Source: an uncultured virus (IMG/VR IMGVR_UViG_3300042453_005981)
Taxonomy: Duplodnaviria; Heunggongvirae; Uroviricota; Caudoviricetes
Length of the DNA stretch: 64,000 nucleotides
Virus record (IMG/VR): IMGVR_UViG_3300042453_005981
Direction: 5' to 3' (one strand)
The position numbers were made by a program, and so were the translations under genes. This document shows positions 1-64,000 of the stretch, one piece after another. Each line of letters starts with the position of its first letter. Position 1 is the stretch's first letter. Under the pieces are notes generated by a model that searched no databases, had not been told where the DNA came from, and saw only the letters and a list, made by a program, of their open reading frames with translations.

Positions 1-861
1 GTGGGCATAAATACATTTACTGTTAAATCACTTTATAATCAATCTGAAAATCCATTTATTCTTTCTGTTACTACAAATTCGAATGGCATCACAACTAATG
101 TAGTGAGGGTTGTTATTTCTGATAGAGGGTCAGGATTTATTGGCACTGGGACAAATCTGCAAGCTTCTGTATCAGTGCCTTTATCAACTAATCCAGTAAC
201 GTTTGCGACAATCAATAATTTGGGCTTGGCAATAACAGCTTACACTTTGAAAGCACCTTATACACCTGGTTACGCAACCACTGATAACTTCGTGAGAATA
301 AACCCAAATTCTCCAACAGGCTATGCATCCACAACTTTTGGATATTCATCATCTGTGGTCTTATATTCTTATCCGAACTACGATGGAAGATTGTTTGAGC
401 AAACTAATGATGTTGCTGGTCGTGTAATTTTTGATGGTAGAGATGTGGTTTATGCAACTGTAACACCAAGCAATGGAGTTTCAGAAGGTTCAACATATCA
501 ATCAAATCCAATTACAATAAATCCATTTTACACACCTGTTCTTTCCAGCTTGACTATTGTTGGATCAATTTCTAGCTATAATGGAGTTAGTACTAACTTG
601 AATGTTTTTGCAAATACTCCTCAAACTCCACTATATAATTTCAATTATGCAATAAGCCCATTCAATCAATACGTGGTAATTAATTGGTTTAAACTTGTTG
701 AGACTGGAGTGAAAAATATATCTTCATCAACTACCCTTTCGAGTAATTTGATAAATGCTTCTGATCAAATATATTACACAGCATACCCTGCGGTAATTCA
801 GTCCAACGGAACTTATGGGTTCGGTAATACAGTTAATTCAGAGATTTACACAGTGATATAG
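1..861 (+). CDS. virion structural protein, 5'-truncated (S/T/N/V-rich, beta-rich)
   Basis: ORF open from window edge; composition typical of phage tail/baseplate proteins. Confidence 0.5.
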   Translation: MGINTFTVKSLYNQSENPFILSVTTNSNGITTNVVRVVISDRGSGFIGTGTNLQASVSVPLSTNPVTFATINNLGLAITAYTLKAPYTPGYATTDNFVRINPNSPTGYASTTFGYSSSVVLYSYPNYDGRLFEQTNDVAGRVIFDGRDVVYATVTPSNGVSEGSTYQSNPITINPFYTPVLSSLTIVGSISSYNGVSTNLNVFANTPQTPLYNFNYAISPFNQYVVINWFKLVETGVKNISSSTTLSSNLINASDQIYYTAYPAVIQSNGTYGFGNTVNSEIYTVI

Positions 862-893
862 GTTGTAAAGCTTTTTTTTCATAAAATTTAATT
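860..893 (+). promoter_or_regulatory. class B upstream motif (AGG at -34, AT-rich box, apparently leaderless start)
   Basis: AGG 860-862, CATAAAATTTAATT then ATG 894; same spacing at 8 other genes. Confidence 0.55.
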
Positions 894-1820
894 ATGTCTA
901 ATCCAATTAAATTCATTCCAGATTTAAGAGATAAAATTTTAAATCAAGTTTCTATTCTGAATGAGCAACAGAATTGGGGGCTATCTTTTATTGAAGCTTC
1001 TTATGCTTGGCAACATTCAAAAGGAGAAGATGTAAAGGTGGCAATAATAGACACAGGATGGTTTCCTCACAAAGATTTACAAGTGAATTTTTTAGATGGG
1101 TATGATGCCACTGGCAATAATGATTTTATGGATCATGGCTCATATCATGGCACACATGTGGCTGGAATAGTTGGTGCTAATTGTGGGCAAAATATTGGCG
1201 TAATGGGTGTTGCGCCAAGCTGTAAACTTATTCCCATAAAGGCACTTGATGATGATGGCACTGGTTCATTTGATTTCATTGCAAACGCTTTACAAATCGC
1301 ACACGACTTAGATGTAGATATAATCAATATGTCTCTTGGAACAGAATCCGATTATGGTCAAAGCAAAGTACATTCATTGATAAAAGATATAACAGCAAAG
1401 GGCAAGATTGTGGTTTGTGCTAGTGGGAATGATGGAGAAGATGTAAACTTTCCAGCAAAATATGATGAATCAATTGCTGTGGCAGCTGTTGAAAATGATG
1501 GAAAATTGGCTCGTTTTTCTTCGAGAGGTCCTGAGCTTGATGTTGCGGCACCTGGTGTAAAAATTTATTCTACTTGGGGAAACAATCAATATGTGAATCT
1601 TGATGGCACATCTATGGCTTGTCCAACTATTTCTGGAATAATTGCATTGATAATTTCTTGGTATAAAAAAAATCCAGACCCAAATTTTCAAATAAATTTC
1701 ACGAACATGATCAAACTTATGTATGATTTAGGTGGACCAGAAGGTGACCATATTGTACAACAAGGATCGTATAATATTGGAGTGCCTAAATTACAAAATT
1801 TTAATCCTTGGAAAAATTAA
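894..1820 (+). CDS. subtilisin-like S8 serine peptidase
   Basis: catalytic triad motifs IIDTG, HGTHVAG, GTSMA; oxyanion ASGND. Confidence 0.95.
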   Translation: MSNPIKFIPDLRDKILNQVSILNEQQNWGLSFIEASYAWQHSKGEDVKVAIIDTGWFPHKDLQVNFLDGYDATGNNDFMDHGSYHGTHVAGIVGANCGQNIGVMGVAPSCKLIPIKALDDDGTGSFDFIANALQIAHDLDVDIINMSLGTESDYGQSKVHSLIKDITAKGKIVVCASGNDGEDVNFPAKYDESIAVAAVENDGKLARFSSRGPELDVAAPGVKIYSTWGNNQYVNLDGTSMACPTISGIIALIISWYKKNPDPNFQINFTNMIKLMYDLGGPEGDHIVQQGSYNIGVPKLQNFNPWKN

Positions 1821-1822
1821 CA

Positions 1823-2443
1823 ATGTCAGAAAAAGTAACAGATAGAATACAAGAAGTGATTGCACAATCTGTGCCTGCCTCATGCACTATATTTGTAAAA
1901 ACAAGAAAACAATCTTGGTCAGGAAGCGGCTTTCACATAGGAAATGGCTATGTTGTTACTGCTTCACATGTTGCACCTGAAGAATTAATGTCCAGTGGAG
2001 ACGTAAAAGTAACTTTTGATGGTTCATTATTATTGGATTGTTCAGTTTTCAAATCAGATCCTAATATAGACGCGGCTATTTTAAAAATTGAATCAGATTG
2101 GTCAAATATTCCTTCTGTAGTTTTAGCAAACTCAGACGCTGTTGAATTGGGTGAAACTGTTGCAGTTATAGGCGCGCCAGAAATGTTTCATGACACAGTA
2201 ACGGTTGGAAGAGTAAGCAATACAGATCAATCACTAGGAGATGCCGCCCCATCTCCAGCTTGGAATAATATAATGTTTGTTGATGCAAAAATCATACAAG
2301 GAGTAAGCGGCGGAATGTGCGTTGGCACAGATGGTCTTGTAATTGGTTCAGTAATTGGAGTCACAGGGATGCTTGCAGAATATGGTGTAGGTGAGAATGT
2401 TATTTGTCCTTCCAATAAAATAATTAATCTTTTGAAAAGTTAA
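1823..2443 (+). CDS. trypsin-like (HtrA/S1C-type) serine protease without PDZ domain
   Basis: GSGF, TASHV, DAAILKI, GVSGG motifs; ATG 1823 preferred to TTG 1808. Confidence 0.85.
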   Translation: MSEKVTDRIQEVIAQSVPASCTIFVKTRKQSWSGSGFHIGNGYVVTASHVAPEELMSSGDVKVTFDGSLLLDCSVFKSDPNIDAAILKIESDWSNIPSVVLANSDAVELGETVAVIGAPEMFHDTVTVGRVSNTDQSLGDAAPSPAWNNIMFVDAKIIQGVSGGMCVGTDGLVIGSVIGVTGMLAEYGVGENVICPSNKIINLLKS

Positions 2444-2446
2444 TTA

Positions 2447-2459
2447 GTATAATATCTAT
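2447..2459 (+). promoter_or_regulatory. class A -10 box directly before start codon (leaderless)
   Basis: GTATAAT 2447-2453, 6-nt spacer, ATG 2460; no SD. Confidence 0.7.
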
Positions 2460-3416
2460 ATGGATTATTATTCAATACTTGAATTAGATAGAACGGCGTC
2501 TCCCGAAGATATCAAAAAATCTTACAGAAAACTAGCAAAACAATATCATCCAGATGTAAACCCCAACGATCCAATATCTGAGGAAAAATTTAAACAAGTA
2601 AGTGAAGCATATGAAGTTCTTTCAGATGAACAAAAAAAACACAACTATGATACTTATGGTAATGTAAATGGTGGGGGTTTTACTGATTTTGGTTTCAATA
2701 TCAATTTTGATCCTGGTTCAATATTTGAAGAATTTTTTGGACCCAGGAGGCAACCTGAAAGAAATACTGATCTGCAAATTGAATTGCAATTACAATTAAA
2801 GGATTTTGTTAAAGGCTGCGTTCATACTGTCAAAATCAATAAAAGAAAAAAATGCCTTGATTGTGACGGATTAGGGGGATTTGATTTCAATGCATGCCCT
2901 GACTGCAATGGCTCTGGCATGATTCAACATTCCAGTTTTAACCATATGTTTTTTGTTCAAACATCTCCTTGTGGCAGATGTAGTGCCAAGGGCAAAATTC
3001 CACAAAGACAATGTGATAAATGTAACGTTACTGGATTCATTAATTACGTTTCAGAAATTAATATCAATATTCCTGAAAATTGTCCAATATTTGCTACTTT
3101 ACAACTTCAAGGTCAAGGTAATCAAGAAAAAAATAATTTACCTCCTGGAAATTTGTTTGTAAGACTTGTTCCAGTCTCAAACGGCTTTGAAGTAGATCAT
3201 GAGGGCAACGTTAAGTTGATCAAAGAAATTAATTTGCAAAATTGGGTAAATAACGAAGAAATTTCAATTGATAGATTTGGAATAGAAGCATTCAAATTTT
3301 CATTGTATAATTTAAGTAGCTCTGATAGTCAAATCAAATTTGATGGGATGGGCGCAAAGAATGCAAATAACAGCCGCCAAGGTGACTTTATAGTAGCATT
3401 CAGAATAACTAAATAA
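2460..3416 (+). CDS. dnaJ: DnaJ chaperone
   Basis: J domain with HPD, G/F region, four CxxCxxxG zinc-finger repeats, C-terminal domain. Confidence 0.93.
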
Positions 3417-3430
3417 GGAGAAATAAAAAT

Positions 3431-3628
3431 ATGGCAATGATTAAACAAGGAAAATCAGGAAAAATCAAACAAGTAATTGTTGACGATGTTGAGCATACAC
3501 CTGCTCCAGACTTACAGTGGTCTGATGTTGTTATCAAAGACGTTCTTGATGTTCCAACTAGAACAGAACACGTATTGGATGTTGACCTAGACGAAACTGA
3601 CGGCGATGAAATTGCAGTAAGAGTTTAA
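3431..3628 (+). CDS. small acidic hypothetical protein
   Basis: 65-aa ORF with AAGGAG SD, followed by terminator. Confidence 0.7.
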   Translation: MAMIKQGKSGKIKQVIVDDVEHTPAPDLQWSDVVIKDVLDVPTRTEHVLDVDLDETDGDEIAVRV

Positions 3629-3631
3629 ACT

Positions 3632-3659
3632 AAGATCCCAGCAATCTGGGATCTTTTTT
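3632..3659 (+). terminator. Rho-independent terminator
   Basis: AAGATCCCAG-caat-CTGGGATCTT 10-bp stem followed by T run. Confidence 0.85.
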
Positions 3660-3681
3660 GTATTTATTTCGTAAATTATTT

Positions 3682-5325
3682 GTGCTGCAAATTAATTTAA
3701 ATAATGATTATGCCAGTGTTTCTGGAGAGTATGATAAAAAAACTATTGATCTCATCAATGAAACCTGCTCATATAAAGTGCCAGATGCCGAGTGGTCTGC
3801 TAAATTCCAAAATGGCACTTGGAATGGCAAAATTAGCTTGTTTAGTAGGCGAACCATGTCTTTTCCAGCTGGAATATTTAACATCGTTTTAAAAGCTTTG
3901 AAAGACAATAATATTAAATTTGTCTTCAACGATTGTAGACCAAAACCTAAAATACAAAAGTTAGCACAAGTTGATTTAGGTGAACATTCTTTCAGAGATT
4001 ATCAACAGGAAGCAATAAAAAAAATCAAAGAAAAAACTCGTGGCATTCTGGCTATGTGCACTGGTGCTGGAAAAACAAAATCTTCTTGTGGTATCATTTC
4101 AGAGCTATCGGTTTACCCAGTTATTTTTGTGGTGCCTTCTGTATCTTTGTTGAAACAAACAGTTTCAGAATTCAAAAGTTCTTTAAAGCCTTTGGATCCT
4201 AATTTCAAAATTGGTGAGATAGGTGGAGGCAAATGCGACATAGCTCACCACGGTGTAAATGTCGCAACTTATCAAACTCTTTTAACTGCTTTTGATAAAA
4301 AATATTCAGAGCAGAGCAAAAAAGTTGTTGATGTAGTAATTGATAATACGACATTGCCAGGTCTTGAAAAACAATTGAAAATTCTCAAAGTAGATTTAGA
4401 AAACTCACCAGTGAAAAAAACTAAAAGTATTGAGAAAAAAATTAAAGATTTACAAAACAAAATTTCTGCAAAACTTAAGTTTTTTGATAATAAAAAACAA
4501 TTAAGAGATCTTGTAGGAAATTGTCAACTTTTAATTATTGATGAAACACATATTGCCGCTTCTGTTATTGAATGTATATCCCTTAAAGCTTCTAATGCTT
4601 ATTACAAATGTGGACTTTCAGGAACTCCAAGGCGGTTAGATAACCAAGACGTAAGAATGTTTGGTAGCACTGGTCCTATTATTCATAAAGTTACTTCTTC
4701 AGATTTAATAAAAAGGGGGTTTTTGACCAAACCTTACATTTACATTGTTGATTTAGATTTTATAGACAAATCTGCTCCCTCTCATCCTGAAACTTACAAG
4801 AAAGCCATAGTTAATAATGTTCAAAGAAATGAACTAATTCGAGATTTTGCTATAGAAATGAAAGCAGAAGGCAGACCAACTTTAATTTTAGTGGAAAGAC
4901 TTGAGCATGGAAAAATTTTAGAAGAAATGATCGAAGATTGTGTCTTTGTTCCTGGCGGAGATGGCTCAGATGATAAAGAAATTCCTGATAAAGAACTAGA
5001 TTATCGTCGCTATCAATTAAATAGACTTGAAAACAATGAGATTATAATGGCTGCCACTTCTTGGGCATACACTGGTATTGATGCCCCTAAGATAAGCTGT
5101 ATTATTCTTGCATGTTCAATCTCTTCTCCTAACACAATTACTCAACAAATTGGAAGAGGATTAAGAAATGCTCCAGGCAAAAAAGATTGTGTCATCATTG
5201 ACTTCAAACATAAAGAAAAATCTTTAAGGCAACATCATTTTTCAAAAATGAAAGTTTATAATTCTGAAGAAGAATTTGTTGTAAAAATTTTGAAGTATAA
5301 TAGTAACAAAGGAACTTATGTTTAA
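3682..5325 (+). CDS. superfamily 2 DNA helicase (UvsW/ResIII-like)
   Basis: Q-motif RDYQ, CTGAGKT, DETH, SGT, QQIGRGLR; GTG 3682 likely because TTG 3658 lies in the terminator tail. Confidence 0.9.
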   Translation: MLQINLNNDYASVSGEYDKKTIDLINETCSYKVPDAEWSAKFQNGTWNGKISLFSRRTMSFPAGIFNIVLKALKDNNIKFVFNDCRPKPKIQKLAQVDLGEHSFRDYQQEAIKKIKEKTRGILAMCTGAGKTKSSCGIISELSVYPVIFVVPSVSLLKQTVSEFKSSLKPLDPNFKIGEIGGGKCDIAHHGVNVATYQTLLTAFDKKYSEQSKKVVDVVIDNTTLPGLEKQLKILKVDLENSPVKKTKSIEKKIKDLQNKISAKLKFFDNKKQLRDLVGNCQLLIIDETHIAASVIECISLKASNAYYKCGLSGTPRRLDNQDVRMFGSTGPIIHKVTSSDLIKRGFLTKPYIYIVDLDFIDKSAPSHPETYKKAIVNNVQRNELIRDFAIEMKAEGRPTLILVERLEHGKILEEMIEDCVFVPGGDGSDDKEIPDKELDYRRYQLNRLENNEIIMAATSWAYTGIDAPKISCIILACSISSPNTITQQIGRGLRNAPGKKDCVIIDFKHKEKSLRQHHFSKMKVYNSEEEFVVKILKYNSNKGTYV

Positions 5326-5671
5326 ATCTGTAGTTTTTGGTATGCCTTCAAAATGCCCTAATCGGAATTGTCACGCAATTTTTTATAAAGACTGTCATAA
5401 AGGCTGGCTTCCAAAATCTGAGTTAGAGATTTTTGCTATCATGAGATGTTCAGCTTGTCGTGACACATTTGCTATTGCTCAAATGATTCACATGGTGCAT
5501 GAATACAAACAAAATCTTCCAGAAAGAGAAGTGGTTAAAAATCAAATTACAATATTTACCGAAAAAGATCAAGAAACTTTTAGAAAAGAATTATTTTCTG
5601 ATGATAACCCTCTTTGGAATTTGTATGATGGTTATTTCCCAGGTGCTTTAGATTTACCTGAAGATGTATAA
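5318..5671 (+). CDS. hypothetical protein with putative zinc ribbon
   Basis: CPNRNC and CSAC pairs; AAGGA SD. Confidence 0.65.
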   Translation: MFKSVVFGMPSKCPNRNCHAIFYKDCHKGWLPKSELEIFAIMRCSACRDTFAIAQMIHMVHEYKQNLPEREVVKNQITIFTEKDQETFRKELFSDDNPLWNLYDGYFPGALDLPEDV

Positions 5672-5679
5672 TAATAAAT

Positions 5680-7305
5680 ATGGGAATATTTATTGGCTGT
5701 GATTTAGGCACAACAAATTCTGTTGTTTGCTTTAAAAATTCAAAAAATGAATTTGAATTTGTTAAAGATGAATCAGGAAACAAACTTATTCCATCTGTAG
5801 TTTGCTATGCTGATGAGCTATATGTTGGTAGAGAAGCGGTTGAAAATGAAGAAAATTTTCCTGAAAAAACTATAAGATCTTCTAAAAGATTTATTGGTAA
5901 TAATAATTCTGATTATGACGCAACAGAAGTTGCCAAGCATATCTTAGAGTATTTAAAAAGCATAACAGAATCTCACTCAAAAGAAGCAATTGAAGGCTTA
6001 GTAATCACTGTGCCAGCTTATTTTAATCAAAATCAAAGATTAGAAACTAAAAAAGCTGCTGAACTAGCTGGTTTTAAAGTCTTAAGAATTATTAATGAGC
6101 CTACCGCTGCCGCCTTAGCATACGGGGAAGACACTAACTTAAATGAACTTGTTCTTGTGTACGATTTGGGAGGTGGCACTTTCGATGTAACACTGTTACA
6201 GTTATCTGATGATAAAGTTTATCAGGTGTTAGCGACTTCAGGAAATACAAAACTTGGAGGAGATGATTTTGATAATTTGTTAGTAAATTACATTATTGGC
6301 GAGATACCACATCATTTCAATGAATTTAAAGATTTTCAAGTTAGGCTTAAAAAATTTGCCGAAGAAATAAAAATACAATTAAATTATAAATCTAAGGTGA
6401 GCAAAACTTTAAAATATTGTGGATTATTACATGGTAAACTTTATCATCACAAAGTAGAAATATTAAAAGAAGATTATGAAAAAATGATTCATCCTCTATT
6501 ACTCAAAACAAAATCTCATGTTTTGACAGCTTTAAACGATGCAGACAAAAAAATATCTAATTTGTCTAAAATTATTTTAGTTGGTGGCTCAACAAAATCA
6601 AAAATTGTTAGAGAATTTGTTGAAAAAGAATTTAACACAAAAGTCTTTTATGAAATTGACCCAGATTTAACTGTGAGCGCTGGAGCTGCAAATTTAGCTC
6701 ACTCTATCGCCGTTAAAAACGCTGACAGTGCCATTCTTGTAGATGTCACTCCACTATCACTTGGAATTGAAACTAAAGGGGGATTGTTGAATAAAATTAT
6801 TCCTAGAAATACGAATGTACCAGTAAGTGCTGCGCAAGACTTTATAACAGCAGAAGATAACCAAGAATCTGTGAATATCAAAATTTATCAAGGTGAAAGA
6901 CCTCTTGCCAAAGATAATGAGTTTCTTGGTGAGTTTGTGTTAAGTGGATTTGAAAAACGACCAAAAGGGCAAACAAAAATTGTTGTTAAGTTTGATATTG
7001 ATGCATCGGGTTTAATTACTGTCACTGCTTTTGATAAAATTTCAGGCTTACAGTCTGAAGTCACGTTAAAATCCTTGACTTCAGAAAAAACAAATGAGTT
7101 GCTTGATAATATTGAAGCAAGCTTACATGATGACAAAAAAATACTAGAAAAAATTGAATTAGAAGAATTAAGACAAGAAGCAAAAACTCTTATGCTAACA
7201 CAAAGTATATTAAATAAAGATGAAGATTTAGAATCCACTTATGATGCTGTAAAAGATAATCTTGTTGCCCTAAAAGTTTTCATACAATCGTTAAACAATG
7301 CATAA
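5680..7305 (+). CDS. dnaK: Hsp70/DnaK family chaperone with short C-terminal lid
   Basis: DLGTTNS, TVPAYF, INEPTAAA, DLGGGTFD, LVGGST, DVTPLSLG; GTATAAT 7 nt upstream. Confidence 0.92.
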   Translation: MGIFIGCDLGTTNSVVCFKNSKNEFEFVKDESGNKLIPSVVCYADELYVGREAVENEENFPEKTIRSSKRFIGNNNSDYDATEVAKHILEYLKSITESHSKEAIEGLVITVPAYFNQNQRLETKKAAELAGFKVLRIINEPTAAALAYGEDTNLNELVLVYDLGGGTFDVTLLQLSDDKVYQVLATSGNTKLGGDDFDNLLVNYIIGEIPHHFNEFKDFQVRLKKFAEEIKIQLNYKSKVSKTLKYCGLLHGKLYHHKVEILKEDYEKMIHPLLLKTKSHVLTALNDADKKISNLSKIILVGGSTKSKIVREFVEKEFNTKVFYEIDPDLTVSAGAANLAHSIAVKNADSAILVDVTPLSLGIETKGGLLNKIIPRNTNVPVSAAQDFITAEDNQESVNIKIYQGERPLAKDNEFLGEFVLSGFEKRPKGQTKIVVKFDIDASGLITVTAFDKISGLQSEVTLKSLTSEKTNELLDNIEASLHDDKKILEKIELEELRQEAKTLMLTQSILNKDEDLESTYDAVKDNLVALKVFIQSLNNA

Positions 7306-7927
7306 AGAATTCGATGATAATTTAAGAGCTAAATATGGTTTAAATTTAGTTGGTATTGATGAAGCTGGTCGAGGCGCTTGGGCAGGTCCCTTAGTTGCGG
7401 CTGCAGTTTGCCTACCTAATGATTTTGTCCTAGAAGGTCTTACTGATTCTAAAAAGTTGTCAGAAAAAAAACGCATTGAGTATTTTGAGATAATTAAAAA
7501 TAATGCATTAGCTTATTCTATTCAAGAAATAAGCCCAGAACAAATTGACAAAAATGGTCTGACATGGGCAAACATACAAGCTATGGAATTGGCTGGGCAA
7601 ACCGTCAAAAATACTCTAACAAAGGTGGACATTTATGTTATTGACGAATCACCTTGTAAAAGTTTTAGCCCACTGGTAATGATGCCCAAAGCTGATAGCA
7701 CATCTATGAGTGTTGCAGCTGCGTCTGTGTTAGCAAAAGTATACAGAGACGAAATGATGTATGCGTTTGCTAACCAATATCCTGAATATTGTTTTCAGCA
7801 AAACAAGGGTTATATTGACAAAAATCATGTTGATATTGTCAATAAATTTGGAGTGATTGCTGGCTTGTATAGAGAATCATATAAAGTAAAAGGGTTTAAT
7901 AAACCCACTCAACTAAAACTCGTATAA
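7298..7927 (+). CDS. rnhB: ribonuclease HII
   Basis: GIDEAGRG..AGP, DSKKL, KAD..SVAAASVLAKVYRD. Confidence 0.95.
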   Translation: MHKEFDDNLRAKYGLNLVGIDEAGRGAWAGPLVAAAVCLPNDFVLEGLTDSKKLSEKKRIEYFEIIKNNALAYSIQEISPEQIDKNGLTWANIQAMELAGQTVKNTLTKVDIYVIDESPCKSFSPLVMMPKADSTSMSVAAASVLAKVYRDEMMYAFANQYPEYCFQQNKGYIDKNHVDIVNKFGVIAGLYRESYKVKGFNKPTQLKLV

Positions 7928-7936
7928 AAAGTAAGT

Positions 7937-8338
7937 ATGAAGAACTTTTTTAAAAAAAATACTGATCAGATTGGCTCCACTCTTTCATTAGTTTGTTTGA
8001 TTCATTGTTTATTTTTGCCTATTTTAATTGCCACAGTGCCTTTTGTTTCTTTTATGTCTTTTATGCAATCTTTTTGGGCTGAAGCTTTGATGATTATTTT
8101 TGCCATACTAAATGCAATTTTAGCTGTTACATCAGGGTTTAAACAACACAAAAACTATATTGTGGTTTCTTTTTTTGTTTCTGGTGCATTGTTTCTTATT
8201 TTAAGTTTTATAGTTCATAAGTATTTGCATTTTGCAGATTACTTTACACCGATTGGCGCTTTTATTTTAGGTGCTGGTCACTTCTTCAACAAACGGATGT
8301 GCAAAACATGTTCAACCTGTAATACTATCAATGAATAA
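7937..8338 (+). CDS. MerC-family membrane protein
   Basis: DQIG..LS..CLIHC..LP motif and four hydrophobic helices. Confidence 0.7.
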   Translation: MKNFFKKNTDQIGSTLSLVCLIHCLFLPILIATVPFVSFMSFMQSFWAEALMIIFAILNAILAVTSGFKQHKNYIVVSFFVSGALFLILSFIVHKYLHFADYFTPIGAFILGAGHFFNKRMCKTCSTCNTINE

Positions 8339-8786
8339 AACCACAGAACTTTTTGAATTGCTGCCTTGCGAAATGAATCAGATTGTGTTAGAGAACCAAA
8401 ATGATTACATCGTAGGAATATTAGCCGAAGAAAAAGAAGTGGGAATAATTTTAAGTGGATATGATGGGAGCATTCTTACTTTTGTTGATAGTGGTTGTGC
8501 TGATCATGCTCATATCAATACTGTTCATCAGTTGTTAATTAAATTCAAACAAAGTTGCGGTTTCAAGTTGAGTAGGTCTATAATTGAAGCAAAATATGGC
8601 GACGTAATTTATTGCAGACTTCATTGGAAGAATGAAAAAGGAGATATTTATAATGTATGCAGCATTGGAGATGCATTAATTCTACACAGTCTAACAGGAT
8701 GTGATTTGTTTATTTCAAAAAATGTCTTTGATCAATTTGAGCCATTTGATTCTCAGGGATATTTTCATTCTTTTGAAGATTTTTAA
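8331..8786 (+). CDS. bifunctional nuclease (DUF151)-like protein
   Basis: TVHQLL, YCRLHW, SIGDALIL pattern resembling THDL...RPSDAIAL. Confidence 0.5.
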   Translation: MNKTTELFELLPCEMNQIVLENQNDYIVGILAEEKEVGIILSGYDGSILTFVDSGCADHAHINTVHQLLIKFKQSCGFKLSRSIIEAKYGDVIYCRLHWKNEKGDIYNVCSIGDALILHSLTGCDLFISKNVFDQFEPFDSQGYFHSFEDF

Positions 8787-9835
8787 ATTCCTACATAAGC
8801 ATGAACTTCAAAGGTTACTTTCATATCACCCTCTGAAAAACTATTATTAGTCTGAGTTATTACAGCCTTATTGATTGCAAATGGTGCAGGAATTACTGTT
8901 TGTAACACTGAGTTTGCAGTGAAATAAATGTTAAAATTATCTTGGACATATCTCAGTACACCAGTGGGCTGCAAAGTAACATTTCCTCTTTGTATTAATT
9001 CGCTTGTGCTTGCTGTCGGGATGTCGTTATATTTCCAGTTTATTATGCTTCCTGTTTCATTGTCTATTGAAATAGACGCAGTTCCACTAGCTGTAATTTC
9101 AATTCCACCAACAGATAAGAATGGAAATTGCCAACCTGAATAAGAAGCAATATCTGCATCACTTGTTGGATTCCAAATTCCTCCATGAAGCCCGTCGTAA
9201 GGCACTGAGTTAAAGGGCGGATAATAAGGGTAAACACCTAAGAAATTTTTTTGTGAAGTTTTTATATCTATTGTTATTGTGCATTTTTCAACAAAATATG
9301 CAAAACCGCCAAAATCAACACAAAAATCATAATTAGAAGCATCTCTAGAAGCATAATTCAAACCAGTTTCTTCAATGAAACTTTGAGCTGTTGCTCCGTA
9401 ATTAATTTTGTAAACATTAGTTGCATTATTGGGGTCTCCATCTGACAACAGAGTAAAATCCACGCTTGAACCATCAACACCAATATTTATAACAATTTTA
9501 GATAGTAAAGGCAGAAAATTATTTGGTAAATTATTTGTATATTGAAAAGCAACTAAATCATTCAATAACTTTAATGCATCACTCATTGTTTGCCCTTGTT
9601 CTGGAACTAAAATAGGCGCGTTTAAAGTAATATTTTCTGTTACTTGTTTTATATCCAAAACTCTAGTTAAAGGCGTTCCTTGCATATAAAATTTAGCATT
9701 AGTAGGCATTGAATTATTATCGTTTAATGTTTTAATAATATATGGATACTTACCAGTATTATCTTGACCGCCATTAGGTGATGTCCTAACTGTGACAAAC
9801 TTATATACACCATAAAAGTTATTATTGAGCGGCAT
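8783..9835 (-). CDS. putative virion protein (tail-tube-like), paralogue of next gene
   Basis: beta-rich; shares YMQG.P and R..s/wYD motifs with 9868-10809. Confidence 0.4.
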   Translation of the reverse strand: MPLNNNFYGVYKFVTVRTSPNGGQDNTGKYPYIIKTLNDNNSMPTNAKFYMQGTPLTRVLDIKQVTENITLNAPILVPEQGQTMSDALKLLNDLVAFQYTNNLPNNFLPLLSKIVINIGVDGSSVDFTLLSDGDPNNATNVYKINYGATAQSFIEETGLNYASRDASNYDFCVDFGGFAYFVEKCTITIDIKTSQKNFLGVYPYYPPFNSVPYDGLHGGIWNPTSDADIASYSGWQFPFLSVGGIEITASGTASISIDNETGSIINWKYNDIPTASTSELIQRGNVTLQPTGVLRYVQDNFNIYFTANSVLQTVIPAPFAINKAVITQTNNSFSEGDMKVTFEVHAYVGI

Positions 9836-9867
9836 AATTATAATTTACAATTAATTGTTGTAAAAGC

Positions 9868-10809
9868 CTATGTAATTGTAAATAGGAAGTTCTCATTCAA
9901 TGGTGTGGATGGAGACATTCTGAAGAATCCTTCGGTAGTTCTTTCAATGATATCTGGAGTTAAATTTTGCACAGAAATTTTTAACAATGAATCAGGAATT
10001 AAGAATGATATTGGTCCTATTGTGCCAGTTAAATTGAATTCATTAAAAAAACCACCCAAAGAATATCCGAAAATATCAAATGCCGAAGTTATATGCTCTA
10101 CGATTTTGAAAGATACTCCCACTGATTTTACGCCAGTAGAAAAAGGTCTGTCATACCTATCTGCTTGCGCACAGTACATCAAGAAAAATTTTTGATCTAC
10201 TTCTTTTTCTATAGTAAATGAGAACTCAATTAAGTTTTCAAGTTGCGAACCATTTCTTTCAAAAAAACAATCGTACCAATCTACATTTCTATATAAGTTT
10301 GTGTCATCAGCAGGTATTGTGAGCGGATTTAAATTTGCAACATCAGTTTGACCCTTGATGCTTATACTTACATTTACTGGTCCATTTTTTTTTGCTGTAA
10401 TTGTTGTTTTTTCAACAACACATGTGTCAAAAACAAGTGAATTCGTACTATATACATAAGGATCACTTTCTGCTGTTAATGCGGCGTTATAAGGTAACAA
10501 AAAAGTGGTTAGTGTAACCAATGAATTATAATTTTGTCCAGAATTTAATAAGTCAATTATTCCAGACTGTAAAGCGTTAGACTCATTTATTCTCAAAGGA
10601 AAAGAAATGTTGCCATCAATAATTTTTTTACTTATACTAGCCACTGCTTTGCCAGGTCCACCTTGCATGTATGAGCTATCTAAGCTTATTTTCTGATTCA
10701 TTTGAACAGAATAATCTTGTGTTTTGATTGGGTAAGATCCATTTACAATTACAGGTGGTGATAAAACACCTGATAAAATAACTGATCTATCAAAATAGGT
10801 GGATGACAT
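9868..10809 (-). CDS. putative virion protein (tail-tube-like)
   Basis: IDGNISFP, FSFTIEKEV, beta-strand-rich pattern like tail tube proteins. Confidence 0.4.
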   Translation of the reverse strand: MSSTYFDRSVILSGVLSPPVIVNGSYPIKTQDYSVQMNQKISLDSSYMQGGPGKAVASISKKIIDGNISFPLRINESNALQSGIIDLLNSGQNYNSLVTLTTFLLPYNAALTAESDPYVYSTNSLVFDTCVVEKTTITAKKNGPVNVSISIKGQTDVANLNPLTIPADDTNLYRNVDWYDCFFERNGSQLENLIEFSFTIEKEVDQKFFLMYCAQADRYDRPFSTGVKSVGVSFKIVEHITSAFDIFGYSLGGFFNEFNLTGTIGPISFLIPDSLLKISVQNLTPDIIERTTEGFFRMSPSTPLNENFLFTIT

Positions 10810-11356
10810 CGTTTATCAAATTCTGAATCTTATCAGCATACTTAAAATCACCATTATTATCAGCTATGTTAGCTATTCTTACCCAATTTTTAACATAAGC
10901 TGTGGCTGGTTTATTATTCATTTTTGCAAGCATAGCAAATCCACTTCTGATTGCTGTCTCTAATGATTGAGGATCAGTGATTTCTTCAATGCTTACACCT
11001 TCTGGTAATCTTTCCCATTTAGTTTTTCGGGTCCTGTTATACTCTTCTTGTTGCAAAGTGTCTTGTTCAGTTGGATCACTTGACTCTGGAGAATCTTTTC
11101 TTTTTCCTTTTTTCCCTTCGCTCAATTCATCTTCAGGACCACCATACATTACCCATAAATCGTGTGCTAATTCTTCGGGATTTGTTCCAAAGTTGTTTTG
11201 TAAAAATGTTTTAAAATCAACATCCGCAAGTATTTTCCCCAAAGAATCTAGTGGTGAGTAAATAATTTTAAATGAAGGCGCAGGAGGTGCTTCAGGAGCA
11301 GGGGCTCCACCCATTGGCATTACACCAAGATCCTGAGATAATTTTATATTTTTCAT
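10790..11356 (-). CDS. hypothetical protein with C-terminal IAN.AD..G..KYAD helical motif
   Basis: 188-aa ORF, Pro/Ala-rich N terminus. Confidence 0.65.
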   Translation of the reverse strand: MKNIKLSQDLGVMPMGGAPAPEAPPAPSFKIIYSPLDSLGKILADVDFKTFLQNNFGTNPEELAHDLWVMYGGPEDELSEGKKGKRKDSPESSDPTEQDTLQQEEYNRTRKTKWERLPEGVSIEEITDPQSLETAIRSGFAMLAKMNNKPATAYVKNWVRIANIADNNGDFKYADKIQNLINDVIHLF

Positions 11357-11763
11357 TTCACATTAAAATCTGATCTGTGTTGTGGATTTCCTTCTGCTCT
11401 CATAACATCGGTGGGATGATAAAATGGATAGGTGTCAGAAAAAACATCTCCATCAAATTTTTTTTCTGTCATTTTGTTTAAAAAATCACCAATCTCATCT
11501 GTATTTCTAATCTCAAAAGGCTTTTGTTCACCTTCGCTTTCTGAAAAATCTTGAAATATTTTTGGCAAAGTTGCTTGAGATTCTCTATACATTCCTTTAC
11601 TTAAATCATTAATTTTTGATAAAACTAAAGAAGTAACATTTCCTGCAAGTCTAGTATTAGAAATTTCGTTTTTTACATCTGCAACAATCAAAGATTTTTC
11701 TCTGAGTGAGAGATTATTTAGTGTAACAGATTCAACAATATCTAAAATTTGGTTTTCATGCAT
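11353..11763 (-). CDS. hypothetical protein
   Basis: 136-aa ORF coupled to next gene by ATGA overlap; class B motif upstream (AGG at 11797). Confidence 0.65.
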   Translation of the reverse strand: MHENQILDIVESVTLNNLSLREKSLIVADVKNEISNTRLAGNVTSLVLSKINDLSKGMYRESQATLPKIFQDFSESEGEQKPFEIRNTDEIGDFLNKMTEKKFDGDVFSDTYPFYHPTDVMRAEGNPQHRSDFNVK

Positions 11764-11787
11764 ATTTAATTTTTAGTAAAATTGCAT

Positions 11788-12951
11788 TTAATAACCTTCT
11801 TTTATTTGATAACTTACATTAACATTATATAGGATTGAGTTAGGAAACCAATTAGACACACCAATACCTAAAATAAATGTATCAGATTTTTTAGATGAAT
11901 CTGAGATTGTGTTTAATTGAAGAATTAAACTTGAATTATCATAATTATCTTTGAAGAGAGGTGTGTATTTAGTTGGGTCGTTTTGAATTGGGTTTGTAAA
12001 CTTTGTCAATTTTAACGCCTTTGTAAATGAATCACTTGTATACCCATATTCAAAAGGCACATAGTAAACGGCTGTGTTATACGTAAGTGAGTTTGAATTA
12101 TCTAAATTTATTTTTATATTAAACGTTTGTCCTGGAAAATTATTTACAATGTTTCCTCTTGATAATATTACGCTGTTTGTGATTGCTTGAATCACATACA
12201 CCCCAGAATATGTATCGTCGTAATTAACATTGTTTATTAATATTGTTTTGCCTTTTGATGGGATAATTCCATTAAAACTACTTATAGAAATATTTGTGCC
12301 ATTGAATCCAGATGCATTGATAGTAAAATAATAATCAATATCATTAAAAAAAACATTGTTTGGTAATTCATACCATCTAAAATTATTTGGAATCGTCGCT
12401 CCTATTGATTGTGGCACTGCCAAAAAGTATTTTGAATGCGTGTTATCTTCAAAACTTACGTATACAAAATTTTGCACTCCAGATGATGGTAGTGTGTAAT
12501 TTAAGCTAGTTCCAAAGTAACTTGTCGTTAGCCCAGTTGGAAATGTTGAAGTTTTTGTATAGATATTGCCAGGATCATTAAAATTTTTAATATATTTGTC
12601 TCCAGCAATAAACGTGTCAGCATATATAGTTTGACCAGCACCTAGCTCATAGCTTTTTATTTTACAAAGCTCAACAATTGTTGGTTTGCTCAAGTTTGCA
12701 GATAAACCCTTAAAATTATATTCATTCAGATCAAAATTTGAAAAAGAAAAATTATTGCTAGATGAGTTGCTTATTAAATTACCATATTTTTCAAAACTAA
12801 CACCAATGGTTTTGGCTGTAAAATTTACAGTGGTAAAATACATTGGGTCAGAGGTGCTTATTCCTTCACGTTGCGTAGAATAAAAAATTAAATTATCATC
12901 TTGATAAGATGAGTTTGTGTTTGCATTTTTAAGAAGAATTCCATACGACAT
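11788..12951 (-). CDS. putative virion structural protein
   Basis: S/T/N-rich; GKTILINN...SGVYVI fibre-type motif. Confidence 0.5.
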   Translation of the reverse strand: MSYGILLKNANTNSSYQDDNLIFYSTQREGISTSDPMYFTTVNFTAKTIGVSFEKYGNLISNSSSNNFSFSNFDLNEYNFKGLSANLSKPTIVELCKIKSYELGAGQTIYADTFIAGDKYIKNFNDPGNIYTKTSTFPTGLTTSYFGTSLNYTLPSSGVQNFVYVSFEDNTHSKYFLAVPQSIGATIPNNFRWYELPNNVFFNDIDYYFTINASGFNGTNISISSFNGIIPSKGKTILINNVNYDDTYSGVYVIQAITNSVILSRGNIVNNFPGQTFNIKINLDNSNSLTYNTAVYYVPFEYGYTSDSFTKALKLTKFTNPIQNDPTKYTPLFKDNYDNSSLILQLNTISDSSKKSDTFILGIGVSNWFPNSILYNVNVSYQIKEGY

Positions 12952-14229
12952 TTATTGTATCACCGCTTGATCTTGCACTGCAAGCATGTTAGTATTATAT
13001 GAAAGACTCAAAGATAACCCCTCTACTACATTTTCAGTCCACGTAGGAGGTTTTATTGCCATACTGAAAATATCTGAATTTCTCAAATAATTATTGTTAA
13101 CTAATCTGGTATAAATGGTTACGCCAAGAACAGTATCTGAAGCCGCTCCTACTTGTCTAGCCCACAAAGATGGTGTATTTGTTACTGAGCTAATGTTCAA
13201 CGTTAAAAAATTAAAAAATACAGACGAATATAAATAATTTGATGACGTTACTGTTGCAGGGTTAACATACCAAATGACGTTTGATGATAAAGTTGTTAAA
13301 TCATATCCCACTTCAAAGAATTGATGTATAAAAACATAATCTGGATATATTGGCTGTATATAAACAAAGCCATTAACAATTTTAGTGATCAAATATAGTC
13401 CTGATGTTTTCCCCCCTAAAGATCCTGCGCCATCTGTTAAGACGTTTACTGCTACTACTTGATTTAGCTCTAAACTAACACTCGAAAATAAACTTGCATT
13501 TAATTTATTTTCAGAAAGTTCACTACTTAGTGTGATGCCATAATCTGCAGAGGTTAGTTTTAAATTTGCAGTTTGAGACACCCAAAAATATCCACTTGTG
13601 TTATACAATCCGTAAAATGAATCCCCGTATTGGTCACTGACTTTAACTCTTGTAAAAATATATGATTGGTTTTGAGTTAACAATGAATTTACGCTTGCTG
13701 TGTCGCTTGAATCATCATATACTGTTAAATTTATACCAGTTATAGTTGTAACTCTGTATATTTTATTTTCTGAGTTAGTGGTTTGATTTTTTAGCAAAAT
13801 TAAATCATTTAAATTTAATGTGTTTGACAATACAGAAGTATAACTGGCAATTTGATAATAGTTACTGCCTATTGCAGTAAGTGTTACGTTCGTACTTTTA
13901 TCTGTAGCTGAAACCAAAGGAAAAAAACATACTGTTGGGCTATTATAATTTAAAAACCTATAATCAAAGCCTCTGTCAAACCCATTCAAAGAATAATATG
14001 TGGAATTTCTGATAGAAGAAACATTTTTGTCATCAAATGACATCGAAAGTTCTAATGCATTTTGATTAGTTATAGTGAACAGAAATTGTTTATTCTGAAG
14101 ATTCATGTATGTGTTATTATCGCCATTATCAGAAATAGATAATAGCGATAATTTCGGCTCAATGACCGCATTATTTGCCACTTGATATAATCTCACATCT
14201 TGTGGCAAAGGTATATCGTTGTAGTTCAT
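12952..14229 (-). CDS. putative virion structural protein
   Basis: NDLILLKNQTTNSENKIY, matching the D.VLVKNQT...ENGIY motif of phage fibre/neck proteins. Confidence 0.55.
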   Translation of the reverse strand: MNYNDIPLPQDVRLYQVANNAVIEPKLSLLSISDNGDNNTYMNLQNKQFLFTITNQNALELSMSFDDKNVSSIRNSTYYSLNGFDRGFDYRFLNYNSPTVCFFPLVSATDKSTNVTLTAIGSNYYQIASYTSVLSNTLNLNDLILLKNQTTNSENKIYRVTTITGINLTVYDDSSDTASVNSLLTQNQSYIFTRVKVSDQYGDSFYGLYNTSGYFWVSQTANLKLTSADYGITLSSELSENKLNASLFSSVSLELNQVVAVNVLTDGAGSLGGKTSGLYLITKIVNGFVYIQPIYPDYVFIHQFFEVGYDLTTLSSNVIWYVNPATVTSSNYLYSSVFFNFLTLNISSVTNTPSLWARQVGAASDTVLGVTIYTRLVNNNYLRNSDIFSMAIKPPTWTENVVEGLSLSLSYNTNMLAVQDQAVIQ

Positions 14230-15584
14230 TTTCTTAATTTAAAAATGCTTGAAGCTGCAGCTGACAAAATAGATCTTTCCACTTTGTTCATTGTAATTGC
14301 TGCGGCAACTTCATGAGTTTTACTACCATTGATTGCATGAGCTAATCCACAAGAATTTTTATCAAGATACGGATTTTCTATTTGTGACATATCTCCTAAT
14401 AATATAACTTTAGAATTTTTCCCACATCTTTCAACAACCATTCTTGCTTCTTTAGGGCTTACATTTTCTGCTTCATCTAAGATGATAAAACTATTTGGAA
14501 TAGATCTTCCTTGAATAAAAGCCATTGCCTCCACTTCTATGATTCCTTCTTCAACCATATCTTCAAAGCTATTTCCTCCAAATTTTCCATCATACCCTTT
14601 AAAAGCTGTTAACTGTACAATGTTGTCTTTGATTGGACCCAGCCAAGCACTTACTTTTTCTAATTTAGAACCTGGCAAAAATCCAATTTCTTTGCCACCT
14701 ACGGCAACCATTGGTTTCATAACAATTATTCTATCATATTGTCCAAGATTTACTTTTTCTAGCCCCACTGCAATAGCCATTAAAGTTTTTCCGCTACCTG
14801 CTGGTCCACTTAAGCACACAAGAGGTATATTATCATTTGCCAACGCCTCAAGAGCAAATCTTTGCTCCATGTTCTTTGCAGTAATTCCCATGTAAGATTC
14901 TTTTTTCTTTTTGTCATCCATGAACTTAATTTCTCTTTCGTAAAACCAAGCTAACACAGACTGATTTCCAAATCTAAAACAAATAAATTCATTAGGATTT
15001 AAATTTTCTAATTGATCTTGGCAGACTAAATTTGAAATTTTGCATTCTTCTCTTTTTGACAAATATTCCCAATCTGACAATTCATTTATAGAAACAATTC
15101 TATAACCCTCAAAAAAGTTTTTCTCTGATAACAAATCACTTTTGTAATTTTCAGCAACGCAACCCCAAGATATCGCCCTTACTCTTAATCCAGTGTCTTT
15201 GGAAACCACTACTACTTTTCTTTTTGGATTTGCGGCTTTTAATGAAATTGCCGAGTCAATAATTGCATTATCAGAGTTCACTCTAGTAATAGATGGTTTT
15301 TCATTTCTCATTAAAGGTGCTTCATTGTTATAAATAAAAAGTTTGCCACCTTTTTCATTTATCACCACTCCTTTAGTCATTTGTTGAATATCATATTGAT
15401 CTAAATTTCTAAAAACTTCTCTAGCCGCCCATCCTGCGGTTTCTTTTCTTGTTTTAATTTCATCTAAATCATCAATGCAAGCCAGAGGAATGTAAATATC
15501 ATTTTCTTCAAATTTGTAAATACAATCTGGATCGTGCAATAATACGCATGTGTCAATTACGAAGATGTGTTTGGGTTTTGCCAT
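14226..15584 (-). CDS. phoH: PIN-domain PhoH family protein (PhoH2/YlaK type)
   Basis: N-terminal VIDTCVLLHDP PIN domain, GPAGSGKT, IGFLPG, QGRS, DEAEN, GD.SQI. Confidence 0.93.
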   Translation of the reverse strand: MAKPKHIFVIDTCVLLHDPDCIYKFEENDIYIPLACIDDLDEIKTRKETAGWAAREVFRNLDQYDIQQMTKGVVINEKGGKLFIYNNEAPLMRNEKPSITRVNSDNAIIDSAISLKAANPKRKVVVVSKDTGLRVRAISWGCVAENYKSDLLSEKNFFEGYRIVSINELSDWEYLSKREECKISNLVCQDQLENLNPNEFICFRFGNQSVLAWFYEREIKFMDDKKKKESYMGITAKNMEQRFALEALANDNIPLVCLSGPAGSGKTLMAIAVGLEKVNLGQYDRIIVMKPMVAVGGKEIGFLPGSKLEKVSAWLGPIKDNIVQLTAFKGYDGKFGGNSFEDMVEEGIIEVEAMAFIQGRSIPNSFIILDEAENVSPKEARMVVERCGKNSKVILLGDMSQIENPYLDKNSCGLAHAINGSKTHEVAAAITMNKVERSILSAAASSIFKLRK

Positions 15585-15631
15585 ATTTTTTACCTTCTGT
15601 TATAATTTGAGAAATGAGTGCTAACCCTCCT

Positions 15632-16477
15632 TTAAAGTTTATCAAGGAAATCAGCTGCATTTTCATCGAATTTTGTTGAAAATAACTTTAAATTTTGCAA
15701 GTATTCCAATACTTTTCTGTCTTTATCGATAGCTTCATTAACTTTTTTTGTTTTTAAAACATTATTATTTTTTGAGACAAAAGTATCATTCAATATAGAC
15801 TGTATATCACTTTTGATGTTTTCTTTGTTCTCAAAGTACTTAGAAATGTCAGACGCTCTTGAAGATTCGATTAATATTTTATCATTAAATGTAAGCATAA
15901 TTGAATTATCATAAGCTACATTGGTGGTTGCCAAAGTCTTTGAAGGAACAAATAAACACACTAAAACAGAAAGTGAATCATCAGAGTACAGGTTGTGTGA
16001 AAGCTCTGCGAGTTCTTCTGACAAATTTATAACGTTCAAACATAATTCTAAGTTTGTGTCAAGTATTTTGAAGATCCATTCATAAACATCTTCTGAAGTT
16101 GTTGGTTTGTATAAGGGCTTTAAGTTCAAATCCGTTTTCCAGTCAGAAATTAAATCAAAAAGTTGGTTTCCTAGTTTAGAAGCTAGAGAATTTTTATCAA
16201 ACCAATTAAAATTATTATCATTAATACCTAAAGAGACATTGGTTTCTTTTGAGTTATCTTCAATCAGTTTTTGTTTGCTTTTCATTAAAAACTTAAAGTC
16301 TTCATCTTTTCCGCCATAGTCTGGATGATATTTACGAGCTAATTTTCTGAAGTTTGCTTCCACCAACTTACACAATTCTTGTTTATTTACATTGTCATTT
16401 TTAATTGGAATGTCATTTTTTTCTATCTCCAAAAAATCTAAATATAGTTGATTATCAATGTAAAATTTTTCAATCAT
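15632..16477 (-). CDS. J-domain protein with unknown C-terminal domain
   Basis: FRKLARKYHPDYGG..EDF. Confidence 0.75.
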   Translation of the reverse strand: MIEKFYIDNQLYLDFLEIEKNDIPIKNDNVNKQELCKLVEANFRKLARKYHPDYGGKDEDFKFLMKSKQKLIEDNSKETNVSLGINDNNFNWFDKNSLASKLGNQLFDLISDWKTDLNLKPLYKPTTSEDVYEWIFKILDTNLELCLNVINLSEELAELSHNLYSDDSLSVLVCLFVPSKTLATTNVAYDNSIMLTFNDKILIESSRASDISKYFENKENIKSDIQSILNDTFVSKNNNVLKTKKVNEAIDKDRKVLEYLQNLKLFSTKFDENAADFLDKL

Positions 16478-17048
16478 CTATAAATTGTACAGTTAAGCTT
16501 GAAAAATCTATAGTTAATTTAGTTTCATTCAAATCGAAGTAATTGAATTTATTTTTAATTAAGGTTTTTGACATTTTTTCAGCAAGATGAGGGTTTTTAA
16601 AATTCTTGAAAGATAATGATCTCAATTTTTTGTTGTCTAATTTATCTTCATTTTTTGTTAAAAGTAAATATTTAAAAAGATTGTTTTCAAAATCTCTAAA
16701 ATCATTTTTAAATGAAATCATTTCATTCAAAGAGAATTGATCATACAAATTGAATATAAATTCTTCAATTTTAATTTTTTTCTTTAAACCCAAGCATTGA
16801 AGCTGTATTTTTGAAAAAAAATCAATAGGTTCGCCATAAATTTGATGAAGAATTTCATTTTCAATCAGAAAAACACGAACTGGTTTATTTTTGATAAATT
16901 CAACCACCAATAAATCGCCCGATTTTACTTCATTTATAATCAAAGATAAAGGAGGTAAATTATTTGTAAATATAGTTTCTATCACTGTTGAAAAAGGATA
17001 GCTAATTTTCTTATAAGTTTTATTAATCAAACATTTGAATTCATGCAC
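16470..17048 (-). CDS. hypothetical protein
   Basis: 192-aa ORF in overlapping operon. Confidence 0.6.
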   Translation of the reverse strand: MHEFKCLINKTYKKISYPFSTVIETIFTNNLPPLSLIINEVKSGDLLVVEFIKNKPVRVFLIENEILHQIYGEPIDFFSKIQLQCLGLKKKIKIEEFIFNLYDQFSLNEMISFKNDFRDFENNLFKYLLLTKNEDKLDNKKLRSLSFKNFKNPHLAEKMSKTLIKNKFNYFDLNETKLTIDFSSLTVQFIDD

Positions 17049-17577
17049 TGATAATATTATTCACTATGTTATCGTCATATTCATTCAAGTACGAACTAGA
17101 TTTACTCCATTTATACTTCCAAACTTGATTTAATTTATGACAAATTACTTTTGTTGTAATACATGACATATCATCTAAATGTGCAGCATTTGATTTCAAG
17201 AAATTTTTTCTTTCAATGCTCCTCAGATTTAAGTTGAAAAGTTTTTTGAACTTGTTTGGAAGATAATCAAAAAAGTCATCATTTTTATCAAAACACAATC
17301 TGCACAAATCAAACACAATCTCATATTCTATGTCTTCTAAAAAAGAATCTAAAAAATTTTCTTCAATTATTTCAAAGTATTTTTTATCCATTTCAACAAA
17401 ATGAAATTCATCCTTTGTTAAAAAATTTTTCACTTTAGACAATTTCAATCTAGTGTTTTTTTTAATAATAAATCTGGGTATACCAAAAAGATTTTTTTGT
17501 TTTGCTACACATGAAGCAATGAAATTTTCTGCTTCATGTTCATTCAATTCCTCTAAAATAACATTTAATTTATTCAA
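17041..17577 (-). CDS. hypothetical protein
   Basis: 178-aa ORF in overlapping operon. Confidence 0.6.
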   Translation of the reverse strand: MNKLNVILEELNEHEAENFIASCVAKQKNLFGIPRFIIKKNTRLKLSKVKNFLTKDEFHFVEMDKKYFEIIEENFLDSFLEDIEYEIVFDLCRLCFDKNDDFFDYLPNKFKKLFNLNLRSIERKNFLKSNAAHLDDMSCITTKVICHKLNQVWKYKWSKSSSYLNEYDDNIVNNIISA

Positions 17578-17807
17578 TTTATTTTTAATTCATCCACTGC
17601 TTGTTGAACGAATGGTGTTACCAAGCCATAATCGTCGTGAATTCGCACATGATTTAGCCTTCCGTGTTTTTCTTTTAAAATTTCTATCACTCTGTTGATA
17701 AAAAAAGTTAACTGTCTTGCCGAAGGAAACTCTTCTTTTATTGAAAGGTATTTCCTTTGGATAAGTTTTGATGCTATATATCTTATCAACTTTTCTTCAA
17801 AATTCAT
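17574..17807 (-). CDS. hypothetical protein
   Basis: MNFEEK start overlapping upstream stop (ATGA). Confidence 0.55.
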   Translation of the reverse strand: MNFEEKLIRYIASKLIQRKYLSIKEEFPSARQLTFFINRVIEILKEKHGRLNHVRIHDDYGLVTPFVQQAVDELKIN

Positions 17808-18007
17808 TTTACCATTCTTACCCAAGCTACATTTTGAGATGGGACATTTAATAAGGTGATTTTAAAATTCGCATCTTCAAAGATTGTGTGGTGATCTTTT
17901 GTGATCATTAAAAAACCTTTGATTGATGGCAGCATTTTGTTTGGATTGTAAATTTCAATAATCCATTCACCGTATCCTCTATTTAAAGGTATCATTTCGT
18001 TTCCCAC
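17804..18007 (-). CDS. hypothetical protein
   Basis: GTG start with class B motif (AGG at 18042, -35). Confidence 0.55.
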   Translation of the reverse strand: MGNEMIPLNRGYGEWIIEIYNPNKMLPSIKGFLMITKDHHTIFEDANFKITLLNVPSQNVAWVRMVK

Positions 18008-18069
18008 AAATTAATATTTAAGCTAATAAAAGTTTAATGCCTTGCGTATATTGAAATAAGAAACAAATT

Positions 18070-19509
18070 ATGAGAAAAAAAGACTCTAAAACTGAAAATT
18101 GTACTATTTGTGCAGCTCCTGTAGATCCATCCAACGCATTTGTGTTTTATTTTAACAATCAAGAACACTTTTTCTGTGAATCTCATGAAAGACCATTCAA
18201 AATGGGCATTGATATTGGTCAAATAGAAATGAACTCAAAGTTTATATCTTTTATCTCTGATTTACCAGACCCTACCCCTAAAAATGAATTAAAATCTGCA
18301 TTAAGGCAATTCATTCCTATGACAAAAATGCAAGATCCAGAATTCAAGGAAAAAGAAAATTTTATATTATCTACAAAAATTTCTAGCCCCAAACAACTGT
18401 TCGATGAAATAGGTAAAACAGTAATTGGTCAAGATGAGGCTAGAAAAACTATTTCAGTTTCTGTAATCAACCATTTACAATTGCTAAACCAAGATGTGGA
18501 GCAAGTTACACAATCTGACAAGCATCATGTTTTAATGCTTGGCAAGTCAGGTTCAGGTAAAACTTTAATTGCAAATACTGTTGCAAATCTTTTCAATTTA
18601 CCATTTGCCGTAGGAGATGCTACAAATTACTCCCCTACTGGTTTTCAAGGATCTGATGCAGAGTCTATCATACATGATCTTTTGTTTAAAGCAGATATGA
18701 ATTTTGATTTAGCCGAGAGAGGGATTGCATTTATTGATGAAATTGACAAAATTTGTAGTTCAAATAAATCTTCTGGAAGGTATGAATCTTTTATTGGATC
18801 AACACAATCCACTCTATTGAAACTAGTAGAAGGCAAAACTATTAAAGTACCAAGCACAGTCTTGGGTGATGGACCTGGAGCGCCATATGACTGCAGCTCG
18901 GAAAGAGTGTTGTTCTTCTTAGGTGGCGCCTTTAATGGCTTATCAGAAATTCTTGCCAAAAAGATGGGAATGAAAGAAAGGTCTGTTGGATTTATCAAAA
19001 CACATGATGAAAAAAGTAAAGATATTGATGAAGCAATGAAGTCATATGAAATTTTTTCACAAGCTTCGCGTGAGGATATGGTAGAGTCTTTAATTGAATT
19101 TGGAATGCTTTCCGAACTAGTAGGAAGAATTCCATCGATAGTTGCTCTTAAGCCCTTGAGCAAAGAAGATTTAACAAAAGTTTTAGTTGAGTCCACTGTA
19201 TCTCCGTTAGAAAAACAAAAGTATATTTTTGAAAAATCTGGTTATAAATTGGAATTCACTGAAGAATTCATCAAAGCAACTGTAGAAAAATCTTACAAAT
19301 CAGCTGTTGGCACCAGGGCTCTTGATTCATATGTCAAAAAAGCTGTTAGCGCCGCTAGTTTTGATTTATTGTCTTTGATTAATGTGTCTGGGTCAAAAGG
19401 CACAGTACTTATCACAGATGAGTGTTTAACAAACCCTGCCGCTTATCAAACTAGTAAAATTCTTGTTGCCAGCAGTCCTGTGTCTTTTCAAAATTCATTA
19501 ACCATCTAA
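18070..19509 (+). CDS. clpX: ClpX-like AAA+ unfoldase
   Basis: VIGQDEA, GKSGSGKT, DAT...TGFQG, FIDEIDKI, LLKLVEG, GGAF.GL, VGF loop, ELVGRIP; N-terminal CxxC...C..H. Confidence 0.9.
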   Translation: MRKKDSKTENCTICAAPVDPSNAFVFYFNNQEHFFCESHERPFKMGIDIGQIEMNSKFISFISDLPDPTPKNELKSALRQFIPMTKMQDPEFKEKENFILSTKISSPKQLFDEIGKTVIGQDEARKTISVSVINHLQLLNQDVEQVTQSDKHHVLMLGKSGSGKTLIANTVANLFNLPFAVGDATNYSPTGFQGSDAESIIHDLLFKADMNFDLAERGIAFIDEIDKICSSNKSSGRYESFIGSTQSTLLKLVEGKTIKVPSTVLGDGPGAPYDCSSERVLFFLGGAFNGLSEILAKKMGMKERSVGFIKTHDEKSKDIDEAMKSYEIFSQASREDMVESLIEFGMLSELVGRIPSIVALKPLSKEDLTKVLVESTVSPLEKQKYIFEKSGYKLEFTEEFIKATVEKSYKSAVGTRALDSYVKKAVSAASFDLLSLINVSGSKGTVLITDECLTNPAAYQTSKILVASSPVSFQNSLTI

Positions 19510-19545
19510 AAGGATGTTGAGTTTATTGACTATAATATATAATTA

Positions 19546-19827
19546 ATGGGCGGTATTTTCAAAAAATCACAAACTGACAGTGGTCAACCTGAAACAATAA
19601 ACATAGGAACTGGTAATTTTCCATTACCGCCTATGACCAAAAAAGATATTTTGCTTTTCACAAGTAGAGCACCTGACATCGAGCAAATAGAGATATTTGC
19701 GCAAAGAATTAAAGAAAACAATCCAAATGCTAGTTCAGATCAGCTTGCTGCAATGCTTGAAGAAAAAATAAAACAAGTTTATGGAAAATTTATAGATGAT
19801 TGGAGTAAAAAATTTAATTTAAAATAA
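19546..19827 (+). CDS. hypothetical protein
   Basis: 93-aa ORF, class B motif (AGG 19511). Confidence 0.6.
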   Translation: MGGIFKKSQTDSGQPETINIGTGNFPLPPMTKKDILLFTSRAPDIEQIEIFAQRIKENNPNASSDQLAAMLEEKIKQVYGKFIDDWSKKFNLK

Positions 19828-19828
19828 A

Positions 19829-20380
19829 ATGATAAACCAAGCAAATAATTTTTTTTCAGAAATAGAGTATTATGAATCACGAGGCAATTATGTACTTGCT
19901 GACAAACTCACAAAAAGTTTTTTAAAAATTGCTTATCAGGCTAATATTTCCGATATTGGAAAAGATTACTCCGAAGCTTTTGCAGATAAGTTTTCTTTAG
20001 ATGTTATTTATCATTATGCGAGCCTTATTCCAGAATGTTTAGAAGTATTAAAATCTGATCCAAATTTGCTTCCATTTTTAGCCAAAGATTACAAAGATTT
20101 AATTTACGAAAAAACACAATCTGGAAAAGATGTTGATTCTGCTGCTTATGAAGCTGCAGAAGAAATGGAAACATCTTATGAACAAAGAATGAACTTAGAT
20201 CAATTTATTAAAGGAGATAAAGATTTAGCATATGATTGTATAGAAAAAATATCTAAAATCTTTGGGCAAGAATCTAAAGAGTCTAAAAATTTGGATCCAG
20301 CAAATCCAGCTAATTCAAAAAATTCAACAAAAGTTACAACTCCTCCTTCAAGAGCTGTGCCTCCGATACCAGCTAAGTAA
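19829..20380 (+). CDS. hypothetical protein with N-terminal E.RG.Y..AD.L helical motif
   Basis: 183-aa ORF, Pro-rich tail. Confidence 0.65.
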   Translation: MINQANNFFSEIEYYESRGNYVLADKLTKSFLKIAYQANISDIGKDYSEAFADKFSLDVIYHYASLIPECLEVLKSDPNLLPFLAKDYKDLIYEKTQSGKDVDSAAYEAAEEMETSYEQRMNLDQFIKGDKDLAYDCIEKISKIFGQESKESKNLDPANPANSKNSTKVTTPPSRAVPPIPAK

Positions 20381-20400
20381 TTTTTTGTATAATTTAGATT

Positions 20401-21117
20401 GTGTCATTAAAATGCCCATTTTATAATCAAGCTTGTATACTTAAGCCCCAAGCAAATCTTCCTGAGTTTAAAGCTGAGCATGACTGCAAATCCCATATAC
20501 AAGCTTGTTCGTTTTTTATTAAAGAAAAAATCAAACAAATAAAAGTAGACACTAAAATTAAAATTATTATTAAACAAGTAAATAATGTTTATCTTGTGCA
20601 AGCTGATGGGTTAGTGTATCCAAACAATAATTTATTACATATTGATGATCCTCTTTTAAATAAGATGACCTTAAATCAAGCTCAGGCAAAATGCGATAAT
20701 ATTATCAAAAATCCTGTTAAAATGGGATATCCTTATAGTTTCCCTGTTCCCTCTAATTGGAAAATCAAACAAAAACATTTTATTAATGCTGTCATAGCTG
20801 GCGCTTCTAGACTTGTTAACGAAGCTGATGTTGCAAGTGCAATGAAGAAAACAATTTTATATGCAGATGAAATCGGCTTACAATCATTATTGTTTATGCC
20901 TTGTGATAATGGCACTCACGATATTTCCTTGACAAGTTTGTCACAACTGTCCTCAATCTTCACAATTTGTCAAAAACATGATTTCAAAAATTTAAAAACT
21001 ATTTTTATTTGCATGGCTGACGAGGAATCGGAGCAGGCTTTCATAGAATATTATAATAGGATCTTCGGGAGCAAAAATGAGCCAGGAAATGAAATCAACG
21101 TTGCAATCAATTCTTAA
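20401..21117 (+). CDS. macro-domain-like protein with Cys-rich N terminus
   Basis: ADGLVYPNN, KHFINAV, A..TILYADEIGLQSLLFMP fit the macro-domain pattern; GTATAAT 7 nt upstream. Confidence 0.6.
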   Translation: MSLKCPFYNQACILKPQANLPEFKAEHDCKSHIQACSFFIKEKIKQIKVDTKIKIIIKQVNNVYLVQADGLVYPNNNLLHIDDPLLNKMTLNQAQAKCDNIIKNPVKMGYPYSFPVPSNWKIKQKHFINAVIAGASRLVNEADVASAMKKTILYADEIGLQSLLFMPCDNGTHDISLTSLSQLSSIFTICQKHDFKNLKTIFICMADEESEQAFIEYYNRIFGSKNEPGNEINVAINS

Positions 21118-21355
21118 CTCAATTGAAAAGCCTGCATTTTTAAAACATCACAATAAAATAGAATTAGTTAATGAATTATTTTTGAGCCAGGGTTATACCA
21201 CTCAAAACTATTTAGACAAAAGCAAAGAAGCTGGCTGCTATATAGAAGAAAAAGACATTAATAATGATATGAAAATATGTGAAATTAAAAATTGCGACTT
21301 ACAACTCCTGAAACAATCTCAACAAAAACTTACAAAGGCAATGGCACTACTCTAA
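21077..21355 (+). CDS. hypothetical protein, weak PAS-like N terminus
   Basis: ILNSIEKPAFLK..KIELVNELF. Confidence 0.5.
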   Translation: MSQEMKSTLQSILNSIEKPAFLKHHNKIELVNELFLSQGYTTQNYLDKSKEAGCYIEEKDINNDMKICEIKNCDLQLLKQSQQKLTKAMALL

Positions 21356-21936
21356 TGGAAGAAAGAAACTACGATTTTTCAACTTTATCAGAAAGAATTT
21401 CTGCACAAACTCAAGCATACGTTGAGTTTTCTAATGCTCTCGTTAAAATTATTGAGCAAACTGCTGCCATTAGGGACACTAACAATCACTTACTAGATGA
21501 TTACAAAAATTTAAATGAAAAATTTCAAAAACTACTAGTTGATTTTAACACTTTTTCATTCCAAGCTAATTCAAGTTTTCAAGATCTTGACAGAGATTTA
21601 GTTGTCATTAAAACAAGTTTAGAAGATTATGAAAAACAATTGAAGGAACTCATTGAAGAAATGAATGAGCGCAACACCACTTTGTTTGATATGATTGAAG
21701 AACTTACAAAGCATTCAGAGCAAGTAAAAGAACACATAAGTTCTGATAACAATGGAGTAAAGAAAGCATTGGAAGATCTATCTGTGAGAGTGGAAAACCA
21801 GAATGTATTAATTGCTGAATTTAAAAAATCAATTGATAAATTCAAAATGTTTTTCTGGACAGTGGGTGTTTTTCTTTCTATAATAGGCGCACTATCTCAG
21901 TTTGGAATTATTTCCATTACTTGGTTTAAAAAATAA
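21355..21936 (+). CDS. coiled-coil protein with C-terminal transmembrane helix
   Basis: heptad-rich body and FFWTVGVFLSIIGALSQFGII; TAATG coupling at 21355. Confidence 0.65.
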   Translation: MEERNYDFSTLSERISAQTQAYVEFSNALVKIIEQTAAIRDTNNHLLDDYKNLNEKFQKLLVDFNTFSFQANSSFQDLDRDLVVIKTSLEDYEKQLKELIEEMNERNTTLFDMIEELTKHSEQVKEHISSDNNGVKKALEDLSVRVENQNVLIAEFKKSIDKFKMFFWTVGVFLSIIGALSQFGIISITWFKK

Positions 21937-22182
21937 TCACCCTAGTTTTTTGAAAAATTCTTCAACATTTGCTTCTTTCAATGGTTGAATAAATTTTTTG
22001 AAATTTTCTTCACAAAGTGGGCAAAACCATTCTTTCACAAACAAGGGTCTGTGATTGTAGCAGAAATATTGTTTACAACCATCACATACACAATAAGTTC
22101 TTAATGGAAGCCCATTGTTGCATAATGCACAGGTTTTTTGACCATTATTGTAATCTCCATATTGTCTTTCTTGATCAAACAC
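21937..22182 (-). CDS. small zinc-finger protein (AN1-like)
   Basis: CALC..C.CDGC..YFCYNHR..FCPLC; class B motif (AGG 22216). Confidence 0.6.
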   Translation of the reverse strand: MFDQERQYGDYNNGQKTCALCNNGLPLRTYCVCDGCKQYFCYNHRPLFVKEWFCPLCEENFKKFIQPLKEANVEEFFKKLG

Positions 22183-22235
22183 TTTAAATATTTCAACAAG
22201 TGGAATCCGCTTGCCTTCAAGAATTATAAATTATA

Positions 22236-23117
22236 ATGTCACTTATTTTCAGAGATCGTGTAAGACAAAAAGCAAACCCTTCAGGTACAGGATCTGTAAC
22301 TTTAGGAGCTTCAGTAGCAACATATAAACAATTTGTTAATGCTGACCTAAATAATGATAGTTTCCCTTATGCAATTGTAAATACATCTCAATTTGAAGTG
22401 GGAATTGGCAATTACATAACGCCTCTTGCTTCTGGAACTACTTATGGTGTATTAAATAGAAACTTAGTGTTATCTAATTCAAACAATGACACAAGCTTTA
22501 TAGCCTTTAATGGAAGCTCCGCTGATGTAATTATAACGAATGCTGCTGAGCTTTCCGTGTTAGTTTCCTCTCAGCCTGCCCCAGCTACATTTAAGCTCAT
22601 AAAATGGACTGGGGCTCAATATGAGCTGATTGATCCAATTGAGAATTTTACATCTCTTGGCACATCAATTGATTCATCAGTGATGTTTTTTAATGCTACA
22701 AACACAAATTTTCAAGCTGATCCAAAATTTCAATACTATCAAGGGAATGTTCCTGAATTATATTTAGATGGAGTGTTTCAAGCTACTGCAAAAGCTTTCA
22801 AAATTCCGCATCCGACAAAGCCAAAAGTTCATCTTCAACATGGTTGTTTAGAAGGACCTGAATATGGGATTTATCTTCGAGGCACAGCATCAATAAATTA
22901 CAAAACTTCTATAATTTTGCCCGATTATTTTACAGCACTAACACAATCTGACTCTTACACTGTTAGTGTATCAAGTAATTCCTTTATACCAGTGAAACAC
23001 AAGAAAGAAAAAAATAAAGTGGTTTTTAGTTTATTATTTCCTACAATCAAGCCAATAGAAATAGATTTCTTAATCATAGATAAAAGAACAGACATTGATT
23101 TCAAATTGGAGGTTTAA
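22236..23117 (+). CDS. tail/tail-fibre-associated protein
   Basis: DRVRQ...GTGSVTLG...FEVGIG N-domain and KAFKIPHP..LQHGCLEGPE.G.Y.RG C-domain, both common in phage fibre proteins. Confidence 0.7.
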   Translation: MSLIFRDRVRQKANPSGTGSVTLGASVATYKQFVNADLNNDSFPYAIVNTSQFEVGIGNYITPLASGTTYGVLNRNLVLSNSNNDTSFIAFNGSSADVIITNAAELSVLVSSQPAPATFKLIKWTGAQYELIDPIENFTSLGTSIDSSVMFFNATNTNFQADPKFQYYQGNVPELYLDGVFQATAKAFKIPHPTKPKVHLQHGCLEGPEYGIYLRGTASINYKTSIILPDYFTALTQSDSYTVSVSSNSFIPVKHKKEKNKVVFSLLFPTIKPIEIDFLIIDKRTDIDFKLEV

Positions 23118-23398
23118 TGTTTGGCGATTTAACTTTTGCAGGTGGCACATTTGCAGATATATTTGTAATATCTGGACAAATTGAATACTCTTATCGCAAA
23201 GGTCGCACTGCCGTTATTGCTGTTATTCCTGAAAATGGTAGCGTGGTCACAGGTGTTAGTGCTAAATTCATTCGCTCTAAAGTTGAGGCAATTTTACCTG
23301 AAGAAGGAACAATAACAACTAATGTAATTGTGAGAAAATTAAGAACAAAAGTAGAAAAAACTAAAACTGTAAACACAAACCCTCAACCAGGTTTGTAG
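23117..23398 (+). CDS. small virion-associated protein
   Basis: MFG..TFA...FAD N terminus typical of small phage tail proteins; TAATG coupling. Confidence 0.55.
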   Translation: MFGDLTFAGGTFADIFVISGQIEYSYRKGRTAVIAVIPENGSVVTGVSAKFIRSKVEAILPEEGTITTNVIVRKLRTKVEKTKTVNTNPQPGL

Positions 23399-23421
23399 CT
23401 CCAAAACTTTAATATTATAAC

Positions 23422-23778
23422 GTGGCTAATTTATTTTATCGAAACACTAATGCTAAAATTTCTTTTGAAGTTCTTGATGCTAATAATAATTTAGTTGGCT
23501 TATCTACTTCAAGAGAGGTATATTGGTATATTTTAACACCTGACAATCAGATTGTGTCAAATGATACAGATATTACCAGTTCTACATTTGCTAATGGCAC
23601 ACCAGTTTACTCTGCCACACCAGTAGTTCAAGAAGAAGAACCAGGCATTTATTACATTAATTATGTGTTGGCAAAGGTAGGTGAGTATAAATATAAATTT
23701 CAGGTGATTGACAATCCTACATCAACAAATGTAGCTATTTCTGGAAATATAAAAGTAATAACTGACGGAATATTTTAA
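23422..23778 (+). CDS. Ig-like virion protein
   Basis: PGIYYINY...GEYKYKF; class B motif (AGG 23389). Confidence 0.55.
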   Translation: MANLFYRNTNAKISFEVLDANNNLVGLSTSREVYWYILTPDNQIVSNDTDITSSTFANGTPVYSATPVVQEEEPGIYYINYVLAKVGEYKYKFQVIDNPTSTNVAISGNIKVITDGIF

Positions 23779-26700
23779 TGGCAAATACTAATAAAAATAT
23801 ATTGATTACTCCTGGTATTGGTGGAATTTTATCTTCCTCAATATCACAAATCGATTTTATTTGGTATGAGTCTGGGATAGGCACAAATATTTTTGCTCCG
23901 AATATCAATGATCTACGTTCAACTATATACACTTGGGAACAAAATTCCGAGCCTGTGCTTTTGATTGGTGGTATAGGAACACTAAATAATCAACGAAAAT
24001 TTGTTGGACCATATCAAGATTTTGTTGGCAGTTTCACTGGTATATCAAGTTTTCCTAACATACAATTTTTTCCTTTGTCTGGAAAAATTGTAGGAAACAC
24101 AATTTCAGTGAGTGGTGTATCCACTTTAGCTGGTATATATTTATCAGGTCCTTTATATGATATAAACAACAGAAGTGGATCGTTTGGACAAATATTGTCA
24201 TCTACCGCATCAGGTGTAGCCTGGACAAGCATTAGCTATACTGGAATTATTACTGCTATAGGTGGCATCACAAATAGATTAGCGAAATTTTTAGACGAAG
24301 ATTCTTTAGGAAATAGTTCAATTATTGATAATGGTACACAAGTTATTTTTGGAGTGGGCGTATCAGTTTTAGGCTTCTCCACTTCTCTTGGGTTTTTTGG
24401 ACCAGGTACTAATCTTACTAATCTGAATGCATCTAATCTTTTCTTTGGCACAGTGCCTAGTTCAGTGGTATCAGGTTCTTATTCAGGCATAACATCTGTC
24501 GGAAATCTTTCCAACTTGTTTGTTACTGGTCTCAGTACATCTCTAGCTTATTTTGGTTTTGGTTCAAATCTTACTAATCTAAATGCATCTAATTTATTCT
24601 CTGGAACAGTGCCTAGTTCAGTGGTATCAGGATCTTATTCAGGTATTACATCTGTTGGTAATTTGTCTAGTTTGTTTGTTACTGGATTAACAACATCCTT
24701 CAGCTATTTTGGTTTTGGTTCAAACCTTACTAATCTAAATGCATCTAATTTATTCTCTGGAACAGTGCCAAGCTCAGTGGTATCAGGATCTTATTCAGGT
24801 ATTACATCTGTTGGTAATTTGTCTAGTTTGTTTGTGACTGGATTAACAACATCCTTCAGCTATTTTGGATTTGGTTCAAACCTTACTAATCTAAATGCAT
24901 CTAATCTGTTTTCTGGTACAGTGCCTTCCGCTCGTATTTCAGGTTCTTACTCAGGTATTACATCTGTTGGTAATTTGTCTAGTTTGTTTGTTACTGGATT
25001 AACAACATCCTTCAGCTATTTTGGTTTTGGTTCAAACCTAACTAATCTAAATGCATCCAATCTGCTCTCTGGAACAGTGCCTAGTTCAGTGGTATCAGGT
25101 TCTTATTCAGGCATTACATCTGTTGGTAATTTGTCTAGTTTGTTTGTTACTGGATTAACAACATCCTTCAGCTATTTTGGATTTGGTTCAAATCTTACTA
25201 ATCTGAATGCATCTAATCTGTTCTCTGGAACAGTGCCTAGTTCAGTGGTATCAGGTTCTTATTCAGGCATTACATCTGTTGGCAATCTATCTAACTTATT
25301 TGTGACTGGATTAACAACATCCTTCAGCTATTTTGGATTTGGATCAAACCTCACTAATCTGAATGCATCCAATCTATTCTCTGGTACGGTGCCTAGCTCA
25401 GTGGTATCAGGCTCTTACTCAGGCATAACATCTGTTGGAAATTTGTCTAGTTTGTTTGTGACTGGATTAACAACATCCTTCAGCTATTTTGGTTTTGGTT
25501 CAAACCTAACTAATCTCAATGCATCTAATTTATTCTCTGGAACAGTGCCTAGTTCAGTGGTATCAGGATCTTACTCAGGTATTACATCTGTTGGAAATTT
25601 GTCTAGTTTGTTTGTGACTGGATTAACAACACTTAATAATATAGAAATTGATGGTTGGTTAAGAGATTCAAATAACTCAATTGGTTTAAGTGGTCAAATT
25701 TTATCTTCTACCTCAAATGGAATTGCGTGGACTTCCATAAGTGCCACTGGTATTATTACTTCGATAGGAGGATTAACTAATCGTGTTTCAAAATTTGTAG
25801 ATGAAGATTCTTTAACTAATTCCAATATTACAGACAATGGCTCAGTGGTAGATGTCAATTCAGTTTTTTCAGTTAGTGGTATTTCTACTTTTGCTAAGGA
25901 CATAATTGTAAATTTTGTAAATATTGGACTTGGCGAAAATCAAAATATTTCAAACACTGTTTTTGGAAATCAAGCACTTGTAAATAACACAGGTATCTTT
26001 AACGTAGCGATAGGAGCATCTGTTTTAAATGCTAATACCACAGGTTTTTCAAATGTTGGTCTTGGCTTTAGCGCATTAGCTTTTAACTTATCTGGTTTTG
26101 CTAACATTGGTATTGGTGCGAGAGCTTTATCTGGAAATGTATCTGGAAACAACAATATTGCAATTGGGCAATTTTCTTTAAGGAGTAATTTAACTGGTGG
26201 ACAAAACGTAGCAGTAGGAAGGCTTACTTTATTCCAAAACATTTCTGGAAATAACAATTCTGCTTTTGGTGATTTAGCTTTAAGAAACTGGGACGTGTCA
26301 TCAAATCAAACTGGTATAGGATATCAGGCTTTACAAGGAAATTCTACTGTTACACTCAATACTGGCGTGTTCAATGTTGCTATTGGCAATATGGCTGGTA
26401 TGGCTGTCAGTTCTGGATCTTATAATACTTTTGTGGGTTCACAAAGTGGTGATCAAACAACTACAGGAAGTAACAATACTTTCTTGGGCGGTTTCACAAA
26501 TGGATTAATTTCTGGTGATTATCAAATTGCTATTGGTCAGTCTGTTGTTGTTTCTGGCTCCAATCAAGGAGCATGGGGAGGCACAACAAACGTTACTCGG
26601 ACAAATTTAGGAATTGGAACTTTTAATCCTCTTTCAAGACTTCATGTAGAAACTCTTGCTGCTGGCAACATGGGGCTTTATATTGCTGGATCTGCATCTC

Positions 26701-29700
26701 AAACCGCCGATTTAGTAGAAATAAATGCCACAACAAATGGTCAAAATTATTTTACAATTACTGGAATTGGCTCTGTTGGTATCTATACATCTTTGCCTTC
26801 ACAGCAATTTCAAGTGAATGGCAATGCAAGGGTTACAGGTGGAATCTTTGACTCAAATAACTTTATAGGTTCAGCTAATCAATTATTGTCATCAACAGGC
26901 TCTGGAATTGCGTGGACATCTACAGCAGGAGCAGGAATTGTAACTGGCGCTGGTGTAGCAACAAGAATTGCTTACTTTAGCGGTCCAAACACTTTAACAA
27001 GCAATTCTAATTTTATTATTGATTCCAACGGTAATTTTGGAATTAGCACATCAGCTCCAAGAAACAGACTTGAAGTAAGTAGTTCAGCAAGATTCAGCGC
27101 AAGTGTTATTTTTTACGGTTCAACCGCAAATGAAGCTTTTGCACTCACACAACTATTTGACACCACTTATTTTAACACTAACAACGTATTGAGATTCAGA
27201 CAAGGAGGGTCCACTGCTGGAGCGATAGCATTCTCTTTTTATGACTTTTTGCCTAACTTGTTTATGACGTTAGATGGTTCTAATGCACCAAGAGTTGGGA
27301 TAGGTACGACTGGACCTTTGCAAACGTTGCATGTTGGTGGAAATACATTAATATCAGGATTGACAACAGCGTTTAGCTATTTTGGATTTGGTTCAAATCT
27401 TACTAATCTGAATGCATCAAATCTATTCTCTGGTACAGTTCCTAGTTCAGTGGTATCAGGTTCTTACACAGGTATCACTTCTGTTGGCAATTTAACTAAT
27501 TTAAATGTAATAGGCATTTCAACGGTTACTAATTTTAGAGTATTAAATGGTTTATATGACTCAAATAATTTAGTTGGATTAGCAAATTCAGTTTTATCTT
27601 CAACAGGTTCTGGTGTGCTTTGGGTAGCCCCTGCGAGCGGAGGTCCAGGCGGTGGTACTATTAATGGCACGATAGAAGCAAATAGAATTGCTTTTGGGGC
27701 TGCGAGCAATACTATTACAGGCATTTCTACTTTTGTGTATAGTAACCAAGGCTTTATTGGCATAAACACTTCAAACCCAAACGCAAACTTAGATGTCCAA
27801 GGCACTTTCTTGGCAACAGGAATGTCCACTTTCTTAAATCTTAATGTTTTAGGTAGACTTTATGACAGAAGCGTTGGGAGTGGTAATACAGGTCAAATTT
27901 TAGTATCAACAAATTCTGGAGTAGCTTGGACAACAATTGATGCAATTTTTTATCAACTTGCAGATTCACAAATAGCATTTGGGCTAGGCAGTGATACCAT
28001 TTATGGTGTTTCCACTTTTGTTTATAGTGGGGGTAACTTGGGTATTGGCACTTCTGCGCCACTGCAGACACTTCATGTTGTCGGCAATGCGTTAATATCA
28101 GGTCTCACAACATCTTTAGCTTACTTTGGCTTTGGTTCAAACCTTACTAATCTAAATGCATCTAATCTGTTCTCTGGAACAGTGCCAAGTTCAGTGGTGT
28201 CAGGTTCTTATGCAGGTATTACATCTGTTGGCAATCTATCTAACTTATTTGTAACTGGTATTGCTACTCTCGTTAATGCTGAAATAGATGGCTGGCTTAA
28301 AGACAGAAGTGGATCTATTGGCACTCTTGGTCAAGTGTTATCATCCACTGGTTCAGGTGTTGCATGGTCATCTGTTTCATCTATTGGCATTATTACTGGT
28401 TCAGGAACCATAAATACTATTGCTAAATTTGGTGCATCTAGCTCTTTAATTAATTCAAATATCACTGATAATGGTATTGCTGTTACTGTAAACTCAAGAG
28501 TATTTGTCAACGGAATTGGGTCATTCTTGGGTGATATTTTTGTTAATCAAATGACTGTTGGTCTAGGAAGTCAACAATCTACTGGTAATGTAGCAATTGG
28601 TTTTCAGGCTTTTCAGACAGCTTCTCCTTCTGCTAGTGGCAATGTTGCTGTTGGCGACAGGGCTATGCAAACTACTTCTAATGCAATTTTTGGAAATGTA
28701 GCTATTGGACAATTAGCTCTTGCGGTTAACCAAGCGAACAGAAACATTGCTATTGGCGCACAGGCTTTAAGCTCAAATACTTCTGGCACTGGAAATATAG
28801 CTATTGGTCATCAAGCTTTATCTTTAAGTACTGTTGATTTAGGAAATATTGCAATCGGCGATAGGGCAATGAGGTTCCTTACTGGAGGAAGTGGAGGAAA
28901 TAACATTGCAATAGGTGGTGGTGCTAACTTAACTACAGCTGCTGAAACAACTTTTGTTGGAGCTACCGCTGGCAATAATTACACCACTCAAGGGCAACAC
29001 GTTGCAGTTGGGGCGTATGCTTTAGTTGGTGTGTCTACAACTGCTGCAACTGGAACTCAAAATACAGCTATCGGATATTCAGTAATGACTGGAATTACAG
29101 GTGGCAGTGCAAACGTTGGATTAGGGCACTTTGCGTTAAATGCTCTTACTTCAGGTAATAGCAACACTGGATTGGGATATTTTGCATTGGTTTCAAATAC
29201 CACAGGTAGCTTTAATGTGGCAGTGGGCAGAGAAGCGTTAAGATATTACACAACTATAAGCAATCAAACAGCTGTTGGTTATCAAGCTTTGCGTGGTAAT
29301 TCTGATACTACTTTGAATACTGGCACAAGCAATGTAGCTATTGGTTATCAGGCTGGTCTTGCTAATTCATCTGGATTTTTAAATACATACTTAGGACACC
29401 AAGCTGGTTTAGCCAATGCCAACGGAACTCACAATACTTTTATAGGCGCAACTGTTGGATCGGCTTCTACATCTAATCACAACACGATTATTGGGGCGGC
29501 TTCATATCAGGCTAACAACTTGGGCGAAGCAAACATTGTTGTTGGTAGCCTTTCTGCACAACTAAACACTTCTGGCAGCTACAACACAGTTGTAGGATAC
29601 AATGTGTTTAATAGTAACACTACTGGTGGTAACAATGCGGCGTTTGGCTTTAATGCATTAGCGTCTAATAATACTGGTGGTCAAAATATTGCGATTGGTA

Positions 29701-31688
29701 GATTTGCTTTAAGATACTATAATCAATCAAACCAGGTAGCAATAGGTGACCAGGCATTACAAGGTAGTAGCACTGTATCCCTCAACACAGGAACACAAAA
29801 TACTGCAATAGGATATCAAGCAGGTTTTGCAAATACTTCTGGCTCTAACAATGTTTTTGTGGGTTATCAGGCAGGCTTAGCAAATACTTCTGGCACAGAT
29901 AATACTTTTGTTGGAAGTACGTCAGGAAGAGTAAATGATTCTGGGAGCAACAATACGGCAGTGGGTTCAGGATCTTTACCAAGTAACACTTCAGGAACTC
30001 TAAACTCTGCTTTTGGTGCTACAGCCCTTAACAGTAACTCTACTGGTTCACAAAACTCTGCTTTTGGCTATGGAGCTTTAAATGCCACTATATCTGGTTC
30101 TAATAATTCCGCTTTTGGATTTAATGCTTTGCAAAATAATATTTTAACAAGCGGTAATACTGGCATGGGTAGAGATGCATTAAGATATTACGCTAACTCA
30201 GACAATCAAACTGCTGTAGGTTTTGGAGCTTTGCGAGGAAATGGTACTGTAGCCCTCAACACTGGAACCCAAAATACTGCTATGGGCTATCAGGCTGGTA
30301 TAGCAAATACCTCTGGCTCTAACAACGTATTTGTCGGTTATCAGGCAGGCTTAGCAAATACTTCTGGGAGCAACAATACAGCCGTCGGCAATCAATCTTT
30401 AGCAAATAACTCAGTTGGTATTCAAAATGTAGCTGTTGGAAGTTTTGCATTATTCTATAATTTAAATGGTAATTATAACATTGCTATAGGGCAAGATACT
30501 TTAAGAAATTATGAAACACAAGGTTTGCAAATAGCTATTGGGTATAGAGCTTTAAGAGGAAGTGACACAAGATCTTCTAACACAGGGTTTTCTAACGTTG
30601 CTGTAGGAAGAGAAACTTTAAGCATAAATACGTCTGGCTCTAACAACACTGCTCTTGGAACGTTAGCAGGTACTGTTAATAATAATGGTAATCAAAATAC
30701 TTTTGTTGGAGCACAAAGTGGGGACGGAAATACTTCAGGGTCTTCAAACACATATCTCGGTTATCTCACAGATGGAGCCCCTTCAGGCAACTATCAAATT
30801 GCAGTGGGTGATAGTGTAACGCTTACTGCATCCAATCTTGGTGCATGGGGTGGTAATACTAACTCCACTCGCACTGACCTTGGTATTGGTACTTTTACGC
30901 CACTAGCTCGTTTACATGTTGAAACATTAGCCGCTGGAAACATGGGCTTGTATATTGCAGGATCTGTATCACAAACTGGCGACTTAGTAGAGGTAAATGC
31001 CACGGCAAATGGTCAAAACTATTTCACGATTACTGGAATTGGCTCTGTTGGTATTTATACTTCATTACCTGCACAAGCCTTAGATGTAAGAGGCAATCAG
31101 ATTGTGTCTGGTATATCAACAGCGTTTAGTTTCTTCGGTTTTGGTTCAAACCTTACTAATTTAAATGCATCTAGTCTGTTCTCAGGAACAGTGCCAAGTT
31201 CAGTGGTATCAGGATCTTACTCAGGAATAACATCTGTTGGAACATTATCACAATTGAGTGTTTCAGGATTTTCTACTTTAAAGAATTTTGAATCTAGTGG
31301 TCAATTTAATTTTTATGGAACTTCAAACCTTGATAACCAAAGAGTGTTTACTGGAGCATCTTCTTCAATTAATCAAACTACATTTGTAGGCATGACTTCT
31401 ATTGCAGTTCCTGTTGGTTATCAATTAACAATTGAAGGTAAAATCAATGGATGGTTCAATGAAAGTTTCAATGAAAGCGGTAGATTCTTCGCTGTATTTA
31501 ATAACTCAATTGGAATTGTTTCTATAATTGGTCAGCCAGACATTACATCTAAATTTGTTGGATCAAGTGGTAATTTTGACATACAAGCCCAAGGACCCAA
31601 TGTTGTTATTGTTACTAAATCTAACGCATCTTCCAATATGTGGCTATGGAAAACATCTTATGATTACTTACTTACACAAAATGTATAA
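23778..31688 (+). CDS. giant tail fibre / adhesin-like virion protein, 2636 aa
   Basis: GQILSSTGSGVAW and VGIGT..P...LHV fibre repeats, YadA-head-like N.A.G..AL repeats, 52-aa tandem repeats. Confidence 0.85.
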   Translation: MANTNKNILITPGIGGILSSSISQIDFIWYESGIGTNIFAPNINDLRSTIYTWEQNSEPVLLIGGIGTLNNQRKFVGPYQDFVGSFTGISSFPNIQFFPLSGKIVGNTISVSGVSTLAGIYLSGPLYDINNRSGSFGQILSSTASGVAWTSISYTGIITAIGGITNRLAKFLDEDSLGNSSIIDNGTQVIFGVGVSVLGFSTSLGFFGPGTNLTNLNASNLFFGTVPSSVVSGSYSGITSVGNLSNLFVTGLSTSLAYFGFGSNLTNLNASNLFSGTVPSSVVSGSYSGITSVGNLSSLFVTGLTTSFSYFGFGSNLTNLNASNLFSGTVPSSVVSGSYSGITSVGNLSSLFVTGLTTSFSYFGFGSNLTNLNASNLFSGTVPSARISGSYSGITSVGNLSSLFVTGLTTSFSYFGFGSNLTNLNASNLLSGTVPSSVVSGSYSGITSVGNLSSLFVTGLTTSFSYFGFGSNLTNLNASNLFSGTVPSSVVSGSYSGITSVGNLSNLFVTGLTTSFSYFGFGSNLTNLNASNLFSGTVPSSVVSGSYSGITSVGNLSSLFVTGLTTSFSYFGFGSNLTNLNASNLFSGTVPSSVVSGSYSGITSVGNLSSLFVTGLTTLNNIEIDGWLRDSNNSIGLSGQILSSTSNGIAWTSISATGIITSIGGLTNRVSKFVDEDSLTNSNITDNGSVVDVNSVFSVSGISTFAKDIIVNFVNIGLGENQNISNTVFGNQALVNNTGIFNVAIGASVLNANTTGFSNVGLGFSALAFNLSGFANIGIGARALSGNVSGNNNIAIGQFSLRSNLTGGQNVAVGRLTLFQNISGNNNSAFGDLALRNWDVSSNQTGIGYQALQGNSTVTLNTGVFNVAIGNMAGMAVSSGSYNTFVGSQSGDQTTTGSNNTFLGGFTNGLISGDYQIAIGQSVVVSGSNQGAWGGTTNVTRTNLGIGTFNPLSRLHVETLAAGNMGLYIAGSASQTADLVEINATTNGQNYFTITGIGSVGIYTSLPSQQFQVNGNARVTGGIFDSNNFIGSANQLLSSTGSGIAWTSTAGAGIVTGAGVATRIAYFSGPNTLTSNSNFIIDSNGNFGISTSAPRNRLEVSSSARFSASVIFYGSTANEAFALTQLFDTTYFNTNNVLRFRQGGSTAGAIAFSFYDFLPNLFMTLDGSNAPRVGIGTTGPLQTLHVGGNTLISGLTTAFSYFGFGSNLTNLNASNLFSGTVPSSVVSGSYTGITSVGNLTNLNVIGISTVTNFRVLNGLYDSNNLVGLANSVLSSTGSGVLWVAPASGGPGGGTINGTIEANRIAFGAASNTITGISTFVYSNQGFIGINTSNPNANLDVQGTFLATGMSTFLNLNVLGRLYDRSVGSGNTGQILVSTNSGVAWTTIDAIFYQLADSQIAFGLGSDTIYGVSTFVYSGGNLGIGTSAPLQTLHVVGNALISGLTTSLAYFGFGSNLTNLNASNLFSGTVPSSVVSGSYAGITSVGNLSNLFVTGIATLVNAEIDGWLKDRSGSIGTLGQVLSSTGSGVAWSSVSSIGIITGSGTINTIAKFGASSSLINSNITDNGIAVTVNSRVFVNGIGSFLGDIFVNQMTVGLGSQQSTGNVAIGFQAFQTASPSASGNVAVGDRAMQTTSNAIFGNVAIGQLALAVNQANRNIAIGAQALSSNTSGTGNIAIGHQALSLSTVDLGNIAIGDRAMRFLTGGSGGNNIAIGGGANLTTAAETTFVGATAGNNYTTQGQHVAVGAYALVGVSTTAATGTQNTAIGYSVMTGITGGSANVGLGHFALNALTSGNSNTGLGYFALVSNTTGSFNVAVGREALRYYTTISNQTAVGYQALRGNSDTTLNTGTSNVAIGYQAGLANSSGFLNTYLGHQAGLANANGTHNTFIGATVGSASTSNHNTIIGAASYQANNLGEANIVVGSLSAQLNTSGSYNTVVGYNVFNSNTTGGNNAAFGFNALASNNTGGQNIAIGRFALRYYNQSNQVAIGDQALQGSSTVSLNTGTQNTAIGYQAGFANTSGSNNVFVGYQAGLANTSGTDNTFVGSTSGRVNDSGSNNTAVGSGSLPSNTSGTLNSAFGATALNSNSTGSQNSAFGYGALNATISGSNNSAFGFNALQNNILTSGNTGMGRDALRYYANSDNQTAVGFGALRGNGTVALNTGTQNTAMGYQAGIANTSGSNNVFVGYQAGLANTSGSNNTAVGNQSLANNSVGIQNVAVGSFALFYNLNGNYNIAIGQDTLRNYETQGLQIAIGYRALRGSDTRSSNTGFSNVAVGRETLSINTSGSNNTALGTLAGTVNNNGNQNTFVGAQSGDGNTSGSSNTYLGYLTDGAPSGNYQIAVGDSVTLTASNLGAWGGNTNSTRTDLGIGTFTPLARLHVETLAAGNMGLYIAGSVSQTGDLVEVNATANGQNYFTITGIGSVGIYTSLPAQALDVRGNQIVSGISTAFSFFGFGSNLTNLNASSLFSGTVPSSVVSGSYSGITSVGTLSQLSVSGFSTLKNFESSGQFNFYGTSNLDNQRVFTGASSSINQTTFVGMTSIAVPVGYQLTIEGKINGWFNESFNESGRFFAVFNNSIGIVSIIGQPDITSKFVGSSGNFDIQAQGPNVVIVTKSNASSNMWLWKTSYDYLLTQNV
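24405..25631 (+). repeat. 156-bp (52-aa) coding tandem repeat, about 8 copies
   Basis: GSNLTNLNASNLFSGTVPSSVVSGSYSGITSVGNLSSLFVTGLTTSFSYFGF; aatgc anchors at 24426 and 24582; single copies also near 27360-27505, 28100-28260, 31110-31245. Confidence 0.95.
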
Positions 31689-31718
31689 TTTATTTAAAAA
31701 TATGGAGGCAAATATTTA

Positions 31719-32438
31719 ATGGCATACTTTCTTGGTCCTGTTTCAGTAACAAGCAACTTGTTATACTACTACGACGCCGCAAATCAATTTAGCTACCCCC
31801 AATCTGGTAGCACATGGAGAGATTTAAGTGGTTTATCTAATAATGCCACTTTATCAGGAACAGGATTTTCTACAGATTTCCAAGGTGCAATTACAATGCC
31901 AGCTGGCTCTGAAACTATTGTACTTAATGACAATACTTCTATATCAGCTGCATTCCCCTCAAGTAGCTTTACAATAATAATAGCTGTCAGAGCAAAAGAT
32001 CAAGCAAGCCCAAGAAGTGCTCTGCCTATGTGGATTCAAGCATCAAACCCAGTTGCTGCGGCAATCAATAAAGGTTGGCAGGTTGGTGAGGGTGCAAGCT
32101 TAAGCGCAATAAATGTTGAAGTAAGTGATGGAGTAAATTATTCTACGATTGCTTTATCTCATGGTGTGGCACAGACAACTACATATCATAGAGCTTTTGT
32201 AGTTGATAGGACAAATGGATGTACAACAAACTATTTTGTTAATGGCGTGTTGGTTGGAATTGCATCAACTTCAGCTGTAACGGGGACTATATATACTTCA
32301 GGTGGTTTTACATTTGGAAACACAGCTGGATGGAGATTTGTGGGAGACATTTATATGATACAAGTTTATAGCAGAGCTTTATCTACATCTGAAGTACAAC
32401 AAAATTTTGCAGCTGTAAGGAGCAGGCTTGGTATATGA
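31719..32438 (+). CDS. LamG/concanavalin-A-like virion protein
   Basis: GP.....L.YYDAAN..SY..SG.TW.DLSG...YSRALS.SEVQQNF; GGAGG SD. Confidence 0.8.
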   Translation: MAYFLGPVSVTSNLLYYYDAANQFSYPQSGSTWRDLSGLSNNATLSGTGFSTDFQGAITMPAGSETIVLNDNTSISAAFPSSSFTIIIAVRAKDQASPRSALPMWIQASNPVAAAINKGWQVGEGASLSAINVEVSDGVNYSTIALSHGVAQTTTYHRAFVVDRTNGCTTNYFVNGVLVGIASTSAVTGTIYTSGGFTFGNTAGWRFVGDIYMIQVYSRALSTSEVQQNFAAVRSRLGI

Positions 32439-33787
32439 GTGCTACTGGTGGACCTTCTATAAGCACAAGAAATCTTATCTTAAACTATGATCCAAGTAAC
32501 TTTTTTTCATATAATGGTGTAGGTAACACTATTAACGACTTGTCTAGATCAAGTTTTTCTGGTGCATTGAATAATATTGTTTTCTCACAACAAAATCAAG
32601 GCATATTATCTTTTAATGGGTCTTCTTCTTTCATAACTGGAAATACTGGATTTGGAACAATTTTAAATTCAGGTAATTACTCTGTGAATGCCTGGGTTTT
32701 TTTAAGCTCTTTAAGCACTGCTTCAATTTTCAATAACTTTTGCGTGGGTATAGGTTCCACCTTTCTTGTGCCTTCAGTTTCTCAAAATGCTGGGCAAGCA
32801 GGCTCAGTTGCAGGAACTCTTACGCCAGGTTCGATTATTGTGGGCATGTCTGGCATAATTTCCACTTTACCAAATGTTTCATTATCAACAGTTTTTGATA
32901 ATAGAAATGGAAATATTTATTCTATTACTGGTGGATTAACACAGCAAATTGTAGGTATTGATGCCATTAATAGGTTTTGTACTTTTTATCATTGGTATGG
33001 GGTTAATACATCTAGCGCCACAGGTTTGACTGTTAACTTTCAATACACTGGTGGTACTCCAACAATAAATTATAATAACTTTGTGGAAGTAATAAATTGT
33101 GATACAAAACCTGGTTTTGTAGAAAGTAGTGTTTCTGTGAATTATTTTGGGGCAGGTGCCACTAACACTCCGCTTTTTGCTTCAACTCGAATAAGGGATT
33201 TTGTTTACACTTCAAATTTTGGTAGATTTAACATCACTCCAACTTCGGGAACTTTAAGTGGAAATTTGCAATTCACATCAGCGTTTGGAGGTAATGGTAC
33301 TTATGGTTTATCTGCTAATTATGCGGTTCAAAACCCTATAGGATTTAACAGTGTTTATTATGCTGGCGGCTTAGGTGCCACTGGTTTTATTGGCGCAACT
33401 ATAATAAAATCTTTAAATCCATACCGAGATGGAACACAAAACGCTGGAATGGTTATAAATAATGGTGTAATTGCTTCAAGAACTACTACGCAAATTTACA
33501 ACACCACACAATCTGTTTCAGTATCTAGATGGAATAATGTTTGCATTGTTTATTCTGGAATAGGTGCATCCACATATTTAAATGGCAATCTTGTGTCTAC
33601 TCAAGATGCAGCTAAATTAGTTGCTTCAGTAGGGGTTACTAGTTTTGTCATTGGTTCTAATGGTGTAACTACAAATTCTGAAGTATTAAATGGTAACATT
33701 GGATATATTGGAATTTACAACACAAACCTCACACAATCTGAAGTTACAAACAATTTTAATGCTTTAGTGAGCAGGTTCATAGCTTAG
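32435..33787 (+). CDS. LamG-like virion protein with internal inserted domain
   Basis: same N- and C-terminal LamG motifs (WNNVC..Y, YLNG, IYN..LT.SEV..NF) separated by about 230 aa. Confidence 0.75.
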   Translation: MSATGGPSISTRNLILNYDPSNFFSYNGVGNTINDLSRSSFSGALNNIVFSQQNQGILSFNGSSSFITGNTGFGTILNSGNYSVNAWVFLSSLSTASIFNNFCVGIGSTFLVPSVSQNAGQAGSVAGTLTPGSIIVGMSGIISTLPNVSLSTVFDNRNGNIYSITGGLTQQIVGIDAINRFCTFYHWYGVNTSSATGLTVNFQYTGGTPTINYNNFVEVINCDTKPGFVESSVSVNYFGAGATNTPLFASTRIRDFVYTSNFGRFNITPTSGTLSGNLQFTSAFGGNGTYGLSANYAVQNPIGFNSVYYAGGLGATGFIGATIIKSLNPYRDGTQNAGMVINNGVIASRTTTQIYNTTQSVSVSRWNNVCIVYSGIGASTYLNGNLVSTQDAAKLVASVGVTSFVIGSNGVTTNSEVLNGNIGYIGIYNTNLTQSEVTNNFNALVSRFIA

Positions 33788-33826
33788 GTAAAAACCCAAA
33801 AAAATAAGAATATTAATTTGTAGTGT

Positions 33827-36800
33827 ATGAGAATTTATAACGATTCAATAGAAAATGCAGTGGGGATAAGCTCATCTCAGTATGGGCTTTATGTTGGGTC
33901 TGGATATACATTTTTTACACCTCCTGTAAATGGTTTAATTATTCAAGGCTCTGTAGGAATTGCAACTTCAAGTCCAACACAAGCACTACACGTTTCTGGG
34001 TCTGCAAGAATTACAGGTGCAATTTATGATTCAAATAACGCCACAGGTTCTTTGAATCAAGTTTTAACATCTACTGGAGTTGGTATAACTTGGGCTACTG
34101 TAAGTTCAACAGGTGGGGTGTCTGGCTCTGGAACAACAAACACTGTTGCTAAATTTAATTCTTCAAGCTCTTTATCTAACTCAAACATCACAGATAATGG
34201 AATTGCAGTAACAGTAAATTCTCGCATTTTTGTTAATGGTTTTGGTTCTTTTTTAGGTGATTTGTTCGTTAATCTCATAACTGTTGGGAGAGGTGGTGGA
34301 TCAAATACGCTTAATACTGTTGTAGGTTTTCAAGCTGGTCTTGCAAATACGTCTGGTTCTAATAATACTTTTATTGGATATCAAGCTGGATTAGCTAATA
34401 CTTCAGGATCAAACAACACTGCTCTTGGAGCTTCAGCCTTATTCAGTAATAACACAGGTGCGTCTAATGTTGCTATAGGCTACAATGCTTTATATGCTAC
34501 AACGTATGGTGCAAGAAATGTAACTGTAGGTTTTGAAGCTGGATATCAAATTGTTAGTGCAAATGACAACACTTATATGGGTTACAGAGTTGGATATGCC
34601 AATACAAATGGTTCAGGAAATTCTGCATTTGGAATTAACGCCTTAAATTCAGCTACCACTCCTTTCTTCAACACAGCTATAGGTAGGCAGTCACTTTATT
34701 CTACTACAACTGGGGGCGACAATACAGCTGTTGGGAATAATGCTGGTTTTACTAATACAACTGGAACATATAATGTCTACATTGGGGCTGGAGCTGGACA
34801 ATATCAAACACAATCTTTTCTCACAGCAATTGGTGGAGTGGCGCTTAGAGGAAATGTTGACACAACTTTAAATACTGGGACTTTAAATGTTGCTGTTGGG
34901 TACGCTGCTGGAACTGCAAATACTTCAGGTAGTAGCAACACTTTTATTGGTCACACTGCAGGGGCAAACAACAGTACAGGAAATACAAATACTTTTGTAG
35001 GAAACTATGCTGGTTCAGCTAACACATCGGGTTCAAATAATAATTTTTTTGGTGCGAATACTGGAGCTAACAATTCCACAGGCACTGGAAACGTTGCTAT
35101 GGGAATTTCTGCTTTCAATCAAAACAGGCATGGGATAAATAATGTTGCTATTGGCAGACAAGCTTTCTATTATAATGTTTCAGGAAGTAGTAATGTTGCA
35201 GTGGGCAACAACGCTTTATTTTACTATGAATCTTCTTCAAGCAATACGGCTGTTGGAGACGCTGCGCTCTTAGGTAATTCTACCACTTCTTTAAACACTG
35301 CCTCAGGCAACGTGGCTTTGGGTGCTTCTGCAGGCATAGCTAATTCTTCTGGATCATTTAACGTATATATTGGCAATTCTGCTGGAAGCACAGTAACTAC
35401 AGGCAATAATAATGTTTTTGTTGGTAATCAGTCAAATGGAATTGCGGCTGGCAGTAACCAAATAGCTATTGGTCAAGGCGTAATTATTACAGCATCTAAC
35501 CAAGGAGCATGGGGTGGAAGCACTAATTCTACTCGAACTAACCTTGGTATAGGTACTTTTTCACCTTTAGCGAGATTACACATTGAGACTTTAGCTGCAG
35601 CAAATATGGGTTTGTATATTGCTGGTTCTGCATCTCAGACTGGAGACTTGGTAGAAGTAAATGCCACTGCAAATGGTGCAAATTATTTCACAATAACAGG
35701 AATTGGCTCTGTGGGCATTTACACTGCTACCCCGACACAACAATTACATGTTTCTGGTAATGTCAGAATAAATGGTGGAATCTTTGATTCTAACAACAAC
35801 ATAGGTTTAGCAAACTCTGTTTTAAGCTCTACAGGCACAGGTTTAGCTTGGATTGCTCAGTCTGCTGCAGCTGCAGGCAGTGGAACAATTGGCGGCTCAA
35901 TATCTACGAACCAAATTGCTTTTGGCAACACTTTAAATGTAATCACTGGTATTTCAACTTTTGTTTATTCAAATAATCGTGTTGGTATTGGCACTGCTGT
36001 TCCTTTGTCTATTCTTCACACACGATCTGGTTTTGCTAATTCTTCAGCATTGAGGGTAGATGGTATTTCTGGCAATCTTTTTGAAGTCACAGATATTCTA
36101 ACAGGTAACTTGCAGTCTGTAAACAATATTTCTGGTTTACCTGTTTTTCAAGTTTTTGATGGTGTAAATAACCCATTGGTTGCAGTAAAAACTCCAGTGG
36201 GTCTCGCTTCTGAAGCATTCTCTGTTACATCACCTCTTAATTTTCCTTATTTCAGTGTGAGCGGTTTAGGAAGCGTGGGTATTGGAACTTCCACCCCTTC
36301 AAGAACTATGCATGTTCAAGGAAATATGCGTGTTACAGGCGTGTTTGCCGATACATTCAATGCTGCTGGTGCATCTAACAATTTATTACAATCTACAGGA
36401 TCTGGAACTGCTTGGTCTTCCTTTGTTCAACTAGGTTTAGTTACAGGTGCAAGTGCTGGTTCTAGAATTGCTTTTTATGCTACTCCAAACTCTTTGATTG
36501 GTGTATCTACCTTCGTTTACACAGGTATAGGCTCTGTTGGAATAGGAACAGCTAACCCCACGCAACTATTACATGTCACTGGTATTGGTAGATTTGACCA
36601 AATTACATTGGGACCAACAGCCACTCCTGTTTCTGGATATCCACTTTCTCTATTTGGTAATTTTTATTTAAGAGCAAATGATGTTATTTCATGGTCAGCT
36701 GGAAATGCAAGTATTGTATCAGCAAGTGGTGTTTTTGATTTAAGATTCAGAACATATAACGGCTCTACTGCTGAGTTTGAGCATATGAGAATTTTGTCTA

Positions 36801-37531
36801 ATGGAAATGTTGGCATCGGAACTACTGGACCTTTAGCAAAACTACATGTTCAAAGCTCTAATGTCGCTAATATACCATTAATTCTTTCAGGTTTTGGAAT
36901 ACAAACTGCTGATTATTTGAGAATTGAATCGCAAGTCAATGGAACAAGATTAATTACAATTGATTCAACAGGAGAATTAGGTATTGGAACATCCACTCCT
37001 ACTCAAACTCTGCATGTGCAAGCAGGATCTAGGTTTAATGGAGCAATTTTTGACACTAATAATCTTTCTGGTGGTCCGATTGGTATTGTAAGCCAAGTAT
37101 TGCAATCAACTGGAACAGGTGTGACGTGGGCTCCAGTAAAAAGATCATTAATCATACCATTGATGACAGCATTTACACCCACTGCTTCTGGAATTGATGC
37201 AGGTGTATTTATTGTACCACAAGATCCTATTAATGGTATTTCATCTGTAAACTATAACTTACGAAGGGTTAATGTGCGAGTTGAAACTCCAGCAACAGGA
37301 ATCACTACAATAAATGTATCTAAATCCACAAGTCCTGGCGTGTTCTCTGGTGCGAATATTTTATCTTCAGATATTCTTGTTACAGGTGCTTCTAATTATG
37401 AATTCGCATCTAGCTCCTTTACTGGATTTGGAGCAACAGCAACAAGTAACGATAAATTTGCAGTGAACTTTATAGGGACAGCACCAACATTTGCTAACTT
37501 TACAGTGGAATTAATATTGAGAGAAGCATGA
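33827..37531 (+). CDS. tail fibre / adhesin-like protein, 1234 aa
   Basis: VGIGT..P..LHV repeats, NTSGSNNT..G beta-roll repeats, modules shared with 23778-31688. Confidence 0.85.
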   Translation: MRIYNDSIENAVGISSSQYGLYVGSGYTFFTPPVNGLIIQGSVGIATSSPTQALHVSGSARITGAIYDSNNATGSLNQVLTSTGVGITWATVSSTGGVSGSGTTNTVAKFNSSSSLSNSNITDNGIAVTVNSRIFVNGFGSFLGDLFVNLITVGRGGGSNTLNTVVGFQAGLANTSGSNNTFIGYQAGLANTSGSNNTALGASALFSNNTGASNVAIGYNALYATTYGARNVTVGFEAGYQIVSANDNTYMGYRVGYANTNGSGNSAFGINALNSATTPFFNTAIGRQSLYSTTTGGDNTAVGNNAGFTNTTGTYNVYIGAGAGQYQTQSFLTAIGGVALRGNVDTTLNTGTLNVAVGYAAGTANTSGSSNTFIGHTAGANNSTGNTNTFVGNYAGSANTSGSNNNFFGANTGANNSTGTGNVAMGISAFNQNRHGINNVAIGRQAFYYNVSGSSNVAVGNNALFYYESSSSNTAVGDAALLGNSTTSLNTASGNVALGASAGIANSSGSFNVYIGNSAGSTVTTGNNNVFVGNQSNGIAAGSNQIAIGQGVIITASNQGAWGGSTNSTRTNLGIGTFSPLARLHIETLAAANMGLYIAGSASQTGDLVEVNATANGANYFTITGIGSVGIYTATPTQQLHVSGNVRINGGIFDSNNNIGLANSVLSSTGTGLAWIAQSAAAAGSGTIGGSISTNQIAFGNTLNVITGISTFVYSNNRVGIGTAVPLSILHTRSGFANSSALRVDGISGNLFEVTDILTGNLQSVNNISGLPVFQVFDGVNNPLVAVKTPVGLASEAFSVTSPLNFPYFSVSGLGSVGIGTSTPSRTMHVQGNMRVTGVFADTFNAAGASNNLLQSTGSGTAWSSFVQLGLVTGASAGSRIAFYATPNSLIGVSTFVYTGIGSVGIGTANPTQLLHVTGIGRFDQITLGPTATPVSGYPLSLFGNFYLRANDVISWSAGNASIVSASGVFDLRFRTYNGSTAEFEHMRILSNGNVGIGTTGPLAKLHVQSSNVANIPLILSGFGIQTADYLRIESQVNGTRLITIDSTGELGIGTSTPTQTLHVQAGSRFNGAIFDTNNLSGGPIGIVSQVLQSTGTGVTWAPVKRSLIIPLMTAFTPTASGIDAGVFIVPQDPINGISSVNYNLRRVNVRVETPATGITTINVSKSTSPGVFSGANILSSDILVTGASNYEFASSSFTGFGATATSNDKFAVNFIGTAPTFANFTVELILREA

Positions 37532-38022
37532 AATTAGAAAAACAAAAAAGAAATGATTTTGATATTTGGTTGAATGAAAATGGTGCAATTTATTCAATTA
37601 TTCCAGTACCTAAAAATCTATGTTATCATTTTTGCTTACCTGAAACATTTTATCAAACAATCTTACAATTGGGATCATGTGGAAACTCACTGAGATATTT
37701 AATTAAACAAAAATACCCCGACACAATTTTAACAGATGTGGATGTAGAAGATTACTCAGAATATTCCGATAATTTTATCCAAGACGATGCATATTCATTT
37801 ATAAAAACCACTGTAATTGAATATGATTATTCAATTGTTGATTTAGCTACCACAGATGATGTTTGTGATTTTATTACTGAATTAGATTTTCAATTAAATT
37901 TGAAAAGAATCAGCAAGCAAGGAGTGATAAATTGTGGGAGTAATTACAAAGATTTTTCTTTATTAAAATGTACAAAAAAAATAAAAGCAGAGGGTAATCA
38001 CCTTTACTTTTGGGAGAGATAA
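37528..38022 (+). CDS. degenerate spermidine-synthase-like / class I methyltransferase-fold protein
   Basis: ILQLGSCG..L..LI...YP....DVDV...IQDDAYSFI...YDYSIVDL. Confidence 0.45.
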   Translation: MKLEKQKRNDFDIWLNENGAIYSIIPVPKNLCYHFCLPETFYQTILQLGSCGNSLRYLIKQKYPDTILTDVDVEDYSEYSDNFIQDDAYSFIKTTVIEYDYSIVDLATTDDVCDFITELDFQLNLKRISKQGVINCGSNYKDFSLLKCTKKIKAEGNHLYFWER

Positions 38023-38976
38023 ATGGCAACAGCAGGACCTAATTATTCTGGAGCGGTGGCAAATGATGCTTCTATTGGCACAGTTGCATGGGTCAACCCT
38101 ACAAATGCTCAAGGTAATCAAACAACAGTTTATGCTTATGTTGACCTTCTAAATGCGGGTGTTGTAGAGCTATCGATTAAATTAATTAAAGGTGGTGTTA
38201 TATCTGGAACAGACAAATCTACTGGCGCAACAATACCTACAACTCTCACCACGGTAAATTACGGAAGTGCTTCTGATTTATGGGGTCTGACATTCACTCC
38301 CACCGATATTAATTCATCAAATTTTGGCGTGGTATTTGCCTCACAGGAACCCTTAGCACCAACAGAATCAAATTATCTTTCTGCAACTAATTTTGGATTT
38401 TCTATTCCTGCTGGTTCGACAATAAATGGAATATCATGTTCTATAACGCAGTTAGCGGCAAATGCAGCTTCTTTTGCTGAAGGCACACAAATTCAAACAC
38501 AATCTGGAATTAAAAACATAGAAGAAATAACAAAAGATGATTTAGTTTTAAGTTTTAATAAAAATACAAAAAAATGCTCTTACAAAAAAGTAAAAGACGT
38601 AGTTTGCACAACAGTGCATGAATATTTAATCATCAACGAAAAAATAATCACAACTTTTAATCACTTATTTTTTACTACAAGAGGCTGGGTTCAGGCGGCA
38701 GAACTAAAAAAAGATGATTACTTATGGAAACGAAAAAACAATAAGTGGTGCAAAGAAAAAATTAAGAAAATACAAACTGAAAAGCAAACTATTAATGTTT
38801 ATAATTTTGAAGTAGAAGAAAACAACACTTACTTTGCTAATGATTTTGCTGTGCATAATGTGATTCTTGTGAACAGATATGTAAGAGTGTATAATTTTGG
38901 AATATCTGTAGACTATACAGCCTCAGGCGGAGGAGGAGTACAAAGAAGAAGAGTGATAGCTACTTCCCTTGATTAG
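38023..38976 (+). CDS. virion structural protein with inserted Hint (intein-like) domain
   Basis: W.NP.NA, YG.ASDLWG, NFGFSIP.G.TINGI host motifs around a K-rich Hint insert. Confidence 0.8.
   Translation: MATAGPNYSGAVANDASIGTVAWVNPTNAQGNQTTVYAYVDLLNAGVVELSIKLIKGGVISGTDKSTGATIPTTLTTVNYGSASDLWGLTFTPTDINSSNFGVVFASQEPLAPTESNYLSATNFGFSIPAGSTINGISCSITQLAANAASFAEGTQIQTQSGIKNIEEITKDDLVLSFNKNTKKCSYKKVKDVVCTTVHEYLIINEKIITTFNHLFFTTRGWVQAAELKKDDYLWKRKNNKWCKEKIKKIQTEKQTINVYNFEVEENNTYFANDFAVHNVILVNRYVRVYNFGISVDYTASGGGGVQRRRVIATSLD
38470..38859 (+). other. Hint domain (130 aa, no endonuclease, BIL-like; +1 residue is Val)
   Basis: block A SFAEGT, block B TFNH.F, GWV.A.EL, block F VYNFEV, block G FAN.FAVHN followed by V. 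Confidence 0.9.
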
Positions 38977-39178
38977 AATTTTTAATTTTATTCTTAGATT
39001 GTGTTTTAATGTTTTTACCCATGTCTTCATTTGGAATTGTATCAACTACTTCAATCCCTTCTATTTTGTCTAAAAAAGCCATAAGCTCTAAACATTCAGA
39101 ACCAGATGTTCCCTTTGGTGTAACGAGAATTTTACCCTTTTCATCAATCTCAATAACTAATTCCACTTTCTTGCTCAT
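38960..39178 (-). CDS. DUF2997-family protein
   Basis: IEIDEKGKI....G.SG.EC. Confidence 0.7.
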   Translation of the reverse strand: MSKKVELVIEIDEKGKILVTPKGTSGSECLELMAFLDKIEGIEVVDTIPNEDMGKNIKTQSKNKIKNSNQGK

Positions 39179-39573
39179 ATGATTTTACCTGCTGTAATTG
39201 TAATTGATTTGTCTGTATTTTTTACTTCAGCGCTGACAGTAAATTTATTCTTTTTTAATGCTGATTTGATTGCTGTCAAAGCGTAAGATTGTGTAACTTT
39301 ATCTGCCACACCTTTGTGAGAATCATAATCAGAACAAATCATAATATATTCTTTAGAACTATCATCAAAAGAAAATCCTAAATCATTTGAAGCTAAAGAA
39401 ATTTGTTTTCGTGGAACAATGATTTCAGCTTTTTCTTCTCTTGTGTCGTTCATGTAACCTTGAAGATTATGTTTTTCTTTATAAACTACAGGTTCATAAC
39501 CTAAACTCTTTAAGCTCTCAATGAGAGTGGAGTGATCTTTGAATGAACATTTAATTGTTTTATATGCTGACAT
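39175..39573 (-). CDS. DUF1257 (Ycf35-like) protein
   Basis: MSAY.TI....KD...L..SL..LGY, L.GY, AEIIV, NDLGF, Y....SDYD, Q.YA. Confidence 0.8.
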   Translation of the reverse strand: MSAYKTIKCSFKDHSTLIESLKSLGYEPVVYKEKHNLQGYMNDTREEKAEIIVPRKQISLASNDLGFSFDDSSKEYIMICSDYDSHKGVADKVTQSYALTAIKSALKKNKFTVSAEVKNTDKSITITAGKII

Positions 39574-39892
39574 CTTTTACTTCCATATATTCATAACTAG
39601 GCAACAATTCTCTGAACAATCTAGAACAGACAGGACAAAGCCAACAATTAATTGCAACTTCACCTGGTACAGAAGAATGTTCTTTATATTTTTCATTGTA
39701 ATTGATGAGATTTCCTGCTGGAATTGTATATCCAGATTGTGTTGAAGTAGGTGTTACCATGTAACATGCTTTACAACCTAAAACAACAGGATACTTATCT
39801 TCAACAATGAGAACGAAATTATCTGTAAGTACAAATTTTTGTTTTAAAGATTTTAATTCTTTAATTTTAAGTTCAAATAGATAATTTTCCAT
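39560..39892 (-). CDS. hypothetical protein with two CxxC pairs
   Basis: CKAC and CPVC. Confidence 0.6.
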   Translation of the reverse strand: MENYLFELKIKELKSLKQKFVLTDNFVLIVEDKYPVVLGCKACYMVTPTSTQSGYTIPAGNLINYNEKYKEHSSVPGEVAINCWLCPVCSRLFRELLPSYEYMEVKDVSI

Positions 39893-40040
39893 TGTGTTTT
39901 GAAAAGATTATTCTTTACGCTTTTTTCCCATTTCGAAACGTGAATAATCTTTCTTCTTAATTCTACTTCAATTTCATTTAAAAAGTTTCCTTAATTATAA
40001 TTAATCTAGATTAATATATATGTATATATATTTTCCCTTC

Positions 40041-40355
40041 TTAGTAAAGGTCATTTTTTTCATACACATAGAGATTAATTTCTTCTGTTAAGATTGTGTG
40101 CGTGGGATTTTCTTCGGGAAACAATATTGGCGACACAAATGGTTTTTGTGTGACGATGTTTGAAAATTTTAACACACAATTCGTATCGTCTCCATTTTTG
40201 AATTTTTCATAAACATCCAAGAATTTTTTATCTATTCTTACCTTTGAGCCAAAAACAAAATGTTTTTTTGCCCCTCCATATAGCTCATTTAAAATGTCGC
40301 AACCTTCTTCTAGCGTTAAAATTTGTTTTAATTTCCATTTATCAAAAACATTCAT
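40041..40355 (-). CDS. hypothetical protein
   Basis: 104-aa ORF divergent from groEL. Confidence 0.6.
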   Translation of the reverse strand: MNVFDKWKLKQILTLEEGCDILNELYGGAKKHFVFGSKVRIDKKFLDVYEKFKNGDDTNCVLKFSNIVTQKPFVSPILFPEENPTHTILTEEINLYVYEKNDLY

Positions 40356-40360
40356 AAAAA

Positions 40361-40374
40361 ATTTTGTACAAAAT
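40361..40374. promoter_or_regulatory. palindromic bidirectional -10 element
   Basis: ATTTTGTACAAAAT; ATGs at 40355(-) and 40380(+) both 12.5 nt from centre. Confidence 0.75.
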
Positions 40375-40376
40375 AA

Positions 40377-41999
<1,623 letters not shown>

Positions 42000-42013
42000 C
42001 GTATATTAATGAT

Positions 42014-42550
42014 ATGAAAGTTAAAATGGGCAACAAAATATCTACTCTAAGCAAAGATGTAGTTGCATGTCACATGGCAAATTTCTTAAGCACAAGAGCG
42101 ATTGTCTTGGGTAAAGAAAAAATATTTAAAGTTGCCTTCAATAAATACAAACAGTTATGTTCATTATTTTTGAGAGAAAATAAAAAGTTTGTTTATGAAT
42201 TTGGCGATGACAAATGGTTAGAAAAATTTATTGCTTTTCAATCAAAACAGCATGAATTAGCTTTACAAGAAATTTATTTCAAGTTCAGTGATGGTTCAGA
42301 ATGGACTATCTTTTTACATGATATAGCTAATTTGAAAATGCTTTATGAGCCAGAAGAAAAACATGATAAATTTAAGTTATTAGAAAAACCTGTTGAGTTA
42401 GCAGATTGGGCGCAAAACAAGCTTACATGGGAACAAGTAAAAGATTTTTCTGTTTTGAGAAAAATTTCTGGTAACGAATCATCGTATATACACGAGTGGG
42501 CAGATGTAAAAAAACAAGTTCTGCAATATAAGTATGAAGCTGAAGACTGA
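42014..42550 (+). CDS. hypothetical protein
   Basis: 178-aa ORF; GTATATT 6 nt upstream. Confidence 0.65.
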   Translation: MKVKMGNKISTLSKDVVACHMANFLSTRAIVLGKEKIFKVAFNKYKQLCSLFLRENKKFVYEFGDDKWLEKFIAFQSKQHELALQEIYFKFSDGSEWTIFLHDIANLKMLYEPEEKHDKFKLLEKPVELADWAQNKLTWEQVKDFSVLRKISGNESSYIHEWADVKKQVLQYKYEAED

Positions 42551-43112
42551 TCTTTTAAATCCAAAAAACTTCAATCGCACACAATCTGAGCTTGAAGAAT
42601 TTCTTTTATTATGCATATTTGTTGCAGGCAAAAGTAGTAAAACACAATACAAAAAATTAGAATTATTTTTAGACGAACTAGATACTACTAATGGAATTTT
42701 TGATGCTTTATCTAAACTTTCTATTGATGAAATCAAGCAAAAATTAATTAAAGTAAAAGCTGGGCAATATAGCAGATTGTGTGGTTGTTTGTTTATTTTG
42801 TCTAGAAAAAATTTAGATCTTCAAACATGCACATGTGAAGAATTAGAATCAATCCCAGGCATAGGAATGAAAACCTCAAGGTTTTTTATCACTTATTCAA
42901 GGTTAACAAATAGTTATGCTATTTTAGACACCCACATTCTGGCTTGGTTAAAAAACATTTACCCAGATGCTCCAAAAGCCACACCTTCAAATAAAAAAGA
43001 ATATTTGAAGTATGAAAAATTTTTTCTTTCTGAGTGTTTAAAGAGAAATTTACCTCCGCATGAGTTAGATTTACAAATTTGGAAAGAAAGGCAAAAATCA
43101 TGGAAAGTTTAG
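42534..43112 (+). CDS. HhH-GPD DNA glycosylase, Ogg (8-oxoguanine) type
   Basis: IPGIGMKTSRFF, AILDTHIL, Y..YE, LDLQIW. Confidence 0.75.
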   Translation: MKLKTDLLNPKNFNRTQSELEEFLLLCIFVAGKSSKTQYKKLELFLDELDTTNGIFDALSKLSIDEIKQKLIKVKAGQYSRLCGCLFILSRKNLDLQTCTCEELESIPGIGMKTSRFFITYSRLTNSYAILDTHILAWLKNIYPDAPKATPSNKKEYLKYEKFFLSECLKRNLPPHELDLQIWKERQKSWKV

Positions 43113-43450
43113 GACAACATATTTTATTAGACCTTTATGGTTGCCAGAACACAAATCAGCCTTGGGTTGAATTAAGAGAAATGTTCATGAATGGGTTAAC
43201 GAAAGGTAATTTCACGGTATTGAATGACCACCATCATCAATTTGAACCTCATGGCATCAGTGGGGTTTTCATTTTAGCAGAAAGCCATTTAAGTTTTCAT
43301 ATTTGGACTGAGCTTCAGTTTGTGTCTTTGGATATTTACTGGTGTGGCAATTCATGTGATGAACAAAAACTAGTCAATAGGATTAGTGAATTTTTTGAAC
43401 CAGAGGCTATAGAATATAAATTTATTGAGCGCGGAATTTTTTCAGAATAG
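43100..43450 (+). CDS. speD: S-adenosylmethionine decarboxylase proenzyme
   Basis: GQHILLDLYGC, HQFEPHGISG, LAESHLSFH (pyruvoyl cleavage E/S), DIYWCG. Confidence 0.92.
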   Translation: MESLGQHILLDLYGCQNTNQPWVELREMFMNGLTKGNFTVLNDHHHQFEPHGISGVFILAESHLSFHIWTELQFVSLDIYWCGNSCDEQKLVNRISEFFEPEAIEYKFIERGIFSE

Positions 43451-43481
43451 GTTTTTTTAATCTAATCTTGAAAAATAAAGT

Positions 43482-44567
43482 ATGATTCAACAAAATTTGA
43501 ACGCCAAAATTATAAAACAGGTGTTTTACAATGCTTCATTGCAACCAGCACAAGCAAGCACCATTGTTTTAACAGTTGAAAACTGCCATGTAAACGCTTT
43601 TGTTGAAGAGATCAACATTACTTTTGTCTCTGCAGACACAACCGCGAGTAGCATCACTTGCACATTGTTGGATAGAGGAAATGGTTACACTGGGCAAATT
43701 AATGGTTTTAACCCAATAACTTATACTCAAATAGGCTTGACAACAGCAGGCACAAATCAAAATTTAATTATTAATCCCGCAAACACACAAGTTAATGTTA
43801 TGGTTAATGAGTCTGTACAGGACTCTGAAGGAATTGGAAACATTTATGTTCGTTTATCTAAACCTGCAGGTTTATTTAATGTAAGTTTTACTTTAGCTGT
43901 TACTTACAGACCTGAAATCACTTACAACATGAAACTGAACAATAGAAATCAGATTTCATCAGATAGACCACAGAGAGTGCTTTCTCAAACAGGAATTTTA
44001 ACTTATGGTGATTTATCTACTGTAATGGTAGAGCAAACAAATTTCCAAGCAGATTATTTCAACCCAAGAAATAATGTTGATACCGCCACTTATGGCTTTG
44101 ATGTCAATTCTACAAATCCAATTTTTTATTTTGGAACTCCATTCAAAACAAAAAGATGGTTTTTAGGATTTTCAAGTGATTGTACCCCTAATATAGGCGT
44201 AGTTACATTTTCTTACTTTAACGGCGCTAATTTTGTTGCTCTAGCTTCGACTCAAGCGGCTATTGGATGTCAAGGTCCAGGAACATATAGATTTGCATAT
44301 GATGGAGTTAATATATTTACACCTCCAGCAAACTGGTCAGCTGTTAAAATGGATAATGATCCAAGAACAAAATACAATAATGTTATAATTGGTCTAGGGA
44401 CTTTAGCCACAAATTCTACAATTAATAATCCTAATATGTATTGGATTCAATGTCAAGTTGGGTTTGCCACAAATGATCCAGCAGTAAACCAAACAATAAA
44501 AATTTCTTCTATATGTCCTTTGATTGACCCAGACTTACCTTTAACAGTAAGAAGAAGGTTAATTTAG
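43482..44567 (+). CDS. putative virion structural protein
   Basis: T/N-rich beta protein, FSYFNG, FTPPANW, YWIQ; class B motif (AGG 43449). Confidence 0.55.
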   Translation: MIQQNLNAKIIKQVFYNASLQPAQASTIVLTVENCHVNAFVEEINITFVSADTTASSITCTLLDRGNGYTGQINGFNPITYTQIGLTTAGTNQNLIINPANTQVNVMVNESVQDSEGIGNIYVRLSKPAGLFNVSFTLAVTYRPEITYNMKLNNRNQISSDRPQRVLSQTGILTYGDLSTVMVEQTNFQADYFNPRNNVDTATYGFDVNSTNPIFYFGTPFKTKRWFLGFSSDCTPNIGVVTFSYFNGANFVALASTQAAIGCQGPGTYRFAYDGVNIFTPPANWSAVKMDNDPRTKYNNVIIGLGTLATNSTINNPNMYWIQCQVGFATNDPAVNQTIKISSICPLIDPDLPLTVRRRLI

Positions 44568-44586
44568 GAATGTTTTAGAAATATAT

Positions 44587-44612
44587 AAAGAGCCCAAAAA
44601 GGTGGGCTCTTT
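44587..44612 (+). promoter_or_regulatory. stem-loop (5' leader hairpin or terminator) just before AAGGAG SD
   Basis: AAAGAGCCCA-aaaagg-TGGGCTCTTT. Confidence 0.7.
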
Positions 44613-44627
44613 AAAGGAGAAAAACTT

Positions 44628-45692
44628 ATGCCAAAATACCCATCAGGATACTATGGAGTCTCTACAGGCTCAACATATAATAACGTTGTTACTCGAAGGC
44701 TTGCAATCAAAGACAGAGTTGCTTTTGCACAATCTTCTCGATTCGGTGGTCAATGGATCGAACCAAAAGGCGCACCAGTGCCTTACAATGGCACTATCAT
44801 TGACGCTGTTGGAGCTATTCAACAGCTCGTTAACGAACTTAATTTGATTTCGCCAATTCTTCCAGATTTAGGCGAACCAGTCATTCTTAGCCAAGTTGGT
44901 TTGGCAACTAACATTCTTAGGAATAATGTTGGTGTTGCTGTTTCCTTCATTGGTGATATGCAAGGCACAATTGGTACTGCTTTGAACATTGATGGTGTTG
45001 GTATTGGCACAAACACACGTGTATTGTTCTACGGTCTTACTACAGCAGCATTAAATGGTGTTTATAATGTAAACTACAATAACCCTAACGTGTTGGCAAC
45101 TGGTATCACAACTCTTAACGTGCCACTTTACACATTCTCAAGAGCTCAAGATCTTAGATTTTGGTGGCAGTTCTGCAAACCAAAAGCTTTTGTCGTTGCT
45201 GGCGGAACAAACAACAGAGGTAGCGTATTCTCACTACAATCAGATGCTTGGGAATTAGGTAATGCTTTTGCTATTGCAACTGGTACAGCTGTTACACAGA
45301 TTGCTGGTACATCAATTACATTCACTGCTACTAACTACAGTCCAAATTCGCCATCTGGTGTGAATGCTGCTATACTTGGTACAGTTGGTGCTGGTAATAC
45401 TTCGGTTATTTCTCCAGCGTACAACCCATCTCTCAACCAAAACACAGGTGAGTATGACTTCTTATCACAAGCTTCTATGGCTAAATTTATCCACTTGAAG
45501 AACAGAGCACGAAGACTTGCTTATCATGTATTCAAACTCAGAGAAAATTATACTCCATTTGTTTCTCAGTACCAAAACAATGTTATTACAGCAATTGGTG
45601 CAGGAAACACAGACAACAACATCGGATTCTCGATCGGAAACGACTTGCCAGCACAAGGACGTTACCCTTCTGGATTCAACCGAGGCTTCTAA
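44628..45692 (+). CDS. probable abundant virion protein
   Basis: strong SD, visibly more AAC/TTC/TAC codons, IDGV...RVL...NGVY motif, own terminator. Confidence 0.65.
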   Translation: MPKYPSGYYGVSTGSTYNNVVTRRLAIKDRVAFAQSSRFGGQWIEPKGAPVPYNGTIIDAVGAIQQLVNELNLISPILPDLGEPVILSQVGLATNILRNNVGVAVSFIGDMQGTIGTALNIDGVGIGTNTRVLFYGLTTAALNGVYNVNYNNPNVLATGITTLNVPLYTFSRAQDLRFWWQFCKPKAFVVAGGTNNRGSVFSLQSDAWELGNAFAIATGTAVTQIAGTSITFTATNYSPNSPSGVNAAILGTVGAGNTSVISPAYNPSLNQNTGEYDFLSQASMAKFIHLKNRARRLAYHVFKLRENYTPFVSQYQNNVITAIGAGNTDNNIGFSIGNDLPAQGRYPSGFNRGF

Positions 45693-45710
45693 ACCACCTC
45701 ATATCACACA

Positions 45711-45740
45711 AAAAAGACCAGCTATGCTGGTCTTTTTTTT
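45711..45740. terminator. bidirectional Rho-independent terminator
   Basis: AAAAAGACCAGC-tat-GCTGGTCTTTTTTTT between convergent genes. Confidence 0.85.
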
Positions 45741-45753
45741 ATATTTTATTAAT

Positions 45754-46632
45754 TTATTTTACTTCAAAAGAACTAATATCAATTGGAGGAAGGACAAATT
45801 CTCCATACTCTTCTGTTATAGCTGCCACTACCCATGCATCCTCAGATTTTGAAAATCCACGCACATCCATTCCAGATTGTAAACAAATTCTTTGTGCTAA
45901 ATAAATTGGTGCAGCATAATAATTTTCGGTTTGTGCAAAATATACTAATCTGTCAAATAATTTATTTGTAGCTTTTTCATCTAAATAGTCATTTATTTCT
46001 TCATCAAAATCAGGCAAATCATCAATTGATTCAAATACTGCCCAGGCTTGCGGAAGTAAAAGTGCTTTTGAAAAATCCCGTTGTGCATCTTTTGCTAAAG
46101 CGTAAACAGAATTAGAAACAATTGCAATTCTTTCATCTTGCGAAATATAGTCTTTTACTTCTATTAAATTTGTTTCAGTGAGTTTTTTGTAATTTTCAAG
46201 CATCTCATTCAATTTTAAATTACAAAAACTAGTTTGTTTTTCTTCAGCTGCGCTTGAGAGTTCATAAAATGTATTCATTTCTTGATCAAGCGTGTCTAAC
46301 CAATAATGACAATCTTCAACGCTTGTCACATAATATGATGAGTGCCATGTATTTGGACAAGTAACACCTAATAGATCATCTTCTGAAATCTCAATAGTGA
46401 AGAAGCCATATATAGGATTTTCTAAATTTACAAACAGTTTACAAATCAAATCACCATTAGAGTCAGAAATATCAGTGGGCAAAATTTGAAAAGGCAGTGT
46501 TTTTGATGGATCAATAAATCCATATTCTAATATTTTCTTGGCTAAATCTTGTGCAACTAGCACTTTATTTAAATTATTTGAGATCCAACTTTCAATTACT
46601 TTTTGTAAAATTAATGTTTCTTTAGCTTCCAT
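45754..46632 (-). CDS. hypothetical acidic protein
   Basis: ATG 46632 with GTATAAT 7 nt upstream. Confidence 0.65.
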   Translation of the reverse strand: MEAKETLILQKVIESWISNNLNKVLVAQDLAKKILEYGFIDPSKTLPFQILPTDISDSNGDLICKLFVNLENPIYGFFTIEISEDDLLGVTCPNTWHSSYYVTSVEDCHYWLDTLDQEMNTFYELSSAAEEKQTSFCNLKLNEMLENYKKLTETNLIEVKDYISQDERIAIVSNSVYALAKDAQRDFSKALLLPQAWAVFESIDDLPDFDEEINDYLDEKATNKLFDRLVYFAQTENYYAAPIYLAQRICLQSGMDVRGFSKSEDAWVVAAITEEYGEFVLPPIDISSFEVK

Positions 46633-46648
46633 CTTACTAATTATACAA

Positions 46649-46948
46649 TTAATTTTCAATTATATAAGTTACATTGATTTTTGAGAGAGCATCACCTATC
46701 TTATGACAATGTGTTTTTGCACCTCTATAAACTACAGCACTGCCTTTTGTATGTATTTCAAAAGCTTTATCATATGCTTCTTGATCAGACATTGGAACTA
46801 CATTTTTGAATACATAAAAAACTAATTGGAAGGGAGTGGTATCATTATTATAAACAATAATTTGATAACCGTCATCTAATGAAAAAATATCATCAATTAA
46901 TGATTTTGAAACTTGTATTTCTTCAGCAATATTAGAATTAACACTCAC
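46649..46948 (-). CDS. clpS: ClpS N-degron adaptor
   Basis: Y.IIVYNNDTTPF..V, A....FEIH.KG.AVV; GTAGAAT 6 nt upstream of GTG. Confidence 0.85.
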   Translation of the reverse strand: MSVNSNIAEEIQVSKSLIDDIFSLDDGYQIIVYNNDTTPFQLVFYVFKNVVPMSDQEAYDKAFEIHTKGSAVVYRGAKTHCHKIGDALSKINVTYIIEN

Positions 46949-46976
46949 AATATAATTCTACGATTCAAAATTAATT

Positions 46977-47615
46977 TTATTCAGCTCTTCTGACCATTTC
47001 GCCAGCATTATCATTAATTTCTTCCGTTAATTCTTCTTCAAAATCTTTATCTGTAAGAATTCCTTCAGTCTGTCCCATCATCAAATCATAATTTTCTAAT
47101 TCTTTTTCATATTCTTCTCTATTTTTAAAATAATAAGATATTAGATTTTCTGGGTTCAAAGGCTCTTTTTTTTCTTTTTTAAAATCGTCTACAACATGAT
47201 CAACTAAAAAATTTATAAAAGTTTCTCTCAAGTCAGTGAAGAATTTTTCTTTGTCTTCATTATCTTCAGAATTTTCTTCATCTGATTCTTTGTTCATCCA
47301 CAACACATACTCATGGAAGTCAGTGTCTTGTTTATCAATTTTTTTATCAGGGCAATTATCTTCAAGTTTCTGATTTATTTCTTCTAAATCAGATTGTGTA
47401 ACATTATTTTTTTTGAATTTTTCAAAATACTCTTTAGTGTCAACACCAGCTTTTTCAAGCATAAGAAGTTTGGTTGGGATTTCTGAGTCTATCGTGGAAG
47501 ATTTCAATGCTTTTGATTTTGAAAATTCAATCAAATAATTAGCTATTGAATCTGCTTGATTAAATTTTTTCTCATCATCTAATTTATTAGCTAATTTAAT
47601 TAATTCTGTTACCAC
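46977..47615 (-). CDS. acidic hypothetical protein with N-terminal LIKLANKLD...QAD motif
   Basis: 212-aa ORF; class B motif (AGG 47649). Confidence 0.65.
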   Translation of the reverse strand: MVTELIKLANKLDDEKKFNQADSIANYLIEFSKSKALKSSTIDSEIPTKLLMLEKAGVDTKEYFEKFKKNNVTQSDLEEINQKLEDNCPDKKIDKQDTDFHEYVLWMNKESDEENSEDNEDKEKFFTDLRETFINFLVDHVVDDFKKEKKEPLNPENLISYYFKNREEYEKELENYDLMMGQTEGILTDKDFEEELTEEINDNAGEMVRRAE

Positions 47616-47649
47616 ATTTAATATTTCATTGCCACTGTATAATATTCCT

Positions 47650-48081
47650 ATGAAACTGATTTCGCATAGAGGTAACTTAATAGGAGCAAAGACATGTTTG
47701 GAAAATCACCCAGATTCCATAAAACATGCATTAGAAAAAGGATTTGATTGTGAAATAGACGTATGGAAAAAACAAAACAAATTTTACTTAGGTCATGATT
47801 TTGCCCAATATCAAATTGATAGAGAATTCTTATTACAAGATAAACTATGGATACATTGTAAAAATTTACAAGCATTAGTGGATTTGAAATCTGAAGCGAA
47901 TGTTTTTTTCCACAATATAGACAGTTATACGCTTACATCTAAAGGCTATGTGTGGGCGTATCCAGGCTCAGAAGTTATAGAAGATTGTGTAAGAGTGCAG
48001 TTTGGTGTAGAAGATATTCCAGAAAATATTTATGGTATATGCTCAGATTGTGTTGAAGAGTATGCAAAATTAATCAACTAA
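47650..48081 (+). CDS. glycerophosphodiester phosphodiesterase-like (PLC-like TIM) protein
   Basis: ISHRGN, EN.P, GFDCEID, LGHD, HCKN; GTATAAT 6 nt upstream of ATG 47650. Confidence 0.8.
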   Translation: MKLISHRGNLIGAKTCLENHPDSIKHALEKGFDCEIDVWKKQNKFYLGHDFAQYQIDREFLLQDKLWIHCKNLQALVDLKSEANVFFHNIDSYTLTSKGYVWAYPGSEVIEDCVRVQFGVEDIPENIYGICSDCVEEYAKLIN

Positions 48082-48393
48082 ATATTTATCGTTTTTAGAT
48101 GAAGGTATTTTAACAACACAAGTGACACAATCTTCTAATGCTTCAAAATCAGTGGATTCACCTTTATTTATTTGAATAATGTCATTTGCTTGATAAATTG
48201 TGTCGTTCATTCTAGCTGAACCTGAAACAATTACTGTAATTTCATCTGATAGCAAATGATAATGCTTATGGTCATAATCACCTTTTGTGTATCTTTTAAT
48301 GCACACTTCAAAATTTTGTGATTTTTCAATTGAAGGATTGAAGTCACCAACAAACCAACCACCAACAAAATCTTGCAAATTGTATTTTATCAT
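48070..48393 (-). CDS. cupin-domain protein
   Basis: GGWFVGDF.P, HYH...EITVIVSG. Confidence 0.75.
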   Translation of the reverse strand: MIKYNLQDFVGGWFVGDFNPSIEKSQNFEVCIKRYTKGDYDHKHYHLLSDEITVIVSGSARMNDTIYQANDIIQINKGESTDFEALEDCVTCVVKIPSSKNDKYLVD

Positions 48394-49754
48394 TTTTTTG
48401 TAGACAAGAAATAATTTAAATCTTCAGGAGTACCAATTCCCCACATTTCATCAACATTAAAAATTCCAATCTTTTTATCTTCTGCAATTGCTTCATTAAA
48501 AACAGGACAAATGTAAAATTCATTGTTTACTCTAATATCTTTTTCAATCATTTTTTCTGCATACTTAACAAAATCAGATCCTTTTAACCACCAATAAATT
48601 CCTACTGTTGCAATATTGCTTATTGGTTTCTTTTCAGCCACTTCTGTGACAAAACCTTCATTATCTATTTTGACAAAACTCCATTTTGGATGAGTTGCTT
48701 CAAAAGTTAAAATTGAGCCATCGAAATTATTATTTATGTTGTTCTTCATGAACTCAAACGCATCCCATTCAATATATTGGTCAGAATTTGCCATTAGAAT
48801 AGGATTATCGTTATCAATAAATTCTTTTGCAAGTAACACTGTACATGCCGATCCTTCTGTTAAGCCGTCAGTGGTTATTACTTCACATCCAGGAGCAATT
48901 TGATTCAAAAATTCTTTTAAAGAGTACTTTGCTATGTGTTCTTTTCTCACGATAAAGATATATTTAGCTTCAATATTTAGTGTTTCTAAAACTAATTGTA
49001 TCATTGGCTTCCCTTTTACTTCAATCAAAGGCTTAGGGAAGGTGTAGCCTGCCACTTCAAATCTTGATCCAGCTCCAGCCATAGGAATTACTACTGTAAG
49101 CTTAGAATTTTTATATTTTTGTTTTAATGATTTTATCACCAAGTTATCTAAATGATCCTTGATTTTTTCAAGCGTCACTTCTTTTGCATTTACCACTCTT
49201 AGCACTTCTGCATTTGTTGAAATGGCAGATTCATATCCAACCTTTGAATCTTCAATTATCAATGTGTTTGATGGATTACAATTGAGATCAATCATTGTTT
49301 TCAAATATATTTCAGCAGAAGGCTTAGGGTTATTTACATTTTCATTTGATAAAATTAAATCAAAATATTCCAAAATCTGCATTTTTTCAAGAATGCTTTC
49401 AACGGTGCGGTGAATTGCATTTGAGGCACATGCTATTTTGTAACCTTCGTTTTTTAAAAATCTCAAAAGCTCAATCTTAGTTTCATCCACGCATATTTTT
49501 TCTCTGATAAAGTCAAATGTATAATCTTGTTTTTTATTCCAGATATTTTGTTTTGTCGTAGATTCTAAGTTATCTCTTTCACCAAGAATTTTTAATTTTG
49601 TCTTAGTGCTTCTTCCATTGAAGTCCAAATCATGTTCTTTTTTAGTTATTGAAATATTTGTAAAGTCATAATAAGCTTGTGCAAAAGTTTCAAAATGCAT
49701 ATCAGGCGTATCTACTAAAACACCATCCAAATCAAAAATCACAAGTTTTATCAT
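48390..49754 (-). CDS. HAD phosphatase / sugar nucleotidyltransferase fusion
   Basis: FDLDGVL, KPS, IEDS; IPMAGAGSRF..PKPLI, NSDQ, GTPEDL. Confidence 0.88.
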   Translation of the reverse strand: MIKLVIFDLDGVLVDTPDMHFETFAQAYYDFTNISITKKEHDLDFNGRSTKTKLKILGERDNLESTTKQNIWNKKQDYTFDFIREKICVDETKIELLRFLKNEGYKIACASNAIHRTVESILEKMQILEYFDLILSNENVNNPKPSAEIYLKTMIDLNCNPSNTLIIEDSKVGYESAISTNAEVLRVVNAKEVTLEKIKDHLDNLVIKSLKQKYKNSKLTVVIPMAGAGSRFEVAGYTFPKPLIEVKGKPMIQLVLETLNIEAKYIFIVRKEHIAKYSLKEFLNQIAPGCEVITTDGLTEGSACTVLLAKEFIDNDNPILMANSDQYIEWDAFEFMKNNINNNFDGSILTFEATHPKWSFVKIDNEGFVTEVAEKKPISNIATVGIYWWLKGSDFVKYAEKMIEKDIRVNNEFYICPVFNEAIAEDKKIGIFNVDEMWGIGTPEDLNYFLSTKK

Positions 49755-50716
49755 ATTGCATTTACTCTCCATTCAATCATTTCATCAATCATGCTTTCAA
49801 AACTGTATTCTGGTTGCCATCCTAATTCAGCTCTGATAGGGAAAGAATCACCTTTTAAGACATTTAATTCTTCTGGTCTTAAAAATCTTTCATCTTGAGT
49901 AACATAATCTAAATAATTCATGTCTAGTTTGTTAAAAACATATTGTGTTAAATCTTTAACTGTTCTGCTTTCGCCAGTTGCAACAACGTAATCCTTAGGG
50001 GATGTATTCTGCATCATTAAATGCATAGCTTTTATATAATCTTTGGAATGTCCCCAGTCTCTAGCGGCGTCTAAATTACCTAACTTTAATTCTGATTTGA
50101 TTCCTTTTTTAATTGTCACAGCCCCTTCCACAACTTTTGCTGTTACAAAATTAGTTGCTCTTTGTGGGCTTTCATGATTGAATAAAACGCCTGAAACTAT
50201 AAACATATCATAAGAATGTTTGTAATTCATTGCCAGATTGTGTGCTACTAATTTTGAACAACCATATGGGCTAACTGGGTGCATTGGTGTGGTTATTCTT
50301 TGGAATCCATCTTCATCAATTGAATTACCGAACATTTCACTTGATGAAGCTTGATAAATTTTTATGTCTTTATCTATTACCCTCACTGCTTCTAAAATAT
50401 TTAAAAAACCTTGAGCATTGACTTGGTTAGTGTATCCAGGCATGTCAAAACTAATTCGTACATGCGATTGCGCTGCAAGGTTATAAATTTCATCTGGTCG
50501 GATTCTATTTATGAGGTTAAAAATACACATAGGGTCAGTTAAATCACCATAATGCAATTTTAATTCTTCAAAATAACTATTCAATCTATAGCTTTGATTT
50601 TGTGGCACAGAATGTCTCCTTACAACTCCATGAACATCATATCCAAGGTCTAAGAGATGTCGCGCTAAATACGAACCATCTTGTCCAGAAATTCCTGTGA
50701 TTAAAGCTTTTTTCAT
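49751..50716 (-). CDS. gmd: GDP-mannose 4,6-dehydratase
   Basis: TGISGQDGSYL, YNLAAQSHV, QASSSE, PYGCSK, FNHESP, RDWGH. Confidence 0.95.
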   Translation of the reverse strand: MKKALITGISGQDGSYLARHLLDLGYDVHGVVRRHSVPQNQSYRLNSYFEELKLHYGDLTDPMCIFNLINRIRPDEIYNLAAQSHVRISFDMPGYTNQVNAQGFLNILEAVRVIDKDIKIYQASSSEMFGNSIDEDGFQRITTPMHPVSPYGCSKLVAHNLAMNYKHSYDMFIVSGVLFNHESPQRATNFVTAKVVEGAVTIKKGIKSELKLGNLDAARDWGHSKDYIKAMHLMMQNTSPKDYVVATGESRTVKDLTQYVFNKLDMNYLDYVTQDERFLRPEELNVLKGDSFPIRAELGWQPEYSFESMIDEMIEWRVNAI

Positions 50717-51615
50717 TTTCTTATTTGTTCATAATTTGTAACAAACCATTCAATTGATTCATTTATTGCATCTTCAAATGGTGTAAAAGTCAAATCTGGG
50801 ATTAATTCTTTTAACCTTGAAATGTCTGTTGGTTTCCTGAATTGTCCATCGGGCTTAGATGAATCGTAAACAATGTTACCTTTAAACCCAAAAGCCTTTG
50901 CAATTGTATAAGCGCATTCCTCAATAGATATTTCATTTCCGTTAGAAACAATTACAGAATCATAATCATGATCAATATTAGTTAGTTGTTTTGTGATTCT
51001 TGCTAAATCCTTGGAATAAATAAATTCTCTCAAGGGTTTGCCAGATCCCCAAATGACAAATTCAGTATTATTCTGTTTAGCCAAAAAACATTTGTGAATC
51101 ATTCCAGGTAAAACATGAGAATTTTGAAGATTATAATAATCATTTAATCCAAAAACATTTGTTGGCACAATTGTGAAGTAATTATGTCCTAACTTTTTAG
51201 CCTCTATACAAAGATGTTGCATCATTCTTTTAGCATAAGCATAAGAATCATTCGTGTAGTGAGGAGGACCCTCAAAAATATACTCTTCCTTTAATGGGTA
51301 CTCTACTTTGTCTGGAAATACACAAGTAGAAGAAAAATTAATAAGTTTTTTTACATTTGTCTTAAGAGCAGCCTCAAAAACAATGTTATTCAAGTTACTA
51401 TTTAACAAATAAAAGTCAATTTTATTGTTGTAATTACTTACAACTCCACCAACTTTAGCAGCTGTGTGTATTATTGTATCAATTTGATTTTCTGTTAAAA
51501 AATTTGAATAATCTTCTAAATTATTAATTCTTTTAGTGTAATCAATAGTTGAAATTTCTGCTTTGATTGCTGATCCTACCAATCCTTTATGTCCAGTGAG
51601 ATTTATTTTAGGCAT
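50713..51615 (-). CDS. fcl: GDP-L-fucose synthase
   Basis: GHKGLVGSA, AAKVGG, SSTCVFP, YAYAKR, PTNVFG, SHVLP, WGSGKPLREF. Confidence 0.92.
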   Translation of the reverse strand: MPKINLTGHKGLVGSAIKAEISTIDYTKRINNLEDYSNFLTENQIDTIIHTAAKVGGVVSNYNNKIDFYLLNSNLNNIVFEAALKTNVKKLINFSSTCVFPDKVEYPLKEEYIFEGPPHYTNDSYAYAKRMMQHLCIEAKKLGHNYFTIVPTNVFGLNDYYNLQNSHVLPGMIHKCFLAKQNNTEFVIWGSGKPLREFIYSKDLARITKQLTNIDHDYDSVIVSNGNEISIEECAYTIAKAFGFKGNIVYDSSKPDGQFRKPTDISRLKELIPDLTFTPFEDAINESIEWFVTNYEQIRK

Positions 51616-51623
51616 ATTAAAAA

Positions 51624-52322
51624 TTATACAATTTTTTTAACGTATGCAGTTGGACAAATGTAGTTTAGAGAAATAATTTCAATATTTTTGTCTTTGAAGA
51701 ATCTGTCTACCCCTTCAGATTCAGACCATTTAGCGTAGCCATATTCATCAAAAATAACTAAGCCGCCAACTGAAACTCTATCCCATAGTGCGCACAATGT
51801 ATCATAAGTTGGCTCACCTAGATCTAAATCTAAATATAAAAGAGAAATTTTAAAACCTGGGTTTTCCTCTACATATTTTAAAGCAGTTTTAGATATGTCT
51901 CCTTGAATTAATTCAAATTCATGTGGCAAAAAGCCATTTGATAAAATATTTGCCTCTAAATAGTTTTTGTAATTTTGCTCGTGTTTAAAGTTGCGCCCAT
52001 TGAAAAGCTCGGACATTGCTTCTTTATCTACACTTTTTAAACTATTTATTAATTCTTCAGAATTGAACATGTCAAAACCAATAACTTTTTTACTGGTGTT
52101 CGGACATAAATATCTTTTTAATTTCAGAAAACTATATATACCAGATCCTTTGAAAACACCACATTCTACAATATCACCTGGGATATTTTTAACACTTTCG
52201 AACAATAAAGTACGTGCTAAAAGTTTACCAAATACTTTGACATCATCACTCATTATAAAGCTATTAAATCCATCATAAAGTGATTGTTCTGAAACAATAA
52301 TTTCTATATTTTCTCTTTTCAT
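51624..52322 (-). CDS. TylF/MycF-family O-methyltransferase
   Basis: PGDIVECGVFKG, GFD.F, LYLDLD, GG...FDEY. Confidence 0.85.
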   Translation of the reverse strand: MKRENIEIIVSEQSLYDGFNSFIMSDDVKVFGKLLARTLLFESVKNIPGDIVECGVFKGSGIYSFLKLKRYLCPNTSKKVIGFDMFNSEELINSLKSVDKEAMSELFNGRNFKHEQNYKNYLEANILSNGFLPHEFELIQGDISKTALKYVEENPGFKISLLYLDLDLGEPTYDTLCALWDRVSVGGLVIFDEYGYAKWSESEGVDRFFKDKNIEIISLNYICPTAYVKKIV

Positions 52323-52323
52323 C

Positions 52324-53112
52324 TTATCCTTGATCCCTATCGGTGTGAAAATACATTAAAGGTTTATTATTTGCAAAACACGATAAATTTCTTGCGCCAA
52401 ATCTGATCCAATCAATGGAAATGTTTTTAAATATATTTCTTTCACTTTCTTTCATGTCTTCAGGGTATTCAAGCCTATATTGAATATCGCTTATTTTATA
52501 CAAATTTTTAGAAATTAACCATGCTTGATAGCTTAATTGGTCGAACACCTCCCAATCACACTTAAAGAAAAAACCTTCATCATATTTTATGTCTTTAAAA
52601 TATGATCCCAAATGCTGATCTACAAACCAAGGTATTGTATTCCAAACAGAATACATTTTTTTGAATTTTTTCAGCTCTTCATTTTCTTTAAAAAACTTTG
52701 AACTTTGGTGTTGAATATTTATCAAGAAATCCACATCTGTAGGATAGCAATATAAAACTTTGTCATTATAGAATCTCATGAATGATTCCTCAAACCCCGT
52801 ATTTATAAATAAACTTTCAGAATCTACACACGCATATCCATAGTATTTTTGCATTTTATAAACTTCATGTAACCCATACATTTTTTTATATGTTACAGGG
52901 CTTCTGCTTGAATTTACATTTGGGCAAATTATAATTTGATGTGGGTTTACTATTTCCTGGTAAAAATTTAATTTATTTTGCTCTTCTTCACTTACAACTA
53001 TATATAAATCAATATCTGGCTTAATCAAATTGTAGCTCTCACATAGTTTTTTTAACCATTCAATTTTTGGAAAATGTATTGGAACAATAATTGCAAGGTT
53101 ATTTCCATTCAT
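52324..53112 (-). CDS. putative GT-A glycosyltransferase
   Basis: AIIVPIH, YKK, CVDSES; ATG 53112 supported by symmetric promoter. Confidence 0.5.
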   Translation of the reverse strand: MNGNNLAIIVPIHFPKIEWLKKLCESYNLIKPDIDLYIVVSEEEQNKLNFYQEIVNPHQIIICPNVNSSRSPVTYKKMYGLHEVYKMQKYYGYACVDSESLFINTGFEESFMRFYNDKVLYCYPTDVDFLINIQHQSSKFFKENEELKKFKKMYSVWNTIPWFVDQHLGSYFKDIKYDEGFFFKCDWEVFDQLSYQAWLISKNLYKISDIQYRLEYPEDMKESERNIFKNISIDWIRFGARNLSCFANNKPLMYFHTDRDQG

Positions 53113-53117
53113 TTCTA

Positions 53118-53129
53118 AATTGTACAATT
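53118..53129. promoter_or_regulatory. palindromic bidirectional -10 element
   Basis: AATTGTACAATT; ATGs at 53112(-) and 53135(+) both 11.5 nt from centre. Confidence 0.8.
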
Positions 53130-53134
53130 AATGA

Positions 53135-53821
53135 ATGGAATTTACTTTTGGGATTTGTGCCTCTCGCTCAAATAAAGACTTACATCAAACTTTAGCCAGA
53201 AGCATTCATCTTTTAAATATACCTAATTATGAAATACTTTTTATCGGTGACATAGAAGATGTAGACAGTAAATCAAAAGTAATTTATTTTGATGAAACAC
53301 AAAAAGAAGGATGGATTACAAAGAAAAAAAATATACTATGCCAAAATGCAAATTTTGAAAATATTGTGCTTTTACACGATTATATAGAATTTGAAGCAAA
53401 TTGGTATAAAGGTTTTTTAAATTTTGGCAATGATTTTGATATTGCAATGAATGTAATTTTGAATAGTAACAATACTAGATTCAGAGATTGGTGTCTGAAT
53501 CCATTTGATATTATACCTCCTAAAGGACCTGTTGTAACAAGAGAATTCTTTTTACCATACAATATCACGCATTTAACAAATTTGATGTATATATCTGGAA
53601 CTTACTGGGTTGCTAAGACTAAATTTATGTTGGATAATCCTTTGGATGAAAATTTGATATGGGGACAAAGTGAAGATTTAAAATGGTCTGAGCAGGTAAG
53701 ATCAAAAACACAATTTAAAATGAACACTAATTCAATAGTCAGATGTATGAAGTTAAAATATTGTGATTTTACTGAAATATCTCCTGAAAATCTTATGAAG
53801 ATAGAAGCTCTTTCATCTTAG
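53135..53821 (+). CDS. GT2-like glycosyltransferase
   Basis: FTFGI, YEIL, GWITKKKN, LLHDY, LDE...WGQSED. Confidence 0.7.
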   Translation: MEFTFGICASRSNKDLHQTLARSIHLLNIPNYEILFIGDIEDVDSKSKVIYFDETQKEGWITKKKNILCQNANFENIVLLHDYIEFEANWYKGFLNFGNDFDIAMNVILNSNNTRFRDWCLNPFDIIPPKGPVVTREFFLPYNITHLTNLMYISGTYWVAKTKFMLDNPLDENLIWGQSEDLKWSEQVRSKTQFKMNTNSIVRCMKLKYCDFTEISPENLMKIEALSS

Positions 53822-54491
53822 TTAAATCCATAGATGTGTCTTTTGGCACGTTATTAGGCGAACACACTTTCTTAACATTTTTATTTGATTGCACAGCTAA
53901 TTCATAAATTGATTTTTTTTCAGTTCCTATATTAAATAAACCTTGAGCATTTTTTTCTATCATTTTTATTATTATATCTGCAATTACATTAGTATAATCA
54001 AAATTGCCAATTCTGTCCACAAAAGCTTCATTATAGGGAAAAGGGAAATTTTTGTGTGTGCATCTTAGTATTAAATAATTATCACAAACTAATTCAATTA
54101 CACAATCTGCAAGAAGTTTTGTCACGGAATACCAATTTTCACTAGGAATTGGAGGCTGTAATTCCGACGGCTCAACTATTGAATTGTTCGCATAAACAAA
54201 ATCGCTACTTATATGAACTAATTTTATATTATTATCTTTGCAAAACAAACACAAATCATACACTGCTTTATAATTTACGTTCCAATGTTCTTCCTTCGAT
54301 TCAGAGTAAGTGTTGGTATTAGCAATACAATTAACAATTGTATCATAGTTCAACATAGTTTTTTTAAAATTTTCAAAATTACAAATATCAAATTTATGAT
54401 CTTTTCTAGACAAGTAGTTCCAATTTGTTTGTTTAGTTATTTCAGTGCCTAATAAACCTTGACCCAAAACTAATATTTTTTTACTGTGCAT
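53793..54491 (-). CDS. RmlD-like sugar-nucleotide reductase (SDR)
   Basis: LG.GLLG, NCIA.T, HISSDFV, YSVTK. Confidence 0.8.
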   Translation of the reverse strand: MHSKKILVLGQGLLGTEITKQTNWNYLSRKDHKFDICNFENFKKTMLNYDTIVNCIANTNTYSESKEEHWNVNYKAVYDLCLFCKDNNIKLVHISSDFVYANNSIVEPSELQPPIPSENWYSVTKLLADCVIELVCDNYLILRCTHKNFPFPYNEAFVDRIGNFDYTNVIADIIIKMIEKNAQGLFNIGTEKKSIYELAVQSNKNVKKVCSPNNVPKDTSMDLTKMKELLSS

Positions 54492-55776
54492 TTGAAAAAC
54501 CTTTAACTACTTTTTCTATGTAATTGAAAACAGAATCACTATAATGCGGCGCAGCTCCAACAAAAAAAACTTTATCTAACACTTGATTCGCTTCTGGATA
54601 TTTATTGAAATCATCTAGGAAACTATATCCAGGATGTAACAGAATATTTCCAGCAAAATAATTTCTTGTTTGTATTTTGTTTTTTTCTAAATAAGAAACA
54701 AGTGATTGTTTAATATCAAAGTTTTCACAAATAAATGGAGTGCCAAACCAACAAGGGTCAGATTTTTCTAAAGTTTTTACCCCTCTTATTCCTTTAATAT
54801 TATCAATAAAAATCTTTTCAATTGTTTGTTTTGATTTTTTTCTTCTTAAATCAATTTCATCAAATTTCTTTAATTGCTCTAAACCTATTGCGCCTTGTAA
54901 ATCTAATGGTTTCAAATTATATCCCATGTTTGCAAAAACGTATTTGTGATCAATTATCCCATGATAATTAGGTAACCAATTATCAAATCTTCTCTGACAT
55001 GTACCACAAGCAGATAAATTTGCAGAACCAACACAATAACAATCTCGACCCCACCATGATAAACTTACAAACAGAGATTTTAATTCGTTGTCGTTGCTAC
55101 AAACCATGCCACCTTCACCAGTAGATATGTGATGCGCAGGGTAGAAAGAGTTTGAAAAAGCAGAGTAGTAATCTGATATATTTTTTCCATCATATTTGCT
55201 ACCCAAACTGTCACAATTGTCTCCAATTAAAATGAGATTGTGTTTGTTTGCTATTTCCTGTAATTTATCCATATCAGGCGGATTACCAAGAACAGGTGAA
55301 ACAAAAATACCTTTTGTTCTAGACGTAATTTTGTTTTCAATTTGTGAAATATCAAAGTTGAGTGTGTCCCACTCAATATCCACAAAAACTGGTTTAAGTC
55401 TATTTTGATATATCACTGAAATTGTAGTGGCAAATCCCACTGGCGACACAATGATTTCATCTTCATCACGCCAATCGTATCTTTTCTTTAAAGCTGCAAT
55501 CAATACTAAATTAGCTGAACTACCAGAATTGACCATATGTGAATGCTTCACTCCAAATTTTTTACTGAATTCATATTCAAATTTGTGTACTTTTTCACCA
55601 GCAGTAATCCATTTACCATTCAAAAAAGAATTTATTGCTGCTTCAATTTCTTTGTTGTCCCAATATGGTCCAGAGTAATAAATAGATGTTTTTCCTTCTT
55701 CAAAAACATCTGAATTGTATATATATGGTGCAACGTGATTGCCCACCAAATTTTGTATGTTTTGTAATTCAACCAC
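54481..55776 (-). CDS. rfbH: RfbH/DdhC-like PLP-dependent DegT family enzyme (3-dehydrase type)
   Basis: NSGSSANL, DNCDSLG, SFYPAHHISTGEGG (His in place of Lys), WGRDCYC..C..C, GYNLK; GTG 55776 start. Confidence 0.85.
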   Translation of the reverse strand: MVELQNIQNLVGNHVAPYIYNSDVFEEGKTSIYYSGPYWDNKEIEAAINSFLNGKWITAGEKVHKFEYEFSKKFGVKHSHMVNSGSSANLVLIAALKKRYDWRDEDEIIVSPVGFATTISVIYQNRLKPVFVDIEWDTLNFDISQIENKITSRTKGIFVSPVLGNPPDMDKLQEIANKHNLILIGDNCDSLGSKYDGKNISDYYSAFSNSFYPAHHISTGEGGMVCSNDNELKSLFVSLSWWGRDCYCVGSANLSACGTCQRRFDNWLPNYHGIIDHKYVFANMGYNLKPLDLQGAIGLEQLKKFDEIDLRRKKSKQTIEKIFIDNIKGIRGVKTLEKSDPCWFGTPFICENFDIKQSLVSYLEKNKIQTRNYFAGNILLHPGYSFLDDFNKYPEANQVLDKVFFVGAAPHYSDSVFNYIEKVVKGFSNAQ

Positions 55777-55781
55777 TTTAT

Positions 55782-55793
55782 AATTGTACAATT
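55782..55793. promoter_or_regulatory. palindromic bidirectional -10 element
   Basis: AATTGTACAATT; GTG 55776(-) and ATG 55799(+) both 11.5 nt from centre. Confidence 0.8.
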
Positions 55794-55798
55794 TGATT

Positions 55799-56464
55799 AT
55801 GCAAGACAAGTTTAATATTTATTTTCATATTGCAGTGGCACAAAATTGGAAGCAAAGTTTTGACAGAGTGAACGGTCATTTAGTTGATTCTGGAATACTT
55901 GAAGACTGTAATGCTATTGTGTATTCAATTAATGGCAATATTAAAGAAGTGGCAGATTATGTAAAGGGTAAAATTGCAAATAACGTTTTGTTTTATGCAA
56001 AAAACACCTATCATGAAGAATTTGAATTTCCAACTATAAACCTTTTAAAATCAGATTGTGAACATGATAATATAAAAGCTCTATACGTTATGTCAAAAAG
56101 TGCAACCACTCCATTTACACAACAACAAAAAGATCATATTGATGTAATGTCGTATTTTAACATTACACAATATAAAAAATGTTTAGAGCTTTTAAATAGT
56201 TATGATGCAGTGGGGGTAGATTATCATGACCATCCATATAAACACTTTAGTGGGAACTTTTTTTGGACAAAATCCTCACATGCTAAAAAACTACAATATT
56301 TGTATTGGGAGCCTTGGCGTGAAAATGCTCCTTTGGGAGAAGAAAGACACGCCGCTGAAGCATGGGTTTGCAAACCAGATGGAAAATATTATTCTTTACA
56401 CAATACTGGTATTCCAGTATTTGAAAGACATATTCATGAATATCCATCATCCAAATATAGATAA
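55799..56464 (+). CDS. putative glycosyltransferase-like protein
   Basis: EFPTI..L, LY..SK, HFSGNFFW, R..AE.W motifs; located in glycan cluster. Confidence 0.55.
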   Translation: MQDKFNIYFHIAVAQNWKQSFDRVNGHLVDSGILEDCNAIVYSINGNIKEVADYVKGKIANNVLFYAKNTYHEEFEFPTINLLKSDCEHDNIKALYVMSKSATTPFTQQQKDHIDVMSYFNITQYKKCLELLNSYDAVGVDYHDHPYKHFSGNFFWTKSSHAKKLQYLYWEPWRENAPLGEERHAAEAWVCKPDGKYYSLHNTGIPVFERHIHEYPSSKYR

Positions 56465-57259
56465 TATTCTTGTTTCAGGAAGCCAATACTCTTTGCTTAT
56501 TTCAAAGTTTTCTTTAATTGCATTTTGATCAATTTCAAACTTTTCATAATTATCAAGCACGTGCACTAATTCATCATAGTCATCCACTTCTATGATTCCT
56601 TTGGTGTTGAAATAATTTGAGATATTTTTGCATCCCCAATAAATTGGAATTGTTCCTGTCGCAAAACAATCTACTATCTTTTCTGTGAAATATGAATTGT
56701 TGCTAACATTTTCAATACAAACATGGAATTGAAAATCTTTCATAGCATCAAGCTTGTAATCTAAAGGTCTAAATTGCGGTCCAAAATTAGTAATGGCTTT
56801 GTGAGTTGAAATTCTATGTCTAAGCACTTGCCCTGCCGTGAATACCTTTGTAGATGTAACCATAGAAACAGAGTTTTTATTCTTTTCATAAACATTACAA
56901 TCTTGCTCTCTAACCCAACATCCACCAACTGGGAAGTTGATTACATTAGGTAAATGTAATAGTCTGTCATCGTGTGTTAAAATTGTTTTAAAATCGGTGT
57001 AGTTTTGAAGTAAATCTTCAACTATGCTATCACCAACCATAAAAGGGCTTTCTAGCACCCATAAAATTTTATTCGGTGCAGAAATATTTTTGGACATTTC
57101 ATAACATGATTCCGTGAAAAAGATTGGTCTTTCGTCAATGATTATTTCTTTTCTTTTCCAATCAAATGGAATAGAAATATCATTGTAAGGACTCCCTGCT
57201 GAAATAGCATGAGAAAATTGAGTGTCAAATATTTGAAAAGAATTTTTTACTGATGTCAT
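56447..57259 (-). CDS. GT10 alpha-1,3/4-fucosyltransferase-like protein
   Basis: FQFHVCIEN...SYFTEKIVDCF..GTIPIYWG alpha-1,3-FucT motif. Confidence 0.85.
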   Translation of the reverse strand: MTSVKNSFQIFDTQFSHAISAGSPYNDISIPFDWKRKEIIIDERPIFFTESCYEMSKNISAPNKILWVLESPFMVGDSIVEDLLQNYTDFKTILTHDDRLLHLPNVINFPVGGCWVREQDCNVYEKNKNSVSMVTSTKVFTAGQVLRHRISTHKAITNFGPQFRPLDYKLDAMKDFQFHVCIENVSNNSYFTEKIVDCFATGTIPIYWGCKNISNYFNTKGIIEVDDYDELVHVLDNYEKFEIDQNAIKENFEISKEYWLPETRILSIFG

Positions 57260-58148
57260 TATATATTATTCCTATTGTGTTATAGCTTGGATGAACTGCC
57301 ACTGAGTTCAAATTAAAAACGAAATTTTTATTTTTATCCGAAACATATTGATTCAAGCCCACTTCATCGAATCCATCCATCACGTATTTTTCAGACATCA
57401 TGCCTTGATAAGCTTCTTTATAAAAACTTGTAGGCATCATATATGCACTATTACAAAAATAAGCTGGATTTGATTGAAGAAGATTGTCTTTAATTTTTGG
57501 ATTTTTCCATGCACTGTTACTTAAAACATAATCCACTAAAAGATTTTGTATTTCACTTGAAACCCTTAATGGGTGTATGCCTTTGTAATAGTGAGTTAAT
57601 TTATTTACTTGATCAAAAAAATCATATGGATTTTCTTTTGAGTAATTTAGAGATTCAAAATTCGCACCCCACATGTTTTCAATTTTAATTTGTTCAAAAA
57701 GCATTCTAAAGTAACTTCTAGTGTCCACGTCACAGAAATAATCTAAAAACGTTTCTATGCTAGGAATTCCTGTGTTAATCAATGGCGCATAGCAAGCAGT
57801 TTTGTTCCAATCAATTTTATCTGCATCAGACAAAAAATTATTCCAAGCTTCAGTGGTTAGAAAAATGTCTTCGTCATACTTGATTATATAATCAGTTTTA
57901 GATTCAGACATTATTCTACATTTATCAATGTAACAAGGTTGCAACTGTATGTAGTTATTGAAAACTATTCCAGATTGTCGAAATTTATTTTCTAATTCGT
58001 CAATGACATTTTTTTTACAAAATATATCATTCAACACATTGATTTGTATTTGAGATTTCAAATCATCATCAATTTTATAAATTTCCTCACAAATTCTTGT
58101 TAAATTTTCTTGTCTTGTATGTGCAATAAAATTAATCTGAAATTTCAT
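57225..58148 (-). CDS. putative GT-A glycosyltransferase
   Basis: YIIKYDEDIF, APLINTG, FDE. Confidence 0.55.
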   Translation of the reverse strand: MKFQINFIAHTRQENLTRICEEIYKIDDDLKSQIQINVLNDIFCKKNVIDELENKFRQSGIVFNNYIQLQPCYIDKCRIMSESKTDYIIKYDEDIFLTTEAWNNFLSDADKIDWNKTACYAPLINTGIPSIETFLDYFCDVDTRSYFRMLFEQIKIENMWGANFESLNYSKENPYDFFDQVNKLTHYYKGIHPLRVSSEIQNLLVDYVLSNSAWKNPKIKDNLLQSNPAYFCNSAYMMPTSFYKEAYQGMMSEKYVMDGFDEVGLNQYVSDKNKNFVFNLNSVAVHPSYNTIGIIYNDISKKFFSNI

Positions 58149-58963
58149 TAATAATTCTTATACGTTTTTTCTTTGATATATTGCTTTAAATGACAGTCTT
58201 TCTTATAACCAACTCGCTTCACTGAACAATAATTTTCAATTAACTTTTGATCAATTTGTGATTCTGTAATGACTGAATTGTGATTATTTATTCTATTTGA
58301 AGGATCAAATGTGCCGAAAAATGGCGGAAACATCCAAGGTTGACCTGTTTTTAATGCCATGTAGCCTGGAAACAATTGTATTAAGTCTCTATTAGGGTAT
58401 ATATCGAATGCATTATCTAAATACATCTGGCACAATCTTACAGCTTCATCAGTGAGAAATGCATACTCCCAGTTACTCACCATTGCATTTTCAACCTCTA
58501 AAAATAAGTTCATTCCTTTTTCATCCCAATTATGTGTTTCATATTGTATTAAAGGATTACCAATTGTAATGTTTGTAAAATCTTTTCCTGTATATGTAAA
58601 GTCCCAATTTGGGCAATTATAAAATTGCAAATAATTGACATTTCTTTCAGGATTAAAAGAATTGATCAAATATTGATTGGCTGAAAATAAACAAAGATGA
58701 TCAAAATCTATAGGATTAGATCGTAAAAAATAAAGTAAATCAACAAAAACTCCAAAAATAAATCTTGATTGATTTACAGGTTGCACCACATGTTTTAATT
58801 TTACATTTGGATGATCAACATATGGATGATTGATTATAATTTCGCAATTCTTGTCAAAATAATTAATATTTTCACACATGTCTTGCAAATCATCATAATC
58901 TTGATTTCTTGCATCTCCAAAAATCAAATACAGTGTTTTTGTTTTTTTTACACAATCTGACAT
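58148..58963 (-). CDS. hypothetical protein in glycan cluster
   Basis: 271-aa ORF in overlapping operon. Confidence 0.6.
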   Translation of the reverse strand: MSDCVKKTKTLYLIFGDARNQDYDDLQDMCENINYFDKNCEIIINHPYVDHPNVKLKHVVQPVNQSRFIFGVFVDLLYFLRSNPIDFDHLCLFSANQYLINSFNPERNVNYLQFYNCPNWDFTYTGKDFTNITIGNPLIQYETHNWDEKGMNLFLEVENAMVSNWEYAFLTDEAVRLCQMYLDNAFDIYPNRDLIQLFPGYMALKTGQPWMFPPFFGTFDPSNRINNHNSVITESQIDQKLIENYCSVKRVGYKKDCHLKQYIKEKTYKNY

Positions 58964-59838
58964 ATTTGTTCTAATCTTTCTCCCACAAGTGAAATTATGT
59001 CTTGCTCATATTTTACTACATATTCTTTCATTTTGTCATCTGAATCTAAATAATGCAAACAGCTTTTGATTGTTTTTTCTTCATTTTCTAGATTGTGTAA
59101 CCATCTTCGCCAAGGAGCATTTTTTTCAATTTGTTCTAAGAAATATGTTTTATCTTCAAGCTTTAAATTGTCAAAAATCACACTATTACTTATGTAAGTA
59201 AATTCAGGGGCGTAATTGTAAGCTGATATACCTAGATCGCACAAGATTTTCAATTCTTCATCAGAATGAAAATCACAATTGTGTCTTTTCACTTTCACTT
59301 TATACTTTTCAGCTTTAGCCACGTAACATTTTGTTTTTTCAATATCAATTGGCGAAATATTTTTACAATCAAAAACCACTGATCCTCCTTGGCACACAAT
59401 ATATTCAACTTTATCCAAAAAAGGTGTAATGTCGTTCAAAGCAATGTCAAACAACAATGTTGAAAATTTAGCAATAAAATCTTCTGTTCCAAATTCAAAT
59501 TTTATATTTTTGTTAGCTTCAGTGAATTCATGCATCCATTTTATACATTCTGAACTATAACGTCCAGAAAAGTACCAGGGATCTATATGAATCATATCAA
59601 ATTTTTCAGCATCGAAGGCAATAATTTTTTTATCAAATTTTTCCATACAAAAATGATCTCTTTCAACTATTAGCTCAGATTTTAAGACTTGATCAATAAT
59701 TGTTTTGCTTACATAACCATTTTCATGATTGAATTGCCGTTGTGAAAGAATAAAACCAATTGGTAATCCACTTTTTAAAATAGATTTAAGAATTGGTTCA
59801 TTTACTGGAGATATAAATAGTTTAGGAAGTTTTTTCAT
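58948..59838 (-). CDS. TIM-barrel protein related to tagatose-bisphosphate aldolase GatZ/KbaZ family
   Basis: SQRQ...GYV, ERDH, IHIDP, FEFGTE, HNCDF, NYAPEF. Confidence 0.6.
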   Translation of the reverse strand: MKKLPKLFISPVNEPILKSILKSGLPIGFILSQRQFNHENGYVSKTIIDQVLKSELIVERDHFCMEKFDKKIIAFDAEKFDMIHIDPWYFSGRYSSECIKWMHEFTEANKNIKFEFGTEDFIAKFSTLLFDIALNDITPFLDKVEYIVCQGGSVVFDCKNISPIDIEKTKCYVAKAEKYKVKVKRHNCDFHSDEELKILCDLGISAYNYAPEFTYISNSVIFDNLKLEDKTYFLEQIEKNAPWRRWLHNLENEEKTIKSCLHYLDSDDKMKEYVVKYEQDIISLVGERLEQICQIV

Positions 59839-59845
59839 TTGATTT

Positions 59846-61384
59846 CTACTCGTTCATTGTCATAAGTTTATTTAAGTTGTACCAACCCATACAATAAAGC
59901 AATGTAGCTTCTTCACCTGTGTGTACTCCAGATGAAGATAATTGTATTAGCGCCACTATAGTGTCAATAACATTCATGTTTATGTTTCTTTGTAAACAAA
60001 ACGCCTCTAACGTTTTCATTAGTTCAAGATTTTTTTCTGGAGTTCCAGCATCAAAAAAACATTGATTGTTTTCAAGCTTCACATAAAATTTATTGTTTTT
60101 AATCGCTTCATGATCAAATATCAGATTGTGTTTCATTTTAGCAATATCATAATACCAATCACCTTTACTATTGCCAAAACCTTCTCTCCAATCAATTAAA
60201 ATAAACCCTTCATTTGTTTTAATAACATTTTCAAAAACCAAATCTCCATGAGCAATGCACTGTTGTGTTGGAAACTTTTCAAATAGTTCGCTTGCGATGT
60301 TTATAAGTTCCGATAAAGGTTTTACTTTTCTAAAGTTTATGTTTTGAATTTCAGAAAAATTGTTTTTTTTGTTTTTATGAAAGTTTTCTATTCTTTTGGA
60401 AGCTTTGTCAATGTAAAAATTTTTGAAAAAATTCAAACTAGTGTGTTTATATTTTTGCCATAAATTGTTTTCACACCAAATTAAAAAATTTTCAAGCAAA
60501 TCTTGTGTTAATATTTTTGATAAAGTAATTCCCTTTACAAAATTGTAGTAAATGAAATTATTTTTTGAATAACATTCAGGAGCACATGAAGATAACACCT
60601 TGCTTCTTTCATAAAGTTTTTTTACTTTTTCTTTATCACTGAAAAATTTAACAATTTTTTCATTAACATAATATGTTTCTTCATTCATTTTTGGCAACAC
60701 GCAAATCTCTTGTTTGAATTGTTTTTGCGCACTTCTTAAAGCAATAAAATTACCAATATCTATCCAGTTTTTTGTTTCAACAAAGTCAATGTTCATTTGT
60801 TGAAGAATGTGTGCGTCAGATAAATTTTGTGTTTTATTTTTATTCAATTCTTTTATTGTTAATTCTTTAAATAAATCTATATTTTCAATATAAGCCACAC
60901 CTGTATAGCAAAATTCTCCCTCTTTGGCAGGCGTATCTTCGATTTTTTTTGATTCATCATTCAATTCGCTTATTTTTCTATATTGGTTGCTTACAAATGT
61001 TTTTGAAAAAACGGCAAAATCATTACTTTTATGAGGCACATTTGAAATATAAGTATCACAAGCATTGTAATAAAAAGGTTTATCAATCACGTCGAATGTG
61101 CATGATAAAGAGTAAAGCAATGAAGATTGTGTGCTTTCATAGTCATCTACTTCAACAAATTCTATATTTAAATCAGAGTGGTTAATCTCAATATAATCTT
61201 TAACTTGCTCTTTTAAATACCCTAAAGTTATAATAAATTTTGAAGCTCCTGGATAACTATCAAATATGTGCGAAATTATAGCTTTATCGCCAAGTTTGAT
61301 CAAAGCTTTGTTTAGGAAATCAGTAATTGGCTTCAATCTTGAACCAGTTCCTGAGCAAGTAATTACCACGTCAAAATTTTTCAT
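59846..61384 (-). CDS. NTP-transferase / APH-choline-kinase-like phosphotransferase fusion
   Basis: SGTGSRL..NKAL, ACD, WIDIG; AHGDL.FEN, LIDWR, YYDIAK. Confidence 0.8.
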   Translation of the reverse strand: MKNFDVVITCSGTGSRLKPITDFLNKALIKLGDKAIISHIFDSYPGASKFIITLGYLKEQVKDYIEINHSDLNIEFVEVDDYESTQSSLLYSLSCTFDVIDKPFYYNACDTYISNVPHKSNDFAVFSKTFVSNQYRKISELNDESKKIEDTPAKEGEFCYTGVAYIENIDLFKELTIKELNKNKTQNLSDAHILQQMNIDFVETKNWIDIGNFIALRSAQKQFKQEICVLPKMNEETYYVNEKIVKFFSDKEKVKKLYERSKVLSSCAPECYSKNNFIYYNFVKGITLSKILTQDLLENFLIWCENNLWQKYKHTSLNFFKNFYIDKASKRIENFHKNKKNNFSEIQNINFRKVKPLSELINIASELFEKFPTQQCIAHGDLVFENVIKTNEGFILIDWREGFGNSKGDWYYDIAKMKHNLIFDHEAIKNNKFYVKLENNQCFFDAGTPEKNLELMKTLEAFCLQRNINMNVIDTIVALIQLSSSGVHTGEEATLLYCMGWYNLNKLMTMNE

Positions 61385-61424
61385 TCATGCATATTATACA
61401 TAAACTTCGATGTACAATAAAATA

Positions 61425-62099
61425 ATGATTGTAATTTGCACTCATAAAAGTCCAGATATTTTAGAAAGATTTTTATCTTCAATCAAAAACCATCAAACTG
61501 AAAATCATAAAATTTTGATTGTAGAAACATCTGATAGCCAAGATTCTAAAGTTTTATCTGAAAAGTATCAATGCTTATTTTCAAATACAAATTTGAAATA
61601 TGAAATTGGCGCTTATGTGCATGCAATTAATTTATATCCTGATGAAGATGAATATTTTTTATTTCAAGACTCATTAGAAATAGTCAATGATAATTGGGAA
61701 GATAATTTCAGGAAATTGTCTCAAGGAGAAAAGCTTGTCACATTGTGTGGATATTTTTTAAAAGATGATCCATGCCCTGGGTGCGGAGTTGAAGAATTTG
61801 AGTCGTTATTTAATTGTAAGTTTCCAACCGAAGAAGGCTATGCAGTGATGACGAATAGCTTTTATATTACACAATCTGCAAAACAAAAACTTAAAAATTT
61901 TGGTATTGATAGGTTATTTGCTCATGAAAAAAACGACACTTATAAAACAGAAAGAATTTTAGGAGCAATGGCACACTATACTTGTGGTATAGCAGATTTA
62001 TCAGAACTTTTAGGAAATTATATTTGGCAAGTAGATCAGTTTTTGCCTGGTTTTGGTTTTACAAAATTTATTTTAAAACATATCAGAAAAAGACAATGA
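61425..62099 (+). CDS. putative GT2-like glycosyltransferase
   Basis: IVICTH, ILIVET, YEIGAY, FLFQDS, ERILG; GTACAAT 6 nt upstream. Confidence 0.55.
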   Translation: MIVICTHKSPDILERFLSSIKNHQTENHKILIVETSDSQDSKVLSEKYQCLFSNTNLKYEIGAYVHAINLYPDEDEYFLFQDSLEIVNDNWEDNFRKLSQGEKLVTLCGYFLKDDPCPGCGVEEFESLFNCKFPTEEGYAVMTNSFYITQSAKQKLKNFGIDRLFAHEKNDTYKTERILGAMAHYTCGIADLSELLGNYIWQVDQFLPGFGFTKFILKHIRKRQ

Positions 62100-63235
62100 A
62101 AAATATAATCACAAGAAAAAATTGTTTAATTGATCAAAATGAAAATTTAGAAAATCTTCATGTATTTAAGAATGTTCCTGTCTTCATGGGTTGCGTAGAC
62201 ACTTGTCCAGAAGATGACCTTAAACATGACATGATTTGGCAAATTGACAAAACTACAGGCTTTATACAATTGAAAGAATTAATTCCACTTGACATTCTGT
62301 ATCCAGAAGCTCACAATGCAGGAGCTATAGGCAAAATATGGTCTGAACATCATCGCGCTTTTGCTAATTTTATCAGAAAAACAAATCCAAACCAAGTTTT
62401 GGAAATTGGTGGATCTCATGGAATTTTATATGAGAAATATTGTTCTGAAAAAACAATACCTTGGACAATTATAGATTTGAACCCTATTCCGATAGATAAT
62501 TGTAAAGCTGTTTTCAAAAAAGATATTTTTGATGAAAATTTCGAATATGATGAAGATTTTGATTGTTTAATTCATAGTCATTTTTATGAACACATTTATG
62601 AACCAATGGCAATCATGAAAAAAATGGCATCTTTGATTAAAAAAGATAAAAAAATGATTTTTTCAGTACCAAACATGCAAAAAATGCTAGAAAAAAAATA
62701 TAGTAATTGTTTAAATTTTGAACACACTTTCTTTTTGTCAGAACCTTACACCGAATATTTATTATCATTATTTAATTTGAAAATATTAGAAAAAGAATAT
62801 TTTTTAGAAGATCATAGCATTTTTTATTGCGTACAGCATGATGAAAACTATGATATAATAGAATTGCCTAATGATTTGTATACTCACAATAAGAATGTTT
62901 TTGAAAGTTATGTTAACTATTACCAATCACTCATAATTGATATAAATGAAAAAATTAAAAATTGTGGTCCAGAAAGCATATTTTTATTCGGTGCACATAT
63001 TTTTTCACAAAACTTAATAATGTTTGGTCTCGATGTTTCAAAGATTCGCTGTATTATAGATAACGATGTAGCAAAGCAAGGCAAGAGGTTATATGGCACT
63101 CCTTTTGAAGTTTGCTCTCCAAATATTTTAAAAGATATTGAGAAACCTATAATAGTTTTGAAGGCTGGAGTATATAACGAAGAAATTAAAAACCAAATAA
63201 ATGATCTTAACTCTGAAACACTTTTTTATGAATGA
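62096..63235 (+). CDS. class I SAM-dependent (sugar C-) methyltransferase
   Basis: LEIGGSHG, SHFYEH, SVPN, FEH, FGA, IDND..KQG..LYGT. Confidence 0.8.
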   Translation: MKNIITRKNCLIDQNENLENLHVFKNVPVFMGCVDTCPEDDLKHDMIWQIDKTTGFIQLKELIPLDILYPEAHNAGAIGKIWSEHHRAFANFIRKTNPNQVLEIGGSHGILYEKYCSEKTIPWTIIDLNPIPIDNCKAVFKKDIFDENFEYDEDFDCLIHSHFYEHIYEPMAIMKKMASLIKKDKKMIFSVPNMQKMLEKKYSNCLNFEHTFFLSEPYTEYLLSLFNLKILEKEYFLEDHSIFYCVQHDENYDIIELPNDLYTHNKNVFESYVNYYQSLIIDINEKIKNCGPESIFLFGAHIFSQNLIMFGLDVSKIRCIIDNDVAKQGKRLYGTPFEVCSPNILKDIEKPIIVLKAGVYNEEIKNQINDLNSETLFYE

Positions 63236-63937
63236 TTAGACTCTACCAAATTGATCTTCATATCTTGTTATGTCATCTTCAGAGAATTTCTCTCCAGTTT
63301 GAATTTCAATAAAAATCAAATCTGTGTCTCCAGTGTTAACTACTCTATGTTTTTCATTTTTTTTGACCTGACACACAGATCCTTTTTCAATTGGATGTTG
63401 ATTATCTTCAAGAACAAAGATGCCATTCCCCTCAATAATTAACCATAACTCATCACGATGCTGATGAGATTGTAAACTTGATGCTTTTCCTGGCAACACT
63501 TTTATTTCTTTCACGTGATATTTTTTATTATAAGCTAGAGTGGAAAAATTACCCCAAGGTCTTTCTTCACAAGGCTTGATTATTTTTTCAATTTCATCTT
63601 CAGTGATTCCATTTCTATTGGGAGTAAAACTGAAGGCTGTTTTCATGTTTGAGTTGGGCTTAAGATCATTAACAACAATTCTTTCACCTCTTCCGCAACC
63701 CATTACTAATTCATCATAAAATATATTTAACTTTCTTAATTGATCTTCGGTTTGTTTTCTTGTTGAATTTCTTCTACCTGTCGTTAATACAATTTTAGCC
63801 CCGTTTTTTTCAATAGTATCTAAAAACTGCCTTGTCATCGTAATCATTGATAAATTCTGGTCTGAAAGCTGTGCTCTAAGAGAACCATAATGCACCAATA
63901 GCACCCCATCTATGTCAAGAAAGTAAGTTTGTGTCAT
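63236..63937 (-). CDS. HAD-like phosphatase / type II mannose-6-phosphate isomerase cupin fusion
   Basis: FLDIDG, TTGR, VND; RPWG.F, SLQSH.HRDE.W, EIQTG..EDDI.RYED..GR. Confidence 0.85.
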   Translation of the reverse strand: MTQTYFLDIDGVLLVHYGSLRAQLSDQNLSMITMTRQFLDTIEKNGAKIVLTTGRRNSTRKQTEDQLRKLNIFYDELVMGCGRGERIVVNDLKPNSNMKTAFSFTPNRNGITEDEIEKIIKPCEERPWGNFSTLAYNKKYHVKEIKVLPGKASSLQSHQHRDELWLIIEGNGIFVLEDNQHPIEKGSVCQVKKNEKHRVVNTGDTDLIFIEIQTGEKFSEDDITRYEDQFGRV

Positions 63938-63943
63938 ATAATT

Positions 63944-63953
63944 GTTGTACAAC
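63944..63953. promoter_or_regulatory. palindromic bidirectional -10 element
   Basis: GTTGTACAAC; ATG 63937(-) and ATG 63960(+) both 11.5 nt from centre. Confidence 0.75.
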
Positions 63954-63959
63954 TAATAG

Positions 63960-64000
63960 ATGCTTTGGGATTTAGCAATTAAAAACATTTGTAAAGAATC
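63960..64000 (+). CDS. 5' end of a gene running off the window (MLWDLAIKNICKE...)
   Basis: ATG symmetric to palindrome, frame open to window end. Confidence 0.5.
   Translation, partial: MLWDLAIKNICKE

Follow-up and report, generated by a model that had tools for sequence, protein, structure and literature searches.

A BIL-type Hint domain at the tip of a β-hairpin in a family of phage proteins, with predicted cleavage in place of canonical splicing

Background

What becomes of a Hint domain that has the catalytic residues of an intein and interrupts a folded phage protein, when the residue that follows it is a valine? The question is raised by a 317-aa protein encoded in a 64,000-nucleotide stretch of viral DNA (the window), which is part of the 347,392-bp record of a giant uncultured phage. 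The Hint domain is of the BIL kind. BIL domains have been known for about twenty years, and their natural roles are poorly understood; the descriptions place them in variable regions of bacterial proteins, usually secreted ones, that act at the surface or as toxins. The initial annotation of the locus, made from the sequence alone, proposed a domesticated autoprocessing switch that either cuts itself out, leaving a virion protein of two chains, or activates the N-terminal fragment for ligation to another molecule. The analysis described here covers the identity of the insert, the residues at its two junctions, the host domain and the point at which it is interrupted, and the presence or absence of the insert among relatives; together these bear on whether the Hint domain is cut out, spliced out, put to some use by the phage or never removed.

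The gene and its Hint domain

The gene at 38023-38976 is the last in a plus-strand block that opens with two fibre-like proteins of 2636 and 1234 aa (Table 1). Besides fibre-like virion proteins of very large size, the products of the window include a chaperonin resembling GroEL and a protein resembling PhoH. A word-indexed search returned 254 homologues of the open reading frame at E<=1e-3, and an AlphaFold2 model of the 317-aa protein, built on 44 sequences, has a mean pLDDT of 92.7.

Table 1. Features of the Hint-interrupted gene and its neighbours, in positions of the 64,000-nucleotide window
Feature	Position	Strand	Basis
Whole gene, Hint-interrupted β-sandwich protein, 317 aa	38023..38976 (stop codon included)	+	ORF list; homologues; AlphaFold2 model
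N-extein, residues 1-149; segment order A (W.NP.NA), CDE (KGG...YG..DLWG...FGV), B (YL.ATNFGF...ING)	38023..38469	+	Profile coordinates of the Hint-free family
Strand B, residues 133-146, first arm of the interrupted hairpin	38419..38460	+	DSSP on the model
Mini Hint / A-type BIL-like domain, residues 150-279, 130 aa	38470..38859	+	Pfam, PDB sequence and structure matches
Ser1 codon tct (S150), putative nucleophile for the N-O acyl shift	38470..38472	+	DNA
Block B, T211-F-N-H214 (TxxH), codons act ttt aat cac	38653..38664	+	DNA
Blocks F/G, VYNFEV...FAVHN; V259 at 38797; cat aat (H278-N279) at 38854-38859	38797..38859	+	DNA
+1 codon gtg, Val (V280), non-nucleophilic	38860..38862	+	DNA
C-extein, residues 280-317 (38 aa): short linker, strand F, Gly run, basic tail	38860..38973	+	Sequence; mass 4.2 kDa
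Strand F, residues 286-299, second hairpin arm; conserved last strand (VD.I.I.V.YT type) of Hint-free homologues	38878..38919	+	DSSP; alignments
164-aa ORF abutting the Hint gene upstream, conserved syntenic neighbour	37528..38022	+	54-70% identical in related loci
Fibre-like virion protein, 1234 aa, directly upstream	33827..37531	+	PHROG virion structural, tail spike and tail fibre families
Fibre-like virion protein, 2636 aa, first of the gene block	23778..31688	+	PHROG tail spike (2e-80), virion structural families

The insert belongs with the Hint domains of the A-type BIL, or PT-HINT, kind. Its Pfam match to PF07591 (PT-HINT) has E 2.2e-15 and scores 57.6 bits where the cut-off is 27.7; with PF14890 (Intein_splicing) it scores lower, at 37.7 bits. 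By sequence the closest solved structure is the BIL domain of Clostridium thermocellum (2LWY), matched over the whole domain at E 8e-13; the best true intein in the same PDB sequence search is weaker by five orders of magnitude. Structural comparison agrees: residues 146-279 of the model superpose on 2LWY with a Z of 21.1 and an rmsd of 1.4 Å over 130 residues, at 32% identity, followed by BIL2 of the Tetrahymena protein BUBL at Z 19.8 and by mini-inteins at Z 18.7-19.8, and of the 30 chains that reach Z>=8 almost every one is a Hint domain from a BIL, an intein or a Hedgehog protein. In a Foldseek search the top ranks were taken by the two solved BIL domains, BUBL1 BIL2 (6TMM/6Y75) being among these leading hits at E 6e-10.

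Everything that the initial annotation had read from the letters of the sequence holds up. The codons confirm a lysine-rich insert (19 of 130 residues, 14.6%) with Ser1, TxxH, VYNFEV and a terminal His-Asn, and a valine at +1, which removes the nucleophile required for canonical splicing. Neither the 130-aa length nor the Pfam matches, which are to Hint families only, leave a homing endonuclease in the insert. The two β-strands that had been presumed to flank it are predicted by the model, the C-terminal piece is indeed 38 residues long, the host is rich in Gly, Ser and Thr (33.6% of the N-extein), and the assignment to A-type BIL-like Hint domains is borne out by the PT-HINT score and by 2LWY as the best match in both sequence and structure.

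Conservation of the junctions

To define which residues are kept at this site, a profile of 19 Hint-bearing proteins was run against 1.84 billion representative sequences, which gave 1018 proteins at E<=1e-30, and the best 150 of these 1018 were used. A sub-profile of the Hint domain with its flanks, searched against 262 proteins, then located 229 complete Hint domains in 134 proteins; in 68 of the 134 the Hint directly precedes the last strand of the host family. Rows in which the downstream match was not the last strand (P0129, P0161, P0189, P0213, P0223, P0235 and P0259) were dropped, as were nine near-duplicates of the window protein (P0001-P0008 and P0010). What remained were 59 clusters at ≤50% identity with the Hint at the window's site, and the counts that follow refer to this ascertained sample, drawn as it was from the best 150 matches of a profile that itself contains the Hint.

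Both catalytic ends of the domain are conserved throughout. Residue 1 is Cys in 33 clusters and Ser in 26, the window being among the latter, so that all 59 have one or the other; the Thr and the His of block B are each found in 55 of 59; the penultimate His is present in 58 and the terminal Asn in every cluster. All 68 Hint domains are 125-140 aa long and thus have no endonuclease. The rest of the domain is far more variable, with a mean pairwise identity of about 41% among the 19 aligned Hint-bearers, and it diverges faster than its host: in comparisons of close relatives with the window, the Hint is 45-62% identical and the exteins 69-82%. Synonymous divergence is saturated in most pairs, and dN/dS was therefore read only from the four least saturated, where it is 0.06-0.3 for the Hint and 0.05-0.13 for the exteins; by these sequence-based estimates the Hint domain is under purifying selection.

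The -1 position is varied (Ala in 10, Thr in 9, Gly in 7 and Pro in 6 clusters, among others). At +1, 48 of the 59 clusters have a hydrophobic residue (Ala 11, Val 9, Phe 7, Ile 7, Leu 6, Pro 5). Ser, Thr or Cys occurs at +1 in only four clusters, against a combined background of 21.8% in these proteins (binomial P 0.0018), and at each of the positions +2 to +8 in 11-24 clusters. This depletion may come from selection that disfavors splicing or from a structural requirement that the residue be hydrophobic; it is not what would be predicted for a purely selfish element for which splicing is harmless.

That the valine of the window is genuine is clear from several sides. The same DNA, letter for letter, spans the HN|V junction in L087, an independent metagenome contig, and the +1 residue is Val or Ala in the ten closest homologues. 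A sequencing or assembly error hiding Cys, Ser or Thr at +1, the case that the initial annotation had named as refuting its claim, is ruled out by the identity with L087, by the relatives and by the residue counts in the 59 clusters. A canonical intein is ruled out as well, there being no +1 nucleophile.

The host domain and the site of insertion

The domain that the Hint interrupts belongs to a large phage family of proteins or modules of about 185 aa, with at least 225 relatives in viral contigs and at least 280 in metagenome contigs; its clusters in the ESM Atlas are 92-97% viral. Members often adjoin tail-fibre genes, and the middle module of the host is also found inside an annotated tail tubular protein A. 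Twenty-one of the 59 Hint-bearing clusters belong to longer, fibre-like proteins, and 51 have a C-extein of no more than 66 residues, the Hint-bearing module being their last domain. The conserved segments of the family, A, B, CDE and F, usually follow one another in the order A-B-CDE-F; the subfamily of the window has A-CDE-B-F.

By database comparison the family is largely nameless. The host part has no Pfam match in any of 73 members and no NCBIfam match; PHROG gave none for the window ORF or for the Hint-free homologues of loci L009 and L023; the best PDB sequence match is at E 0.6; and the ESM Atlas returned unnamed viral clusters only, apart from one weak MAM lead at 0.76. The model of a Hint-free homologue (P0020, pLDDT 92.1) likewise found only unnamed phage proteins in BFVD, no chain at Z>=8 with VIA-align, and nothing in the PDB at E<=0.001 with Foldseek. 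The best VIA-align score against CBM32 modules is Z 5.8, with an rmsd of 3.1-3.2 Å over 98 residues, and the modeled β-sandwich of the host may weakly resemble carbohydrate-binding modules of the CBM32 type.

The initial annotation had suggested that Hint-free homologues be sought to define the insertion site, and they do so. In the model of the window protein, DSSP assigns strands at residues 133-146 and 286-299, on either side of the Hint; in P0020 the corresponding strands, 132-144 and 149-162, are joined by a turn of four residues, and across 17 Hint-free homologues the length of this loop ranges from 5 to 25 residues. Because the Hint separates a pair of strands whose connecting loop varies naturally in the homologues, its position is predicted to be the tip of a long β-hairpin. 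A second Hint site exists in the same host family, directly after segment A, in eight proteins that include both segment orders; there the +1 residue is Ser in three and Lys in five. A FastTree phylogeny of 228 Hint domains has too little resolution to tell moves between the two sites from an origin in tandem arrays.

Retention in one lineage, absence among other relatives

In the immediate lineage of the window the Hint is a constant feature. In all nine related loci (L087-L094 and L097) the Hint gene is present and, within the reach of each contig, four small minus-strand genes come after it. Upstream, the fibre gene and the 164-aa ORF are found in the seven loci that extend that way (L088-L093 and L097, with the ORF partial in L090); L087 and L094 are uninformative on this point because their contigs begin inside the Hint gene. 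A GroEL gene, 71-99% identical, lies downstream in seven of the related loci.

Outside this lineage the picture is one of frequent absence. Hint-free proteins with the window's own segment order are common, and a tree of the N-extein alone, with 78 rows (47 with the Hint and 31 without; P0001, P0011 and P0093 were left out), interleaves the two kinds: 14 changes are needed, of which at least two are forced by well-supported branches, on a tree where 47 of 74 inner branches have support below 80%. One clade with 98% support holds five Hint-free and three Hint-bearing rows, and P0155, which has the Hint, is 58% identical up to the junction to P0035, which lacks it. Such interleaving agrees with an intein-like element that is optional, not with a device that is obligatory, and it is here that the earlier proposal of domestication as a switch fares poorly. 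Retention of the Hint in all nine related loci also fits a useful, domesticated function.

Predicted processing and its alternatives

Passages in two published accounts bear on the fate of Hint domains of this kind. BIL domains are described there as lacking the +1 nucleophile and giving mainly cleaved products (PMC7664689), and type A BILs as ligating their flanks weakly, in a reaction in which an N-terminal thioester forms, the terminal Asn cyclizes and the thioester is then attacked by the amine so released, with cleavage dominating (PMC4031507). Given this chemistry, the junctions, both of which are conserved, the evidence that the host can do without the Hint, and a predicted break held between two 14-residue strands lead to the reading that is probably correct: the Hint is an intein-like element with BIL chemistry, which would leave by two uncoupled cleavages and convert its host into a strand-locked domain of two chains, perhaps with a minor ligated fraction.

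The chemical steps and their products, which we infer from the residues and the model, would run as follows. After translation, Ser1 and the TxxH block would promote an N-O acyl shift at A149|S150, and cyclization at H278-N279 would cut the chain at N279|V280. In the absence of a +1 nucleophile no branched intermediate could form, and the two cleavages that release the Hint would therefore be uncoupled. With Ser1 the ester is an oxyester; the BILs that have been studied form the more reactive thioester, and the N-terminal step may therefore be slow or incomplete here. The resulting fragments, of 15 kDa (N-terminal) and 4 kDa (C-terminal), would be expected to remain together because the smaller one supplies a 14-residue strand of the same sheet; a two-chain product is made plausible by the location of the Hint at the hairpin tip, between two such strands. 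In a fraction of molecules the freed amine of V280 may attack the ester and re-join the chain by aminolysis. The calculated masses are 34.6 kDa for the precursor, 15.1 kDa for the N-fragment, 15.4 kDa for the Hint with a C-terminal succinimide, 4.2 kDa for the C-fragment and 19.2 kDa for the ligated exteins. In evolution the domain appears to behave as an optional, intein-like element, whose catalytic residues would be kept, it is proposed, because the host domain needs the Hint removed. Should a hairpin tip tolerate cleavage with no ligation to follow, this would explain how a Hint persists in a host that offers no +1 nucleophile.

Ligation of the flanks of type A BILs by aminolysis, without a +1 nucleophile, was overlooked in the initial annotation; as A-type BILs are reported to ligate in this way even though cleavage dominates, to say that the domain "cuts out" and to say that it "splices" are not exclusive statements. 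The question is then which outcome is the main, selected one. True splicing, in which A149 would be ligated to V280 by aminolysis after Asn cyclization so as to restore a single-chain host of 187 aa, a course that has been put forward for the A-type BIL of C. thermocellum, is the strongest competitor, if a distinctly less likely one. Conservation of both junction chemistries is in its favor, as complete removal of the Hint requires both, and Hint-free homologues have a continuous hairpin at the very site. Against it stands the Ser1 of 26 of the 59 clusters, the window included: the oxyester derived from Ser is a poor acyl donor for an amine. The +1 residue, moreover, is often β-branched or Pro (V 9, I 7 and P 5 of 59), that is, a hindered nucleophile. 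The title of a 2013 paper by Aranko is said to point to ligation by a type A BIL that lacks a +1 nucleophile. Passages of the sources named above do report such ligation (PMC4031507), yet according to the same passages cleavage products dominate (PMC7664689, PMC4031507).

An improbable alternative is that the Hint is a domesticated device, either, much as Hedgehog does, passing the ester of the N-fragment to an outside nucleophile (for example a lipid, a glycan or another virion protein) or acting by cleavage as a timed switch in assembly. Several of the observations above would suit it: the Hint is kept in nine of nine syntenic relatives; Ser, Thr and Cys are depleted at +1; this one host family has Hints at two fixed sites, one behind its first segment and the other ahead of its last strand; the proteins of 51 of the 59 clusters end with the Hint-bearing module, and in 21 of 59 that module lies within a longer fibre-like protein; and the modeled host fold may weakly resemble carbohydrate-binding modules. 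It is opposed by the frequent, interleaved Hint-free homologues of the same architecture, which imply that the host works without the Hint, as well as by a -1 residue that is not conserved and by a C-extein that is the host's own last strand, with no acceptor or adaptor region.

A more specific scheme of this sort, and a long shot, is that the reaction arms the protein. A reactive ester or thioester would be parked at the end of the N-fragment, near the hairpin tip of a carbohydrate-binding-like domain at the tip of a fibre, there to join a glycan or amine of the host surface or a neighboring virion subunit; or else the terminal strand would be freed for strand exchange. Were this true, the recurrence of Hints at two terminal-strand junctions and the avoidance of a +1 nucleophile would be adaptive.

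Nor is there much likelihood that the Hint is an inert structural insert, never removed, which decorates the tip of the hairpin. The N and C ends of the Hint fold do lie side by side, and in the model the host domain is predicted with high confidence to fold around it; an inert decoration is nevertheless difficult to reconcile with five catalytic positions that are conserved almost totally in the 59 clusters while the remainder of the Hint diverges to about 30-40% identity. Finally, a canonical class 1 mini-intein whose Val +1 is an artefact of assembly or sequencing would share the intein-like Ser1, TxxH, His-Asn and insertion at a conserved site, but can safely be dismissed in view of the identical junction DNA in L087, the Val or Ala of the ten closest homologues and the mere four clusters of 59 with Ser, Thr or Cys at +1.

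Relation to known Hint domains and autoproteases

The kind of Hint domain is a known one, and the topology is that of an intein. In a full-text search of the literature, in which the original BIL papers (Amitai 2003, Dassa 2004, Aranko 2013) were represented through reviews, the passages retrieved describe no BIL or PT-HINT domain inside a β-sandwich of a phage tail or virion protein. Known BILs, according to passages in two accounts (PMC7765530, PMC3482391), are located either within hypervariable stretches of bacterial proteins that are not themselves conserved or immediately ahead of a toxin domain. The Hint of the window shares with A-type BILs (2LWY, PF07591) the N-terminal Cys or Ser, the TxxH and C-terminal His-Asn motifs, and the lack of both a +1 nucleophile and an endonuclease; unlike them, it interrupts a compact and conserved phage domain at a fixed hairpin turn, with no toxin domain, and it uses Ser1 in place of Cys1. 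From B-type BILs, which are without the His-Asn of block G, it is set apart by its conserved His-Asn. The BUBL1 BIL2 domain of Tetrahymena thermophila (6TMM/6Y75) has the same fold and is processed without canonical splicing, as is predicted here; it follows ubiquitin-like repeats in a eukaryote, however, and is flanked by a complete domain, whereas the window Hint has half of a single sheet on either side.

Class 1 mini-inteins (gp41-1, NpuDnaB, NrdJ-1) resemble the window Hint in fold (Z 18.7-19.8), in their catalytic blocks, in their insertion inside a folded host domain and in their sporadic occurrence among alleles. They differ in needing Cys, Ser or Thr at +1, where the window has Val, and in their typical hosts, which are enzymes of replication and repair rather than a virion-associated β-sandwich. 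A BIL-type Hint at a fixed site in a folded, conserved domain with Hint-free alleles, for which BIL chemistry is predicted and which occurs in at least 59 clusters of phage proteins, may therefore be a link between inteins and BILs. For other BILs, conversion into a canonical intein through a single change at +1 is reported. With its 35 kDa and its natural Hint-free controls, the window protein is a small and harmless test protein in which cleavage, aminolytic splicing and transfer of a cargo could be told apart.

The predicted cleavage may also amount to an unrecognized maturation step of phage tail-associated proteins. A functional analogue, though no more than that, is the Peptidase_S74 autoprotease of phage tailspikes and fibres, a C-terminal intramolecular chaperone that, as tail-fibre-type proteins mature, cleaves itself off at their distal end; its fold and chemistry are unrelated, and it is absent from the Pfam matches of the 317-aa ORF at E<=1. 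Hedgehog and Hog proteins, for their part, have a sterol-recognition or adaptor region that is missing here: the modeled fold matches Hedgehog (1at0) at Z 18.4 over the Hint part only, and the 38 residues that follow the window Hint align with the last strand of the host.

Organization of the Hint-interrupted host family

The Hint gene encodes a phage beta-sandwich protein with conserved segments A, B, CDE and F, of which F is the last strand. Comparison of window positions 38023-38469 with an alignment of Hint-free homologues (A2) revealed two segment orders in the host family, A-B-CDE-F and A-CDE-B-F. The CDE module is about 70 amino acids long and is present in up to 13 copies in long proteins. 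Hint domains are found at the A junction and at the F junction, and both sites are seen in either segment order.

P0011, a 193-residue homologue that is 79% identical to the window protein, stops about 44 residues inside the Hint and so is without the last strand; it may represent a disrupted allele, or the assembly may simply stop there. In locus L095 (4027-10400), a Hint-bearing module with 40% identity to the window protein is contained in an open frame that spans 2124 amino acids or more and continues past the edge of the locus.

Hint arrays in other proteins

Among the best 150 of 1018 profile matches, P0121, P0138 and about 30 more bacterial-type proteins carry 3-5 PT-HINT domains in direct tandem, with junctions that read Hint-terminal His-Asn, then Lys-Gly-Gly, then Cys1 of the next Hint. 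A Tim44-like domain follows the array in both of the two tandem-array proteins scanned. P0223 (810 amino acids), also from the profile search, alternates Hint domains and ubiquitin units (Pfam ubiquitin, E 1e-100, four stretches), and a ubiquitin unit lies directly after each of its three Hints. It resembles the BUBL polyubiquitin-like genes reportedly described by Dassa et al. (2004).

Genes surrounding the Hint gene

The convergent 72-aa frame (Table) overlaps the Hint gene by the final 17 bases of the latter, and a search between the two for a terminator-like hairpin found none. The chaperonin gene holds a constant position, downstream of the Hint gene with four small genes in between, in all seven related metagenome loci that extend to it, with 71-99% identity. 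The two very large fibre-like proteins are high in G, S, T and N, and each is hit repeatedly by PHROG families of the tail-spike and virion-structural kinds. Because the related loci have only parts of these two proteins in common with the window, the sequences suggest that both are mosaic fibres.

Table. Genes of the window discussed in this section
Feature	Coordinates	Strand	Basis
PhoH-like gene	14226-15584	-	phrog_2765, E 4e-92
Fibre-like protein, 2636 aa	23778-31688	+	PHROG tail-spike and virion-structural matches, many and repeated
Fibre-like protein, 1234 aa	33827-37531	+	PHROG tail-spike and virion-structural matches, many and repeated
Convergent ORF, 72 aa	38960-39178	-	ORF list; overlaps Hint gene end
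GroEL-type chaperonin, phage-encoded	40380-41999	+	phrog_5725, E 3e-143
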